Source: an uncultured Bacillota bacterium (lineage in GTDB: Bacteria; Bacillota; DTU025; MWDF01). From it: DNA of 64,000 nt. The position numbers and the translations under genes were made by a program. Location of the stretch: NCBI GenBank assembly GCA_963823655.1, contig CAWGMK010000010.1, positions 416,001 through 480,000 on the forward strand, given 5' to 3'. Positions 1 through 64,000 of the stretch are shown piece by piece (within the stretch, counting starts at the first letter, position 1; the number at the start of each line of letters is the position of its first letter). Under the pieces are notes generated by a model that was not told the origin of the DNA, made no database searches, and was given only the letters and a program-made list of their open reading frames with translations.

Positions 1-2893
<2,893 letters not shown>

Positions 2894-2919
2894 AAGCCGG
2901 CGCGAAGGAGGCAGGACTA

Positions 2920-4171
2920 ATGAAAGCTTTCAGGAACGCGACTCTAATGGCATTGATTGCGGCCATGATCCTAAGCATCGGAGCGGCCGCGGGCTCGGCA
3001 CCGAATGTAAACAGCATAATAATCAACCCCAACCCGCCTTACCAGTCGAGCATCTGGTCGGACAGGGCGAACTATTCCATAGGGGATAAGATCGGCATCG
3101 GCTTCAGGGTCAACAAGGATTCCTACGCCTATGTGTTCTCGATAGACGCAACCGGGGTTGTAAGGCTCATATTCCCGAACATTTACTCGTCGGACAACAA
3201 GGTTAAGGCGAACAGGGCCTATTCCCTGCCCGACAACAACAAGTACAATTTCACGATCGGCGGCCCTGCGGGCACTGACCAGCTGGTGCTCATAAGCACC
3301 CCCAACAAGATAGATGACACGGACTGGCTGAGAAGGTCCCTGCAGCAGAACAGCTTCGCCCCGCAGGTGAACATCAATATTGCGGCGGACGGCTTCATGG
3401 CGCAGATCAAGAGCGTGATTATCACCCCTGTTTTCAAGAATGAGTGGTCCAGCGCTTATGCCACATATACAGTGGGCGGATGGGTCAACATCCCGACGCC
3501 GGTGACGCCTCCCGTAGTTGTGGTGCCGCCTGTTGTGGTAAACCCGCCAGTTATAGTGAACCCTCCGGTTATCAACCCGGTATTGCTGTACGGCAGGATC
3601 AATGTCTCGACTAACCCGGCGGGCGCAAAGGTATACCTTAACGGCGTGGACCAGGGCAGCAGCCCTTCAAGCATCGCGAACCTCAGGTTCGGCGAATATG
3701 AAGTGACTGTCGTATATCCCGGCTACTACACCGCCACCAGGCGCGTACAGGTAAACGGGACTGCAACGCAAAGCGTCGCAATCACCATGGACCGCATTGT
3801 AGACAGGGCCGCGGGAACTGCAGTGTTCACTAAGCTTGTGGACATGGGCTGGCCTTCCTCAGGGCCTGTTACACGAAGTCTTCTCGTACTACGGCTACAA
3901 CGGCAGCATCAACTTGAGGGCCGACGTGATACTGGGCATGATCTCAAGGATACAGGCCACGGCAACCGTACAGGGCCAGTCGGTGCAGTTCGCGGAGCTG
4001 ACGGGCTCAGGCCAGGATGCAGCTTATGCCGGCAAGGTAGTGGAGTATCTTTTCAGGCCCTTTACCATAAGGCTTACGGTCGTTAGCGTAAACAATGTGA
4101 CAGGTTCGCTTACAGGCGCAAGCTACATCGAATCGATCAAGCTCTACATAGAGGTGTTCTACGTAGGCTAG
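2920..4171 (+). CDS. Secreted DUF4384-like domain + Pro/Val linker + PEGA domain protein (frameshift near 3870)
   Basis: Signal peptide; DUF4384-like YSIGDKIGIGFRVNKDSYAYVFSIDATGVVRLIFPN; PEGA-like GRINVSTNPAGAKVYLNG; C-terminus continues in ORF 3836..4171. Confidence 0.8.
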
Positions 4172-4201
4172 CCTTGATGGCAACTAAGAGCATGGATATT
4201 G

Positions 4202-4230
4202 GCGGCGGGGGGATGCCCTCCGCCGCTTTT
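4202..4230 (+). terminator. Intrinsic terminator
   Basis: GCGGCGGGGG...CCTCCGCCGC followed by TTTT. Confidence 0.75.
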
Positions 4231-4239
4231 CCCGCTTCT

Positions 4240-4269
4240 TTTACAGGAAATCGGCCAAGTTGCTATAAT
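4240..4269 (+). promoter_or_regulatory. SigA-type promoter of asnS
   Basis: TTTACA-N18-TATAAT with extended -10 TG. Confidence 0.7.
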
Positions 4270-4306
4270 ATAGTATTAGCTGCATGAAAAACAGGAGGTG
4301 GGCCGC

Positions 4307-5602
4307 ATGGCCTCATTGGCCACAATAGCGGGAATCGGGAGGTTCCAGGATCAAGAAGTAGAACTCAGAGGCTGGCTTTACAACAAAAGATCCAGCGGAA
4401 AGATCCATTTCCTCGAGCTCAGGGACGGAACAGGCTTCATACAGTGCGTAGTGGTCAAAGGCGAAGTAACCGACGAGGTCTTCGAGGCCGCAGGATCGCT
4501 TACGCAAGAATCGTCTTTCAAACTGATCGGCCGCGTGAGGGCCGATGCTAGGGCGAAGGGCGGCTTCGAGGTAACTGTAAGCTCACTCACGGTGTTCCAG
4601 ATAGCACAGGACTATCCGATTACGCCCAAAGAGCACGGCACGGACTTCCTGATGGACAACCGCCACCTTTGGATTAGGCATAAGAGGCAGCACGCGCTGC
4701 TTACTATAAGGCATGAGGTAATTGCCTCTGCCCAGCAATTCCTGAACGAAAACGGTTTCTTGAGGATAGACTCGCCGATTTTGACGCCGGCGGCCTGCGA
4801 GGGCACGACGACGCTCTTTGAAACCGAGTATTTCGAGGAGAAGGCATACCTGAGCCAGTCCGGCCAGCTCTATAACGAGGCGGACGCCATGGCTTTCGGC
4901 AAAGTATACTGCTTCGGCCCGACTTTCAGGGCCGAGAAGTCGAAGACCAGGAGGCATTTGATCGAATTCTGGATGCTCGAGCCGGAGATGGCATGGTGCG
5001 ACCAGGAGGAGAACCAGCAGGTGCAGGAGCAGCTGGTCTCGTTCATCGTACAGAAAGTTGTCGAGAAGAGAAGGCCGGAACTTGAACTGCTGGAAAGGGA
5101 TATCAAGAAGCTTGAGAACATCAAGCCGCCTTTCCCCAGGCTGTCCTATGACGACGCGATAGCCATGCTTAAGGCGGAAGGGCACGAAGTCCAGTGGGGC
5201 GACGATTTCGGGGCCCCGGACGAGACTTTGATCTCGAACAAGTTCGACAGGCCGGTGTTCGTGACCAATTACCCGACCTCGATAAAGGCATTCTACATGC
5301 AGCCCGCCCCGGGCAGGCCCGAGGTTGTGAAATGCGCTGACATGCTGGCGCCGGAAGGCTACGGCGAGATAATCGGCGGCAGCGAGAGGATACATGATCC
5401 GGCGCTTATGCAGGAGCGTATGAGGCAACATAGCCTGAGCGATGAAGCTTATGGCTGGTATATGCAGCTTAGGAAGTACGGCACGGTGCCTCATTCCGGT
5501 TTCGGAATAGGCATCGAAAGGACTGTCGCGTGGATTACGGGCTCCGAGCACATCAGGGAGATGATAGCGTTCCCCAGGCTTTTAAACAGGCTGCGCCCGT
5601 AA
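4307..5602 (+). CDS. asnS: Asparagine--tRNA ligase
   Basis: [63 protein letters not shown]; RBS AGGAGG before ATG 4307. Confidence 0.97.
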
Positions 5603-5619
5603 ATTCCTGACGGCGAGGC

Positions 5620-5647
5620 GAACCAAACGTCTCTGTCGTCGTCTAAT
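5620..5647 (+). promoter_or_regulatory. ECF sigma-type promoter of the giant surface-protein gene
   Basis: GAAC-N16-CGTCTAAT matches the generic ECF AAC-N16-CGT(C) pattern. Confidence 0.6.
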
Positions 5648-5685
5648 TATTGAATTGGACAAATCAATCTAAGGGGGGATAGACC

Positions 5686-8600
5686 ATGCGTACTAGAAGG
5701 CCGATGGCACTTATAGTCACAGCTGTTGTCGTCTTCACATTGTTCATCGGTGCAGGCTCGGCGATGGCGCAGATAAGCACACATCTGCAAAATGGCGAGA
5801 GATTTATAACCGAGGGCAATTGGGCATCAGCAGTTATTGAGTTCAGGAATGCCCTGAGCTATGAAGCACAGAATACAACGGCCTGGTATGGCCTTGGCAG
5901 AGCCTATGAGGGCCTGTCTGGGGCGAAAGGCGCATTCGATCGGAAGATCGAAGGTCTTACGGGAATCGCCGAGTCAAGCGACTGGGCGCTGACCGCTGAG
6001 GCATCATCCAACCTGAATGAAGCAGTCAAGGCGTTTACGAATGCCGTTTCTAATTTCCCTTCGAACGTTTCGGCCATAGCGCCTTTGGCAAGGGCGCAGT
6101 TCATGCTGGGACGCACGCAGGAGGCGCTGCTTACGCTGGAGAAGGCAATCAGCCCGTTCCAGCTCAACAACGACGCGCTGGCGCATATGCTGTACATCGG
6201 TACGCTTTCCGGCGATGCGCAGAGAGTGGCATACTACGCACAGATAGCAAGGGCCAACCAGCAGGCCATGTCAGATCCTGCGGTCCTGCACGCCCTCTCG
6301 GCCATCGAGTACGCCAAGGGCGACTATAAAGCGGCCGAAGCCATACTGACTCCGCTTATGTACAGATACGACATAGGCTACATTCCGCTTAAGGCCATGG
6401 GAGATGTCTTGCTCGCACAGGGCAGGCCACTGGAAGCGGTCAACTTCTACAGGTACGCGGCCGGCCTAAACGACAAGGCATCCGGCGCGTGGTTAATGTA
6501 TGCGGATATCATGTCCCTGTCAGGGGACGCGGTAAATGCGGCCTCTGCATACAGGTCGGCGTTGCTGGCCAACCCGTCATCTGTCTGGGCCAAGTTCGGC
6601 CTCGCCAGAAGCCTTGCCGAGACCAACGACCCCAACGGGGCGCTGGGGCTTCTAAAAGACATCGTCGAGACGGGCAATGCCGCAAACCTCGACAGCATAT
6701 ATACCTATAAGGGTCAGGTCGAAAGGACCTTGGGCCAGCTGCAGCAGGCAGAGATTTCCCTTAAGTCCGCCCTGGTCCTGAATTCGGCAAACTCAGTAGC
6801 CGCGAACTACCTGAACCTGGTACAAGGCGAGATGCGCACAAGGGGCATGTCCAGCCTTCAGTTCGACGGCGTATCCATACCTGCTTTCGACGGCTTCGTG
6901 ATCAACGGCGGTGCCGCGTTCACGAACAACCGCAAAGTAGTCCTCAATGTCAACACTTCGGCCAGCTATGTGGCCTTCAAGAACGAGAACTCGGACTACT
7001 CCGCGATGAACTTCAAGTTCGGGAGCACCGCCTCGTACGATTGGCTCCTGTCCGACATCGACGGCAAGAAATCCGTTCAGATGAGGACAAGGGAAGGCCT
7101 CTTCTCCGTAGCGAAGGACGGCCCGGTCAAGGAGATAATGCTTGATTCGACCGCCCCGGTGATCTCCTTCAAGGAGACCAAGTTCAGCTCGGGCAACGTC
7201 TTCCTTATGACGCTGCAGGCGACAGACGCTGCGACCGGCATAGGCTCGTTCTGGCTCTCCGTAGACGGCATAGATTGGAAATACTATAGATGGATTGGCG
7301 GCTCGTTCCCCTTCAGTCTGACGAACGTGCCTGCTAACAAGATAGTATCCGGCGCTATAGTAGACGGGGCGGGCAATTTCATGCCCTTCCAGTCCGATCT
7401 CGGCTCGACTGTCCCGGGACCTGTTATCACTAATGTGACAGTACAGGAGACCGGCACGGGCAAAGTCACGGTGAAATGGAACACCGACAGGCTGGCAGAC
7501 AGCTATGTGGAGTATAAGCTCGGCCAGGCCGCCAACACTGTGGGAGCCCCTACATCGACCAAGACCCACAGCGTGGACATCACAGGGCTTGTCACCGGCC
7601 AGACATACCAGTTCAAACCGATTTCCACCGACAGCTACGGCTTAAGGGCCGAAGGGCAGCCGGTAAGCCTTCTGATAAGCATGCCAGCTTCAGGGCCCGT
7701 CATAAGCAACATCAACGTTACCAACGTGTCAGCAAGCGCCGCCACTATCTCATGGACGACGAATGTGGCAGCTTACGGCTATGTGGTTTATACCTCAGCC
7801 GGGCAGCAGTTCACCTCCCAGCAGGTGGGCCCGTCGCAGTCGGCGCAGGTATCGCTTACGGGCTTAACCCAGATAGCCAGCTACCAATACCAGATAGTCG
7901 CCTGGGATGCAGCAGGGCGCCAGTCCTACTCCGACCCCAGGACGTTTACAACGCTCTCATCCGACAGGGTGGCACCCGTAATCTCCACGCTTAGGATCAG
8001 CGGCGGAGTTACGACTACGGGCAACCGCAATGTCGGCATAGAGCTGTTCGCGACCGATGATTCGGGATATGTCACCGAGATGAGCTTCAGGGATGACGCG
8101 ACAAGCTGGGGTGCCTGGCAGACGTACAACTCCTATGCAAGCTTCATCCTCAGCGACAAGGACGGCCAAAGGACGATATACGCAAGGGTAAGGGATACCC
8201 AGGGCAACATATCGGCCGAGGCGTCCGTAAGGGTCACACTGGACAGGACCGCCCCCAAGATCAGCTGGGTCGGCGCCCAGGTTGGCTCAGATATGGCGGA
8301 TGTGACATGGGATACCGATGAGAACGCCAATTCGTGGGTGCTCTTCGGCTCCTCACAATTCTCGCTCAACAGCACCATGGGGCAGGCAGACTCCACAAGG
8401 TCGCATAAGGTGATGCTCACCGGCCTGCTTTCCAATACGACCTACTTCTACAAGGTAATGTCGCGCGATGCGACCGGCAACTCCTCGGAGAGCTCAGTGA
8501 GCTCCTTCAGGACTCAAGCCGCGGTGCAGTCTGACACCAAGGCGCCTACCGGCTCCATCACGATCAATGACAATTCGCAATATACAAGGTCCAGATACCT

Positions 8601-11600
8601 CTACTTGAACTTGTACGCCACCGACGACAGGTCCCAGCAGGGCGAGATACAGTTCAGGGTGGGCGAGGGGACCAGCTCATTCAACATCAGCTGGGGCAGC
8701 TGGCAGCAGTACGCGCAGATGGTGCAGTACACTCTTGCGGCAGGAGACGGCCAGAGGAACATATGGGTCAGCTTCAGAGACGTCGCAGGCAATGTATCGC
8801 AGCCCTACAGCGCAAGCATAATGCTTGATACCAGGACCCCTTCCATAACCGGCCTGCAGGCTTACAACATAACCACGACAAGCGCGGTCATCGGCTTCAG
8901 CACGAACGAGCCCTCGTTCGGTAGCGTGGAGTACGGCACGAGCTCGTTCTCGCTGATCCTGTCCGTGGGAGACGGCGAGGCGAAATCAGCGTCAGTAAGC
9001 TCCGTTGCGCCAAGCTCGGTCATCATAACACCGAACCCCGTCGCGACAAGGCCGGGCATGACCAGTTTCAACGTAAACATCACTGGCCTCAAGGCGAGCA
9101 CAACTTACTATTACAGGGCAGTGGCGACCGACCTTGCCGGCAATACGTCGGTAACCCAGGTCATGAACTTCAGGACACAGGATCCAGTAGTGGCAGATAC
9201 CCAGGCGCCTACGGGGTCAATAAGCATAAATGACGGTTCACAGTACACAAGGTCCAGATATATCTATCTCAACTTGTTCGCGCAGGACAACAGGTCGCAA
9301 CAGGGAGAGCTCCAGTTCAGGATAGGCGAGGGCATTAGCACCTTCAACATCAACTGGGGCAGCTGGCAGCAGTTCAACTCCAAGGTGCTATACACCCTGG
9401 CGGCGGGCGACGGCCAGAGGAACATATGGATTACCTACAGGGATGCTCAAGGCAATGTGTCGCAGCCATACTCGGCCTCTGTAGTCCTGGACACCAGGGC
9501 TCCCGGCATATCGGGCCTGCAGGCATACAATATTACGACGACCTCTGCAATCGTCGGCTTCAATACGAACGAGCCGGCCTTTGCAAGCGTCGAATACGGC
9601 ACATCCTCCTTCTCCTTGAGCCTGGTATCGGGCGAAGGCGATGTGAGATCGGCGTCCATAAGCTCCGTTGAGCCAAGCTCGGTCATAATCACGCCGAATC
9701 CAGTAGCGTCCAGGCCGGGCATGACGAGCTTCAATGTCAACATAACAGGGCTTAAGGCCAACACGACTTACTACTACAGGGCTGTGGCCATGGACATCGC
9801 CGGCAATACGACGGCGTCCCAGGTCATGAGCTTCCAGACGAGCGCGCCTGTGCCGACGGATACGACGGCGCCGGCAGGTACGATCGTGATAAACGACGGC
9901 ACCAACTACACAAGGTCCAGGTACGTCTACTTGAACCTCTCGGCGAATGACAACATCACACAGCAGGCCCAGTTGCAGTTTAGAATCGGCGAGGGAGCCA
10001 ACAGCGTCAACATCAGCTGGGGCAGCTGGCAGCAGTACACATCAAGGGCATCTTATGCGATGACTGCAGGTGACGGCCAGAAGAACATATGGATCACCTA
10101 CAGGGATGCGGCCGGCAACATCTCTCAGCCTGCCGTAGACTCGATAGTCCTCGATACTAGAGCGCCTTCCATAACGAACCTGACGGCGGGCAACATTAGC
10201 CAGAGCTCGGCGGTGGTGAGCTTCAATACCAGCGAGCCGGCCTATGCAAGCGTCGAATACGGCACGTCCTCATTCTCCCTGAGCCTGGTATCCGGAGAGG
10301 GCGACGTGAGGTCCGCATCGATAAGCTCAGTTGAGCCCAGCTCGGTCATAATCACGCCGAACCCGCCGGCAACAAGGCCCGGGATGACGAGCTTCAGCGT
10401 GAACCTCACAGGGCTCAATGCGAATACTACTTACTACTACAGGGCCGTTGCGATGGATATCGCGGGCAACACCACGGCATCCCAGGTAATGAACTTCAGG
10501 ACGGGTGCACCCGTGCCTACCGACAGTACGGCGCCAACGGGTTCGATAAGCATCAACGACGGTACAAGGTACACAAGGTCCAGGTACGTCTACTTGAACC
10601 TGCTCGCACAGGACAACATGACGCAGCAGGCTGCGCTTCAGTACAGGGTGGGCGAGGGGACCAACAGCTCCAACATCGGATGGGGCAGCTGGCAGCAGTT
10701 CTCGGCCAAAGTCGCGTTCACAATGTCCGCGACCAACGGCCAGAAGAACGTGTGGGTAAGCTACATGGATGCTGCCGGTAACACTTCCCAGCCTTACGTG
10801 GCGTCGATAATCCTGGACACCATAGCCCCTTCGATAAGCAACCTGACGGCAAGCGCCATAACGCAGTCATCGGCGACGATCAGCTGGAACACGAACGAAC
10901 CCACGCTCGGCAGCGTAGAGTTCGGGAGCAGCCCGTCATCGCTCAATTCGGTATCGGGAGATGCAAGCGTAAGGTCCGCTGCTGTAAGCTCAGTACAGCC
11001 CAGCACAGTGATAATTACGCCTCAGACAATCTCCTCGAAGACGGGCAATACGTCTTTCAGCCTCAATATCACAGGGCTTACGGCGAATACTACGTACTAC
11101 TACAAGGCCGTTGCAATGGACCTTGCAGGAAACGCCACGGCATCGCAGACGGCAAGCTTCAGGACCTCGTCGATATCGGCGCCCCCTGTTGTGACCCCGC
11201 CTGTCATCACGCCTCCAGTCGTAGTACCGCCCATAGTGCAGCCGCCTGTGGTAACGCCTCCCGTAGTAGTGCCGGGTTCGCCTACGGCTCTGATTAACCT
11301 CGCGGGCAAGTCGCAAGGGGCGAAGGCGGACTCCAACGCATGGAACAGCGGCAATGTAGCGAGCATGGCGAACGACGAGAGCGCATCCTCCTTCTGGGAA
11401 TCCGGCTCGACCCCTGATGATTCAGGTTCCGAGAGGCTAATCATTAATTTCGGCAAGTCCGTCACATTGAATACGGTAATACTGAAAGTCTCAGCCGCTG
11501 GCTATCCGAAGGCCTTCCGCCTGATGGCAGTCCTGAACAACAAGTGGACCCAGGTGGCCGAATTCAAGGACGGCAAGGTCAAGGGCAACACCAACGCACT

Positions 11601-11721
11601 CGAATTGCTCACGTTGAGCTTCAATGCGATAACGACCACATCCATAAGAATTGAGTTCCTCGATGTGGTGAAGAAGGGCGATCTGGTAAGGATATACGAA
11701 ATAGAAGCATATAAGAAGTAA
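5686..11721 (+). CDS. 2011-aa secreted protein: signal peptide, TPR region, alternating Ig-like and FN3 domains, Pro/Val linker, C-terminal discoidin (F5/8 type C)-like domain
   Basis: AMA-Q signal cleavage site; TPR helices (AWYGLGRAY, AKFGLARSL); FN3 signatures (ITGLKANTTYYYRAVA); C-terminal ANDESASSFWES...LIINFGKSVTLNTV. Confidence 0.85.
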   Translation: MRTRRPMALIVTAVVVFTLFIGAGSAMAQISTHLQNGERFITEGNWASAVIEFRNALSYEAQNTTAWYGLGRAYEGLSGAKGAFDRKIEGLTGIAESSDWALTAEASSNLNEAVKAFTNAVSNFPSNVSAIAPLARAQFMLGRTQEALLTLEKAISPFQLNNDALAHMLYIGTLSGDAQRVAYYAQIARANQQAMSDPAVLHALSAIEYAKGDYKAAEAILTPLMYRYDIGYIPLKAMGDVLLAQGRPLEAVNFYRYAAGLNDKASGAWLMYADIMSLSGDAVNAASAYRSALLANPSSVWAKFGLARSLAETNDPNGALGLLKDIVETGNAANLDSIYTYKGQVERTLGQLQQAEISLKSALVLNSANSVAANYLNLVQGEMRTRGMSSLQFDGVSIPAFDGFVINGGAAFTNNRKVVLNVNTSASYVAFKNENSDYSAMNFKFGSTASYDWLLSDIDGKKSVQMRTREGLFSVAKDGPVKEIMLDSTAPVISFKETKFSSGNVFLMTLQATDAATGIGSFWLSVDGIDWKYYRWIGGSFPFSLTNVPANKIVSGAIVDGAGNFMPFQSDLGSTVPGPVITNVTVQETGTGKVTVKWNTDRLADSYVEYKLGQAANTVGAPTSTKTHSVDITGLVTGQTYQFKPISTDSYGLRAEGQPVSLLISMPASGPVISNINVTNVSASAATISWTTNVAAYGYVVYTSAGQQFTSQQVGPSQSAQVSLTGLTQIASYQYQIVAWDAAGRQSYSDPRTFTTLSSDRVAPVISTLRISGGVTTTGNRNVGIELFATDDSGYVTEMSFRDDATSWGAWQTYNSYASFILSDKDGQRTIYARVRDTQGNISAEASVRVTLDRTAPKISWVGAQVGSDMADVTWDTDENANSWVLFGSSQFSLNSTMGQADSTRSHKVMLTGLLSNTTYFYKVMSRDATGNSSESSVSSFRTQAAVQSDTKAPTGSITINDNSQYTRSRYLYLNLYATDDRSQQGEIQFRVGEGTSSFNISWGSWQQYAQMVQYTLAAGDGQRNIWVSFRDVAGNVSQPYSASIMLDTRTPSITGLQAYNITTTSAVIGFSTNEPSFGSVEYGTSSFSLILSVGDGEAKSASVSSVAPSSVIITPNPVATRPGMTSFNVNITGLKASTTYYYRAVATDLAGNTSVTQVMNFRTQDPVVADTQAPTGSISINDGSQYTRSRYIYLNLFAQDNRSQQGELQFRIGEGISTFNINWGSWQQFNSKVLYTLAAGDGQRNIWITYRDAQGNVSQPYSASVVLDTRAPGISGLQAYNITTTSAIVGFNTNEPAFASVEYGTSSFSLSLVSGEGDVRSASISSVEPSSVIITPNPVASRPGMTSFNVNITGLKANTTYYYRAVAMDIAGNTTASQVMSFQTSAPVPTDTTAPAGTIVINDGTNYTRSRYVYLNLSANDNITQQAQLQFRIGEGANSVNISWGSWQQYTSRASYAMTAGDGQKNIWITYRDAAGNISQPAVDSIVLDTRAPSITNLTAGNISQSSAVVSFNTSEPAYASVEYGTSSFSLSLVSGEGDVRSASISSVEPSSVIITPNPPATRPGMTSFSVNLTGLNANTTYYYRAVAMDIAGNTTASQVMNFRTGAPVPTDSTAPTGSISINDGTRYTRSRYVYLNLLAQDNMTQQAALQYRVGEGTNSSNIGWGSWQQFSAKVAFTMSATNGQKNVWVSYMDAAGNTSQPYVASIILDTIAPSISNLTASAITQSSATISWNTNEPTLGSVEFGSSPSSLNSVSGDASVRSAAVSSVQPSTVIITPQTISSKTGNTSFSLNITGLTANTTYYYKAVAMDLAGNATASQTASFRTSSISAPPVVTPPVITPPVVVPPIVQPPVVTPPVVVPGSPTALINLAGKSQGAKADSNAWNSGNVASMANDESASSFWESGSTPDDSGSERLIINFGKSVTLNTVILKVSAAGYPKAFRLMAVLNNKWTQVAEFKDGKVKGNTNALELLTLSFNAITTTSIRIEFLDVVKKGDLVRIYEIEAYKK
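8533..11170 (+). repeat. Four tandem intragenic repeats, period 663 bp (221 aa)
   Basis: Units start with D[TS]xAP[TA]G at 8533, 9196, 9859 and 10522; each contains YTRSRYxYLNL and WGSWQQ. Confidence 0.95.
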
Positions 11722-11739
11722 CTGTATAGACTATGAATG

Positions 11740-11779
11740 GCGCCGCGGGGCGGGAAGCCGTCCCGCGGCGCGTTCCTTT
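11740..11779 (+). terminator. Probable terminator hairpin
   Basis: GCGCCGCGGGGCGG-gaag-CCGTCCCGCGGCGC followed by GTTCCTTT. Confidence 0.65.
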
Positions 11780-11791
11780 GGAGGGTTTACA

Positions 11792-12963
11792 TTGGGAGTC
11801 ATAAAACTTCAAAATGGCAGGGACAAAAGGGTCAGGGCGGGGCATCTCTGGATATTCGACGGTGAGATCGAATTCTATAAAGGACGCCCTTCCGGGAGAC
11901 ATCGCCGAAGTTGTCGGCAGCCACGGAACATTCCTGGGCAAGGCGATGATCAGCGGATCATCGAGCCTGAAAGCGCGCATGATGACGAAGCTCAACGTCG
12001 ATGTCGACGACGCTTTCTATATGAGGGCGCTAAAAAGCTGCATCGCGCACAGGAAGGCCGTGGCAGGGGGCGCATCCTGCTACAGGGCGGTCAACAGCGA
12101 AGGGGACATGCTTCCCGGCCTTATAGTGGACGTATATGAGGACGTATTCGTGCTTCAGGCGACGACTCTGGGAATGGACATGAGGAAGGCCAAGCTTTCG
12201 AGGATGCTTTCGGAGCTTTTGGGGCTAAAGAAGGCCTATGAGCGCAGCGACATGCCGATTTGCAGGTACGAGGGCCTTGAGCCGGTCGCAGGTTTCATAT
12301 CCGAGCCTTTCGACACGAAAGTCAGGATGCACGAAAACGGCATCATGATGGACATTGATGTGGCGACCGGGCAGAAGACGGGCTATTATCTCGACCAGAG
12401 GGAGAACAGGCTCGCCGCCTCCCAGTACACAAACGGCGGGGATGTGCTCGACGCCTTCTGCTACAACGGAAGCTTCGGCCTTTTAGCGGGGCTTAAAGGG
12501 CGCAAGAAGCGTACACTTCCTGGACATGAGCGAGCCGGCCGTCGAACAGGCCAAGGCCAATGCCGCCTTAAACGGGCTTGAGGGGATAAGCAGCTTCAAG
12601 GCCGCGAATGCCTTCGACGAGCTCAACCACCTCGTCAAGGAGGGCGCCTCATACGACCTGGTCATGCTGGATCCGCCTCCTTTCACCAGGAACAAGGAGG
12701 CCATCGAAGGGGCGATACGAGGCTACAAGGAGATCAACCTCAGAGGCATGAAGCTGACAAAGCCAGGAGGCTACCTTGTGACTTCGAGCTGCTCGCAGCA
12801 CATAGGCATCGAGCTTTTCAAGGAAGTCATCGCCATGGCGGCGGCGGACGCCGGAAGGTATCTCCAGCTTGTAGAGTCAAGATCGCAGGCGAGGGATCAT
12901 ACGGTACTGCTTTCGATGACGGAGACCGACTATCTGAAGTGCCTGATATTCAGAGTAATTTAA
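11792..12963 (+). CDS. rlmI: RlmI/RlmK-family SAM-dependent rRNA methyltransferase (frameshifts near 11885 and 12500)
   Basis: PUA-like RVRAGHLWIF, NSEGDMLPGLIVD, GQKTGYYLDQRENR, LDPPPF, LVTSSCS spread across three ORFs. Confidence 0.88.
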
Positions 12964-12998
12964 ATGGGAGGCAGCCCTTCCATTATCGAGCCGCTATA

Positions 12999-13007
12999 TG
13001 TTATAAT
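12999..13007 (+). promoter_or_regulatory. Extended -10 promoter upstream of rpmE
   Basis: TG-T-TATAAT. Confidence 0.5.
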
Positions 13008-13061
13008 CCTTCTTGCTTTATGTCGAAGAGATAACTCCTTCTCTTTGTGGAGGTGTACAGA

Positions 13062-13259
13062 ATGAAGGAAAAGATACATCCAAAGTACAAGTTAACCAAG
13101 GTTACTTGCGCTTGTGGGGAGACTTTCGAGGTAGGATCAACAGCCGAAAACCTCAGAGTCGAGATCTGCTCCAAGTGCCACCCGTTCACTACCGGCGTCC
13201 AGAGAATAGTAGACACCGGCGGCAGGGTGGAGAAGTTCCGCAAAAAGCATAACCTTTAG
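13062..13259 (+). CDS. rpmE: 50S ribosomal protein L31 (Zn-binding type)
   Basis: [29 protein letters not shown]. Confidence 0.98.
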
Positions 13260-13309
13260 CAGTCCGGGCGGAGCCGAAGCTCTGCTTCAGCTTTGCCCAG
13301 ATCGCGAAT

Positions 13310-13351
13310 ATGTCGGAGCCTTGCTATATGCTAAGGCTCCGACATTATTTT
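13310..13351 (+). terminator. Terminator after rpmE
   Basis: Perfect 13-bp inverted repeat ATGTCGGAGCCTT/AAGGCTCCGACAT followed by TATTTT. Confidence 0.7.
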
Positions 13352-13390
13352 ATAATGAGTTGGACAAGCTTTATTTGGGGGTTGTTTCTG

Positions 13391-13978
13391 ATGGATATGA
13401 GAGGAAACCATCCGGGCGGCTGGATAGAGGTCATCTGCGGCTCCATGTTCTCCGGCAAGAGCGAGGAGCTCATCAGGCGGGTGAAGCGGGCGCGGATAGC
13501 AAAGCAGAAGGTGGTTGTCCTCAAACATTCCATAGACGACAGGTTCTCTTCCAAGGAAGTCGTCTCCCACGACGGCGACAAGCTTGAAAGCATCCCGGTT
13601 GCCAACTCAAAGGACATATTCTCCATAGTCCCGCTCGGGACGCATGTAGTGGCAATAGACGAGGCCCAGTTTTTTGACGAGGGCCTGGTGGGAATCTGCG
13701 ATACATTGGCCGCCAACGGCGTTAGGGTAATAGTGGCGGGCCTTGATACCAACTTCAGAGGAGATCCATTCGGCCCCATGCCGATGCTTTTGGCGCTTGC
13801 GGAGGACGTCAGCAAGCTTAACGCCATCTGCATGAAATGCGGAGCCCCGGCGTCGAGGACGCAGAGGCTGGTAAACGGCAAGCCCGCCAAATACGACGAT
13901 CCGGTCGTAATGATCGGGGCCAGCGAGTCCTACGAAGCCAGATGCCGGAGGTGCCACGAGGTCCCCGGCAGACCATAA
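13391..13978 (+). CDS. tdk: Thymidine kinase
   Basis: [27 protein letters not shown]...YEARCRRCH. Confidence 0.97.
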
Positions 13979-13997
13979 TCCCATGTGAGGTGTATTT

Positions 13998-14903
13998 ATG
14001 AGCGAGAAACACAGCTACGGCGGCCAGGCGGTGCTCGAGGGCGTCATGATGAGAGGGCGCAAGGGCATAGCGGTGGCCGTAAGGAAGCCTGACGGTCAGA
14101 TAAGCATGTACAAGAAGCTGATGAAAGAGGACAAGAAGCCGGCGCTGTTCAAGATGCCCGTAATCAGGGGAGTTGTGAACTTCGTCGAGACGCTGGTAAT
14201 CGGCATGGACGCGCTCATGTTCTCAGCGAACGAGGCGACAGGACAGGACGAGAAGCTTACAAGCTGGGAAGTGGCGCTGACCTTACTAGCGTCTTTCGGA
14301 CTCTTTGTGGGCCTTTTCATTGTTCTTCCCAATGTCCTCGTGTCCATCATATCGAGGTATTTCGCAAGCATTTTCGTCATCAACCTTATAGAAGGCGCGC
14401 TCAGGCTCGCGATATTCGGCCTCTACCTGTACGGGATATCCTACATGAAGGACATAAAGAGGCTCTTCGCATACCATGGGGCGGAGCATAAAGTCATAGC
14501 CGCCTATGAAGCTGATGAACCTCTGGACACAGCGCACATCCAGGCCCATACGACGATGCATACCAGATGCGGCACCAACTTCCTTCTCATAGTCATGTTC
14601 GTTTCGATACTGATTTACTCGGTGCTGGGCAGGCAGACGATACTCGCCCGCATCGCGACAAGGATAGTATTGCTGCCCGTAATCGCAGGCCTTGCCTATG
14701 AGCTGTTCAAGCTGGCCGCCAAAAAGCGCGACAGCGCAATACTAAGGGCCGTCTCGTACCCCGGCTTGCAGCTGCAGAAGCTTACGACCAAGCAGCCGGA
14801 CAACGATATGGTGGAAGTGGCGCTTGCGGCGTTCAAAGGAGCACTTGAGATGGACGGGGAGCCTGTGCCTGCGATTGAGGCCGGCACGGTTCAGGAAGGA
14901 TAA
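13998..14903 (+). CDS. DUF1385 family membrane protein
   Basis: [28 protein letters not shown]; usual neighbour of prfA/prmC. Confidence 0.92.
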
Positions 14904-14911
14904 ATTTCCAA

Positions 14912-15979
14912 ATGGTTGAGAAGCTCTTAGACGTCGAGAAGAGATATGAGGAGCTAGAAAGAAGCCTCTCCTCACCCGATGTCGTATCCGACATGGATCA
15001 ATTCAGGAAGCTCTCGAAGGCCCATTCGTCCCTGACTCCGATAGTGGAGAACTTCAGGGAGCTCAGGACGGTCGAGGAGCAGCTTGCAGGCGCAAATGAT
15101 ATGCTCTGGCACGAGGATGACCCCGAGCTTAAGCAGATGGCCTCGGAGGAAGTAAGCTCCCTGCAAAAAAGGCAGGAGCAGCTCAACGACAAGCTTAAGC
15201 TGCTGCTTCTCCCCAAGGACCCACTCGATGAGAAGAACGTAATCCTCGAGATTAGGGCGGGAACCGGCGGCGAGGAGGCGGCCCTTTTCGGAGGGGACCT
15301 GCTTCGCATGTACGGCAGGTACGCCGAGCGCAGAGGATGGGCACTTGAGCCCATGAGCATGTCAGAAACGGGCCTGGGAGGCTTTAAAGAGGCCATCGTG
15401 ATGATCTCGGGCGACCAGGTTTACTCGCGCCTGAAGTTCGAATCAGGGGCCCACAGGGTGCAGCGCATCCCTGAGACCGAGGCGCAGGGCAGGATACACA
15501 CATCCGCCGCCACGGTAGCTGTCATGCCAGAAGCAGAGGAAGTGGACGTTGAGATCAACCCGAACGATCTTAGAGTCGACGTCTTCAGAGCAGGCGGGCA
15601 CGGCGGCCAGGGCGTAAACATGACGGACTCAGCCGTAAGGATTACCCATATGCCTTCAGGGCTGGTAGTACAGTGCCAGGACGAAAGGTCGCAGCTTAAG
15701 AACAAGGAGAAGGCGATGAAGGTGCTTCGCTCAAGGCTGCTGGAAAAGACCATAGAGGAGCAGCAGTCGAAGTACTCGCAGCAGAGGAAGAGCCTTGTCG
15801 GAAGCGGCGACAGGTCCGAGCGCATAAGGACATACAATTTCCCGCAAAACCGCATGACGGACCACAGGATAGGCCTTACGCTGCATAAGCTGGATATGAT
15901 AGTCGACGGCGACCTTGACGAGATAATTGACGCGCTGATACTCAAGGAACAGAGCGAAAGGCTAAAGAAGGATGAGTAG
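14912..15979 (+). CDS. prfA: Peptide chain release factor 1
   Basis: [20 protein letters not shown] (PxT), GGQ. Confidence 0.98.
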
Positions 15980-16844
15980 GCAGGATGGAGGGCACACTGT
16001 GCTCGACCTCCTGAACAAATCGGCGGGCTACCTCGCCCAGAAGGGGTCACCCTCGCCAAGGCTTGATGCAGAGCTCCTGCTTGCCAACGTATTGGGCTGC
16101 AGCAGGATATCCTTGTATGTAGGATTCGACAAGCCCCTTGGCGAAGATGAAGTGAACTCTTACCGGCAGCTTGTAATGCGCAGGGGACGCAGGGAGCCGG
16201 TAGCCTATATAATCGGCAAGAAGGAATTCATGGGGCGCGATTTCGCAGTCCAAGCCGGGGCCCTGGTCCCAAGGCCTGAGACCGAGCTGATGGCGGAGCG
16301 CGGCATTGAGGCTATACGCAGCGCAGATGAGCCTCTGGCGGCCGAGCTGTGCTGCGGAAGCGGGGCGGCTGGCATATGCCTTGCCCTGGCCCGCAAGGAG
16401 TGCAGGCTGCTGCTGACCGACATCTCGGACGAATGCCTCTCGGTGGCAAGGGCGAATGTCGAGGCCCACAAGCTGTCCGACAGGGCAGAAGTATTGAAAA
16501 GTGACCTTTTTGAATCGTGGCCGGCCCATTATGCAGGGCAATTTTCGGTGATCATCGCAAACCCGCCGTATATACCCTCGGCGGAGATAGACGGCCTGGA
16601 GCCCGAAGTGTCGCTGCATGAGCCAAGGCTGGCCCTGGACGGCGGCCCCGACGGGCTGGACCTTTACAGAAGGATAGCCCGGGAAGCTTCGCATTGGCTC
16701 AAGGCACAGGGCGTGCTTGTGCTGGAAGTCGGGCACGATCAGTCTCGCGACGTCGGTAAGCTCCTGGTTGATGCCGGTTTAAAGGATGTACGCTACCACA
16801 AGGACCTTCAGGATTATGAGAGGGTAGTCGAGGCTATCGCTTAA
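15972..16844 (+). CDS. prmC: Release factor glutamine methyltransferase
   Basis: [29 protein letters not shown]. Confidence 0.97.
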
Positions 16845-16856
16845 GGGGGGCTTCCT

Positions 16857-17954
16857 ATGAACACCGTGTTTGTGAACATGGCGTCGGGCATCAAGGAAGA
16901 ATACATAGCGAAAGCGGCCGAGATCATAAGATCCGGAGGGCTCGTAGCATTCCCCACGGAGACAGTGTACGGTCTGGGAGCCAGCGGCTTCGACCCGCAG
17001 GCGGTGGCCAAGATCTTCAAGGCGAAGGGCAGGCCGCAGGACAATCCGCTCATCTTGCACATATCCAAGCTGGACGACCTTTTTGAGCTGGCCAGCGAAG
17101 TGCCGCCGGAGGCGATCAAGCTTGCCAACTTGTTCTGGCCGGGCCCGTTGACCATGGTGCTCAAGAAGAAGCCGATAGTGCCCGACACCGTAACCGCGGG
17201 CCTTCAGACCGTGGCCATACGCATGCCCGCGAACGACATCGCATTGAGGCTCATAGAAGCCTCCGGTGTGCCCATCGCCGCCCCCAGCGCCAACGTCTCA
17301 GGAAGGCCCAGCCCCACATCGGCGGAGCATGTCATGAGCGACCTGTCAGGAGTAATTGACATGGTAATCGACGGGGGGCCGACGAGAATAGGCGTAGAAT
17401 CCACAGTGCTGGACATAAGCGACGCCACGCCGGTGCTCTTAAGGCCGGGAGGGTTGGGGCTTGAGGATTTAAAACTTGTCCTTCCCGATATCGAGATGGG
17501 AATGGACAATCCGGACGGGCCTGCGAAATCGCCGGGGCTCAGGCACAAGCACTATGCGCCCAAAGCGCCCCTGTTTCTTTATAAAGGCCCGGTCGACGAG
17601 CAGATAGCCACAATCAGCCAGGAGATGGTCTCGCTCGCTAGAAACGGCAGCAGGGTGGGCGTTTTGGCGGCGGCTGGCGAACTGGAGGCCATAAGGAAGA
17701 GCGCGCGACTTGCCGGCCTTTCGGCAAACGACGCCCCGTGCGGCGAATCGGACATCGTGTATGCGGCAACGGGCAGGCGGGATCGGATGTATGAGATCGC
17801 CTCATCGCTTTTCGCATGCCTCAGGCAGCTTGATGCCTCGGACGTGTCAATTATTCTGGCGACATCATATATTGAAGAAGGGCTCGGTTACGCGGTCATG
17901 AACCGGCTGGTGCGCGCAAGCGACGGCAGGGTCCTAATGGTTGAGGAAAGATGA
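16857..17954 (+). CDS. sua5: Threonylcarbamoyl-AMP synthase (Sua5/YwlC/TsaC2)
   Basis: [38 protein letters not shown] plus SUA5 domain. Confidence 0.96.
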
Positions 17955-17970
17955 TTTCGGAGGTGCTCGG

Positions 17971-19056
17971 ATGAATATTTCTATAGGTTGCGACCATGCC
18001 GGCATTGAGCTGAAGACGGCGCTTATCGGAAGGATCGCCTCACTGGGGCATACTGTCCGCGACAGGGGGACTCATGCTACCACTTCGGTGGACTACCCGG
18101 ATTTCGCTTCCATAGTCTGTGCGGACGTGGCATCGGGCCAGTCTGACAGGGGCGTGCTCATATGCGGCACGGGCATCGGGATGTCGATGGCCGCCAACAA
18201 GATAAAAGGCATAAGGGCGGCGCTCGTATACGATATGGACACCGCGCGCCTGTCAAGGGCTCATAACGACGCCAATGTGCTCTGCCTGGGCGCCAGGACC
18301 CCTAGCGCAGCCATTGCGCCTGAGATACTGGAGCTGTGGCTTGCCACAGCTTTTGACGACGGCAGGCACAGCCGCAGGGTATGCAAGATAGATGCGCTGG
18401 CCATTGCCAGAGAGGGCTGGGAGGGGCTCAATAACGTACATGTGATCAACCACCCTCTCATACAGCACAAGCTGTCGCTCATAAGGCAGAAGCAGACCGA
18501 GCCGCGCCATTTCAGGGACCTGGTTTCGGAGATCGCAAAGCTCATGGCATACGAAGTCACAAGGGATGTACCGCTTGCGGAAATCGAGATCGAGACGCCG
18601 ATCTGCTCCGCCAAGGGCAAGGTCATGGCCGGCAAGCACTTCGGCATCGTTGCAATATTAAGAGCAGGCCTTGCGATGGCAGAATCAATACTCGAGATAA
18701 TGCCCGGCGCAAGGATGGGCCATATCGGCCTCTACAGGGATCCCTGCACGCTAAAGCCCGTGCAGTACTACTCGAAGCTTCCCCAGGACACAGCAGACCG
18801 GAGCATGATACTAGTCGACCCCATGCTTGCGACCGGAGGCACGATAATAAAGGGCATCGACCTGCTCAAGCAGGCAGGCGCCAAGGGTATCAAGGTGGTC
18901 AGCATCGTCTCCGCCCCTATCGGGATCAGGAACATCGTCCAGGCCCATCCGGATGTGGAGATCTTCGTGGCTTCAGTCGACGAGAAGCTAAACGACCACG
19001 GCTACATAGTCCCCGGGCTGGGGGATGCGGGCGACAGGCTTTACGGCACCAAGTAA
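17971..19056 (+). CDS. upp: Fused ribose-5-phosphate isomerase B / uracil phosphoribosyltransferase
   Basis: RpiB motifs [21 protein letters not shown] are in frame with Upp motifs [32 protein letters not shown]. Confidence 0.92.
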
Positions 19057-19068
19057 GGGGTGGACAGG

Positions 19069-19536
19069 ATGGTCGACAGGCCCAGCTGGGACAGATACTT
19101 CATGGATATAGCGGTGATGGTCGCGACTAGGTCCACCTGCATGAGAAGAAGCGTAGGTGCCATCGCTGTGAACAACAGGCGGATACTCGCCACAGGCTAC
19201 AATGGCACGCCAAAGGGGCTCAGGCATTGCACCGAAGTGGGCTGCATAAGGCAGGAGCTGGGCATACCGTCGGGCCAGAGGCACGAGCTTTGCCGCGGCC
19301 TGCATGCGGAGCAGAACTGCATAATACAAGCGGCGGTCCACGGAGTGCAGCTGGACGGCTCGACCATATACTGTACTTTCCAACCCTGCGCAGTGTGCGC
19401 CAAGATGCTCATAAACGCCGGCATATCGGAGGTCGTCTACGAGGGGGGTTACCCCGACGAGATGGCTGTGTCGATGCTTAATGAGGCGGGGGTAAAGCTA
19501 AGAAGGCTAGAGCCGGAAGCGGAGGTTGGCGGCTGA
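19069..19536 (+). CDS. dCMP deaminase family protein (ComEB-like)
   Basis: [25 protein letters not shown]. Confidence 0.93.
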
Positions 19537-20585
19537 TGAATTTAATATTGATCGCCTTTTTCCTTGCGACGGCACTGTCGCTGGCATTGACTCCGGCGGT
19601 CGGATACCTTGCCAGGAAGACCGGGGTAGTCGACGTTCCGCGCGGAAGGCACGCGCATGAGAAGCCAATACCGCTGATGGGCGGCCTTGCCATTTTCATC
19701 GCCTTCGTGGCAACCGTACTTATGAGGCTTGGCGTTACAGGCTGGGTCCTGGGGCTTATCCTGGGAAGCAGCGTGATCATGCTCACAGGCATAGTAGATG
19801 ACATCTTCGAGCTGAAGCCGCTTGCGAAGCTTGCAGGCCAGATAACAGGCGCCGTCGTCATGGTGGCGATGGGAGTGCGCATGGAATTCGTGTCCAACCC
19901 GTTCGGCGGGATAGTGCACTTAAGCTGGCTTTCCTATCCTTTCAGCGTAATTTGGATACTGTCTTTCGTCAATGCCATTAACCTCATCGACGGGCTGGAT
20001 GGGCTAGCCTCGGGCGTAGTCGGCATAGGCTCGATGTCGCTGGGCCTCATCGCTTTCAGCAAAGGGCACATAGATGTCGCGATACTCGCAGTCATCCTTT
20101 CAGGCTCCTGCATCGGCTTCCTATGGCACAACTTCAACCCCGCCCAGATTTTCATGGGGGATACGGGAGCGCTCTTCATAGGCTCGGTCATGGGAGGAAT
20201 CAGCGCGGTCGGAGCCATAAAGGGCCCTGCCACGATGACTATCGCCGTCCCGGTCGTGATATTGGGCGTTGCCGTAGTGGATACGGCACTTGCCATATTA
20301 AGGCGCATCGAGAACAACGTGAGCATAGGCGAGGGAGATTATGACCACTTCCATTACTGGCTGGTTAAGCACGGCCTAACGGTCAGACAGGCGGTCGGCA
20401 TAATCTATGCGCTGACTATTGCCCTTTCAGTAGTCGCCTACTTCATATCCAGCCAGAAATCGACCCCCGCGGGCTGGTTTATTGCCTTCGGCGCGTTTGC
20501 GGTGCTCATCATCGCAGGTGCGATGGTGGGGATGATAAAGCTCGGCAGGCTGGGCAGATGGATCAAGGAAAGGCGGAAATCCTAG
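19536..20585 (+). CDS. tagO: Undecaprenyl-phosphate GlcNAc-1-phosphate transferase (TagO/WecA, MraY family)
   Basis: PLMGGLAIF, GIVDD, NLIDGLDGLA, NFNPAQIFMGDTG. Confidence 0.9.
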   Translation: MNLILIAFFLATALSLALTPAVGYLARKTGVVDVPRGRHAHEKPIPLMGGLAIFIAFVATVLMRLGVTGWVLGLILGSSVIMLTGIVDDIFELKPLAKLAGQITGAVVMVAMGVRMEFVSNPFGGIVHLSWLSYPFSVIWILSFVNAINLIDGLDGLASGVVGIGSMSLGLIAFSKGHIDVAILAVILSGSCIGFLWHNFNPAQIFMGDTGALFIGSVMGGISAVGAIKGPATMTIAVPVVILGVAVVDTALAILRRIENNVSIGEGDYDHFHYWLVKHGLTVRQAVGIIYALTIALSVVAYFISSQKSTPAGWFIAFGAFAVLIIAGAMVGMIKLGRLGRWIKERRKS

Positions 20586-21728
20586 ATGCCAAGGGTCATG
20601 GCGGTATTCGGAACCAGGCCGGACACCATAAAGATGATGCCTGTCATAGAGGCCATAAAGGCGCATCCAGCAGATTTCGAGCTGTTCTCATTGTCGACCG
20701 GCCAGCACAGGCAGATGCTTGACGACGTCCTGAGGGTGTTCGGCGTGGAGCCGGACCTCGACTTGGACATCATGAGGCCGGACCAGACCCTAAGCGACAT
20801 CGTTACCAGGGGGCTTCCGGCCATAGGCGCTGTTATCAAGGACATTTCACCCGATCTGGTGCTTGTGCACGGCGATACCTCCACGGGCTTTACCGCCTCT
20901 CTTGCGGCGTTCTACGCAGGCGTCAAATCGGCCCATGTAGAGGCCGGCTTGAGGACATTCGATAAATGGAACCCATTCCCCGAGGAGATGAACAGGAAGC
21001 TCATAGGTTCCCTTGCCGACTTGCACTTCGCGCCGCTAAAAACCCACAGGGCGAACCTGCTGGCAGAGGGCGTAAAGCCCGATGGCATCTACGTGACGGG
21101 AAACACTGCGGTCGACGCCGTACTGAGGACGTCCGAGAAGGTCAAAGACCTCGAGAATGCCGAGCTGGAAGGCGCGATATATGGCTCCGGAAGGCTGATA
21201 CTGGTAACCGCGCACAGAAGAGAGAGCATCGGCGCAGGGATCGAGGGCATATGCCTTGCCGTGAAGAGGATACTGGGCAAATACCGGGATGTCAGGATAT
21301 TGTTCCCCGTGCATCCTAACCCCAGGGTCTCCGGTACAGTCCACAGGATACTCGACGGCGAAAACCGGTGCCACCTGGTGAGCCCGATGTCCTATCCGGA
21401 CATGGTGCTTGCCATGAAGAGCTCGTACTTCTGCATGAGCGATTTGGGCGGCATACAGGAGGAGGCGCCTTCCCTTGGAAAGCCCGTCCTTGTGCTGCGG
21501 GAGTGCACCGAAAGGCCCGAGGGGCTGGCCGCAGGCACGCTAAAGCTTGCCGGCGTATCGCCCGACAGGATATTCGAGCTGGCAAGCCTGCTTCTTGAGG
21601 ATGAGGGCGAATACAGGAAGATGGCGGCAAGCCGCAACCCGTTTGGCGACGGCAAAGCCTCGGACAGGATAATACAGGCGATTTTACACAGCGCGGGCCA
21701 GGCCTCAAGGCCGGCAGATTACGAATAG
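20586..21728 (+). CDS. wecB: UDP-N-acetylglucosamine 2-epimerase (non-hydrolysing)
   Basis: FGTRPDTIK, TGQH, HVEAGLR, PFPEEMNR, TAHRRE, GGIQEE. Confidence 0.96.
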   Translation: MPRVMAVFGTRPDTIKMMPVIEAIKAHPADFELFSLSTGQHRQMLDDVLRVFGVEPDLDLDIMRPDQTLSDIVTRGLPAIGAVIKDISPDLVLVHGDTSTGFTASLAAFYAGVKSAHVEAGLRTFDKWNPFPEEMNRKLIGSLADLHFAPLKTHRANLLAEGVKPDGIYVTGNTAVDAVLRTSEKVKDLENAELEGAIYGSGRLILVTAHRRESIGAGIEGICLAVKRILGKYRDVRILFPVHPNPRVSGTVHRILDGENRCHLVSPMSYPDMVLAMKSSYFCMSDLGGIQEEAPSLGKPVLVLRECTERPEGLAAGTLKLAGVSPDRIFELASLLLEDEGEYRKMAASRNPFGDGKASDRIIQAILHSAGQASRPADYE

Positions 21729-21750
21729 TCAACCGAAAGGCGTGAACGAT

Positions 21751-23007
21751 ATGGAACTTAGCACCTTGATCGTCGAAGGCGGAAGGAGAATGGAAGGAAG
21801 CGTGAGGGTGGGCGGGGCCAAAAACTCGTCTCTGCCCCTTATAGCCGCAGCTTTGCTTCCAAACGGCGTGTCCGTCATTGAGGACGTACCGAGGCTTAAG
21901 GATATAGAGACGATGCGAGGCGTCATCGAGGCGCTCGGGGCGAGGATAATCATGGACGGCAATGTGATGTCTGTGGACTCCTCCGGCATCAACGGCAACG
22001 AGCCCCCCTACGAGATGGTGAGATCCATGCGGGCATCTTTCCTTGTGATGGGCCCGCTTCTTGCCAGGATGGGCAGCGCCCACATATTCCAGCCGGGCGG
22101 CTGCGCGATAGGCGCAAGGCCCATTGACCTGCACCTGAAGGGCTTCGCCGCCCTTGGCGCAAGCGTTGATATGAGCGGAGGCGTCGTCAAGGCAAGCGTT
22201 GCCGGAAGGCTTAAGGGCGAGAGGGTCTACCTGGACTTTCCTAGCGTGGGCGCCACGGAGAACATAATGATGGCGGCAGCTACAGCCGACGGCAGGACCT
22301 TAATTGAAAACGCAGCGAGGGAGCCTGAAATCGTTGACCTGGCCAACTTCCTGAATAAAATGGGCGGCAAGGTCAGAGGCGCCGGCACCCCTGTTATAAG
22401 AATTGACGGAGTCGAAAACCTGGCTCCGACCTCCCATACGGTCATACCCGACAGGATAGAAGCGGGCACTTTCATGATAATCGCAGCTACGACGCAAGGC
22501 AGCCTCTACATAGACAATGTCGTCAGCGAACACTTGAAGCCACTGGAGGCAAAGCTATTGGAGGCGGGAGCCCAGATAGAGAACTTCGAAGGCGCCATAA
22601 AAGTGAGCGCCGACAAGAGGCTCAAAGCCGTCGATATTACGACGATGCCCTACCCCGGTTTCCCGACCGACATGCAAGCGCAGCTTATGGCACTTCTTTG
22701 CACGGCGGACGGAACATCCCAGGTCACCGAGAACGTCTTCGAGAACAGATTTATGCACGCCCCGGAGCTTTCAAGGATGGGCGCTAATGTCAAGATAACC
22801 GGAAGGACCGCCATAGTCGAAGGCGTACCGAAGCTCACCGGCGCACATGTGAACGCGACTGATTTGAGGGCCTCCGCGTCGCTTGTTACCGCGGCCCTGG
22901 TGGCCGAAGGAGAGACCCACATACACAACATTTCGCATCTGGACAGGGGATATGAGAACTTCGAGGGGCGGCTTGCCAAATGCGGCGCCAGGATGAGAAG
23001 GGAGTAG
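21751..23007 (+). CDS. murA: UDP-N-acetylglucosamine 1-carboxyvinyltransferase
   Basis: GAKNS, MRAS, PGGCAIGARPIDLH, PGFPTDMQ, HLDRGYE. Confidence 0.98.
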   Translation: MELSTLIVEGGRRMEGSVRVGGAKNSSLPLIAAALLPNGVSVIEDVPRLKDIETMRGVIEALGARIIMDGNVMSVDSSGINGNEPPYEMVRSMRASFLVMGPLLARMGSAHIFQPGGCAIGARPIDLHLKGFAALGASVDMSGGVVKASVAGRLKGERVYLDFPSVGATENIMMAAATADGRTLIENAAREPEIVDLANFLNKMGGKVRGAGTPVIRIDGVENLAPTSHTVIPDRIEAGTFMIIAATTQGSLYIDNVVSEHLKPLEAKLLEAGAQIENFEGAIKVSADKRLKAVDITTMPYPGFPTDMQAQLMALLCTADGTSQVTENVFENRFMHAPELSRMGANVKITGRTAIVEGVPKLTGAHVNATDLRASASLVTAALVAEGETHIHNISHLDRGYENFEGRLAKCGARMRRE

Positions 23008-23012
23008 ATTTG

Positions 23013-24700
23013 ATGCGCAAGCCCAAAATTAACTCCCTGATGCTCCTGCTGGCCGGGCTAATGGCAATTTCGCTGGCTGCAGTGTCCAATGCCGCGCCCA
23101 GCTATATGGACCCGAAGGACGCGAAGGCGGGCATGTCGGGCGAGGGGTTGACCGTATTCTATGGAAGTGAGCCATCGCCTTTCAGCTTCAGGGTGATTGC
23201 AGTCACAAAAGGAGATTCCGGCCTTTCGGACCTTATTATCATCAAGGTGGGTGGCAAGCAGGTGGACGAGATTGGCGGCATCGCGGCGGGAATGAGCGGG
23301 AGCCCATGTTACATCAGGCGACAGGCTCCTGGGGCGCTGTCGCATGTGCTTGAGGGCCCGGATGCCAGCATTGGAATAATCACTCCCATGAGCCAGATGG
23401 TCAAAATACTGGAAGCCTACAAGTTCGCAAGCCTGTACGAGACTATAGAGGTAGAAGGCTGGGGGACATTCAAACCTGCGGCCGGGCCCATGTGGGTGGG
23501 AGGACTTAATTCCAGGGGTTTGGGCCTTCTGCAGTCCCGCCTTGGGGTTTTGGGCTTCGCAGCTGCCCCTCTTCCGCTCGGCACAGGCATCAGCATAGGC
23601 CAGAATACGCCCTATGCTGCAGGCTCTTCCATAGCGGTGCAGTTGTGCAACGGAGACATAGAGGCCGGAAGCATCGGCACTGTGACATGGTCGGACGGCA
23701 AGAGCTTCCTTGCCATGGGCCATCCCTTCATGAACCTCGGCGAAGTGGGATTCCCGATGTCGAAATCCCAGGTGCTTGCAGTGCTCCCTTCGGATGATTT
23801 TCCCTTCAAGCTGGGAACTTTCGAGAATCCCGGAGCTATAGTGACCCAAGACCGGGCCTCAGGCATAGCGGGGCTCATCGGACTTGAGGCACAGATGACG
23901 CAAGTGCAGATCACAGTAAACGACATGCAGACCGGCAGGAAGAGCACCTCCAATTTCAGCTGCGTGCCGGATGCCAGGCTCATCGAGGGGCTAATAAGCT
24001 CCGGGCTCCTATCGGTCGTGGACAGCACGATCATGAGGGTGGGAGAGGGGACGGCATTCATAACGGTATCCATGGACGTATCGGGAATGAAGCTTCTCAG
24101 GGAAGATATGGTATGGTCTGCCTCGGACATTGCAGGCTACGCATCCTTCGAGCTGTCGGACATATTAAGCATGATTCTTGGAAATGACGTCGACGAGCCT
24201 GCAATAGCAGACATTTCGGTAAGCCTGGACATCGCGCCCGTCAGGCTGACATCCTCGATACTGGAATTGAAGCTTCCGGAAGGGGGCTTCAAGGCCGGCG
24301 AATCTAGCTCGGATCGGAGTAGTGATAAGGCCCTTCCGTGAAGTAGCCTATACGGAATATGTCGAAATCGAGATCCCTCAGGGGGTTCAACCCGGAAATA
24401 TCGTAGTCGTTGTACGAGGAGGTTCCTCCGAGGACGATGCGGAAGTATATACTATTGTGGATAAGGTCGGCGAAACCGAAGGCGTAGCGCTAGTAGACAT
24501 GCTGGAGGCAATAGAAGGCGCCGAGCAGAACAACGAGCTGATAATCGAGATCAGATACGCCCTTGACGAGGAGTCGACTGGCACTGACGAAGGTTATGTG
24601 GAAACGGAATCCGAGGAGGAGGAGCCCCTCTACTCCGCGGGAATTGTGATTTCAGAGCATCATAAGAGGGTATGTTTCAGTGGAATCAGAGATAAAATAG
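23013..24700 (+). CDS. Secreted SpoIVB-like peptidase S55 protein (several indels)
   Basis: GGIAAGMSGSP, GTVTW...AMGHPF, TQDR. Frame breaks at ~23316-23334 (compensating pair), ~24310 and ~24645; the reconstructed end is IIRGYVSVESEIK-TAG at 24700. Confidence 0.8.
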
Positions 24701-24829
24701 GGGCTGAATCGATAAACGGGAACGGACTCGGTCCTTCCAGACGTTTCTTCTTTAGTGACTTTAAGCTTAAGAGGAGCCGTATGAGCCGGGACCGGACAAA
24801 AGTTAGCGCAACCGTCAGGAGGTACTAAG

Positions 24830-26539
24830 ATGATAAGAGGCGGCAAAGGCAGGGCAGTCATAATCCTTTTGGCAGCCATGGGTCTAGTCGTAGCAGCGTC
24901 TGCTCTGGCATCGGCCCAGTCTTACGGCAGGCTTGCCAGCATAGAGATCGAAGGCAACAGGAAACTGGATGCCGAATTTATAAAAAGCCTGATGCCATTG
25001 ACCATAGGGATGGATTTGACACAGGAGGACCTGGACAAGACCTTCGCGGCGATGCAGGCAAGCGGATATTTCGCCGATCTGGGGGCGCGTTCGCAGTCTT
25101 TCCTGGGCGGAATCAAGCTCATTGTCACGGTGGAGGAATTCCCGGACCTCAATACGATAGCAATCTCCGGCAATACGCTAATAAGCACGGAGCAGCTGCT
25201 ATCTCGCATGAAGTCCACTGTTGGCAAGATGATCAACATAAACACCGTCAAGGAGGACCTGGACGGGATAATCGCCCTCTACAAGGAGGATAACAGGATT
25301 GCCACCGTCCAACCCGACATCAGCATGGACGGGGTGCTGACCATAGTTATAATCGAATGGAAGGTCGGCTTGGTACAGATTACCGGAAACGAGAAGACGA
25401 AAGAGGAGATTATCAGGAGGAACATCAGGGTAACAGAAGGCGACTTCATCGATACCCAGGTCCTTTCTGATGACAGCCGCCGCATATACAACACGGCGAT
25501 ATTCGAGGATGTGGGAGTCGAGCTTCTGCCCAAAGACGAGGGCCCGTATGCCGACATCACATTCGTGGTCACGGAGACTAAGACGGGGCTTTTCAATGTC
25601 GGCGCAACTTACAACTCGGCTGAAGGCCTCATCGGCTACATAGAAGTATCCGACAAGAACGTATTCGGCTACGGCATCACAGTTTCCGGCAAGCTGGAGG
25701 CGGGCGGCAAGGAGAAGCAGATCCTCGGCGAATTCAGCATATCTACGCCGTACCTGTTCACAGACAAGCTCAGCGGAGGCCTCGAAGTGTACCGCAAGAT
25801 GGCCAACAAGACCATAGACATAGATGAGGACGAAGAGGAGAACGACCTCGACGATCTCATCTACAAGCAGTACAGGACCGGCGGCAGCATATGGATGGGA
25901 TACAATTTCGACCTGTACACCAAGGCGGGTGCGTCTTTCAGGGTCGATTTCATTGAGAACCAGTCTGAGTTGCCATCTCCCGCAGTGCCGGCCGATACAT
26001 CCACCAGGAGCATCACGCTGTCTCTTAACAGGGATACCAGGAACGACTTCATTAACCCCACCAAGGGATACACCATCTTCGCCTCTACGGAGTTCGCAGG
26101 CGGCATTCTAGGCGGGGACGACAATTTCACCAAGCTCTTCACCCAGCTGACGGGCTACTATGAGTTCAAGGACGGCCAGGTGATAGCGGGGCGCCTCGGC
26201 GCTGGCGCCGGTATAAAGCCGCTTCCCTCACATGTTAAGTTCCTGCTTGGCGGCGGGGACAACCTAAGAGGCCTCAAAGAGCCCATAGAGGGCGACTATA
26301 TAGTATTCGGCAATGCCGAGTACAGGTTCCGCATCTATGAGGAGATCGTCGGCGGCGTGGTATTCTTCGACCTCGGCCAGGCCTGGAACAAGGGCGAGGG
26401 CTTCACATTGGACGGGATGAAGTACGGCGTCGGCATAGGCGCAAGGGTCACAATACCGATGCTCGGGATGATAAGGCTCGACTACGGCATCTCAAACGGT
26501 CAGGGCCGGGTGTATTTCGGCTTCGGTCATACGTTCTAA
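24830..26539 (+). CDS. bamA: Outer membrane protein assembly factor BamA (3 POTRA + Omp85 barrel)
   Basis: POTRA starts IEIEGN, IAISGN, VQITGN; LGGGDNLRG motif; IRLDYG; C-terminal YFGFGHTF. Confidence 0.93.
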   Translation: MIRGGKGRAVIILLAAMGLVVAASALASAQSYGRLASIEIEGNRKLDAEFIKSLMPLTIGMDLTQEDLDKTFAAMQASGYFADLGARSQSFLGGIKLIVTVEEFPDLNTIAISGNTLISTEQLLSRMKSTVGKMININTVKEDLDGIIALYKEDNRIATVQPDISMDGVLTIVIIEWKVGLVQITGNEKTKEEIIRRNIRVTEGDFIDTQVLSDDSRRIYNTAIFEDVGVELLPKDEGPYADITFVVTETKTGLFNVGATYNSAEGLIGYIEVSDKNVFGYGITVSGKLEAGGKEKQILGEFSISTPYLFTDKLSGGLEVYRKMANKTIDIDEDEEENDLDDLIYKQYRTGGSIWMGYNFDLYTKAGASFRVDFIENQSELPSPAVPADTSTRSITLSLNRDTRNDFINPTKGYTIFASTEFAGGILGGDDNFTKLFTQLTGYYEFKDGQVIAGRLGAGAGIKPLPSHVKFLLGGGDNLRGLKEPIEGDYIVFGNAEYRFRIYEEIVGGVVFFDLGQAWNKGEGFTLDGMKYGVGIGARVTIPMLGMIRLDYGISNGQGRVYFGFGHTF

Positions 26540-26546
26540 TATATGA

Positions 26547-26576
26547 ATGACAACTCAGGCAACTGAGAATTATAAT
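26547..26576 (+). promoter_or_regulatory. SigA-like promoter of ompH, embedded in inverted repeats
   Basis: ATGACA-N18-TATAAT; ATGACAAC is mirrored by GTTGTCAT at 26584-26591. Confidence 0.5.
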
Positions 26577-26624
26577 TAAATATGTTGTCATAAATTATCT
26601 AAATGAGAGGATGGTCAGTCCCAG

Positions 26625-27083
26625 ATGAAGAACCTTTTTAGAAACACGACGGCAGTAATAATGGCAATCGCTTTGGTGGCAGTGGCCGCTACAATCAGCA
26701 ACCTTACGACAGGCAAGGCAGGCGCCGCCCCCGACTACGCGGTAATAGGCCATATAGATACCGACAAGCTCAACTCCGATTTCCCGATGCTCAAGACGGC
26801 ATGGGAGGCGGTCGCGGCCAAGAAGGCAGAGCTTGAGAAGGAACTTAACAAGAAGGCCGAAGGGCAGGACGCCGACGCTAAGGCGAAGCTTGTTGAGCAG
26901 TTCAACGTGCTTTACAACGACTACGCCAAGAAGACACTCGATCCCGCCTACGCCAAGCTCGAGACGACAGTCAAGGAAGTGGCCAAGGAAAAGGGAGTGA
27001 CCGTGATCCTCAACAGCTCGATAGTCATCGAGGGCGGCGTCGACATGACCGATGCAGTCCTGGCTAAGGGCGGCCTTAAGTAG
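26625..27083 (+). CDS. skp: OmpH/Skp periplasmic chaperone
   Basis: Signal peptide, IGHIDTDKL, coiled coil, VAKEKGVTVIL...GGVDMTDAVL; follows bamA. Confidence 0.88.
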   Translation: MKNLFRNTTAVIMAIALVAVAATISNLTTGKAGAAPDYAVIGHIDTDKLNSDFPMLKTAWEAVAAKKAELEKELNKKAEGQDADAKAKLVEQFNVLYNDYAKKTLDPAYAKLETTVKEVAKEKGVTVILNSSIVIEGGVDMTDAVLAKGGLK

Positions 27084-27101
27084 TATTCGCCAACTGTACA
27101 G

Positions 27102-27130
27102 AAAGGGGCGCGTTTAGGCGCCCCTTTATT
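27102..27130 (+). terminator. Terminator after ompH
   Basis: AAAGGGGCGC...GCGCCCCTTT followed by ATT. Confidence 0.7.
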
Positions 27131-27155
27131 CACATAAGTGACAGGAGTTGCCTCA

Positions 27156-30100
27156 ATGAGGAAGCTTGACCGGTATGTGGCGCGGGAGTTCCTAGGCCCA
27201 TTCTTTGCCGCAATAACCGCGTTCATCGTCATATCCCTCAGCGTCCAGCTCTTCTGGCTGGCCGAAATGGTCGTGGTCAAGCACACCCCCCTTGCGACCG
27301 TATTGAAGCTCATACTCTACAACATACCCACAGCACTGGTACAAGTTCTCCCCTTCGCCACCCTTTTTGCGGTCCTGCTAGGATTGGGCAGGCTAAGCCG
27401 GGACAGCGAGCTTTCGATAATGAGAGCCGCAGGCCTCAGGCTTTCCAGGATCGCAGCCCCCATGATATTCATAGCGCTTCTTATCAGCGCATTCGGCTTC
27501 TATATGGGCGACCAGGTGGCCCCCAAGGCCAATTTGGAATCGCGCAACATCGTAAACAGGATGATCCTGGGCGACAGCATACCGGGGATTGAGAACAACG
27601 TCTTCTTCCGCGGGCCCGACAACAAGTTCTTCTATATCGGCCGGGTGAGCGAGGACAGGGCGACTGTCCAGGACATCATGATATATGACATCGGATACGG
27701 GAAGTACCCGCAGCTGATAACAGCGGCCAAGGGGCAGGCGGACTCTGGAGTATGGGTATTCCTCGACGGCAACATCCATGAGTGCGGTTCGGACGGAAGG
27801 GTAGTATCGACGGCCCATTTCGATTCGCTGGAAATCAGGATGGAGCGCGCGGTCACAGATTATACGAATTCCGGCAGGACAACCTCCGAAATGTCGATGA
27901 AGCAGCTTAAAGAGAGCATCTCGCTCTTCACGAAAAGCGGCATCAAGGCCAAGAACCTTCTCATAGACTACTACCTCAAGATCGCCCAGCCCATCTCATC
28001 CCTGATTTTTGCAATACTGGCAGTGCCTCTTGCAGTACGAAGCCCCAGGCGCGGAGGGGCCGTCTACAGCATCGCCGCCGGCATACTTATCGTTACCTTG
28101 TACTTCATATTCGAATCGGTGATACGCTCGTACGGAATGCTCCAGGCGACAAGGCTTCAGCCCTGGATGGCGGCATGGTCCGCTGACATCATCTTTATGG
28201 TGGTGGCCCTCATCCTTCTTATAAGGGCGGATTCGAAGAGGATGAGAAAGCGCATCCGTAAGCCCAAAGGGCCGGCAACAGCCATTATCCTGCTCATAGC
28301 CCTCGTACTTCTTCTGCAGCCGTCAATTGCGGCTGCGGCCGGGACGAATGTCAAGGTAACAGCCGAAAGGCTGGTTTATGAGGGCTCGGACATATGGCGC
28401 GCCGAGGGCAAGGTTGAGGTTTCCTTCGATGATGTCGTGGTGAGGGCTGATACCGCAAGAATCGACCTTACGACGAACAAGGCCGAGCTCACAGGATCGG
28501 TTACAGTAGAAATGAAGGGCAGCGTCATCTCCTCGGGCCTTGCCGTCGTGGACATAAAGACTAAGGAAGTCACTTTCGGGGCGTTCGAAGGGCGGGTAAG
28601 CGACGAGCGGGTAGAAGGGTACATCTACATCAACGGGGCCGGGTTCACCGAGAAGGACGGAGACTACAAGCTGACGGATGGCTATCTGACCACATGCGAC
28701 CTGCCTCAGCCTCACTACAGGATAGAGGCCAAAAGCATAGAGTTCACCGAAGCTGACGTCATAGTCGCAAAAGACGTTTCATACTTCGAGGGCAATATTA
28801 GGCTCCTGCGCCTTCCTTCGCTGACCATACCTCTTAGGGAGGAGGACAGGATCATCCTTCCTGAGTTCGGCTGGAGCGGAATAGACGGCGCATACATCAA
28901 AACTACGATGAAAAGGCAGCTTAACGAGGACAACAGGCTGACACTAAGGCTGGATTTCTTCACGGTAAGCGGCCTGGGGCTGGGCCTGAAGCACGAGTAC
29001 GGCATAGAACGGCAAAGGTGAATGGATACTACTCCCTGTATGTGCTAAAAAGCCTGATGAACCCCGCCTCCGACTGGACCGCCGAGATCTCGCAGACGCT
29101 TAAGCTGCCTTTGGATATCATAGCGACCGGCAAGTATTCTTACAGGAATACAACAAATGCGAGCCTTGCCAAATCGGAGGAGCACTTCGCCGAGCTCAAA
29201 CTGAACAGGAGCGTGGAGGACGACAAGACCGCGATTGCCGCATCTTACCGATACAAGGACGCAGTAGCCGATACATCCACCTTGAACTTGTCTGCATCCC
29301 ACTCCATGACGCTCTTAGAGGATATCAAGCTGTCGGGAAGCGTAAGCTACAGGAGGACCGAGATAAACGACGCTTTGAATTTCGAGAGCATGACTTACAA
29401 GGCAACTTTGTCCCACCAGACGGAACAGGGAAGGCTTACGCTAAACGTCCAGGCCTCCGAAACGATGAACGAAAGCCAGGAAGTAGTCGTCGCTTCGTTG
29501 AAAAGGCTGCCTGAGCTGCAAATAGAGCTTTTCAAGATGCCTATCGGGAAGCTGCCTTTAAACATCGGCGTCAAGATGACTGCCGGCAGGTACGTGGAGA
29601 GGATTCTCAATACTGACCCGATAGAGTTCTCTGGATGCGGGCAAGGGCGAGGCTGATATTAGCCTTGCCATCGACAGGGTGGACCTTTGGGGATTCGCCA
29701 CATACGATCTGGCCGGCACATTTATCGGCAGCCTCTACTCTACCGGGGATTCAAGGGCGTACCTTGGCGTAGCGACTTCGCTGAATGTGACTCCGATAAA
29801 GGGATGGGGCATAAAGCTGTCGTACGATTACTTGAAGGGCTTCGGTTCGAGCCCATACAGGTTCGACGCGCTTAACGAGAAGAACAAGATTGCCCTGTCT
29901 ACTTCCGCTTCGTTCTACGGCGTAACTGCTTCTGCTTCGTCGGGCTACGACTTCATCAAACTGAAGTACGACAGCCTCTCCGCGGGGCTAGGCTACAAAT
30001 TTGAGGACAAGTACCAGGCGGATGTCACAGCGAAGCTTTCCCTGCCGGATTTCGGGATACAGACTATTGTAGGAAGGCTCACCATAAGCCCTATCGAGGA

Positions 30101-30398
30101 AGTAAGCCTGAAGTTCGGCCTAGAGTACAATGGTTCGCTCAACAAGATTAGCAAGATCGAGACGAGCGGGAGCCTTAGCATACTCAAGGAGTGGAAGGTA
30201 GGCTGGGCGGTAATATACGATGTGGCGAGGGAAGGCTTGAGGAAGGCGGACTTCGCGCTGACAAAGGATTTGCACTGCAGGGAGATAACGGCAGGCTACC
30301 AGGTCGTTGACAAGAGGTTCTTCGTCAACTTCAAGTTCAAGGCCTTCCCTGACATACCGATCGGGATCGGCTCGGACGACTGGAGCCTATTTAACTAG
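27156..30398 (+). CDS. LptF/LptG permease read in frame with an LptD-like protein (frameshifts near 29010 and 29630)
   Basis: LptF/G motifs KLDRYVAREFLGPF and RLSRDSELSIMRAAG; then OstA/LptD-like TTCDLPQPHYRIEAKSI and PEFGWSGIDG; barrel C-terminus KDLHCREIT...FKFKAFP in ORF 29679..30398. Confidence 0.8.
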
Positions 30399-30425
30399 AA
30401 ACCGCAAGGAAGGAGGGCTTACGTC

Positions 30426-31070
30426 GTGAATACCAGGGTGGGGATAGCGATATTCCTGATTTTCGCAGCTCTCGTGGGCGTGTCCTACTATTACGGTTTC
30501 GTTAGGCAGGAGCCCTCAATAGAGGCGGCGCAAGAGGCGGTTGACGACAAGGACCTTCCTGAAGTGCTCATAAAGGGGCTTACGATATCTAGCTGGACCG
30601 GCGGCGCAAGGGTTTGGGAGATGAAAGCCGACAGCATGGAGCTGCCCCGATTCGGCAGGAACGCCACGCTCACAGGCATCAAGGAAGGCACCATATTTAG
30701 GGATGATGTAGCTTATCTGGGCTTTTCCGCGGGCAGGGCGGCCGTCGACGGCAGGAACAGGATGCAGTTTTCGGAAGGCGTGCTGATCATGTCTCAGGGC
30801 AAACCCCTGATGGTAACCGAGTCGATGGTATGGGACCCTGTGACGCAGCTGGTCAACATCCCCGGAGAGACCGAGATAACGGCGGACGGCAGCAAGGTGA
30901 CGGCGAAGAACCTTACGGTGGACCTTAAGGACGAGTACATTTCTACGACCGGCGATATAATCGCCCAGCAGGGCGACAGCGTAAAGATAACGGCAGGGAA
31001 CATGAGGTATTCGGTCACCAGGCGCGAGATGGAGATCATCGGGCCTTTGACGATAACGATAGACCTCTAG
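30426..31070 (+). CDS. lptC: LptC-like protein
   Basis: Single N-terminal TM helix, GARVWEMKADS, beta-jellyroll pattern; lies upstream of lptA/lptB. Confidence 0.75.
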   Translation: MNTRVGIAIFLIFAALVGVSYYYGFVRQEPSIEAAQEAVDDKDLPEVLIKGLTISSWTGGARVWEMKADSMELPRFGRNATLTGIKEGTIFRDDVAYLGFSAGRAAVDGRNRMQFSEGVLIMSQGKPLMVTESMVWDPVTQLVNIPGETEITADGSKVTAKNLTVDLKDEYISTTGDIIAQQGDSVKITAGNMRYSVTRREMEIIGPLTITIDL

Positions 31071-31085
31071 GAAAGGGGTGCACAG

Positions 31086-31748
31086 ATGATAAAGAGCAGA
31101 TCAAGAACGGCAATCGCCGCGGCACTGATCATCCTGGTACTGGCCTCTACGGCGCTTGCGGCCAAACAGGTCAAGATCACAGCCTCCAAGAAGCTCAGCT
31201 ACCAGGGCGCCAAAGGCGACGCAATGGTAGAGGGCGACGTAAAAATCGAATACGACACTACCCTGATTACAGCCGATAAAGTGATTTTCAACAGCGACAA
31301 CAAAACGGCTAGGGTGGACAGCGGCGTGCGCATAGTGCAGGACAATATCGTCATCACGGCCAATGTCATGAACGCCGACTTTAAAACCGAGAAAGTCATG
31401 GTCAGCGGCAATGTTAAGCTGGAGATGACAGAGACTCTTGCCGAGAAGGATGCCAACGGCGTCGCAAAGAAGGATGTCGTGCTGCTTTTAACTTCAAGCA
31501 TGACTATTGATATCAATACAAACGACTTCACGGCGTCCGGCGGAATAATAATAACCAAGGACAAACAGAAGGCACAGTCCGGAAGCGCTGCATACATCGA
31601 GGCTGAGAAGAAGATAACCCTTACGGGAAATGTCAGTATCGAGACCAGCGACGGCGATACCGTAAAGGCCGAAAAAGCGGTCATCTATACGGACAAGGAT
31701 ACTTTCGAAGCCGAGGGCGAACGCATAGAGATCAACTTCATCGTATAG
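31086..31748 (+). CDS. lptA: LptA/OstA family periplasmic protein
   Basis: Signal peptide with ALA cleavage site, repeated beta-taco strands (ITADKV, GNVKL, LTGNV). Confidence 0.8.
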   Translation: MIKSRSRTAIAAALIILVLASTALAAKQVKITASKKLSYQGAKGDAMVEGDVKIEYDTTLITADKVIFNSDNKTARVDSGVRIVQDNIVITANVMNADFKTEKVMVSGNVKLEMTETLAEKDANGVAKKDVVLLLTSSMTIDINTNDFTASGGIIITKDKQKAQSGSAAYIEAEKKITLTGNVSIETSDGDTVKAEKAVIYTDKDTFEAEGERIEINFIV

Positions 31749-31764
31749 CGTTATCGGAGGCAAC

Positions 31765-32484
31765 ATGGGAATTAGGGCGGTCAAGCTTACGAAGTCGTTC
31801 TCCGGCCGGAATGTGGTGGACGGGGTCGACATCAACCTGGAGCGCGGGGAGGCAGTGGGACTTTTCGGACCCAACGGGGCCGGGAAGACCACGACCTTCT
31901 ACATGCTCCTGGGGCTTGAAGTGCCCGATTCCGGCCTTATCGAAGTGGACGGCCGCGACGTCACCGAATTGCCCGTTCACATGAGGGCCCAGCTTGGCAT
32001 AGGATATCTGGCCCAGGAGCCTTCGATATTCAAGCGCATGAGCGTACAGGGCAACATCGCCTCTGTGCTAGAGACGCTCAGGCTGCCCGCAAGGCAGGTC
32101 AGGCAGAAAACTCAGGACCTGCTTGAGGAGTTCAACCTGACCGATATCAGAAGGCAGATGGGCTTTACCCTGTCAGGCGGAGAGCGAAGGCGAGTGGAGA
32201 TCGCAAGGGCCGTGGCTATAGCACCTTCCTACCTGCTACTCGACGAGCCTTTCACGGGAGTTGACCCTTTAGCTGTGATGGAGATACAGGGCATAATAAG
32301 AAGGCTGAAGTCGCAGGGGCTTGGCGTGCTGATTACTGACCACAATGTGCGCGATACGATGGCGATAACCGACAGAGGGTATATAATGTATACAGGCAAC
32401 ATACTTGTATCAGGCACTCCGGAGCAGATTTCGGCGGACCCGCTGGCAAGGAGATTTTACCTTGGCGACTCATTCAGCTTCTAA
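31765..32484 (+). CDS. lptB: LPS export ABC ATPase
   Basis: GPNGAGKTTTFYM, GYLAQEPSIF, LSGGERRRVEIAR, LITDHNVR, YLGDSF. Confidence 0.96.
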   Translation: MGIRAVKLTKSFSGRNVVDGVDINLERGEAVGLFGPNGAGKTTTFYMLLGLEVPDSGLIEVDGRDVTELPVHMRAQLGIGYLAQEPSIFKRMSVQGNIASVLETLRLPARQVRQKTQDLLEEFNLTDIRRQMGFTLSGGERRRVEIARAVAIAPSYLLLDEPFTGVDPLAVMEIQGIIRRLKSQGLGVLITDHNVRDTMAITDRGYIMYTGNILVSGTPEQISADPLARRFYLGDSFSF

Positions 32485-32496
32485 CCGGAGGTTTAT

Positions 32497-33837
32497 TTGA
32501 ACGGAGTAGTGCTGATTGCCGTATTGGCAATAATAGGAGGCCTTGTCGCAATCGCAGGCGACAGGATAGGCATGCGCATAGGGCGCAAGAGGCTTACCCT
32601 CTTCGGGCTCAGGCCGAGGCACACTTCTATTCTGATAACCTTCATAACCGGCATCGTGGTCGTCGCGCTCACTGTCGCTGTCTTGTCCCTGCTTTCTGAG
32701 AACGTAAGGATTGCGATCTTCAAGATACAGGAGCTTCGCAGCGACCTTGCGGAAACGAATGAAGTGCTCAAGGTTACCAAACAGGAATTGACCCTCAAGA
32801 TGGACGAAGCGCAGCAGCTTACCGACAGGGTGGAGAGCATCGGCAAGCAGTATGAGTCCTTGAAGTCCGATTATGGGATAATCAGTGCCGAGCTTAGCGA
32901 TGCGAACGCCGAGAAGGTTCAGACATATAATGAGTTGAAAAGCCTGAAAACGGGCCTTGAGGAAATACAAAGGAAGCTCGTTTCCACAGAACAGGATTTA
33001 AACGCCGCAAGCGCGGAAATCGTCGAATCGGATTTGATGCTAAAAAGCCAGCAGAGCGAGATTTCGGGCTTGTCATCCGAAAGGGAGCTGCTCGAAAAGG
33101 AGATCCTAAGCCTTCAGGACACCAGATCAAAGCTCATCGAAGAGGCAGCGGTGCTTGAAAAGCAAGTGGACAGCCTGATGCAGACAAGCCTGCTGCTCAT
33201 ACAGAGCAAGCAGACCTCGATGACAAGGCAGGTCATCTTTTATGCCGATCAGATTATATTGGGTACTGTGATAGACTGCGTGCAGCCTGTTGAAATCATC
33301 CATACCCAGATAAACGACTTCCTGATAAAGGTCAACACGCTGGCCAAATCAAAGGGCGCGGGGGAAGTGGCGGGCCGCCAGGACGGCTCCGTGCTGAATT
33401 TCGACGAGGACAATGTTCTTAGTGCTTTCCAGAAAGTATATTCGTCTTCCGGCAAGGTGGTAATGAGGGCCGTATCGCCGGTCAACAGCTGGCCGGGCGA
33501 ACCTCTTTGGATTTCTCTTCATACATTGCCGGATGAATTGATCTTCTTTGAAGGCCAAGTAGTCGCCAGCAGGGATGCAGACGGCAGGCTCGGAGCCGAC
33601 AGGATACAGCTTGAGATTCTAGGCCTAATTGAAGAGGTAAATGCGATTGCGCTGGCCAAAGGCATGGTTAGCGACGATGAAGGGCGCATAGGGACTTTCA
33701 TTAAAGCCCTTCAATTTACCGAGGCAATCATCGCGGCTTTGGAGTCGGGCCGCACAGTCAAGATAGAAGTCAAAGCGGAAGAGGACATCTGGCGCAGTGA
33801 TAGCACACCTACAATGGGTTTGCATGTGGTATATTAA
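32497..33837 (+). CDS. DUF3084 family membrane-anchored coiled-coil protein
   Basis: GDRIGMRIGRKRLTLFGLRPRHTS signature followed by a long coiled coil. Confidence 0.9.
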   Translation: MNGVVLIAVLAIIGGLVAIAGDRIGMRIGRKRLTLFGLRPRHTSILITFITGIVVVALTVAVLSLLSENVRIAIFKIQELRSDLAETNEVLKVTKQELTLKMDEAQQLTDRVESIGKQYESLKSDYGIISAELSDANAEKVQTYNELKSLKTGLEEIQRKLVSTEQDLNAASAEIVESDLMLKSQQSEISGLSSERELLEKEILSLQDTRSKLIEEAAVLEKQVDSLMQTSLLLIQSKQTSMTRQVIFYADQIILGTVIDCVQPVEIIHTQINDFLIKVNTLAKSKGAGEVAGRQDGSVLNFDEDNVLSAFQKVYSSSGKVVMRAVSPVNSWPGEPLWISLHTLPDELIFFEGQVVASRDADGRLGADRIQLEILGLIEEVNAIALAKGMVSDDEGRIGTFIKALQFTEAIIAALESGRTVKIEVKAEEDIWRSDSTPTMGLHVVY

Positions 33838-33906
33838 TTACATGATATTTTTCCAAGCCTTTTGCTCTGCCTTGATAAAAAAGCACAATTAGATGTATAA
33901 AGAAGA

Positions 33907-33931
33907 AGGATTACTAGCTTTATTGAAGAAA
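33907..33931 (+). promoter_or_regulatory. SigH-like promoter of the SLH-porin gene
   Basis: AGGA-N17-GAAA. Confidence 0.5.
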
Positions 33932-34099
33932 ATATAAGAGAAAATACTATTCAATGCCCTGCCCGTTCGCAAAAAAACATCAAAGGGCGCGCATAAGGGC
34001 GTAAGATCAAACCACCGGTGAAGGAAACTAGGAAACTTCACTGGTGCGGAGGTTTATGGTTTGGTGGTTAATCAACAAAGCCAAGGGGGGTAAGAACAC

Positions 34100-37000
34100 A
34101 TGAAGAGAACCGTAGCAATGCTAATTGCGGTTCTGCTTGCCGTGGCGGTAGCATTACCAGTCATGGCAAGTCCGTACACGGATCTGCCCGATACACATTG
34201 GGCACTATCGGCCGTGTATGAGTTGTCCGCACTAGGAATCTTCGAAGGCTATCCTGACGGAACCTTCAAGGGACCGCAGCCAGCAACGAGGTACGAACTG
34301 GCAGTAGTCATCGCCAGGCTCCTGAAGTATCTGGACCAGGAGATAAGTGCCCGCATGGCGGCATTGGAAGCCAAGATTCCGGCTGCCACAGCGGCGGCAG
34401 TCGTACCGACTCCGACTCCCGTACCGACACCCGCGCCGGTAACCACGGTTGTTCAGGTGGAGCCCGACCAGACAATTCTTGAGACCATTATCAGGGAGAA
34501 GATCGAAGCCCTGGTAGGGCCCAAGTTTGAGGACATTGACGAGAGGATCGCTGAACTCTATGCAATGATCCAGGACCTCAAGACAGAGTTCTCCCGCGAG
34601 CTCTCAGTCCTTGGCGTCCGCGTGACAGCCCTGGAAGATGAACTCGCAAAGATCAAGGAGAGGCTGGCCAAAGCAGAGGCAAACATCGGCGCCCTGCAGC
34701 TCCAGCTGGATCCCGCTCTTGTAAGGATAACGGTCCTCGAGAGCAGAGCGAACGCAGTCGACAGGCAGCTTGAGGAGCTCAACCTCGCCCTGTCCCAGAA
34801 GGCGAACGCCCCCGAAGTAGAAGCGCTCAAGGCGCTAATACTCGGCCTCGAAAAGGACAACGCGGCACTAGCGGCAAGAGTAGCCGCCCTGGAAGGCAAG
34901 CCTGCGGTAGTGATACCGCCGATGCCTGTAATACCCGCCGCGGCCAAGCCTGAGGAAGTTGAGGCCCTTAAGGCCCTCATGCTTTCGATGGAAAGAGACA
35001 AGGCAGCCTTGGCAGCAAGGGTTTCCGCCCTTGAAGCCGTCAAGCCTGTAGTAGCTCCGGTAATTACAGCACCGGTCGTCCCGGCCCCTGTAGTGCCGGC
35101 GCCAGTAGTACCCCGCTCCAGTAGTAGTGAGCTCTGGAGTAAGCGCAGCCGAGCTAGCTGCAGTCAAGGCATTGGTGCTCAACCTCGAAGCTAACAAGGT
35201 CGACGTGCTTATGTCCAAGCTGGGCGCCCTCGAGTCCAAAGTACTCGCCCTCGAATCCAAGCTCAACACAGTTGACACAAGGGTAGGCAACCTTGAGCTC
35301 AAGTCAAACGAGCTCGAAGCCGAAGTCGACATGGTGGCCGCGCAGTCCGGACAGAATGCAGCCGACATAATCGACCTCTACAGCCTCTCCTATAAGAATA
35401 CCGATGATCTCAACTTCCTGAAGGCAGACCTTGCTGCAAAGTTTGCGGACCTTGAGGCCAGACTGGCCGCCAAGCCCGAAGCAGTAGCAAGCGTTTCAGG
35501 CGCAAGCCCTGAGAGCGTTGCCCTTCTGAAGTTGGACATCCTTGAGGCTCAGGATGACATAGAGAAGCTGAAGGCCCTCTATGCGCAAGTCGGAGACCTC
35601 ACCGCGCGCCTTGATGCAGCCGAGTCGAAGCTGATGCTCCTCGACGAGAAGGTTGCCATGCTCAATATGGACCTTGCGGCACTTGAGAGCGAGAAGGTAG
35701 ACAATGCCCTCGTAAGGATCGGCCTGCTCGAGCTTCAGACCGCTGATCTATATGACAAGTATGGCATGTTGGCTGACGGCCTCAACGCGATGGGCCTTGA
35801 AGTCACCAGGAACTCGGAAGACATCAACGACTTGTACATCCAGCAGAACAAGACCAACAACCTGCTCAAGAACCTGGCAGCAGCTGACCTCGCCCTCAAC
35901 GACAGGGTAGCGGCCATAGAAGCGGCCAACAAGATAAGCGCAGATGCCCTGGCAGCAAGGGTAGCTTCCCTTGAAGGCGCATCGGCAGAAGGCGCAGCGG
36001 AGACGCTAAGCCTTAAGAACGGCCTGATGGGATTGATCGACAAGGTATCGAACCTCTGGATCAACAAGTTCCTGCTCTCAGGATCGTTTGAAGTCAAGTT
36101 CACCGATGTGGCCGTCGTAATGGGATTGCCGTACAAAGATCCGTTCGACAACACGACCACAGCTATAGTTCCGAGCAATTCGTACTACGGCAAGCTGACA
36201 TTGAAGGCGACGATCAAGCCTGAGCCCGGCGTGGAAATCAATGTCGGTCTTAATGCCGGCGTAGATACTTATGGCATAAGCGATGTCAGCGCCCTCGTGT
36301 TCAACGGCGACCTCGACATCAAGGTCACCTCGCCCAACGGCTACGGCCAGCTCATCGGCGGCGAGCAGGCCAGGCCCAAGTATCTCAGCAAGTACGTATT
36401 CTCATCGATCCTGTTCGCAGACGAGGCGTTTGAAGGACTCGGCGGCTGGGCGAAGTTCGCACCCGGCATGGAAGGTCTGACACTGGGCGCCTCCGCAATA
36501 GTCGCGAAGAAGGGTTCGACCACCGACTTCAGGTATGTATGGGGAATGGCCGGCAATGTGAACTACGCTGACGTAGCCGATCTTACTCTCTACTACTTCG
36601 CAATCGATGACGCACCCAACTCGGGCGACATCCCGGGCGTCTATGATGGAACCGAAGATCACATCGGCCTCAGCGCAGACTTCAAAATGGGCGAGAACTG
36701 GACGGCAGGCGCATTCGCCAACCTGTTCTTCAACGATGTGAACCCGGATCCGGAGAGCGCAATCACCGCATACATCGATGGCAAGGTCGGAGTATGGAAC
36801 ATGAGCCTTGGCTTCGAGCGCGTGAGCGATGCCTACACACCGATGTATGCTGAGTTCGTCGACACCGACGATCCGGACATCATCGAGAACGACATAATGA
36901 ACCTTACGATGAGCAATAGCTTCGACGTCCTGCCCAACCTGGTATTCGGTCTGGATACCGAGCTCAACGGCGACGACGATTGGGCCAACCTGACCCATAT

Positions 37001-37722
37001 CAACGAAGTGTATGCCAAGTACTCGTTCGGCAAGGCGACTGACCTGTTCAACGGATCGCTGAAGCTCTACGGCGGACGTGAGTCCGACATAGTGATAGGC
37101 GGCATATGGAACGTACCCGTACCGGATGCCGACGGACTGTGCTATGCAGGAGCTGACCTCAAGCTGAAGCTTTACATCTTCAACGCGGGCTTCTCCTACT
37201 ACACAGAGACCTACGACATAGCGGGTGTCTTTGCCGGAATAATACAACAAGTACACTGCATACCTCAACACGGAGCTCTCCCTCATACCCGACATCCTGA
37301 AGGCTAAGGCCGGATGGAAGGGCGTGTTCGGTGACTTCACAGGCAACTACCAGGAGCTCTACGGCGAGTTGAACCTCACCACCGGCTTCGCGGTCAAGTG
37401 GAACCTGGCAGCCAACCTGGGCGTGTACTTCAAGACCACAACGATGTTCAAGGTCTATGGCGATGCCAAGCTTACCTACAACCTGTCCAACACCGCCAGC
37501 CTCTACGCAATGGCAGCCGGCGAGTACAGGAACAGCGTAAGCGCAGCCAAGCCTGATGGCTTCGTGCTGTCAGCAGGCCTGGGCTACAACCAGAAGATCT
37601 TCAACGCTACGAGCCTTGTCGCAGACTTCACCACCAAGTACGTCAAGTACACCTACAACCCCGGTGGATACGCCGACAACCTCGTGAACACGCTTGGCAT
37701 AAAGCTGAGCACCACGTTCTAA
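34100..37722 (+). CDS. OmpM-type protein: SLH domain + very long coiled coil + beta-barrel (~1200 aa; frameshifts near 35113 and 37241)
   Basis: SLH YTDLPDTHWA...GYPDGTFKG...TRYELA; heptad repeats; amphipathic strands ending LGIKLSTTF; an extra C in cccc at 35111-35114. Confidence 0.85.
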
Positions 37723-37736
37723 GCTAAAACCGGACT

Positions 37737-37779
37737 AGCCCCGAGGAGCATTGATTTGCTCCCCGGGGCTTTTTTCTTT
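37737..37779 (+). terminator. Strong intrinsic terminator
   Basis: AGCCCCGAGGAGCA...TGCTCCCCGGGGCT followed by TTTTTCTTT. Confidence 0.9.
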
Positions 37780-37828
37780 CTCCTGTCTCCGGGTTGTATA
37801 ATATAAGCTGATACCGGAGGAAAACGTC

Positions 37829-38260
37829 ATGAGATTCGTTATTGGAGTAGACCCCGGCAAGAACAAGGTCGGCGTTGCGCTTTTAGACGCGGATGGCAGG
37901 CTCATCGAAAGGCGCCTTTTGTCGCGCTTTACAGCCGCAAAGCAGATCGCTGAGCTTGCATCAGGAAGAGAATCGGTCATCGCGCTGGGCGACGGGACTA
38001 CGGCAGGCAGGATGGCCGCCGAAATCCAAGAAGCGCTCGGGAGCGACATTGACGATATAATTGTCATGGTGGACGAGGACAACTCCACTGTGGAGGGCAG
38101 AAGGAACTACCTTTTAGCAAACAGGCCCAGAGGTTTGGCAAGGCTTCTCCCTTTGGGGATGAGATCACCTGAAAGGCCTTGGGATGATTATGTAGCCGAG
38201 GTCATCGGCAGAAGATACCTGGATTCGAGGAGCGGCTCTGCCGATATAAAGGAAAACTGA
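37829..38260 (+). CDS. YqgF/RuvX-like RNase H-fold protein
   Basis: IGVDPGKNKVG, LGDGT, VDEDNSTVEGR, DDYVA; this type is normally found beside DUF3084. Confidence 0.8.
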   Translation: MRFVIGVDPGKNKVGVALLDADGRLIERRLLSRFTAAKQIAELASGRESVIALGDGTTAGRMAAEIQEALGSDIDDIIVMVDEDNSTVEGRRNYLLANRPRGLARLLPLGMRSPERPWDDYVAEVIGRRYLDSRSGSADIKEN

Positions 38261-38274
38261 GCCATATATAGAAT
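38250..38274 (+). promoter_or_regulatory. SigH-like promoter
   Basis: AGGAAAA...GAAT, AGGA-N17-GAAT. Confidence 0.6.
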
Positions 38275-38318
38275 ATAAAACTATTGAAAGACCGAAGGTG
38301 TAAGGAGGTGACGCGAGC

Positions 38319-39650
38319 ATGCAGGCCATACGCAGCAAATCCCCGATTCTCCTATTCGCTTTGATATTGCTGCTCGCGTTGCCGATTGCTGCCGCGGCCG
38401 AGCCCGAAGTGCTGAAATCCGACGATTGGAGATACAGGGCCCTTGCCGAGCTTGCAACCCATAGCGTGCTTGATGAGAAAGACGCCCCGTACTACCTGAC
38501 TAAGATACCTATCAACCTGGACTTCGCAGTGGCATCCGTCGAGAGGGCGCTAATCAAGCTAGGGCTGAAGGACATAGATTTTACAAACGCGGCATCCCTG
38601 GACCTGAGCCTTTACGGCACATCGGTTCAGAAACTTGCGCCGCGCGATTCCTGGCTTCTTAACGATCTTACGAAGGAGTTTGCAACGCAGCTTGCCACAA
38701 GGGGCATTGTGGGCAAGGCCTCGCCTGTTCAAGCACAAGCCGGGGACACTGCAGCAGCAGCCCTTCCCGTATCCGATGCACAAGCTTCGCCGGAGCCGCC
38801 CGCCGCGCAGCAGGGCCCGGTCGTCCTTTCGCTTACAGATGTGCTGAAGAAGATAAATATGCCCTCTGCGCTGTCGCAATCGTCCCTTACGATGAAGCCG
38901 CAGGACAATACGATACCTCAGGTGGCTACGGGCATGGAGCCGCTTCAGGTAGGAAGCATCAATCCTGACACGTCCAAGGTAGTCAGCCTTTTCGATGTTC
39001 TGAATGTCAACGCCTCGCTGTTTGCGGACGATTCCACCGTAAACGGCAAATCAAGCGCCGGCATAGGCCTCAAATTGGGCGATGACCAGGGCGGGGGCCT
39101 GACTTTAGATTATAAGATGGTTGGAGGCAAGGACGAGGCTTCAAACCTCACCGACCTTTCCGCCATAACCGGAGTGGGCGTCAAGTACCAGGTGAACAGC
39201 ATCATGCCCTTTAAGAGCGTGACGGACAGCATTACGATACAAGCGGGTTACAATATCGAAAGCGGAGACCTGAAGGCGGCAGTAGATACCGGAATTGAGC
39301 TGCAAGCTTCGGCATCCCTTGGCATATATTACAAGCTGCTTCTCGGCAACGCGGCCTTCCTTCAGGCAGGATATCAGGTTGAGCAGGTCAGGAACCTGAT
39401 CGCTTCGGGTGCCCTTTCGACCAAGTCATGGATGTATGACGACAGCTCGCCTTTAGGCTGGATCTTCAGGGGCTCACTGAGCCTCAACAGCGATGTGGGC
39501 GTCAAGCAGCTGGCAGGAATAGACGTCGGGTATAACCTTTTCAAGGACGCCTCTATTATGATCGGCTACAGGCTTATAGACTTCTCCGACTTCGACAAGC
39601 TGGATCTAAAGAAGAACCTGACCGCCCTGGGCATTAGCATCAAGTTCTAA
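38319..39650 (+). CDS. Putative outer-membrane beta-barrel protein with a degenerate SLH-like N-terminus
   Basis: Signal peptide, SDDWRYRALAELA, KEFATQLATRG, Ala/Pro linker, alternating strands, C-terminal LGISIKF. Confidence 0.6.
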   Translation: MQAIRSKSPILLFALILLLALPIAAAAEPEVLKSDDWRYRALAELATHSVLDEKDAPYYLTKIPINLDFAVASVERALIKLGLKDIDFTNAASLDLSLYGTSVQKLAPRDSWLLNDLTKEFATQLATRGIVGKASPVQAQAGDTAAAALPVSDAQASPEPPAAQQGPVVLSLTDVLKKINMPSALSQSSLTMKPQDNTIPQVATGMEPLQVGSINPDTSKVVSLFDVLNVNASLFADDSTVNGKSSAGIGLKLGDDQGGGLTLDYKMVGGKDEASNLTDLSAITGVGVKYQVNSIMPFKSVTDSITIQAGYNIESGDLKAAVDTGIELQASASLGIYYKLLLGNAAFLQAGYQVEQVRNLIASGALSTKSWMYDDSSPLGWIFRGSLSLNSDVGVKQLAGIDVGYNLFKDASIMIGYRLIDFSDFDKLDLKKNLTALGISIKF

Positions 39651-39670
39651 TTACTACGGAGAGTGAGCAT

Positions 39671-40606
39671 ATGATGATGAACAGATACGTCCGGGTTCTT
39701 GCGATCGCGCTTTTGATAGGGCTTATGGCCTTCGCTTCAACACTTGCCGCCCCGCCTCCGACTACCACATCGGAGATGCTCGCCATGCTTGAGCGTACGC
39801 TGTTCGGCGTGGCAGGGGAGGGCGCGATAACACCGAGGGTACAAAAGATCGAGGACGTTGCCCTGGGCAAGCCCGGCGAAGGGACGCTCATAGAGCGCAT
39901 AGAAAGCCTTTGGAATGAGTTCGGCGGAGGCAGGGAGGGCGTACAGACACTCGACTACCAGATCAAGTACTCCCAATGGATAGCAGACGGCAAGGTAAGC
40001 CAGGGCACGCTCCTGGATCGGCTGGCCAACCTTGAGACTTTGCTCATGGGTTATGTAAGCAAAGACCCTTTAACCTCAAGGATAGACGCAATGATTGCCA
40101 TCACTGCGGGCGCTACGGGCATTGATTCAACATACGCAAAGCTTGCTGCCGGCACTCCGGTCAAGCTTGTGTTAAAAACGCCTCTTAGAACCAATTTCAC
40201 AAGGCCCGGCGAGAAGGTGGACCTCGAAGTAAGCGAAGATGTGTTCATCGGCGACAGGCTGGCAATACCCAAGGGCACCGCGTGGCAGGTTGAAGCGGCG
40301 GATCCTACCAAATCGGACAAATTCGACCTTAAAAACCTAGTCGAACTGCTTCTCAGCCCCATATACGCTATCGACGGCACTCCCGTAAAGCTCATCGCCG
40401 ACGATAACGCGACCTCAAATACCCAGCTTGCCTCCGGAATACTGATATGCCAGGGCGAAAGGCCCGAAAGGCTGGGCTTCTTCGGCCTGGGAAATGCTGT
40501 GGACAGGCTATTGCCGGGCAGCAAGAACCTGGATATCATAAGAGGTACGGCCATAGTCCTGTCGGTAAGGGAAGACGTATCCATCATGTCGGCCAAAGTC
40601 AAATAG
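39671..40606 (+). CDS. Secreted hypothetical protein
   Basis: Signal peptide; repeated LExxLxG...L..RI helices; C-terminal AGTPVKL...AIPKGT beta-domain reminiscent of TrbI/VirB10. Confidence 0.65.
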   Translation: MMMNRYVRVLAIALLIGLMAFASTLAAPPPTTTSEMLAMLERTLFGVAGEGAITPRVQKIEDVALGKPGEGTLIERIESLWNEFGGGREGVQTLDYQIKYSQWIADGKVSQGTLLDRLANLETLLMGYVSKDPLTSRIDAMIAITAGATGIDSTYAKLAAGTPVKLVLKTPLRTNFTRPGEKVDLEVSEDVFIGDRLAIPKGTAWQVEAADPTKSDKFDLKNLVELLLSPIYAIDGTPVKLIADDNATSNTQLASGILICQGERPERLGFFGLGNAVDRLLPGSKNLDIIRGTAIVLSVREDVSIMSAKVK

Positions 40607-40670
40607 CAAAATCCCAAGCTCAATTCAAATTCGCGTCCTTGTAGGCGCGAAAATTACAGGAGGTCACCTT

Positions 40671-41933
40671 ATGTCAATAAGGCTGTTTACAAGCAAATCT
40701 GTCACCGAGGGGCATCCCGACAAAGTATGTGACAGGATTTCCGATGCGGTTCTGGACGAGATACTAATCAAGTACGGTGAAGACAAGAGCAGGTTCTTCG
40801 CCCGCTCCGCGGTCGAGGCCCTGGCAACAACAGGCATGGTGCTTGTGGCCGGCGAAATTACATGCGATGTATATGTGGAAATCCCGGAAATAGTAAGAAA
40901 CGCAGTCAAAGAAATCGGTTACGACGCTCCTGAACAGGGTTTTGACGGCAACACCTGCGCGGTGCTAACAACCATACACGAGCAATCGGACAATATCTCC
41001 CATGCCGTAAACCGCGGATCGTCCAAGAGAAACCCCTTGTCGGGCCTAAGGGCAGGCGACCAGGGCATAATGTTCGGCTATGCCACAGACGAGACTGAAG
41101 AGCTGATGCCGATGCCGATCATGGTAGCGCACAGGCTCGCCGAAAAGCTTGCGCAAGTAAGGAAATCGGGCGAGCTGGAATGGGTGAAGCCTGACGGCAA
41201 GACACAAGTTACGGTGCAGTATGACGACAAAGGCAGGCCGATAGGGCTTGATACGATAATAATCTCAACTATGCATTCGCGAGGCATTAAACACGATGCG
41301 ATAAAAGACGGGCTCTTCAACAAGGTGATTTTGCCTGTAGCTAAAGCCTACGGTTTCAGCTTCTCCGGCAACGCCTGCCTTGATTGCGAGCAGGGCGAAT
41401 ACTTCAAGGTCAAGTTCGACGGCTGCAAGAGCCATACTAAGGTCTTCATAAACCCCAGCGGCCTTTTCGAGCTGGGCGGCCCCAACGCGGACACCGGACT
41501 TACAGGCAGGAAGATAATCGTGGATACCTATGGCGGCATGGCCAACCACGGCGGCGGATGCTTCTCGGGCAAGGACGCCACGAAAGTGGACAGGTCGGGC
41601 AATTACGCTGCTCGGTATGTGGCGAAGAACGTCGTAAAGGCGGGCCTTGCCAGAAAATGCGAACTTGAGCTCGCCTACGCCATCGGAGTCGAGCGCCCGG
41701 TAGCGGTGAGCATCGATACATTCGGAACGAGCGTCATCCCCGAAAAGCAGATCATCGAGCGGATACTAAAGACGATAGACCTGACACCGGGCGGCATGAT
41801 CAGCAAGTTCAAGCTCTTCGACGTAAGCCGCGACGGTTTCAACTATAAGAGGCTGTCCAGCTACGGGCATTTCGGGCGCGATGAGGCCCATGCCCCGTGG
41901 GAGAAGACGGACGTCGCAGACCTGCTAAGATAG
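40671..41933 (+). CDS. metK: S-adenosylmethionine synthetase
   Basis: SVTEGHPDK, AGDQGIMFGYA, PDGKTQV, GLTGRKIIVDTYGG, SGKDATKVDRS. Confidence 0.97.
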   Translation: MSIRLFTSKSVTEGHPDKVCDRISDAVLDEILIKYGEDKSRFFARSAVEALATTGMVLVAGEITCDVYVEIPEIVRNAVKEIGYDAPEQGFDGNTCAVLTTIHEQSDNISHAVNRGSSKRNPLSGLRAGDQGIMFGYATDETEELMPMPIMVAHRLAEKLAQVRKSGELEWVKPDGKTQVTVQYDDKGRPIGLDTIIISTMHSRGIKHDAIKDGLFNKVILPVAKAYGFSFSGNACLDCEQGEYFKVKFDGCKSHTKVFINPSGLFELGGPNADTGLTGRKIIVDTYGGMANHGGGCFSGKDATKVDRSGNYAARYVAKNVVKAGLARKCELELAYAIGVERPVAVSIDTFGTSVIPEKQIIERILKTIDLTPGGMISKFKLFDVSRDGFNYKRLSSYGHFGRDEAHAPWEKTDVADLLR

Positions 41934-41943
41934 TCGCAATAGA

Positions 41944-41982
41944 AGGCGGCCCGGCGGCAACGGCCGGGCCGCCTGATTATTC
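41944..41982 (+). terminator. Hairpin after metK
   Basis: 12-bp inverted repeat AGGCGGCCCGGC/GCCGGGCCGCCT with a weak T tract. Confidence 0.6.
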
Positions 41983-41994
41983 TACAGGTGGTAT

Positions 41995-44161
41995 ATGGAG
42001 AAAATCGAAGGCAGGATCGAGAGGGTTACCTTCAGAAACGAAGAGAACCTCTTCACGGTCGCCAGGCTGAAAATCGAAGGCGTGAAGACCGAAGTGACCG
42101 CTACCGGCAAATTCCCGACTGCAAAGGCGGGCCAGCTTGTCGTACTCACAGGCGACTGGACGATGCATGCCACATACGGCAGGCAGTTTCTAGTCGAGGA
42201 AGTCCAATACACCGAGCCCAAGACGAAAATCGGCATAGAGAAGTATCTGGCCTCCGGCGTTGTGCCCGGCATAGGGCCTGCTAAGGCGCGAGCCATCGTC
42301 GATCACTTCGGCGCGGACGCCCTGAAGATACTCGAGCAGGACCCGAACAGGCTTTCCGAGATCAAGGGCTTCGGGGAGAAGATGGTATCAAGGATAGCCA
42401 AGGGGCTCGCCGAGCACAAGGCCGTTGAGAAGATCATGGTGTTTCTAAGGGGGCACGGCGCCACTCAGGGCGACGCCCTTAAGATATTCAAGAAGTATGG
42501 CGAGGGGGCCATCGAGGAGATTAAGAGGAACCCCTACCGCCTGGCTACGGAAATCAGGGGCATAGGCTTCAAGAAGGCCGATGCAATAGCGGCGGAACTT
42601 GGCTTCACGAAGAACCACCCGTACCGGGTAAAATCCGGCGTCTCCCACTTCCTCATGGCGGATTCCGAAGAGGGACACTGCTATTCCGACCTGGACGAAT
42701 TTAGCATAAGGGTGGCAGGCTTGCTGGAAGTGGACGAAAACGATGTAAGGCGGGCGGCAAAAAGCATGGATGGGGCGGAAGTAGTGCTTGAAGAGGGCAG
42801 CTGCCTCTTCTCGGCCCCTCTATGGCACGGCGAACGCCAGGTGGCGAAGCTTCTTGTAAAGCTTATCGATACCGGCATGTGGAAGCTTGATGAGGCCAGC
42901 GATGAGGTAATCCAGGCAGTCGAGAAAGAGTGCGCCATTGAGCTTGCTCCTTTGCAGAGAAGTGCGGTAAAAGCGGCAATGGGCAACGGGGTCAGCATAC
43001 TCACAGGCGGCCCTGGAACCGGCAAGACGACCACCATAAGGGCGATAATCGCCCTTTTCGAAAGATACTCCAAGAAGGTGCTGCTGGCGGCGCCCACAGG
43101 CCGCGCCGCAAAGCGCATGAGCGAGGCGACCGGCAAATCGGCGATGACGATACACAGGCTGCTGGAATTCCAGCCTCAGCAGGACGGATGGCGCTTCCAA
43201 AGGGATGAGGGCAACCCCCTTAAGTGCGACGTTCTCATCATCGATGAAACCTCCATGGTCGACATAATGCTCATGTTCAGCCTGTTAAAAGCCGTAAAGC
43301 CCGGCACAAGGCTGGTATTCGTGGGAGATGTGGACCAGCTGCCATCAGTGGGCCCCGGCAACGTACTGCGCGACTTGATAGAATCCGGTACTATCGCAAC
43401 CACAGAGCTCACCGAGATATTCAGGCAGGCGAGCGAGAGCTCCATCGTGCTAAACGCCCACAAAATCAACGCCGGCGAGTTTCCCGAGCTTTGGGGCAAA
43501 GGACGACTTCCGGTTCGTGCAGAAGGAGGACCCTGCCGAGGCCGCGGCCGCGGTCGTGGACCTCGCCTGCAGGACTCTGCCCTTTAAGCTGCATCTGGAC
43601 CCGATAGCCGGCATACAGGTGCTTTCCCCCATGAGGAAGGGCGCCTGCGGCGTTGAGAATCTGAACCTCGCCATAAGGGAGAAGCTGAACCCGCCCAAGC
43701 CCGACAGGCCCGAGCTCAAATACGGCTTCAACAGCTTCAGGCGCGGGGACAAGGTGATGCAGACCAGCAACAACTACGAGAAGCTGGTCTGGAACGGGGA
43801 TCTTGGCATTGTGACCTACGTCGATGTCGAAGAGGCAGAGATGCTGGTCGCTTTCCCGGATTCCGACGGCGAGCGCACGATCAAGTACGCCCAGCAGGAA
43901 CTAGACCAGCTGGACCTCGCATTCTGCATATCGGTGCACAAGAGCCAGGGCAGCGAATACCCTGCTGTAGTCATGCCGATAACAACCTCACACTATATGA
44001 TGCTTCGAAGGAATCTGCTCTATACCGGCATTACCAGGGCGAAGTCCTATGTCGCGATCGTTGGCACCAAGAAAGCGCTGTTCATAGCGATCAAGAACGT
44101 GAACGTGGCGGAGCGAAGGACAAGGCTTGCCAAAAGGCTTAAGGACCCTGAGCCATCGTAG
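41995..44161 (+). CDS. recD2: ATP-dependent RecD2-like helicase (frameshift near 43490)
   Basis: HhH motif GIGPAKA, TGGPGTGKTT, APTGRAAKR, DETSM, VHKSQGSEY, LLYTGITRA. Confidence 0.93.
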
Positions 44162-44181
44162 CGATAAAAGGGCTAGTATGC

Positions 44182-44207
44182 AGGTAATATATTGATAAAT
44201 ACCGAAA
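44182..44207 (+). promoter_or_regulatory. SigH-like promoter of comFA
   Basis: (GC)AGGT-N18-GAAA. Confidence 0.4.
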
Positions 44208-44231
44208 ACACGGCACCGAGGAGGGATCGCC

Positions 44232-46015
44232 GTGTTTTATTTTGTCTACCATCTCAAACAGGAGAGCACAGGAAAGGTCAGCATCGGCATCAGCCCGTGC
44301 CCGGAATATGACCTTGCGCTTGCAATGCAGGACGGCCAATCAATCATGCACATAATCTCCCCGCCATTGAGGCTGCCGGCGGCTTTTCGGGCGCGCAATG
44401 ACGCGGAAATCTGCAGCGGTGGCGCGCTCCAGGCCGCCTTCTATTCGGTTAAGAAGAGCCTTGCCATCTACTCCGGGCGAGAGAGGATGCCGCAGAACCC
44501 CATACGGGTGAAGGCAGGGAAGGGGACGGATGACAATACGGTGCCGGAGGTGGCAAAGCAGATGGCCGCAAGGCTCAAAGGCAGGATGCTGAGGATGGAC
44601 GAGCTGGAATCGGCCTTCCCCAGCGCGGGCCCGAGCAGGATCGCCATGGCGGCGGAATATTGCAAGGTACACGACGAGCTGAACATCATCCCCGGAATAA
44701 TGTACAAAGGCTATGGAGGAAGGGTTTGCGCCAGGTGCGGGAGCACAACGGGCTTCCAGGTGTCGGAGTGCCCGTCCTGCGGGGCGTCATCGTGCATTAG
44801 CTGCTCGGAGTGCTCCACCATGGGCCTGGTTAGGGAGTGCGAGCCTTTGTACAGCATAACAGGCGAAAGCGGCCATACGCCCCCTGTCAGGGCCCATGAG
44901 CCGATTTTGAAATACAAGCTGACGCCGGCGCAAGTCGAGGGCCTCAGAGAAGGTTTCGCAATGGTACAAGGAGGGCAATTTGGAGGAGGCTCTCGTTTGG
45001 GCAGTGTGCGGCGCCGGCAAGACAGAGGTCAGCTTCGGCGCCATCGCTGCAGCCCTCAATTCCGGAGCCCGGGTGCTTTACGCCGCCCCTCGCAGGGACG
45101 TTGTGGCTGAGCTTGGCGAAAGGATAGCAAGCGCCTTCCCCAGGGCCAGCTCCTCCCAGTATTACTCGGGCAGCACCGGCCGGAGCGGACACAACACCGA
45201 CATAACTATAGCCACGACGCACCAGGCCATAAGATTCTATAAATGCTTCGATCTAACCATACTGGATGAAGTCGACGCTTTTCCCTACCAGGGCAGCCGC
45301 GTGCTGGTGCAGGCCGTGCGCAACGCAAGAGCCGACGGCGGCAAGACTCTCTTCATGTCGGCGACCCCTTCAAGGGATCTGATGGAAGCATCTTTGGAAG
45401 GGCGGATGCTGACTGCAACGATACCGGCAAGGCACCACGGCTATCCTCTCCCCGTTCCTCAAGTCTCGCTGCCTTGGAAAGGCGTCGCAGGCCATGCTTG
45501 CAGGCGGTGCCCAAGAGGTGCCCGACGAGCTTGGAAAGGCCCTCATGCAAAGCCTTGAGTCGGGCAACGGCCATTTCGTATTCGTGCCGAGGAAGTCGGC
45601 AGCCGAGACCGTGTGCGCTAAGATCGCCGCATACCTGGGGAATCAGGGCCATGCAGATGCCAGGCTGGGATGGGCGCATTCTGCGGACCCGGACAGGGAG
45701 AAGAAAAGAAGGGCCTTTATGGAGGGCTCTTTGGATATCCTGGTATGCACTTCGATCATGGAAAGGGGCGTGACGGTTCCCGGCGTTGATGTTTCGGTGC
45801 TTGGCGCCGACATCGACGGGGTATTCGACTACAGGTCCCTCGTTCAGATGGCGGGGCGCGCCGGAAGGCAGCAGGCGAGGCCCACCGGCAATGTCAGCTT
45901 CTTCTGTGAAAGCGTAAACCGGGACATCAAAGAGGCCATAGGCATGATAGAAAGGATGAATGAAGATGCCTTTGAGGGCGGTTTCCTTTTCAATGGCGCG
46001 AAAAGCCCTGCTTAA
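44232..46015 (+). CDS. comFA: ComFA-like DEAD/DEAH helicase with Cys-rich N-terminal region (frameshifts near 44940 and 45475)
   Basis: CARC..CPSC..CSEC, WAVCGAGKTE, PRRDVVAEL, DEVDAFPY, MSATP, TSIMERGVT, QMAGRAGR. Confidence 0.88.
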
Positions 46016-46634
46016 GGCCAAGCCGGCCGCAGATGCCGCTATAGATGCGCTCTTTCCGCCCCAAGGGGCCTGCCAGTTCTGCTCATCCAAGCTGGAGGAT
46101 ACGGATTTCAGGCCGGTTTGCGGCAGTTGCTCCCAAAGGCTTCTCTCTTGGTTCGCCTATGAAAGAAGGGTTCCGGGGGTTTACTGGGACTACATTGAGG
46201 GCCATTTGGCAGGCAGAATCAGAGCAGCAAGCGAAGAGGCCCCGGAAATCGCCCGAATCATCGGGACGGGCAGCGCCGCCGCGATTGCCGAGATCTCCAG
46301 GGCTATGGCCACATGCGTTCCCCCGATAAGATACATCAGGACGGACGGCGTCTATTTGTTCGCGGATGGCTTAGATTCGGGCCGCGCAACAGCGCTTAAG
46401 GCATTGGGTAAACAGCTGGCCCGCAGCCTCGCCTGCGATTACCGGGGCCAGGCGGGAAGAAGCGGCTCGCACTGGCAGCAGGAGGCCATGGCAAAGTACG
46501 GCGGCGCCAATTCTGTCCCCTCCTCTGCATATCCCGTCCTTATCTGCGAAAGCCGTTCGGTCAATGAGGCAGCAGCCTTGCTCTTGCAGATGCGCGCCAA
46601 GGAAATTATTTGGGCTGATGCGGATGGCCTGTAA
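45993..46634 (+). CDS. Divergent ComFC-like protein
   Basis: DALFPP..CQFC...VCGSC zinc ribbon, downstream of comFA; the PRT motif is degenerate. Confidence 0.6.
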   Translation: MARKALLKAKPAADAAIDALFPPQGACQFCSSKLEDTDFRPVCGSCSQRLLSWFAYERRVPGVYWDYIEGHLAGRIRAASEEAPEIARIIGTGSAAAIAEISRAMATCVPPIRYIRTDGVYLFADGLDSGRATALKALGKQLARSLACDYRGQAGRSGSHWQQEAMAKYGGANSVPSSAYPVLICESRSVNEAAALLLQMRAKEIIWADADGL

Positions 46635-46693
46635 ACGCCCGAATTTAATGATGGTATAATTAATATTTAATAATAAGCGCATACGGGGGAATA

Positions 46694-47902
46694 ATGAATA
46701 CTGCGATTCTGGTAGCTATCTCACTAGCTGTGGCGTTGGTCTTGATTAGGCTGAAGGTCCAAAACGGGCTTGCCATGAGCATAGGCGCGCTCGTCATGGT
46801 AATCACTACGGGAATGGGCCTGACTAAGCTCTTCCAGACGGCCTGGGTGACATTGAAGTCCGAGCAGACCCTGACTATTGTCGGGGTTATGATCCTGGTA
46901 ATGATGCTTGAGGAGATGATGAGCAGATTCGGCCTCATCGACAAGCTTATCTCATCTTTAAGCAGGCTTCTTCCTGACAAGCGCATACATATGATCATTT
47001 TGCCGGCCTTCATGGGCCTGCTGCCGTCGGCAGGAGGCGCCCTTCTGTCCTGCCCGATGGTGGAGAAAGCCTCTGACGGCATGGAGATAAGCGCCTATAA
47101 GAAGGCGTTCTCCAACTTCTGGTTCAGGCATGTCATGGAGTTCATCGCCCCTGTCTATACTGCGATCATCATGCTCTCGCAGCTATCCATGCAGCCGATG
47201 GGCGTCATTTTGCGAACGCTTCTGCCCGTTGCCGCCATCGCCACCCTTGTCGCGCTGCCGGTGGCGTTTGCAGGCACCAAGAAGATGCCCAAGAACGCCG
47301 CGGACATGGAGGGCACGAAAAGGCATGCGATGAAGGATCTTCTAACATCGATAAGCCCTCTTGCCTTGATCCTAGTGATGGTTATTGTCTTCGGGCTTAA
47401 TCCGTTCTTCGCGATAATCCCCGTAATTCTGGCCCTCGCCGTCATCTTCCGCCCTAAAGCGGCAGACTATAAGGCAATACTCAAAAAGGGTTTCAACCTC
47501 AACATCATGTTCATGGTGTTGGGGATAATGTTCTACAAGGAAGTGCTGACCGCATCGGGAGGCATAGACTCTTTGGCAAGGACATTTACTGACATGGGCC
47601 TGCCCCAGCTGGCAATGGTGCTGGCGCTTCCTTTCGCCATCGGCTTTTTAACCGGAATGGCCTCCCCGACAATAGCCCTTTCCCTGCCGGTGCTAATCAG
47701 CATGTACGGCCTTTCGGGGATTACGCCACAGATAGCGGCGCTTACTTATGTGGGATGCAATTTCGGCATGAAGCTGACGCCCACGCACCTGTGCCTGGTG
47801 CTTACGGCCGACTATTTTAAAGTGGACATGATAAAGCTTATCGGGATGATGATACTTCCGGCCGCTTTGACCATATTAGCTTCAGCTTTGCTGCTTTACT
47901 AG
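46694..47902 (+). CDS. DUF401 family membrane protein (putative transporter)
   Basis: LPAFMGLLPSAGGALLSCPMV, NFWFRHVME, TPTHLCLVLTADYF. Confidence 0.88.
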   Translation: MNTAILVAISLAVALVLIRLKVQNGLAMSIGALVMVITTGMGLTKLFQTAWVTLKSEQTLTIVGVMILVMMLEEMMSRFGLIDKLISSLSRLLPDKRIHMIILPAFMGLLPSAGGALLSCPMVEKASDGMEISAYKKAFSNFWFRHVMEFIAPVYTAIIMLSQLSMQPMGVILRTLLPVAAIATLVALPVAFAGTKKMPKNAADMEGTKRHAMKDLLTSISPLALILVMVIVFGLNPFFAIIPVILALAVIFRPKAADYKAILKKGFNLNIMFMVLGIMFYKEVLTASGGIDSLARTFTDMGLPQLAMVLALPFAIGFLTGMASPTIALSLPVLISMYGLSGITPQIAALTYVGCNFGMKLTPTHLCLVLTADYFKVDMIKLIGMMILPAALTILASALLLY

Positions 47903-47975
47903 CACAGGGCTTGCTTCAAATAAACAGCAACAACACCAAACCAGCACCTACGAGTATCGACAGGAGGAGCCGACA

Positions 47976-50678
<2,703 letters not shown>

Positions 50679-50687
50679 AAGATAAGA

Positions 50688-50713
50688 AGGAATCACAGCC
50701 TCAGGTATTGAAA
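50688..50713 (+). promoter_or_regulatory. SigH-like promoter of hpf
   Basis: AGGAAT...GAAA, AGGA-N18-GAAA; B. subtilis hpf (yvyD) is SigH-transcribed. Confidence 0.6.
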
Positions 50714-50761
50714 GAGTAACTACGGCGACGACCGGCAGAGACTAAGAAAGGAGCTGGTCTA

Positions 50762-51295
50762 ATGGACACCATCTTCAAGAGCAGAAATTTCGAGATCACC
50801 GAGGCGCTAAAATCCTACGCCAACAAGAAGCTGGAAAGGCTTACCAAGTACTTCGAGCCCGAGAAGATCGAATTGCAGGTCATGATGACCCTTCAGCGGG
50901 GAATCCACACGGTTGAAGTAACCCTTAACGTAAGAGGGCTGCTGATCAGGTGCGAGGAGAAGACGGGCGATATGTACGCATCCATCGACGGTTCCGTTGA
51001 CAAGCTCGAGCGCCAGATCCACAAGTTCAAGACGAAGATGAACCGCAAAGCACACGAAAGCCACGCCACAGCGGCCCCTGCACCGCAAGTAGCGGCAGAA
51101 GAGGGTCAGGAGGCCGAGATAGTCAGGACGAAGAGGTTCGCCTACAAGCCTATGACATCGGAAGAGGCAGTAATGCAGATGGACCTTCTCGGACACGATT
51201 TCTTCGTTTTCACAAACACGGATGATAAAGGGCACGTTTGCGTAGTATACCGCCGCAAGGACGGCAACTACGGGCTTATAGAGCCGGAGCAGTGA
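50762..51295 (+). CDS. hpf: Ribosome hibernation promoting factor (long HPF)
   Basis: NFEITEALKSY, DMYASID, KPMTSEEAVMQMDLLGHDFFVF, VYRRKDGNYGLIE. Confidence 0.96.
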   Translation: MDTIFKSRNFEITEALKSYANKKLERLTKYFEPEKIELQVMMTLQRGIHTVEVTLNVRGLLIRCEEKTGDMYASIDGSVDKLERQIHKFKTKMNRKAHESHATAAPAPQVAAEEGQEAEIVRTKRFAYKPMTSEEAVMQMDLLGHDFFVFTNTDDKGHVCVVYRRKDGNYGLIEPEQ

Positions 51296-51310
51296 ACCGG
51301 CCCAGACTGC

Positions 51311-51352
51311 GCGGATGGGCTTCCGAAAGGGGGCCCATCCGCTTTGTCATTT
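51311..51352 (+). terminator. Terminator after hpf
   Basis: GCGGATGGGCTTCC-gaaa-GGGGGCCCATCCGC followed by TTTG. Confidence 0.8.
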
Positions 51353-51373
51353 GTTAAAGACGGGGTGTTCTAG

Positions 51374-52469
51374 ATGATGACTTTGGTAGTGTTCGAGGGA
51401 GGGATCCCTGAAGGTGCCGTCGAGGGCTGGCTTTCCGATATCAGAAGCAGGATGGCGGAGTCCCTTTTGGATTTAGCGCTTCAAACAGGCGCCTTCGACG
51501 AAGCGGTCCTTGTCACGGACAAGCAGCTTAATGTCCCTGCATCGGTTAAAGTGATAAGCTCAAAGGCTTTTGCCCCCTTCCACTTCGGCAAGGTGTTGAA
51601 GCACGTGCTGGAAGGCGTCCGCCCGGGCGGCTTCTGCTATTTCTCCGGCGGCTCGGCCCAGCTGATGGGGCCCAAAGGCATTCTCTCCTTCGCAAATGCG
51701 GTAAGAGACGCAAACGGCGCGATTGTGGCCAATAACGCCTTCTCGGCCGATTTCTTCGGCTGCGCGGACAAGTCCCCGTTTTTGGTTGACGACCTGCCTT
51801 CGGCGGACAACTCGGTACCCATCTACATTTCCGATCATTACGGCGTTAAGCTCAATCCGCTGCCGTTTTCCGTGGAGGCCTCATTCGACGTGGATACGCC
51901 CACCGACGCGCTGATACTCTCCCAGGCGGCCGGCTGCCCGGAGATTGTAAGGCAGGCGGCGCTTGCGAAGAATTGACGGGCTTCCCGAAGGGCGGCTGGA
52001 GCTTGCCGCAGGAAGGCTTGCCCACATAAAGGCGCTCATGAGGAAGGATTTCAGCGACATTACGCTTGCCGGCAGGGTGGGCCCAGCCTCGATCATCGAG
52101 CTCAACCGGCTGACAAGGTGCCGCTACAGGCTTTTTTCAGAGGAGCGCGGGATGCGCTCGTTCGGGCGCGATGAGGAGGGCACCGCAAGGACGATCTTCG
52201 CGGACCTTTTCAAAGAGAAAGGGGCCTCCGGAATGCTGGAGCTGATAATGTCCCAGACTGAAGGATTCCTTTTCGACGACAGGGTGCTCTTCGCGGCTCT
52301 GAGGGCAAAGCCCAAGGCCGAGGAGAGGTATCTGTCCGACTTACTGGCGTGGGAGCTGATGCCCGAAGGTATCCCAAGGCAACTTGCAAAAGCAGCATGC
52401 GAAATCGATGGCATCTGCCTGGGCGGGCACAGCCTGGTCAATTCAGGCGCCGTGGCAATCGCCAAGTAA
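51374..52469 (+). CDS. Hypothetical protein, possibly nucleotide-diphospho-sugar transferase/CofC-like fold (frameshift near 51970)
   Basis: Two abutting ORFs are joined by removing one A; motifs PFHFGKVL, NNAFSAD, FDVDTPTD, RLFSEERGMRS, LGGHSLV. Confidence 0.6.
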
Positions 52470-52521
52470 GCCCCCCACTATGGTAAAATAGTTTAGTTAA
52501 ACAGTATAAGAGGTGTTGTGA

Positions 52522-55041
52522 TTGTTCGGTTTCCTTAAGAAAGCATTCGACCCAAGCAAGAAGGAGCTGGCGGGGCTGGCCGAGACCGCGGCAAAGGTCG
52601 CGGCGCTGGAGCCTTCGATGAAGCCGCTCACAGACGAGCAGCTTCTGGGCCTTACCGCGAAGTTCAGGGAGCGCCTGGCAGGCGGGGAGCCCATAGACAG
52701 CGTCTTGCCTGAGGCATTCGCGGCCGTCAGGGAGGCCTCCATCAGGACTCTTGGCATGAGGCACTTCGACGTGCAGGTAATGGGCGCAACAGTCCTTCAT
52801 ATGGGAAGGATCGCAGAGATGAAGACGGGCGAGGGCAAGACGCTCGCCGCCACCATGCCCGCATATTTGAACGCCATCTCCGGCAAGGGAGTTCATATAG
52901 TCACGGTAAACGACTACCTGGCAGCGCGCGACGCCAACTGGATGGGGCCTGTCTACAAGGCTTTGGGCCTGACAGTCGGCGTAATAGTGCACGACCAGTC
53001 GCCCCAGGTGCGGCGCGAGCAGTATATGTGCGACATAACCTACGGCACCAACAATGAGTTCGGCTTCGACTACCTCAGGGACAACATGGTAACGAGCATG
53101 GACAACAGGGTGCAAAGGCCGCACCATTACGCAATAGTGGACGAGGTGGACTCGATACTGATCGACGAGGCCCGCACGCCGCTCATCATATCCGGAATGG
53201 CTGAAGATTCCGGCCCGAAGTATGCGACTTTCGCGAAGATCGCAGCCATGCTCGAGCCCGAAACCGACTATACGGTGGACGAGAAGGCCAACACGGTAGC
53301 CATAAACGAGCAGGGCATAGAGAAGATCGAGCGCAGGCTCGACATAGAAAACCTCTACGATGAGGTCAACATAGAGCTTATGCACCATGCACAGGCGGCC
53401 TTGAAGGCCAAAGCGCTGTTCAAGCGCGACCGCGACTACATAGTAACGCCCGACCAGCAGGTCATAATAGTAGACGAGTTCACAGGCAGGCTCATGCACG
53501 GCAGGCGCTACTCGGACGGCCTGCACCAGGCGATAGAGGCCAAGGAATCGGTCAAGGTGCAGGAAGAGCACCGCACGATGGCGACCATCACCTTCCAGAA
53601 CTACTTCAGGATGTACGAAAAGCTCGCCGGCATGACCGGCACCGCCAAGACCGAGGAGGAGGAGTTCAGGAGCATCTACGGCCTCGACGTGGTGGAAGTG
53701 CCGACTGCCAAGCCCATGATAAGAGTCGACAATCCCGACTCCGTGTACAAGACGCAGAAGGCAAAGTACATGGCCGCGGTGGAGGAGATAGCCGCCTGCT
53801 ACGAGAAGGGCCAGCCGGTGCTGGTGGGCACCGTGAGCATAGAGAAGAACGAGCTCCTCTCCGAGCTTCTAAAAAGGCGGGGCGTAAAGCATCAGGTGCT
53901 AAACGCGAAGTTCCATGAGAAGGAAGCGGAGATCATCAAGATGGCGGGCCAGAAGGGCGCGGTCACCATTGCCACCAACATGGCAGGGCGCGGCACCGAC
54001 ATCGTCCTGGGCGAGGGCGTCGTCGAGCTCGGCGGGCTTCACGTCATAGGCACCGAAAGGCATGAGAGCAGGCGAATTGACAACCAGCTTAGAGGCCGCT
54101 CCGGCCGCCAGGGGGATCCTGGGTCTTCCAGGTTCTACGTGGCTATGGACGATGACCTGATGAGGCTGTTCGGCGGGGAGAACATAGGCAAGATCCTCGG
54201 CGTAATAGGCTGGAAAGAGGGGGAATCAATAGAGCACGCCCAGCTTTCCAGGCAGATAGAAGCGGCGCAGAAGAGGGTTGAGTCCAGGCATTTCGATATG
54301 CGTAAGCACCTATTGCAATACGACGACGTGATGAACAAGCAGAGGGAGGCCGTTTACTCCCAGAGGGATACCATCCTCAGAGGCGAGGACATTAAGGAGC
54401 GCTCGGTGGAACTTTCCAAAAAGACCGCCGAGGGGCTTGCGAGGGCTTTCGCCGACGAGAAGTCGTACTCGGAGGACTGGGACCTTGAGGGCCTGGCCGA
54501 GCAGCTGACAGCGCTAGTCGGCATAAAGGTTCCGGCAGCATCCCTGAAGGCCTCGGACTGGAAGGGCCTGCTTCAAAACATAGACTCCGCAATCGCCGGG
54601 GCGTATGAGTCCAGGGAGAACGCCGTCGGCGCCGATCGCATGAGGCAGCTTGAGCGCGCCGTTATGCTGTATCTGATAGACAACAAGTGGGTGGACCACC
54701 TGTCGAATCTGGAAATGCTCAAGGAGGGCATAGGCTTGAGAGCCTACGGCCACCAGGACCCGCTTTTGGAGTATCGCAAAGAGACCTACAACATGTTCAA
54801 CGACATGATGCAGGCCGTCGGCGAGGACTTCATAAAGCTCATAATGCGCGTCAGAATCCGCGAAGAGGGCGAGGAGCAGGTGCAGGCCCCCGCGAAGTCG
54901 GTATACAAGAACGTTGCGACGAACCGGGCCTCGGAGGGCCCGAAGGAGCCGGTTAAAACTGGCGACAAAGTGGGCAGGAACGACCCTTGCCCCTGCGGAA
55001 GCGGCAAGAAGTACAAGAAGTGCTGCGGCATCGGCAAGTAA
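52522..55041 (+). CDS. secA: Preprotein translocase ATPase SecA
   Basis: [37 protein letters not shown] motif [19 protein letters not shown]. Confidence 0.99.
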
Positions 55042-55053
55042 ATAAAAGGGAGA

Positions 55054-56178
55054 GTGCCTGGTAGCATCATGAGGGCAGAGCTTAGCACACCGATAGACCA
55101 GCTGGAATCGCGAATCGGCGAGATGCGCGGATACCTCCATATAGAGGACAAGCGGAAGCAGTTGGCAGAACTCCAGGAGCAGGCAGGGGCGCCCGGGCTT
55201 TGGAACGACCGCGAGAGCGCCCAGAAGCTCATGCAGAAGATCTCCGCCGTCGAGGGGCATATAAACAAATACAAGACGCTCGCCTCCAAGCTGGATGACG
55301 TGAAGGCTTTGGCCGAGATGGCCGACGAGGAGGACGACGCCGAGGCCATCGCCGAGAGCTTGGACATGATTGCAGCCCTTTCCAAGGAAGTGGAGCGGGC
55401 CGAGATGTCCAACATGCTATCGGGCGAGTACGATTCGGGCAATGCAATAGTATCCATACATCCGGGAGCCGGCGGCACCGAGAGCAACGACTGGGCCCAG
55501 ATGCTGTTTCGCATGTTCACAAGGTGGGCTGAGCGAAGCGGCTACCAGATGGAAATAGCAGACTATCAGGTGGGGGATGAAGCGGGGCTTAAAAGCGCCA
55601 CGGTATTCATAAACGGCGAGAACGCGTTCGGGTATCTGAAATCGGAGAAGGGCGTGCACAGGCTCGTCAGGATCTCCCCCTTCGACGCATCGGCCAGAAG
55701 GCATACATCCTTCGCGTCGGTCGACGTAATCCCCGAGATCGAAGAATCCGAGGTCGATATAAACCCCGAGGATTTGAAGATCGACACATTCAGATCGGGC
55801 GGAGCCGGCGGGCAGCATGTTAACAAGACCGACAGCGCCATCAGGATTACCCACCTTCCGACGGGCATCATAGTCCAATGCCAGAACGAGCGCTCGCAGT
55901 ATAACAACAAAGAAGTCGCGATGAAGATCCTAAAATCCAAGCTGATACTAAGACAGCGCGAGGAGCAGGAGAAGAAGCTTGCCGAGATGAGGGGCGACCA
56001 CATGGAAATCGCATGGGGCAGCCAGATCCGCTCCTACGTGTTCCAGCCTTACACCATGGTCAAGGACCACAGGACGAACTGGGAGACCGGGGACATCAAC
56101 TATGTCATGGACGGCGGGCTCGACGAATTCATAGAAGCCTACCTCAGGATGAAAGTGGCCACAGCGCACAAGGTCTAA
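55054..56178 (+). CDS. prfB: Peptide chain release factor 2 (single frame, no programmed frameshift; start may be 55069)
   Basis: GAGGTES, LVRISPFD (SPF), GGAGGQHVN, WGSQIRSYV. Confidence 0.98.
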   Translation: MPGSIMRAELSTPIDQLESRIGEMRGYLHIEDKRKQLAELQEQAGAPGLWNDRESAQKLMQKISAVEGHINKYKTLASKLDDVKALAEMADEEDDAEAIAESLDMIAALSKEVERAEMSNMLSGEYDSGNAIVSIHPGAGGTESNDWAQMLFRMFTRWAERSGYQMEIADYQVGDEAGLKSATVFINGENAFGYLKSEKGVHRLVRISPFDASARRHTSFASVDVIPEIEESEVDINPEDLKIDTFRSGGAGGQHVNKTDSAIRITHLPTGIIVQCQNERSQYNNKEVAMKILKSKLILRQREEQEKKLAEMRGDHMEIAWGSQIRSYVFQPYTMVKDHRTNWETGDINYVMDGGLDEFIEAYLRMKVATAHKV

Positions 56179-56191
56179 CTTCCGGGAGGTA

Positions 56192-58111
56192 ATGCATATG
56201 TCCCAGAAGACGGCGAGGAATATTGCAATCATCGCGGTTGTGCTCGTTTTGGCGGCAGTCGCAGTCTCCGCATGGGCTACTGCCGAAAGGTATGCGAGGG
56301 AAGAGTCCTACCGCACCGCATCCCTATGCCTGGATTACGAGCAGTTCGCCTCGGTCGCGGCGCAGTGGCCGCAAGGGGCCCTTTCCTATTGGAAGGAAAT
56401 GAAGGATGCCGGCGCCACCTCGGTCGCGGTGGGAGAGCTCACAATCGGCTGGATGGAAGACGCAGGCTATATCGAGATTATAAAACTTCCTGCAAGAGAT
56501 GCCAATGTCGGGCACCTCATCAAGCCAATAGACCCGAAATCCGGTGACATCCTTACAGACAGGCTGACCGCAAGGCTAGGCGCGATGGCTGAGGTTGTAC
56601 CCGGCGGCGTGCAGGTATACGGGCTCACGAACGACCAGCTGAGGGCGATGAACGCCGGCCCCGACGAATATGCCATCGAGCTCATGGGAGAAGCGGGGCT
56701 CGATGTCGTTTTGAGGCTTTCGGCATTCGGCGGGTTTGACTCCGATTGGGTCGAATTGGCATTGTCGGATGAGCTCGAAGCGGGCACTGTCGTGATTTTC
56801 TCGGAAAAGCAGGTCGGCGGCTTCCCCAACAGGCTGGAGGAGGTCTCAGAGGCCCTGGTCGCCGAAGGCGCCCTTATAGGCCAGGTGGAATTCTCCAAGC
56901 AGCTGGGCTCGGATGAGCTGGACGAGTTCATGATGCCCAATATCGTAAGGGTCCACAGCATCACGCCGGAGGAGCTTGCCAAGGGCATGCTTATGGAAGA
57001 TGCCATAGTCCGCTTCGCCAGGGCCGTCAGGGAGCGCAGCATGAGGCTCATCTATGTGAACCCCTATCGCTTCGCGGGAGAGGATTTGGACATTCCCCAA
57101 TACAACCTTGAGTATGTAAAAGGCATTGCCGGGGCAATCGTTGAATTGGGCTATGCCCTTGGCAAAGTATCGGTGCCCGATCAGGCCTCAGGCCCTGAGC
57201 TCTGGCTTCTGTTGAAGTCTACCGCGATCGGCTCTTCTGCGGCCCTCTACCTGATAATAATGCCGTTCGGCCCTATGCTGGCGCTCGCTTTGGCTTTGGC
57301 GTCCGCACTATTCCAGGTCGCGCTGTCCCTGTTCCTGCCCGAAAGCCTGGGCTCTTCGTTGATTCCGCTTGCGGCGGCAGTCATCATGCCCTGCCTTGGG
57401 GCAGCCGCCTGGATGAGGATCATGCGTTTTTGCAAAGGAAGCGCTCTGGTTAAAGCCCTTGGTGCCTGGGCAGCTGCATCAGTTATCAGCGTCTCGGGCG
57501 GGCTGATGCTATCATCCCCGGTCGCGGATGTGGCTCGCATGCTGGGAGTGGGCGTATTTACGGGAGTGAAGGTCGCACAAGTTCTCCCGCTGCTTCTGGC
57601 TTTTGCCGGATTTTGGGCCCTAATGCTGTCGAAGAAGGGCGGAAGAGGGCTCATGGACGAGGCTCTTGGCCTTGGCATGCAGCCGATTAGATGGTGGCAC
57701 GCGGCAGTAGTCGGAATAGCCGGCGCCGTCGGGCTCTACATGGTTTTAAGGTCCGGCAACGCAAGCCCTGCACTTGTTACGGGCTTCGAGGCGGCCGCAA
57801 GGGAGGCGCTTGAGAAGCTGCTCGTCTTCAGGCCCCGCAGCAAGGAAGTCTTCGTAGGCCACCCGGCAATGATAATTGCGGGCCTGCTGTTTGCGGACGG
57901 TTTCGCAGGCTTGTCGCTTGCAGCCTTCGTTCTCGGTATGGTGGGTCAGGTCTCGATGGCCAATACTTTCATGCACCTTCACACGCCGATTGCGGCGACT
58001 GCCATCAGGACCGCGTTGGGGCTCATTCTAGGGTTCGCCGCAGGGCTTGCGGCAATCGTCATCTACAGGGCTGCTCTCAAGGCCATTAGGAAGAGATGGC
58101 CCAACATATGA
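56192..58111 (+). CDS. DUF5693 family membrane protein (csaB-associated)
   Basis: EFSKQLG, VRVHSI, RAVRERSMR, FTGVK, RSGN, RPRSKEVFVGHP, NTFMHLHTP. Confidence 0.85.
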   Translation: MHMSQKTARNIAIIAVVLVLAAVAVSAWATAERYAREESYRTASLCLDYEQFASVAAQWPQGALSYWKEMKDAGATSVAVGELTIGWMEDAGYIEIIKLPARDANVGHLIKPIDPKSGDILTDRLTARLGAMAEVVPGGVQVYGLTNDQLRAMNAGPDEYAIELMGEAGLDVVLRLSAFGGFDSDWVELALSDELEAGTVVIFSEKQVGGFPNRLEEVSEALVAEGALIGQVEFSKQLGSDELDEFMMPNIVRVHSITPEELAKGMLMEDAIVRFARAVRERSMRLIYVNPYRFAGEDLDIPQYNLEYVKGIAGAIVELGYALGKVSVPDQASGPELWLLLKSTAIGSSAALYLIIMPFGPMLALALALASALFQVALSLFLPESLGSSLIPLAAAVIMPCLGAAAWMRIMRFCKGSALVKALGAWAAASVISVSGGLMLSSPVADVARMLGVGVFTGVKVAQVLPLLLAFAGFWALMLSKKGGRGLMDEALGLGMQPIRWWHAAVVGIAGAVGLYMVLRSGNASPALVTGFEAAAREALEKLLVFRPRSKEVFVGHPAMIIAGLLFADGFAGLSLAAFVLGMVGQVSMANTFMHLHTPIAATAIRTALGLILGFAAGLAAIVIYRAALKAIRKRWPNI

Positions 58112-59227
58112 AGATCAAAAAGCTTGTAATAAACGGATATTACGGATTGGGCAATGCAGGAGACGAGGCAGTCCTTGCAAGCGCCCTCAACGAGATAAAG
58201 TCCGTTAAGGCCGGACATTGAGGTTACGGTCCTTTCTGGAGATCCTTCGTCCACCACCGAAAGGTATGGCGTTGATTCGGTCCAAAGGAAGAGCTTCGCC
58301 GCCCTGAAGGCCATACGCTCTGCGGACCTCTACGTATCGGGAGGAGGAAGCCTGCTGCAGGATACAACGTCTGCGGCATCCATACTCTACTACCTGGTAA
58401 TGATGTTCGCCTCAAGGCTTCTTGGAACGCGCTATGCGATTTACGCAAACGGAGTGGGGCCGATAAGAAGGGGCTGGGCAAGGGGGCTTACCAGGATGGC
58501 GGTGGAGGGCGCTTCCAGCGTTAGCGTGCGCGATGCCGGCTCTATGAGGCTTCTTGAGGACATTGGGGTGCAAAGGGAGGATATCGTCCTCACCTCGGAC
58601 CCGGTCTTCACGATGAAAGGCGCCCCAAAAGACGCTGTGCTTGGCGAGATTGAGCGCGTCGCAGGAAGGAAAGCTGCAAAATTCGCGGAGCAGGGCGCAG
58701 GCAGGCTTGCCATATTCTCACTTAGGGAGTGGGCAGGGCTTGAAAACGGCATCCCGGCCCTGTGCGAGATGTCCTCTATTCTTAAAGATGCAGGTTTCCT
58801 GCCCATAGGATTGGCCTTCCAGCCGGGGCTGGACGAGGCGCCGCTCAAAAAGATTGCGACAGCTTGCGGGGGGGATGCGCCGATCATCCCCTGTGACTTC
58901 CATCCTGAGGTGACGGCGGGCATATTCAAAATGGCGGGGATTACGGTCGGCATGAGGCTCCATAGCCTGATAATGTCGGCGTCCGCCGGAGTGCCGGCTC
59001 TTGGCATAAGCTATGACCCGAAGGTGGATTTGCTGTTCGAGATGTTGCCCCTTGGCAGGTGCGTGAAGGTCCAAGATCTGAAAAACGAGGGGCCGTCGCA
59101 GCTTAGAGAGCTCATCGGCGAGCTAGCTGAGCAGAGCAGGAGGCTAATGGCGACGCTTGCCTCCGTACAAGACAGGGCATCGGACACCGTAGGTTTCATG
59201 CTCAGGAAGGCGGAAGAGGGAAGATGA
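58108..59227 (+). CDS. csaB: Polysaccharide pyruvyltransferase CsaB (frameshift near 58206; 5' part absent from the ORF track)
   Basis: Manual translation from ATG 58108 gives INGYYGLGNAGDEAVL; then SGGGSLLQDTTS, NGVGP, SVRD, GMRLHSLI, YDPKV. Confidence 0.9.
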
Positions 59228-59982
59228 GCTTGAAGTCTGCGGCAAGAGGAAAGCTCTTCGGCATGGGTGTAGATATAATTAGCCTGGATGAAGCATCGAA
59301 AATGGGCATGGCGCTAATCGGGGGCGACGGCGGCTATATAGTAACGATAAACCCCGAGATGTGCATGAAATCCCTGGATGATGCACCATTCAAGGAGGCG
59401 GTCCAGAAGGCTTCCATCGTGGTGCCGGACGGCGCCGGAGCAGTGTGGGCCCTTAAAAAGCTGGGCTACTCGGCAGCCGAGAAAGTGCCCGGCATAGAGC
59501 TTGCAGAATCGCTCATCGCCGAGTGCGCAAAATCAGGCGTTAGCGTCTTCATGATAGGCGCAAAGCCGGGCGTTGCCGAAAGGGCGGCCTGCAAGCTGGT
59601 TTTGAAATACAAGGGGCTGAAGATCGCAGGCGTGCGCGACGGCTACTACAAGGCAGACGAGCTAGACGGGGCAATAGCCGCTTGCGTGGAATCAGGTGCG
59701 GGCCTTGCGCTTGTGGCAATGGGCGCGGGCAGGCAGGAGGACTTCATGAGGAGGGCCTGCCTAGTGAAAAAGGGGATCGCGATGATCGGCATCGGGGGAA
59801 GCTTCGATGTCTTCGCGGGCGACGTTAAAAGGGCGCCCCGCATATACAGGCAATTGAGCCTTGAGTGGCTGTACAGGGGGCTTTCGGACCTCGGCAGATT
59901 TAAGAGGCTTCTGAAGCTTCCCGCTTTCATGTTCACGGTTATTTCGAAGCCAAGGCTTGCCAGGGACGGGAGAGCAAACTGA
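59224..59982 (+). CDS. tagA: WecB/TagA/CpsF family glycosyltransferase (ManNAc transferase)
   Basis: IVTINPE, VPDGAG, KVPGIEL, DGYY, GIGGSFDVFAG, LEWLYR. Confidence 0.9.
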   Translation: MSLKSAARGKLFGMGVDIISLDEASKMGMALIGGDGGYIVTINPEMCMKSLDDAPFKEAVQKASIVVPDGAGAVWALKKLGYSAAEKVPGIELAESLIAECAKSGVSVFMIGAKPGVAERAACKLVLKYKGLKIAGVRDGYYKADELDGAIAACVESGAGLALVAMGAGRQEDFMRRACLVKKGIAMIGIGGSFDVFAGDVKRAPRIYRQLSLEWLYRGLSDLGRFKRLLKLPAFMFTVISKPRLARDGRAN

Positions 59983-59999
59983 ATCCGGAGGTGTTCATT

Positions 60000-60839
60000 T
60001 TGAAGGGACTTAGTGAGGCTCAGATTACGTTAATAAATAATAAGGCGCTGCTGATGAGGAGGGATATCCTCACGATGGTGTGCGGGGCGAGCTCCGGGCA
60101 CGTGGGAGGCTCCCTATCCGCCGCCGACATCATGGCGGTCCTGTATTTCCGCGAGATGAACGTAAATCCCGAAAACCCCAAGGATCCGGACCGGGACCGT
60201 TTCGTCCTCTCAAAGGGGCATGCCTCGCCCGCGCTGTATGCGGCCCTTGCAAGAAGGGGCTTTATGCCGCTGGAGGAGCTTCAAAGCTTCAGGAGCATAA
60301 ACTCCAGGCTCCAGGGGCATCCTTCCATGAAGGCGCTGCCGCTGGTAGAGATCTCGACGGGTTCTTTGGGCCAGGGCCTTTCCGCCGCAAACGGCATGGC
60401 GATAGCGGCGAGGATGGACAATAGGCCGAGCAGGGTTTATGCGATTGTGGGCGACGGCGAGCTGGAGGAGGGCCAGATTTGGGAGGCAGTGATGACCGCG
60501 TCCCATCACAAGCTCGATAACCTCGTTGCCGTTGTCGATTACAACGGCCTTCAGATCGACGGCAGGATAGAAGATGTCAAGTCGATTACGAACATCGCCG
60601 GCAGGTTCAGGGCCTTCGGCTGGCACGCGGTAGAAATCGACGGGCACGATGTCAAGCAGATTGCGGAGGCGTTCGACGAGGCGAGGGCCACCAAGGGCGT
60701 TCCGACCGCGATAATTGCCAAGACCTTGAAGGGCAAAGGGGTATCCTTCATGGAAAACCAGGCGTCATGGCACGGCACTGCACCGAAGCCGGAGCAGCTG
60801 GAGCAGGCTCTAGGCGAGCTTTTGGGAGAGGAGGCCTGA
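60000..60839 (+). CDS. Transketolase, N-terminal (TPP-binding) subunit
   Basis: SGHVGGSLS, RDRFVLSKGH, STGSLGQG, GDGELEEGQIWE. Confidence 0.95.
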   Translation: MKGLSEAQITLINNKALLMRRDILTMVCGASSGHVGGSLSAADIMAVLYFREMNVNPENPKDPDRDRFVLSKGHASPALYAALARRGFMPLEELQSFRSINSRLQGHPSMKALPLVEISTGSLGQGLSAANGMAIAARMDNRPSRVYAIVGDGELEEGQIWEAVMTASHHKLDNLVAVVDYNGLQIDGRIEDVKSITNIAGRFRAFGWHAVEIDGHDVKQIAEAFDEARATKGVPTAIIAKTLKGKGVSFMENQASWHGTAPKPEQLEQALGELLGEEA

Positions 60840-60841
60840 AG

Positions 60842-61804
60842 ATGGGAGAGCTTATCGCGACAAGGCAGGCATACGGCAAGGAGATAATCGAGATGGCGAA
60901 GGTGCATCCCGACATGGTAGTCATGGATGCGGACCTTTCCAAATCCACTCTGACATTGGAGTTTTCAAAGGCCTTCCCCGAGCGTTTCGTGCAGATGGGA
61001 ATTGCCGAACAGGATATGATGGCAACGGCCGCAGGCATGGCGACCATGGGCAAGAAGGTATTTGCGTCTACATTTGCGATATTCGCGGCCGGCAGGGCAT
61101 ACGACCAGGTCAGAAACTCCATCACCTACAACGGCCTCGATGTGAAGATATGCGCAACGCACGCCGGCCTTACTGTGGGCGAGGACGGCGCCTCGCATCA
61201 GATGATTGAGGACCTGGCGCTCATGAGGGTGCTGCCCAATATGACTGTGCTTTGCCCCTCAGACGCAAACTCAGCCAAGTGGGCCCTTAACGCGGCATAC
61301 GAGCACCACGGGCCGGTTTACATCAGGCTTGGCAGGGTCGCAGTGCCGGAGTATCATGAATTGACCGAGGGTTTTAAAATAGGAAAGGCCGTCAGGATGA
61401 AGAGGGGCAAAGACGTGTCCATCATGGCCTGCGGCATGCTCATCGGGCCGGCTTTGGAGGCTGTGGAGCTTCTTAAGGCAGAGGGCATCTCGGCGGGGCT
61501 TTTGGACATGATCACGATAAAACCCATTGATGTAGCCGCTGTGCTTGAAGACGCGGCCAACTGCGGGGCGATAGTGACTGCTGAGGAGCACAACATCATA
61601 GGGGGCCTGGGCGGCGCTGTGGCCGAAACGGTCACGAGCGCATACCCTGTGCCCGTCGTAAGAGTCGGGGTGAAGGACACCTTCGGGGAGTCCGGCAAGC
61701 CCGAGCAGCTGCTTAAAAAGTACGGTCTAGGGGCGATTGACATAGTTGAGGCCGCCAAAAAGGCAATAGGGCTAAAATCGGCAGCAGGGTTAGCCCGGAG
61801 GTGA
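60842..61804 (+). CDS. Transketolase, C-terminal subunit
   Basis: DADLSKST, GIAEQDM, GEDGASHQ, EEHNIIGGLG. Confidence 0.95.
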   Translation: MGELIATRQAYGKEIIEMAKVHPDMVVMDADLSKSTLTLEFSKAFPERFVQMGIAEQDMMATAAGMATMGKKVFASTFAIFAAGRAYDQVRNSITYNGLDVKICATHAGLTVGEDGASHQMIEDLALMRVLPNMTVLCPSDANSAKWALNAAYEHHGPVYIRLGRVAVPEYHELTEGFKIGKAVRMKRGKDVSIMACGMLIGPALEAVELLKAEGISAGLLDMITIKPIDVAAVLEDAANCGAIVTAEEHNIIGGLGGAVAETVTSAYPVPVVRVGVKDTFGESGKPEQLLKKYGLGAIDIVEAAKKAIGLKSAAGLARR

Positions 61805-61811
61805 AAGCGCT

Positions 61812-62507
61812 TTGATCCATCTAAAAGGGGTTGGCAAGATATTCAGCAGCACGGTTGTGGCACTTAGCGAAATCGACCTCGATATCAAAAGAGGGGATTT
61901 CGTCTTTCTTGTCGGCCCGTCAGGCGCCGGCAAATCCACCCTGCTTTCGATACTTTACAGGGGAGTGAAGCCCACAAGAGGGGCAGTCACGGTCAACGGC
62001 ATCGACGTCAAGGAGATGAGGCACGCTGACGTGCCCGAGTTCAGAAGGCACATAGGCGTCATATTCCAGGACTTCAAGCTTCTGCCCGACCGAAATGTGT
62101 TCAACAACGTGGCATTCGCCCTCGAGGTGATAGAAGCGCCGCCAAAGGACATAACAAGGCGGGTGGGCAAGGCGCTTGAGATGGTGGGGCTGACACAGAA
62201 GGCAAAGTCCAAGCCGTACCAGCTTTCAGGGGGAGAGCAGCAGAGGGTCTCCATTGCGAGAGCTATCGTCAACGACCCGATACTGGTGCTCGCTGACGAG
62301 CCGACCGGAAACCTCGACCCTGAGACCTCCAGGGATATCATGGAGCTTCTAAGCGACATCAACGAGCTGGGCTCGACCGTCGTTTGCGCCACTCATAACA
62401 AGTCGATAGTCGACGAGATGAGGCGGCGCGTCATAGAGATGGAGCACGGCAAGATAATACGCGACGAGAGAAGGGGAGTGTACAGCTTTGAGGGCCCGTT
62501 CAATTAA
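61812..62507 (+). CDS. ftsE: Cell division ATP-binding protein FtsE
   Basis: GPSGAGKST, GVIFQDFKLL, LSGGEQQRV, ADEPTGNLDP. Confidence 0.96.
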   Translation: MIHLKGVGKIFSSTVVALSEIDLDIKRGDFVFLVGPSGAGKSTLLSILYRGVKPTRGAVTVNGIDVKEMRHADVPEFRRHIGVIFQDFKLLPDRNVFNNVAFALEVIEAPPKDITRRVGKALEMVGLTQKAKSKPYQLSGGEQQRVSIARAIVNDPILVLADEPTGNLDPETSRDIMELLSDINELGSTVVCATHNKSIVDEMRRRVIEMEHGKIIRDERRGVYSFEGPFN

Positions 62508-63360
62508 GTTAATCGCGAGCCAGACCATGCGCGGGCTGCTGAGAAACTTCGCTTTCATGGCCCTTGTCATCGTCGCCGCCTGCATGTTCGTCCTCGGCTC
62601 CACATTCGCTGTGGCGCTTAATGTGACGAACATCGGGATACAGATGCAAAGACAGATCGAAGTGAAGGCCTATCTGGTTGAAGGCTACAAGAATACCTCA
62701 GCGCTCGCGGAAAAGATCAAGGCTATCCCCGGGGTCAAAGCCGCGATCTACGTTTCCAGCGACGATGCGTTGAAGAACATGTCAGAGGACTACCCGGACT
62801 ACCGCGAAGTAATCAAGGCACTGCCTGACAACCCGCTTCCCGCCTCATTCGACGTAAAGCTCTCCGATCCAAGGTCGGTAAAGGAGATTGCAGGCGCTGT
62901 AGAGGGGCTAGAAGGGGTGGAGGGCGTAAACTACGGCCAAAGCTATGTCGAGGGCCTCTCGCGCATGCTACAGGTATTGTGGTCGTTTACGGCGCTAATA
63001 CTAGTCGCCATGGCATTCGGAAGCGCTATAATCGTCAACAATACAATCGGCATCACCGTGACAGCAAGGAAGGCCGAGATCGAGATCATGAGGCTGGTAG
63101 GGGCATCCGACGGCTTCGTGAGGGCGCCTTTTGTGCTCGAAGGCATGACAATCGGCATAATAGGCAGCGCGCTTGCCGGCCTTGGCATCTATGCCGGCTA
63201 CGGCTACGCGATGAAATGGGTGCACGGCATCGCGCCGTTTATTCCGCTTGTAACATCGCCCTGGGCGAAATGGGGCCTGTTCATAGCGGTACTGACGCTC
63301 GGAGCAATACTTGGAGCGGGCGCCGGCGGCAACGCGACCAACAAATACCTGAAGGATTAG
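62488..63360 (+). CDS. ftsX: Cell division permease FtsX
   Basis: DNPLPASF, ARKAEIEIMRLVGASDGFVRAPFVLEG. Confidence 0.95.
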   Translation: MRARSIKLIASQTMRGLLRNFAFMALVIVAACMFVLGSTFAVALNVTNIGIQMQRQIEVKAYLVEGYKNTSALAEKIKAIPGVKAAIYVSSDDALKNMSEDYPDYREVIKALPDNPLPASFDVKLSDPRSVKEIAGAVEGLEGVEGVNYGQSYVEGLSRMLQVLWSFTALILVAMAFGSAIIVNNTIGITVTARKAEIEIMRLVGASDGFVRAPFVLEGMTIGIIGSALAGLGIYAGYGYAMKWVHGIAPFIPLVTSPWAKWGLFIAVLTLGAILGAGAGGNATNKYLKD

Positions 63361-63372
63361 GCGGAGGGCGCA

Positions 63373-64000
63373 ATGGTAAGGGGAAAAAGCCTGATGATAA
63401 GGTTCATCGTCGCAGCGGCGCTGCTTGCGCTGCTGTTGATGAGCTCTGCGTTTGCCGCCACGACGCCGACCGATACCGAAAAGGCGCTCGAGGACCTCAT
63501 GAAGGAGATAAACCAGACCAAGACAACGGTCAACAAATATAAGACGGAAGAGAAGAACGCGCTAAAGGCGCTCCAAAACGTCGAAAACGACCTGGCTAAC
63601 ACCAAATACAGGATCACAAAGGCCGAAAACGATATGGTCTACCTGCAAAACAGGCTCGTGACCGTCGGAAAAGAGCTTGCGGCCGCAGATGCCGCCCTGG
63701 AAGTCACCAGGAAGAGCTACTCCAAGACTGTGGAAAACCTCGAGGCGAAGCTCGTCGCCATATACAAGGCGGGAAGCCCCAAGTACATGGAGATGCTTTT
63801 CTCCTCCCAAAGCTTCACGGAGTTCATGAGCAAGTCCGACTACCTGAAGGCCATGGTGGACTACGACAAGTCAACCCTGGATACGCTGAAGGAAAAACAG
63901 GAGGAGCTCGCTAACAAGACGGAGGCTGCCCAGAAGAAGAAGGCCGAGCTGGAGAGGACCAAATCAGTGATATCGGCCCTGAAAACGCAGCTTGAGGCCG
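63373..64000 (+). CDS. EnvC/CwlO-like coiled-coil murein hydrolase activator (runs off the window)
   Basis: Manual translation: signal peptide MVRGKSLMIRFIVAAALLALLLMSSAFA, coiled coil, LVAIYKAGSPKYMEMLFSSQSFTEFMSK; follows ftsEX. Confidence 0.8.
   Translation, partial: MVRGKSLMIRFIVAAALLALLLMSSAFAATTPTDTEKALEDLMKEINQTKTTVNKYKTEEKNALKALQNVENDLANTKYRITKAENDMVYLQNRLVTVGKELAAADAALEVTRKSYSKTVENLEAKLVAIYKAGSPKYMEMLFSSQSFTEFMSKSDYLKAMVDYDKSTLDTLKEKQEELANKTEAAQKKKAELERTKSVISALKTQLEA

Follow-up and report, generated by a model that had tools for sequence, protein, structure and literature searches.

Two secreted proteins encoded close together in a small uncultured class of Bacillota share a short motif, S-[IV]-I-[IV]-x-P, in which three aliphatic residues are closed by a proline. 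One is a small DUF4384-PEGA protein and the other is a giant FN3 protein. Both copies of the motif in the small protein are features of the wider DUF4384 family and are also present where the giant is absent, and in the giant the motif alone is well conserved within an insertion that is specific to the class and lies between FN3 strands C' and E. A motif common to adjacent secreted proteins is a hint, read from sequence, that the proteins may touch. The explanation to which we give an even chance is that each protein makes its own, independent use of one kind of strand-plus-proline element, and that the likeness is largely coincidental. If the loop in the giant does have a partner, the best candidate would be the DUF4384 protein, in a contact that is putative.

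The locus and the small protein

The window is the whole 64,000-nucleotide stretch of DNA that was analysed. Three co-directional genes on its + strand are of interest: the DUF4384-PEGA protein gene (2920..4086), a class II aminoacyl-tRNA synthetase of the Asn/Asp type (4298..5602, with tRNA-synt_2 at 257.6 bits and an OB anticodon-binding domain), and the gene of the giant (5686..11721, 2011 aa). A promoter-like site lies before the synthetase gene at 4240..4269 (+, 11 of 12 consensus positions, extended -10) and a terminator-like hairpin of 14 pairs lies past the giant's stop codon at 11740..11771 (+); both are consensus matches only. No Rfam match to an RNA element was found within 1-16000. 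An earlier note on this DNA had called both proteins secreted and had pointed to PPVV-type linkers in both. Pro/Val linkers are indeed present, and signal-peptide-like starts are visible by inspection.

In the small protein, DUF4384 (PF14326, 82.7 bits against a cut-off of 27) covers residues 52-128, equivalent to model positions 2-79 of 81, and PEGA (PF08308, 59.7 bits against a gathering cut-off of 20.8) covers residues 225-290. A Pro/Val linker from DUF4384 to PEGA at 3514..3585 (+) holds PPVVVNPP and PPVIVNPP, both of them [IV]3-x-P units, and has an 18-nt repeat inside it at 3526-3572. As read in the window the protein has 388 aa, and its frame departs from intact 415-aa homologues from about residue 318. 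At this point the close homologues P0005 and P0006 go on as ...GPVTEGFSYYGYNGS..., and the remainder of the conserved C-terminal domain, which is beta-rich, is found in another frame, in an ORF at 3836..4171 (+) that matched no Pfam family. The split is probably a frameshift or an assembly error near 3870-3885. A second frame break lies at 12526-12581 and may likewise be an assembly error. Modelled in the homologue P0005, this C-terminal beta domain has pLDDT mostly 75-90.

The first motif copy, SIIINPNP, is encoded at 3013..3036 (+, residues 32-39), a few residues past the signal-peptide-like segment, and is the earliest conserved stretch beyond it. Across 26 homologues of the small protein I34 and N36 are invariant, and P37 is invariant in 48 sequences including relatives at 50% identity or less. 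The second copy, SVIITP, is encoded at 3412..3429 (+, residues 165-170) towards the end of a DUF4384 domain that extends to about 160 aa; S165, P170 and F172 each recur in 90% or more of the same 26 homologues. The Pfam DUF4384 model is only the core of a larger domain with conserved flanking segments, which is useful to know even if the likeness to the giant is coincidental.

Distant relatives were gathered with a representative search profile that included PEGA, and for this reason most of the top 150 hits were multi-PEGA proteins. From this top 150, 27 proteins with matching N-termini were hand-picked; P0032, P0038, P0047 and P0050 were put with the near family, leaving a distant set of 23 with multi-PEGA architectures and identity of 50% or less (P0097 and P0167 were unused further). 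The small proteins P0038, P0047 and P0050, which come from deep relatives, carry K/L-G-V-I-[IV]-N-P. Most of the 23 carry [KRQ]-x-[IV]-I-[IV]-x-P-x-P after the signal peptide, with three or four degenerate. About a third of them have a second [IV]3-x-P segment near the domain end, and about one in three of these relatives shows LS[IV][IV]VxPxP..W, a pattern related to the second motif.

The AlphaFold2 model of the small protein has low confidence for both motif segments: the DUF4384 region has pLDDT 30-60 and the N-terminal segment is unplaced. A segment that needs a partner in order to fold would equally be left unplaced in AlphaFold2 models. Foldseek matches to this model were either PEGA-like (carboxypeptidase regulatory domain) or scattered, and no relevant solved relative came up when PDB sequences were searched with a profile at E up to 1.

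The giant and its FN3 insertion

The giant runs in the order signal peptide, TPR region, three plain FN3 domains, four repeats of an Ig-like domain plus an FN3 domain with an insertion, Pro/Val linker, and F5/8 type C domain. Pfam reports TPR, seven Pur_ac_phosph_N/fn3 stretches, Big_13 and the C-terminal F5/8 type C domain. PF16656 scores 160.4 bits over seven stretches and PF00041 scores 70.4 bits, both above the gathering score. The F5/8 type C (discoidin) domain (PF00754) lies at 11251..11718 (+, 49.9 bits against a cut-off of 28.2, E = 4.3e-13), and the linker before it, at 11149..11250 (+), reads PPVVTPPVITPPVVVPP...

The motif-bearing insertion is 23-27 residues long and sits in the last four FN3 domains, close to the loop of about 25 residues that the earlier note had described. 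The note had also said that the earlier FN3 domains lack it, and this held: aligned to the loop-bearing domains, the third FN3 domain has a gap of 25 columns exactly where the motif lies, and the first two also lack the loop. On the + strand, copy 1 is SVIITPNP at 9016..9039; copy 2 is SVIITPNP at 9679-9702, within the C'-E insertion of FN3 repeat 2 at 9634..9723; copy 3 is SVIITPNP followed by P at 10342..10365, the closest to the DUF4384 N-terminal motif; and copy 4 is TVIITP at 11005..11022. All four are copies of a single 221-aa repeat (663 nt), and because of this they count as one occurrence. The repeat was not reported by TRF, whose longest period is 500.

The modelled repeat has a seven-strand FN3 sandwich at model residues 103-212, and its best PDB matches are tandem FN3 pairs. 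The insertion (model residues 145-174) has no secondary structure, and pLDDT falls below 50 at residues 154-172. The model, at low confidence, places the motif in the C'-E loop outside the sandwich, and not in the buried core strand that by the earlier note would have spoken against a binding role. In 20 repeat sequences T164 and P165 are invariant and V161 is present in 90% or more. The motif is kept in all 20 class genomes with a readable loop, while the remainder of the loop changes in both sequence and length. Among 103 homologues (567 FN3-like segments) the insertion with its motif was found in six, all of class-type architecture. A phmmer search with FN3 plus loop gave weak FN3 matches only, none spanning the loop, and scans of contigs gave 16 genome and 22 metagenome loci, of which all those with a readable motif are of class type.

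Proposed independent use of a common element

The degenerate DNA pattern for [ST]-[IV]-I-I-[NT]-P has exactly six + strand sites, at 3013, 3412, 9016, 9679, 10342 and 11005, against a mean of 0.02 in shuffles of the sequence; with the translations, this bears out the six copies that the earlier note had listed. It had also asked whether the motif is particular to secreted proteins. In a six-frame scan of the 2.3-Mb genome (10,859 ORFs of at least 80 aa) the motif is confined to two secreted families, with all nine [ST][IV]II[NT]P matches in DUF4384 paralogues or the giant. A profile of the motif was made from the 23 distant DUF4384 proteins and scanned over 1,709,610 genome positions. Loop copy 3 scores 19.2 bits and ranks fourth of these positions as the top match outside the family, a rank that overstates significance because the motif itself prompted selection of the finding. 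Gene conversion between the motif sites is ruled out, as the DNA differs at most codons.

On the reading of independent use, the element would serve the small protein's own fold or its self-association, and in the giant it would be either an exposed strand for contacts or an extra edge strand. The resemblance would be largely coincidental, helped by a vocabulary of proline and aliphatic residues that is common to both proteins and also fills their linkers. Several results lead to this reading. The motifs in the small protein are family-wide and occur without the giant: genomes G021 and G023 have DUF4384 proteins with the N-terminal motif, and the giant's repeat was not found there. BLASTP of the small protein against the giant ranks the motif first, but with E = 0.34. 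On the family profile, loop copies 1 and 2 score 14.3 bits and are outscored by TSIVVTPQT in an unrelated 313-aa protein (14.7 bits). Units of [IV]3-x-P recur in the Pro/Val linkers of the small protein, the giant and the paralogues, and no motif-bearing neighbour was found for the five other DUF4384 paralogues of G000, the genome that the window comes from. Finally, the scanned neighbours (guaB, the synthetase, a methyltransferase, tdk, DUF1385 and prfA) are housekeeping genes, in the same order in relatives as judged by ORF pattern, and none is an assembly or secretion gene.

Possible docking by strand mimicry

It is possible, though we think it doubtful, that the giant's FN3 loops copy the DUF4384 N-terminal strand. 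The loops would then bind that strand's site on the DUF4384 domain or pair with the strand, and the giant would carry between one and four copies of the small protein. Small-protein subunits may also be joined to each other through the N-terminal strand. In favour of such docking, the best profile match outside the family falls in a syntenic neighbour two genes from the DUF4384 gene, and the insertion is restricted to the class, with a conserved motif inside a variable, low-confidence and probably exposed loop. Against it stand the BLASTP E-value, the inflated rank statistics of a finding picked for its motif, and an N-terminal motif that is equally conserved in lineages without the giant.

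The distribution of the genes can be read both ways. The giant's loop-bearing FN3 is found in 21 of 21 class genomes and DUF4384 in 19 of 21, and in 15 of the 19 genomes with both the order guaB, DUF4384, asnS, giant lies on the same contig, which favours docking. The earlier note had said that homologues with the insertion in genomes lacking DUF4384 would argue against a pairing, and no convincing case was found: the two exceptional genomes have a completeness of 84% and 75%, and both genes are present on a metagenome contig with 98% identity to one of them. The adjacency, however, may be inherited synteny among housekeeping genes. In G021 guaB, DUF4384 and the synthetase stand in order with the giant absent, so this three-gene adjacency predates the giant.

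The two motifs also vary together to some degree. With one genome per genus (eight genera), the DUF4384 N-terminal motif is closer to the loop of its own genome than to those of others: identity is 22-26 against 17-19 in shuffles, a shuffle fraction of 0.001-0.015 that comes from few independent lineages. In the window's own genus N-S-I-I-I stands against S-S-V-I-I, neither with a basic residue; G010 and G018 each have identical 5-mers in both proteins, G013 has VIV in both, and G008 has R-G in both proteins and nowhere else in the class. In genus g5 the position that distinguishes the sisters G018 and G010 is the same one in the small protein and in the giant, and this is also true of G016 and G014. 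This lineage-level tracking supports docking. On the other side, the g5 variants match in only four of five lineages (shuffle fraction 0.30), with IIV against III in contig L087, which is 98% identical to G020. The window's own genus and genus g7 keep III against VII. No residue in the DUF4384 body was seen by eye to follow the I/V state in 10 g5 sequences, and an exact SVIITP match between the giant's loop and the small protein's C-terminal copy is found only in G000 and G003.

Composition as the driver of this co-variation is ruled out: the motif states do not follow locus GC, nor the R/(K+R) or V/(I+V) ratio of the housekeeping neighbours, and G008, though K-rich, carries R in both of its motifs.

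Altogether the genus-level co-variation weakly supports a pairing. The earlier note's view of the motif as a link between the two proteins is partly supported, and none of the three outcomes that the note had named as refuting it was seen. It is weakened in the part that depends on the small protein's copies, which are intrinsic to that protein and exist without any giant.

The points counted against independent use were the loop's place as top match outside the family, the conservation of the loop motif, the class restriction of the insertion, the genus tracking and the failure of composition to explain it, and the fact that AlphaFold2 leaves both the loop and the N-terminal segment unfolded.

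The biology of DUF4384 is a further point for docking. According to one paper, the domain is often fused to protease domains, and such fusions would fit a role in protein or peptide recognition. No paper listed by a literature search on the domain deals with its function.

A possible shared third party

It is improbable that a shared third party in the envelope (such as a chaperone, an anchoring structure, or an enzyme that processes or modifies the proteins) reads both motifs, or that the aliphatic strands self-associate in register: the motif's positions, at the mature N-terminus in the small protein and in a Ser/Ala/Pro-rich loop in the giant, would suit a common reader, as would the lineage tracking equally well and the motif-like units in paralogue linkers (for instance VNSIIITPP, which follows the domain in C10:312154-313128, a paralogue with a degenerate N-terminal copy), but the conserved neighbourhood holds no candidate enzyme or partner gene and literature searches found no signal of such form. 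We know of no signal of that kind.

Significance and comparison with known systems

Were docking true, [KRS]-x-[IV]-I-[IV]-x-P-x-P would be the first ligand motif for DUF4384, a widespread extracytoplasmic domain, and the pair would be a new strand-based (beta-strand addition) envelope scaffold system in a deep-branching class of Bacillota. DUF4384 travels with envelope proteases, kinases and receptors, and a real recognition motif would give a concrete peptide to test and a hint at how the domain acts in protease and kinase fusions. If instead independent use is right and the likeness is coincidental, the two are an ordinary surface-protein pair with a class-specific FN3 loop.

In chaperone-usher pili, the subunit fold lacks its last strand and is completed by the N-terminal extension of a neighbour. 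The small protein likewise has a short conserved aliphatic segment at its mature N-terminus. The genes are not in a pilus operon, and no usher or periplasmic chaperone family was found among the scanned neighbours. In the cellulosome, scaffoldin is a large repetitive secreted protein that gives smaller secreted proteins several equal docking sites through cohesin and dockerin. The giant would resemble it in having several equal docking sites, but the proposed contact is a strand of 6-8 residues and not a pair of folded modules; Pfam matches at E up to 0.01 include no cohesin and no dockerin in the small protein or the giant.

With the family of secreted DUF4384 and PEGA proteins the small protein shares the signal peptide, the N-terminal [IV]I[IV]xP, the DUF4384 core and PEGA, and it differs in having a single PEGA and an unnamed C-terminal beta domain of about 115 aa. 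The giant is a surface array of FN3/Pur_ac_phosph_N and Big_13 domains, as are many homologues of 1100-3500 aa. What sets it apart from other FN3/Ig-like arrays is the C'-E insertion with [STA]-[IV]-I-[IV]-T-P, seen among the 103 homologues searched only in its own class.

Layout of the region and co-occurrence of the two genes

Open reading frames were read on the + strand of positions 1-16000 of the window (G000:C10:416001-480000, from a 2.3 Mb genome in 13 contigs) and annotated with Pfam. All on the + strand, they encode IMP dehydrogenase (guaB, 1361-2893), the DUF4384-PEGA protein (2920-4086, the small protein), a class II Asn/Asp-type tRNA synthetase (4298-5602), the giant protein of 2011 aa (5686-11721) and a PUA/SAM methyltransferase (RlmI-like) split into two overlapping ORFs (11814-12581 and 12526-12963), followed by thymidine kinase, DUF1385 and release factor 1. 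The methyltransferase site holds a single ORF of about 395-450 aa in relatives, and the split is probably a frame error. A near-consensus promoter-like site lies at 4240-4269, upstream of the synthetase gene, and a terminator-like hairpin of 14 pairs at 11740-11771, downstream of the giant; if both are real, synthetase and giant would share one transcript and the small protein would be on another.

The organism's class, coextensive with its order in the genome collection examined, was represented by 21 genomes spread over four families and eight genera. DUF4384 was detected in 19 of them, and was not found in G019 (84% complete) or G020 (75% complete). In 15 of the 19, the window's own genome included, the DUF4384 gene and the giant share a contig and a strand, about 4-5 kb apart; they are on separate contigs in G005, G007, G017 and G018, which are assemblies of 150-510 contigs. 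The order guaB, DUF4384, synthetase, giant holds in every class locus whose context was read. A genome of another family, G021, has the first three genes in the same order and no giant, so the small gene's position predates the giant, and adjacency by itself is weak evidence.

Occurrence of the motif in the window's genome

All six motif sites lie exactly where the earlier note had placed them: SIIINPNP (3013) and SVIITP (3412) in the small protein, and one copy in each of four FN3 loops of the giant (9016, 9679, 10342 and 11005). The giant's three earlier FN3 domains lack the insertion, and a 25-column gap stands at the corresponding place in the alignment. All six reading frames of the genome were scanned (10,859 ORFs of 80 aa or more, 1.81 million residues), and S[IV]II.P matched 10 times: two in the small protein, three in the giant, two at the N-termini of two DUF4384 paralogues on contig C2, one in the linker of the paralogue at C10:312154-313128, and two in short, non-coding-looking ORFs of 125 and 128 aa. 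With [ST][IV]II[NT]P, all nine matches fall within the DUF4384 family or the giant, which bears out the motif observation. Taken pairwise between the two proteins, the likeness is weak; the top alignment in a single BLASTP comparison pairs NSIIINPNPP with SSVIITPNPP at E = 0.34.

A 10-column profile made from 23 distant N-terminal motifs, none of them from the class, was run over 1,709,610 positions of the genome's ORFs. Ranks 1, 2 and 5 are N-termini of DUF4384 paralogues, rank 3 is the small protein's second motif, and rank 4 is loop copy 3 (19.2 bits), the top match outside the DUF4384 family. Loop copies 1 and 2 rank 20-21 at 14.3 bits, a level also reached by many background matches, among them TSIVVTPQT (14.7 bits) from an unrelated protein of 313 aa.

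The genome has six DUF4384 matches, against one or two in each of the remaining class genomes searched. The five additional paralogues are at C2:67767-68951, C2:69083-70102, C2:113442-114665, C12:52005-53228 and C10:312154-313128, and no motif-bearing neighbours were found for them. Two of the genome's DUF4384 genes are in tandem, two are without the C-terminal domain, and two have equal match scores and identical N-terminal residues, one of these at the extreme end of contig C2. The C10 paralogue (minus strand) has a degenerate N-terminal motif, VKGAIMNNKQPY, and a perfect VNSIIITPP in the linker past its DUF4384 domain; the linker of the tandem paralogue C2:69083-70102 holds SVSSIIIVAPP.

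The small protein and the DUF4384 family

A profile of the small protein, searched against 1.84 billion representatives, gave 35,991 matches at E <= 0.001, most of them multi-PEGA proteins because the profile contained PEGA. From the best 150 of these, 27 matching from the N-terminus were picked by hand, and 23 with at most 50% identity and other architectures form the distant set. Most of the 23 carry [KRQ]-x-[IV]-I-[IV]-x-P-x-P shortly after the signal peptide (3 or 4 are degenerate), and about a third carry a second segment, LS[IV][IV]VxPxP..W, close to the domain end. I34 and N36 never vary among 26 small-protein homologues, and at least 90% of these retain P37, S165, P170 and F172; P37 is invariant across 48 sequences. 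These conserved flanking segments imply that the 81-position Pfam model spans only the core of a domain of ~160 aa. Both motifs of the small protein are inherent features of the DUF4384 family. The N-terminal motif is likewise carried by DUF4384 proteins of G021 and G023; these genomes belong to other families, and the giant's repeat was not detected in either.

The modelled DUF4384 part of the small protein (pLDDT 30-60) is unreliable, and a profile search of PDB sequences found no solved relative. The PEGA domain and an unnamed, conserved, all-beta C-terminal domain of ~115 aa are modelled mostly at 75-90. This last domain (residues ~300-415 of the homologue P0005, window 3836-4171) has no Pfam match and is present in the ~400-aa DUF4384-PEGA subfamily; the DUF4384-PEGA proteins of G021 and G023, where the giant was not found, have 280-290 aa and are without it. 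In the window it is spread over two frames, with a break near 3870-3885. The frame is unbroken in homologues of 415 aa that share 96% and 92% identity, and the break is probably an assembly error and not a pseudogene.

The giant and its FN3 loop

Following a start that resembles a signal peptide, the giant carries a TPR region, seven Pur_ac_phosph_N/fn3 stretches and Big_13, and it ends in an F5/8 type C domain (Pfam). Its last four FN3 domains are parts of four 221-aa units (Ig-like plus FN3), mutually 57-73% identical. The loop-bearing FN3 was matched in all 21 class genomes and its motif is readable in 20 (G019 has a fragment only), ranging from PSSVIITPNP through [RK][AS][VI]I[IV]TPV to RGIAVVP and KVIIVP. 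T164 and P165 do not vary across 20 repeat sequences from nine genomes, V161 hardly does, and the insertion's first half is Ser/Ala-rich and variable in length. The loop equals the small protein's SVIITP exactly in G000 and G003 only, and in family f4 the small protein's second segment reads KSVTVTP.

A survey of 103 homologues found with the loop-bearing FN3 (1106-3520 aa) gave 567 FN3-like segments picked by regular expression, 63 of them long, with some rows overlapping; the [IV]3-[TNSV]-P insertion motif occurs only in six proteins of class-type architecture. AlphaFold2 modelled repeat 2 from a 20-sequence alignment at mean pLDDT 75, with the Ig-like and FN3 domains both good and residues 145-174 without secondary structure. 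In the model the loop motif lies, at low confidence (pLDDT < 50 at 154-172), outside the core FN3 strands, and the burial that would tell against the docking proposal was not seen.

The sister genomes G018 and G010 (loci L026 and L032) have a 7-residue deletion in the loop's first half, SADVGAK vs SADAS[TA]PAGDVGAK in loci L027 and L028, with the [IV]3-T-P part unchanged.

Co-variation of the paired motifs

The two proteins were compared at the residue two ahead of the aliphatic core. In the window's own genus each has N or S there and in no case a basic residue; K stands in both in genus g5, G009 and G007 (register uncertain in G007); and G011, G013 and G008 have R in each protein, the last alone having R-G in both. 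Genus g7 is mixed, with K in the small protein and R or K in the loop. The sisters G018 and G010, supported at 88/90 in a tree of the DUF4384 body and 97/98 in one of the giant without the motif, and sharing the 7-residue deletion, nevertheless differ in the core, with III in both proteins of G018 and IIV in both of G010. The IIV core recurs in the two G016 proteins and III in the two G014 proteins. The metagenome contig L087, 98.4-98.7% identical to the G020 locus, is mismatched (IIV vs III), and with it counted the cores match in 4/5 cases within g5.

Shuffling the pairings reached the observed agreement in a fraction of 0.001-0.015 when each genus was represented by a single genome (three sets of representatives), 0.01 inside f4 and 0.30 inside g5, in shuffles that ignore relatedness, cover few lineages and use a comparison picked after the data were seen. 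By eye, no DUF4384-body residue tracks the I/V state. Composition was considered as a cause and does not account for the pattern. The co-variation is suggestive only as support for a pairing.

Interpretation

The reading we favour, at about an even chance, is that the two families use a common strand-plus-proline element independently, with the loop of the giant as an exposed or edge strand particular to the class; [IV]3-x-P units recur in the Pro/Val linkers of the small protein, the giant and the DUF4384 paralogues. The earlier note's proposal, that DUF4384 recognises the strand displayed by the giant's loops, is matched by the agreement of the paired motifs and by the rank of loop copy 3, set beside the background-level scores of copies 1 and 2; such predicted docking or mimicry is possible, if rather doubtful. 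A shared third party reading both motifs, to which the same agreement could also belong, is improbable, and other readings take up what is left.

Paper listings under 'DUF4384' and 'PEGA domain' showed no description of a DUF4384 protein paired with such a giant. The independent use of a common element remains our preferred reading, and the finding is, rather than an established system, a reasonable lead, inexpensive to test, towards a ligand for DUF4384, whose function is unknown and which bioRxiv 10.1101/2022.08.17.504292 describes as uncharacterised, with frequent fusions to protease domains.

Follow-up and report, generated by a model that had tools for sequence, protein, structure and literature searches.

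On the plus strand of the window, i.e. the whole 64,000-nucleotide stretch of an uncultured Bacillota bacterium analyzed here, three open reading frames (ORFs) are found at 34100-35194, 35109/35127-37307 and 37243/37324-37722, which lie in three different frames and which, upon read-through, encode a protein of 1206 amino acids (338 + 709 + 1 + 158). The first break (35110..35113, + strand) is a run of four C with one extra C, which shifts frame 2 to frame 0; it is located inside a 15-nt repeat (D5) encoding PAPVV, whose copies are spaced by 15 and then 16 nucleotides. The second break (37242..37245, + strand) consists of one extra base at around 37243-37245 and shifts frame 0 to frame 1; congeners read AGI(I/N)NKY across this position. 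A 262-nt AT-richer intergenic region (33838-34099; GC content of 0.448 at 33500-33999) precedes the gene, and a Shine-Dalgarno-like AAGGGGGG and a spacer can be read in front of the ATG start codon (34083..34099, + strand). The TAA stop codon is followed by a stem-loop of around 12 bp and a T-run (37720..37779, + strand), identified by eye. The stem-loop and T-run at 37738-37779, which contain an 8-nt loop and one mismatch, are likely the intrinsic terminator of the gene; they are absent from the list produced by a consensus terminator scan, and the consensus scan for promoters and terminators found sites no more numerous than in shuffled sequences.

The protein begins with a signal peptide (residues 1-24, ...PVMA/S; 34100..34171, + strand), which was recognized in the translation and is kept in all 15 full-length relatives, followed by a single SLH domain with a TRYE motif (residues 25-68; 34172..34303, + strand; PF00395, E-value of 3.8e-10), which scores 40 bits against a gathering cut-off of 20.8. 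One N-terminal SLH domain is present in each of the 26 barrel-family representatives that were scanned. Farther along the chain lies a Pro/Thr-rich linker (linker 1, residues 93-123; 34376..34468, + strand; pLDDT below 50 at residues 94-120), which carries an in-frame insertion of 6 nt at 34411 in near-identical strains and ends in an invariant PDxTILE motif; P122, D123, T125, I126, L127 and E128 are invariant columns in the relatives. An AlphaFold2 (AF2) monomer model of the N-terminal half (residues 1-338, pLDDT 62) contains helices at residues 64-92, 124-233, 240-266 and 284-318 with low-confidence Pro-rich segments between them. The longest of these helices (residues 124-233; 34469..34798, + strand) harbors a conserved EFSRELSVLGVRVTALE block with a pLDDT of 73-85. 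Two tandem stalk modules follow (34811..35039, + strand; repeats D1, D3 and D4), each of which consists of a helix of around 28 amino acids and a Pro-rich linker. The module unit spans 141 nt (47 amino acids), the DNA copies are around 70% identical, and PEVEALK...AALE and EEVEALK...SALE have 21 of 28 residues in common. The first break is held by the next linker, a Pro-rich (PAPVV)n segment (residues 319-350; 35054..35150, + strand; pLDDT below 50 at residues 315-338), behind which the membrane-proximal part of the stalk extends over residues 349-648 (35145..36044, + strand). A crude heptad score, our own simple measure rather than COILS or DeepCoil and thus only indicative, reaches 0.8-0.9 at residues 169-224, with low values for residues 407-450 and 519-600.

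The remaining 558 amino acids, starting with residue 649 (nucleotide 36045) and ending in STTF, form a putative C-terminal outer-membrane β-barrel whose last residue is a Phe (residues 649-1206; 36045..37719, + strand); a terminal L-x-T-x-F motif is invariant among the relatives. The assignment is based on an AF2 model of the barrel of the congener L004, which is 64% identical to that of the window, and on Foldseek and VIA comparisons. The model has a pLDDT of 85 and 28 DSSP strands, two short ones of which (91-98 and 101-109) possibly form a loop hairpin, so that the count is 26-28. The leading Foldseek match is SlpA (8ae1_A; E-value of 5.6e-9, query-normalized TM-score of 0.42). In the VIA comparison, SlpA reaches a Z-score of 15.7 with 472-492 of 560 residues aligned at an rmsd above 9 Å; small porins such as OccAB3 are tied with it at 15.5, and the aligned length alone separates SlpA from them. 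The foremost fold matches of both methods are outer-membrane barrels throughout. Sequence links of the barrel to SlpA or Veillonella OmpM are faint or absent: a search of the barrel profile against all PDB chains with E-values of up to 10 returned one unrelated match, Hsp82, and neither OmpM1 nor SlpA, and the Pfam family SlpA_C (PF21620) matches one of 12 barrel members (E-value of 1.4e-4), but neither the modeled member nor the window pieces, for which, as for the 12 barrels, Pfam otherwise yields weak generic barrel matches. Neither the profile search against the PDB nor Pfam linked the barrel sequence to the OmpM proteins of Negativicutes. A search of genome contigs for related loci yielded two, both of which belong to congeners.

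The initial annotation had read the locus as a single gene with two indels, and this reading is borne out by the relatives. The gene is a single frame of 1050-1123 amino acids in each of the five congener loci that cover it completely, nine complete loci from the same order have one open frame each (1144-1326 amino acids), and the gene is intact in the database relatives P0003 (1216 amino acids) and P0004 (1198 amino acids). A check of the ORF against sequencing runs, which had also been suggested, gives the same picture: the base at 35110 is absent in contigs of the runs X1 (depth of 15.4) and X3 (5.95), and the base at 37243 is absent in contigs of X1 (17.3) and X2 (5.06). Runs X1-X3 are Logan contigs of around 99%-identical strains, which are around 1% off the window and are distinct from the assembly's own reads; runs X4-X20 cover small shares of the stretch. 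By their labels, runs X1-X3 and X12 stem from wastewater and digester metagenomes. The three ORFs could in principle represent real gene boundaries, as called with GTG start codons at 35127 and 37324, and encode an Omp-alpha-like SLH/coiled-coil protein, a second protein with a coiled coil and a barrel, and a short piece of barrel in a bipartite, Thermotoga-style arrangement, an outcome under which the single-gene reading would have fallen. However, this arrangement is contradicted by the single frame in every complete relative and by the lack of the extra bases in near-identical strains. Furthermore, the second break is located within the barrel, the 158-amino-acid third piece comprises the last strands and the terminal Phe, and neither break is accompanied by a ribosome-binding site or terminator comparable to those at the gene ends, which makes real gene boundaries extremely improbable. 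Programmed frameshifts or phase-variation switches are equally hard to credit: the first break is indeed a short C run in a tandem 15-nt repeat, but four C are a short run for slippage, the second break lies outside any repeat, the relatives need no frameshift, and frame changes are scattered over many unrelated genes.

A comparison with 126 congener ORFs revealed 29 frame-change sites on this genome, whereas the reciprocal test with 127 ORFs revealed seven; the reciprocal control is weaker in power because the ORFs of this genome are fragmented. Eleven of the frame-change sites fall between 24 and 61 kb in the window, where core genes next to the giant gene, such as those encoding RecD2 and LptF/G, are likewise interrupted. 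Given this abundance of frame changes in the assembly, the split into three ORFs is probably an artifact. A true pseudogene, in which both insertions are real and this strain has lost or replaced its tether, would agree with the presence of both breaks in the window sequence as given, and the runs, which differ from the window by around 1%, may represent another strain. This explanation is nonetheless improbable, since the two hits stand alongside the genome-wide excess of frame changes over the congener and the damage to core neighbors, and a second gene encoding an SLH domain and a barrel was not found in the genome. In addition, 33 of the 40 differences listed between X1-X3 and the window affect third codon positions (94 further differences exist), which also argues against a decaying gene. 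We thus consider it very probable that the two frame breaks are assembly artifacts and not real mutations. The organism, or at least the population it belongs to, would then encode an intact protein, and the breaks would be errors of an indel-rich assembly, which, if so, calls for frameshift-aware annotation.

By definition, OmpM proteins combine an SLH domain and a β-barrel porin in one protein (Witwinowski et al., 10.1101/2021.05.31.446380). The 1206-amino-acid read-through contains the SLH domain, helical stalk and Phe-terminated barrel that had been proposed for the locus, and the three ORFs of the assembly correspond to one fused polypeptide in the five congeners, the nine same-order loci and the contigs of near-identical strains. 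With its SLH domain, predicted trimeric stalk and modeled barrel in one chain, the protein has the architecture of an OmpM. The assignment as OmpM hence stands with regard to the architecture, but not with regard to the barrel, whose fold, judged by Foldseek E-value and aligned length, comes closest among solved structures to Deinococcus SlpA with its 30 strands and not to the 16-stranded OmpM1. We are highly confident that 34100-37722 is one gene of the SlpA/OmpM kind.

SlpA of Deinococcus radiodurans and the Thermales (8ae1, 7zgx, 8agd; PMC9388160) likewise has an SLH domain, a long homotrimeric coil and a huge barrel in one chain. The number of barrel strands is similar (28-30 in SlpA versus around 28 here); however, the SlpA barrel comprises residues 254-1167 with large insertions, which the 558-amino-acid barrel lacks, and the SlpA coil is continuous and around 28 nm long, whereas the around 459 helical residues (around 68 nm) predicted for the stalk described here are distributed over five segments joined by Pro-rich linkers. 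The hosts differ as well, since the gene of the window belongs to an LPS-type diderm lineage of the Bacillota with an Lpt/BamA cluster. OmpM1 of Veillonella parvula (PMC10628300) is a tether and porin of a diderm Firmicutes bacterium that also possesses an SLH domain, a triple coiled-coil stalk and a barrel; its gene is located in an outer-membrane gene cluster, too, and both proteins share the TRYE motif. In contrast to the protein of the window with its around 28 strands and its spacer of around 580 amino acids, OmpM1 has 16 strands and a stalk that reaches to around residue 113, and the Tyr two residues past the SLH Trp (Y36 in VpOmpM1) is replaced by a Leu (HWAL). In Thermotoga maritima, the system is bipartite: Omp-alpha has an SLH domain and a rod of 45-50 nm in a periplasm of around 70 nm (PMC10160955), and a barrel partner is encoded by a separate, adjoining gene. 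An SLH domain with a coiled-coil rod and an adjoining gene for a barrel partner are common to both systems; however, rod and barrel are fused in all complete relatives of the protein described here, whose stalk would be longer than the Omp-alpha rod, and hinged.

The stalk of around 570-580 amino acids with duplicated modules and Pro-rich linkers, as noted in the initial annotation, is readily seen in the sequence. Its membrane-proximal 300 of around 580 residues were modeled as a trimer, a check proposed at the outset, and the rest was folded as a monomer. The prediction with three copies of residues 349-648 gives ipSAE values of 0.72, 0.71 and 0.71, compared to 0.00 for the best of three controls; the tool was calibrated on two copies and with its own alignments, and coiled coils can score high through their likeness to solved ones. 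At least 80% of the contacts recur across the three runs, which have a pLDDT of at least 81. The contacts connect residue i to residue i with a spacing of 3-4 residues over model residues 3-110 and 119-297 and without fold-back, and the register is kept across the one 8-residue break (PEAVASVS). In this model, the three chains of residues 349-648 thus run parallel and in register and form an extended coiled coil of around 43 nm. Altogether, around 459 helical residues in five segments and five Pro-rich linkers would build up the hinged stalk; if the other segments behave alike, the spacer would measure around 68 nm, and up to around 97 nm with stretched linkers.

Long stalks are not a peculiarity of this protein. 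The survey of stalk lengths across homologs, likewise suggested earlier, gave spacers of 139-709 amino acids among 25 barrel-family representatives (one of the 26 scanned for SLH has no usable barrel start); long stalks are hence the rule across the whole barrel family. The N-terminal part has 490-776 amino acids among the relatives, a spread of 286 amino acids within the order, and the stalk differs by up to 168 amino acids between congeners. Judging from the aligned sequences, stalk length changes in close relatives as helix-plus-linker modules are duplicated or lost; the protein of the window has two such modules, P0003 one and the congeners L003 and L004 none. The spread among congeners disfavors a rigid ruler, and a slack or tilted stalk therefore fits better. 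The intact stalk could also fold back at its Pro-rich hinges and adopt a compact or wall-parallel form within a periplasm of ordinary width. The five linkers, the variation in length within the genus and the order, the lower heptad signal in two stretches and the compact stalk form in which VpOmpM1 was crystallized (PMC10628300) are in line with this idea. However, the membrane-proximal trimer model is parallel and in register throughout, its single linker does not disturb the register, and comparably long rods exist in SlpA and Omp-alpha (PMC9388160 and PMC10160955), so that we consider folding back rather unlikely. In our view, the odds that the stalk adopts a mostly extended form in vivo are even. 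Taken together, the most probable overall explanation of the locus is a trimeric outer-membrane-to-wall tether with a hinged stalk of around 580 amino acids, a barrel of around 28 strands and artifactual breaks.

SlpA/OmpM tethers are regarded as the ancestral means of outer-membrane fastening in Terrabacteria, and losing them has been put forward as one way in which diderm cells became monoderm. By analogy, the tether of the window would attach the outer membrane to peptidoglycan or a wall polymer: the SLH domain would hold the wall, the barrel would sit in the outer membrane, where it may also serve as a pore, and an extended stalk would set a great distance between the outer membrane and the wall. 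The longest rods described in the papers considered here measure around 28 nm in Deinococcus SlpA, more in Thermales (PMC9388160) and 45-50 nm in Omp-alpha (PMC10160955), and much shorter coils are stated for other OmpM proteins. A literature search covering mostly non-subscription journals returned no report of a Bacillota OmpM or SlpA with a spacer of around 500-700 amino acids. Relative to the rods described in these sources, a fused, hinged tether with around 68 nm of helix, which is found order-wide and varies between species, would extend the range.

The gene is located beside genes encoding BamA, LptF/G, LptC, LptA and LptB, an outer-membrane biogenesis cluster. LptF/G carries a long extension (27138-30398) and is broken here, but is encoded in one frame of 1084 amino acids in the congener; its counterpart in Thermotoga is an LptF/G-LptD-type fusion permease. 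Thermotoga lacks LPS genes according to PMC10160955, whereas LptB, LptC and LptA are encoded in the window. A long, variable tether hints at very wide or slack envelopes in some diderm Firmicutes, and a wide, toga-like envelope is plausible in this lineage. The full analogy, in which the outer membrane would be 60-100 nm off the wall, the hinged modular tether would be retuned between species and a fused LptF/G-LptD-type bridge, encoded 4 kb upstream of the tether gene, would carry lipids across the gap as in Thermotoga, is tentative and less probable than not; if true, a toga-style architecture would exist inside the Firmicutes and envelope width would be an evolvable trait. As further context for a tether to the wall, a PF04230 pyruvyl-transferase gene is found elsewhere in the window at 58208-59020; this family is broad and has matches in E. 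coli, too. The closest sequences to MurA come from Firmicutes/Bacillota/Clostridia MAGs, followed by Negativicutes and Moorella at around 60%.

Downstream of the giant gene, a conserved gene (38319..39650, + strand) encodes a protein of 443 amino acids with a signal peptide, a DDWRY motif, which is weakly SLH-like, and a barrel-like C-terminus ending in Phe. It is present in 22 of 30 relatives and, in 14 of the 17 that have both genes, it is located on the same contig and strand, around 3 kb or less downstream of the giant. A profile comparison of the giant's barrel with this protein by hhalign indicated no relation, and its N-terminus aligned to the signal peptide and SLH domain of the giant with a probability of 43% and an E-value of 2.5e-4. 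As a separate observation, an Atlas lead connects the 443-amino-acid protein to SLH/porin clusters.

The tether gene (positions 34100 to 37722 of the window, + strand) comprises three open reading frames at 34100-35194, 35109/35127-37307 and 37243/37324-37722, all on the + strand, which lie in three different frames with a shift of +1 base at both transitions. The first break is a run of four C at 35110-35113 inside a tandem 15-nt repeat coding for (PAPVV)n, whose copies are spaced by 15 and then by 16 nucleotides, and the second break lies around 37243-37245, within GGAATAATACAACAAG. The gene is preceded by a 262-nt AT-richer spacer and a Shine-Dalgarno-like site, AAGGGGGG, and followed by a stem-loop of about 12 bp and a T-run; inspection of the two breaks revealed neither a Shine-Dalgarno-like site nor a terminator-like stem-loop. 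Read through, the three pieces encode 1206 residues, in agreement with the single protein of around 1200 aa that the initial annotation had proposed after repair of two indels, and intact single frames are found in relatives. The middle piece was matched in 17 of the 30 relatives searched, with no stop within any of these matches. All five congener (same-genus) loci that hold the whole gene contain single frames of 1050 to 1123 aa, nine complete loci from the same order contain single frames of 1144 to 1326 aa, and two relatives from the databases, 1216 and 1198 aa long, are likewise unbroken.

Logan contigs from three wastewater sequencing runs, coded X1 to X3, also span the tether gene; they have one base fewer at 35110 (X1 and X3) and at 37243 (X1 and X2), and their remaining indels are in frame (+6 nt at 34411 in a Pro/Thr linker, and +1 and +2 at 37339/37342 in a barrel loop). 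These contigs and the intact relatives contradict the idea that the breaks are real gene boundaries; the three ORFs together make up a single gene. A strain-specific pseudogene is an unlikely but possible alternative, as the X1-X3 contigs are around 99% identical to the window and are not the assembly's own reads. In the population represented by these contigs, 33 of the 40 substitutions listed (94 more fall outside the listing) affect third codon positions, and the tether gene is therefore under purifying selection there. When 126 congener ORFs of 200 aa or more, with an identity of 45% or higher, were aligned to the window's genome, 29 distinct frame-change sites were detected, compared to seven in the reciprocal test of 127 ORFs of the window's genome on around 150 kb of a congener, which is the weaker test because these ORFs are already fragmented. 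Eleven of the 29 sites, mostly +1 shifts, fall at 24.3-60.8 kb of the window. Apart from the breaks of the tether gene, frame-change sites in the window were seen near 24311, 29009, 29647, 40679, 43500, 44933, 45468, 51964, 56180 and 60839, and the genes broken by them include recD2 and the gene for an extended LptF/G protein. Both breaks of the tether gene are very probably assembly errors, and the assembly needs frameshift-aware annotation.

The 1206-aa protein starts with a signal peptide (residues 1-24) and a single SLH domain (residues 25-68; PF00395, 40 bits against a cut-off of 20.8) and ends with a barrel region of 558 aa, which begins at residue 649 (nucleotide 36045) according to an alignment to relatives and whose C-terminal L-x-T-x-F is invariant among the relatives aligned. 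The arrangement described initially, an SLH domain, a helical stalk and a barrel of about 550 aa ending in Phe, is thus recovered. When residues 1-338 were modelled as a monomer with AF2 (mean pLDDT 62; 73-85 in the helices), helices were predicted at residues 64-92, 124-233, 240-266 and 284-318, with low-confidence Pro-rich stretches between or after them at residues 93-123, 267-283 and 319-338. The duplicated modules with Pro-rich hinges noted earlier correspond to two copies of a 47-aa unit, a helix plus a Pro-rich linker, identified at residues 240-318 by repeat analysis; 21 of the 28 helix residues are identical between the copies, whose DNA is around 70% identical at a spacing of 141 nt.

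Residues 349-648 were modelled in three copies with an 8-row alignment. The model passed the tool's mark, with ipSAE values of 0.72, 0.71 and 0.71, and the best among three controls reached 0.00; the mark was calibrated on two copies and on alignments made by the tool itself, and resemblance to coiled coils of known structure may inflate the score. At least 80% of the contacts agree between runs, and the pLDDT is at least 81. The contacts join like-numbered residues of the three chains with a 3-4 spacing (piece residues 3-110 and 119-297), and the segment is predicted to form a coiled coil whose chains run parallel and in register, interrupted by a single 8-residue break and containing a few 4-4 steps. 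The proposed coiled-coil stalk is hence supported by a trimer model for residues 349-648; its N-terminal segments were modelled as a monomer and are presumably trimeric as well. Coiled coils rise by 0.148 nm per residue, at which residues 349-648 alone span around 43 nm; with the helices of the AF2 monomer added, 459 helical residues correspond to around 68 nm, and 94 linker residues could contribute up to around 29 nm.

Among 14 full-length relatives (a 15th, L014, was left out due to a masked stretch), the barrel measures 541-573 aa and the part before it 490-776 aa, or 490-658 aa within the genus, where the EALKAL module occurs zero, one or two times; the database relative P0004 instead repeats a 20-aa unit, AKNEADIAALKQQLAPVLDK, about eight times. 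Stalks in other families of the order (L013 and L028-L035) are built from QKAELTMAFYDSI-type units in many copies. The spacer between SLH domain and barrel ranges from 139 to 709 aa in 25 representatives of the barrel family, one further representative lacking a usable barrel start being left out, and the 581 aa of the window's protein lie inside this range. A profile built from 12 barrels found only 43 representatives in 1.84 billion proteins, and 26 of the 26 longer matches scanned carry one N-terminal SLH domain. The profile had no significant match in the PDB; Pfam gave weak generic barrel matches for the 12 barrels and a SlpA_C match in one of them. An AF2 model (28-row alignment) of a congener's barrel, 64% identical to that of the window, has 28 strands and a pLDDT of 85. 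Its top Foldseek match is SlpA of Deinococcus (8ae1_A; E 5.6e-9, query-normalised TM-score 0.42), to which VIA-align superimposes 472-492 of 560 residues with a Z of 15.7; small porins tie in Z, but over far shorter aligned stretches. The barrel is thus SlpA-sized, and it resembles SlpA by its predicted fold, without a significant sequence match in the PDB.

The tether gene sits within an outer-membrane biogenesis cluster in the order MurA, BamA (24830-26539), LptF/G, LptC, LptA, LptB, a DUF3084 protein, the tether, a YqgF-like ORF and a 443-aa protein. The LptF/G protein (27138-30398; matched by its profile over residues 10-363 of 627) has a long C-terminal extension and is encoded in one frame of 1084 aa in the congener G001, whereas at least two frame changes interrupt it in the window. 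The gene immediately before the tether encodes the DUF3084 coiled-coil membrane protein (32497-33837; PF11283, E 5.9e-28), in which a membrane segment at the N-terminus is combined with a long coiled coil.

According to published descriptions, the barrel of VpOmpM1 consists of 16 strands and its stalk extends to about residue 113; a compact form of this stalk also crystallised (PMC10628300). SlpA is 30-stranded and its coil measures around 28 nm, with coils 'even longer' in Thermales and 'much shorter' in other OmpM proteins (PMC9388160). In T. maritima, the Omp-alpha rods are 45-50 nm long, the lateral periplasm measures around 70 nm, and LptF/G, LptA and LptD are fused in one permease (PMC10160955). 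The window's protein has the architecture that defines OmpM, SLH domain and beta-barrel porin in one protein, but the profile search of the PDB found no sequence homology of its barrel to Negativicutes OmpM, and in contrast to SlpA its stalk is hinged, built from modules and much longer. It is a variant form within the SlpA/OmpM kind and, by analogy, would function like the VpOmpM1, SlpA and Omp-alpha tethers; a literature search found no description of such a long-stalked form in Bacillota. That the envelope would be very wide or extensible is a reasonable prediction. The trimer model and the adjoining putative Thermotoga-like Lpt fusion strengthen it; the hinges and the differences in stalk length among congeners weaken it.

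The conserved 443-aa gene (38319-39650) lies downstream of the tether; of the 17 relatives with both genes, 14 also have it downstream, on one contig with the tether and in the same orientation. Its product comprises a signal peptide, the invariant motif DDWRY..EL..D, a variable middle and a conserved C-terminal part of around 220 aa with Phe as last residue, and an Atlas lead for it pointed to SLH/porin clusters. Its N-terminus, motif included, aligns weakly to the signal peptide and SLH region of the tether (Prob 43%, E 2.5e-4), and the gene may encode a degenerate SLH-barrel partner of small size. A second gene combining SLH domain and barrel was not found in the window's genome. Outside the window, on another contig, an ORF of 332 aa on the - strand (G000:C13:331102-332097) encodes an SLH domain followed by a coiled coil, and its open frame includes no barrel; it is possibly cut by a frame change and is a putative Omp-alpha-like second wall anchor. 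The genome's only PF04230 match (58208-59020; E 2.5e-33) is a CsaB-like polysaccharide pyruvyl transferase gene, and enzymes of this class make the usual SLH ligand.
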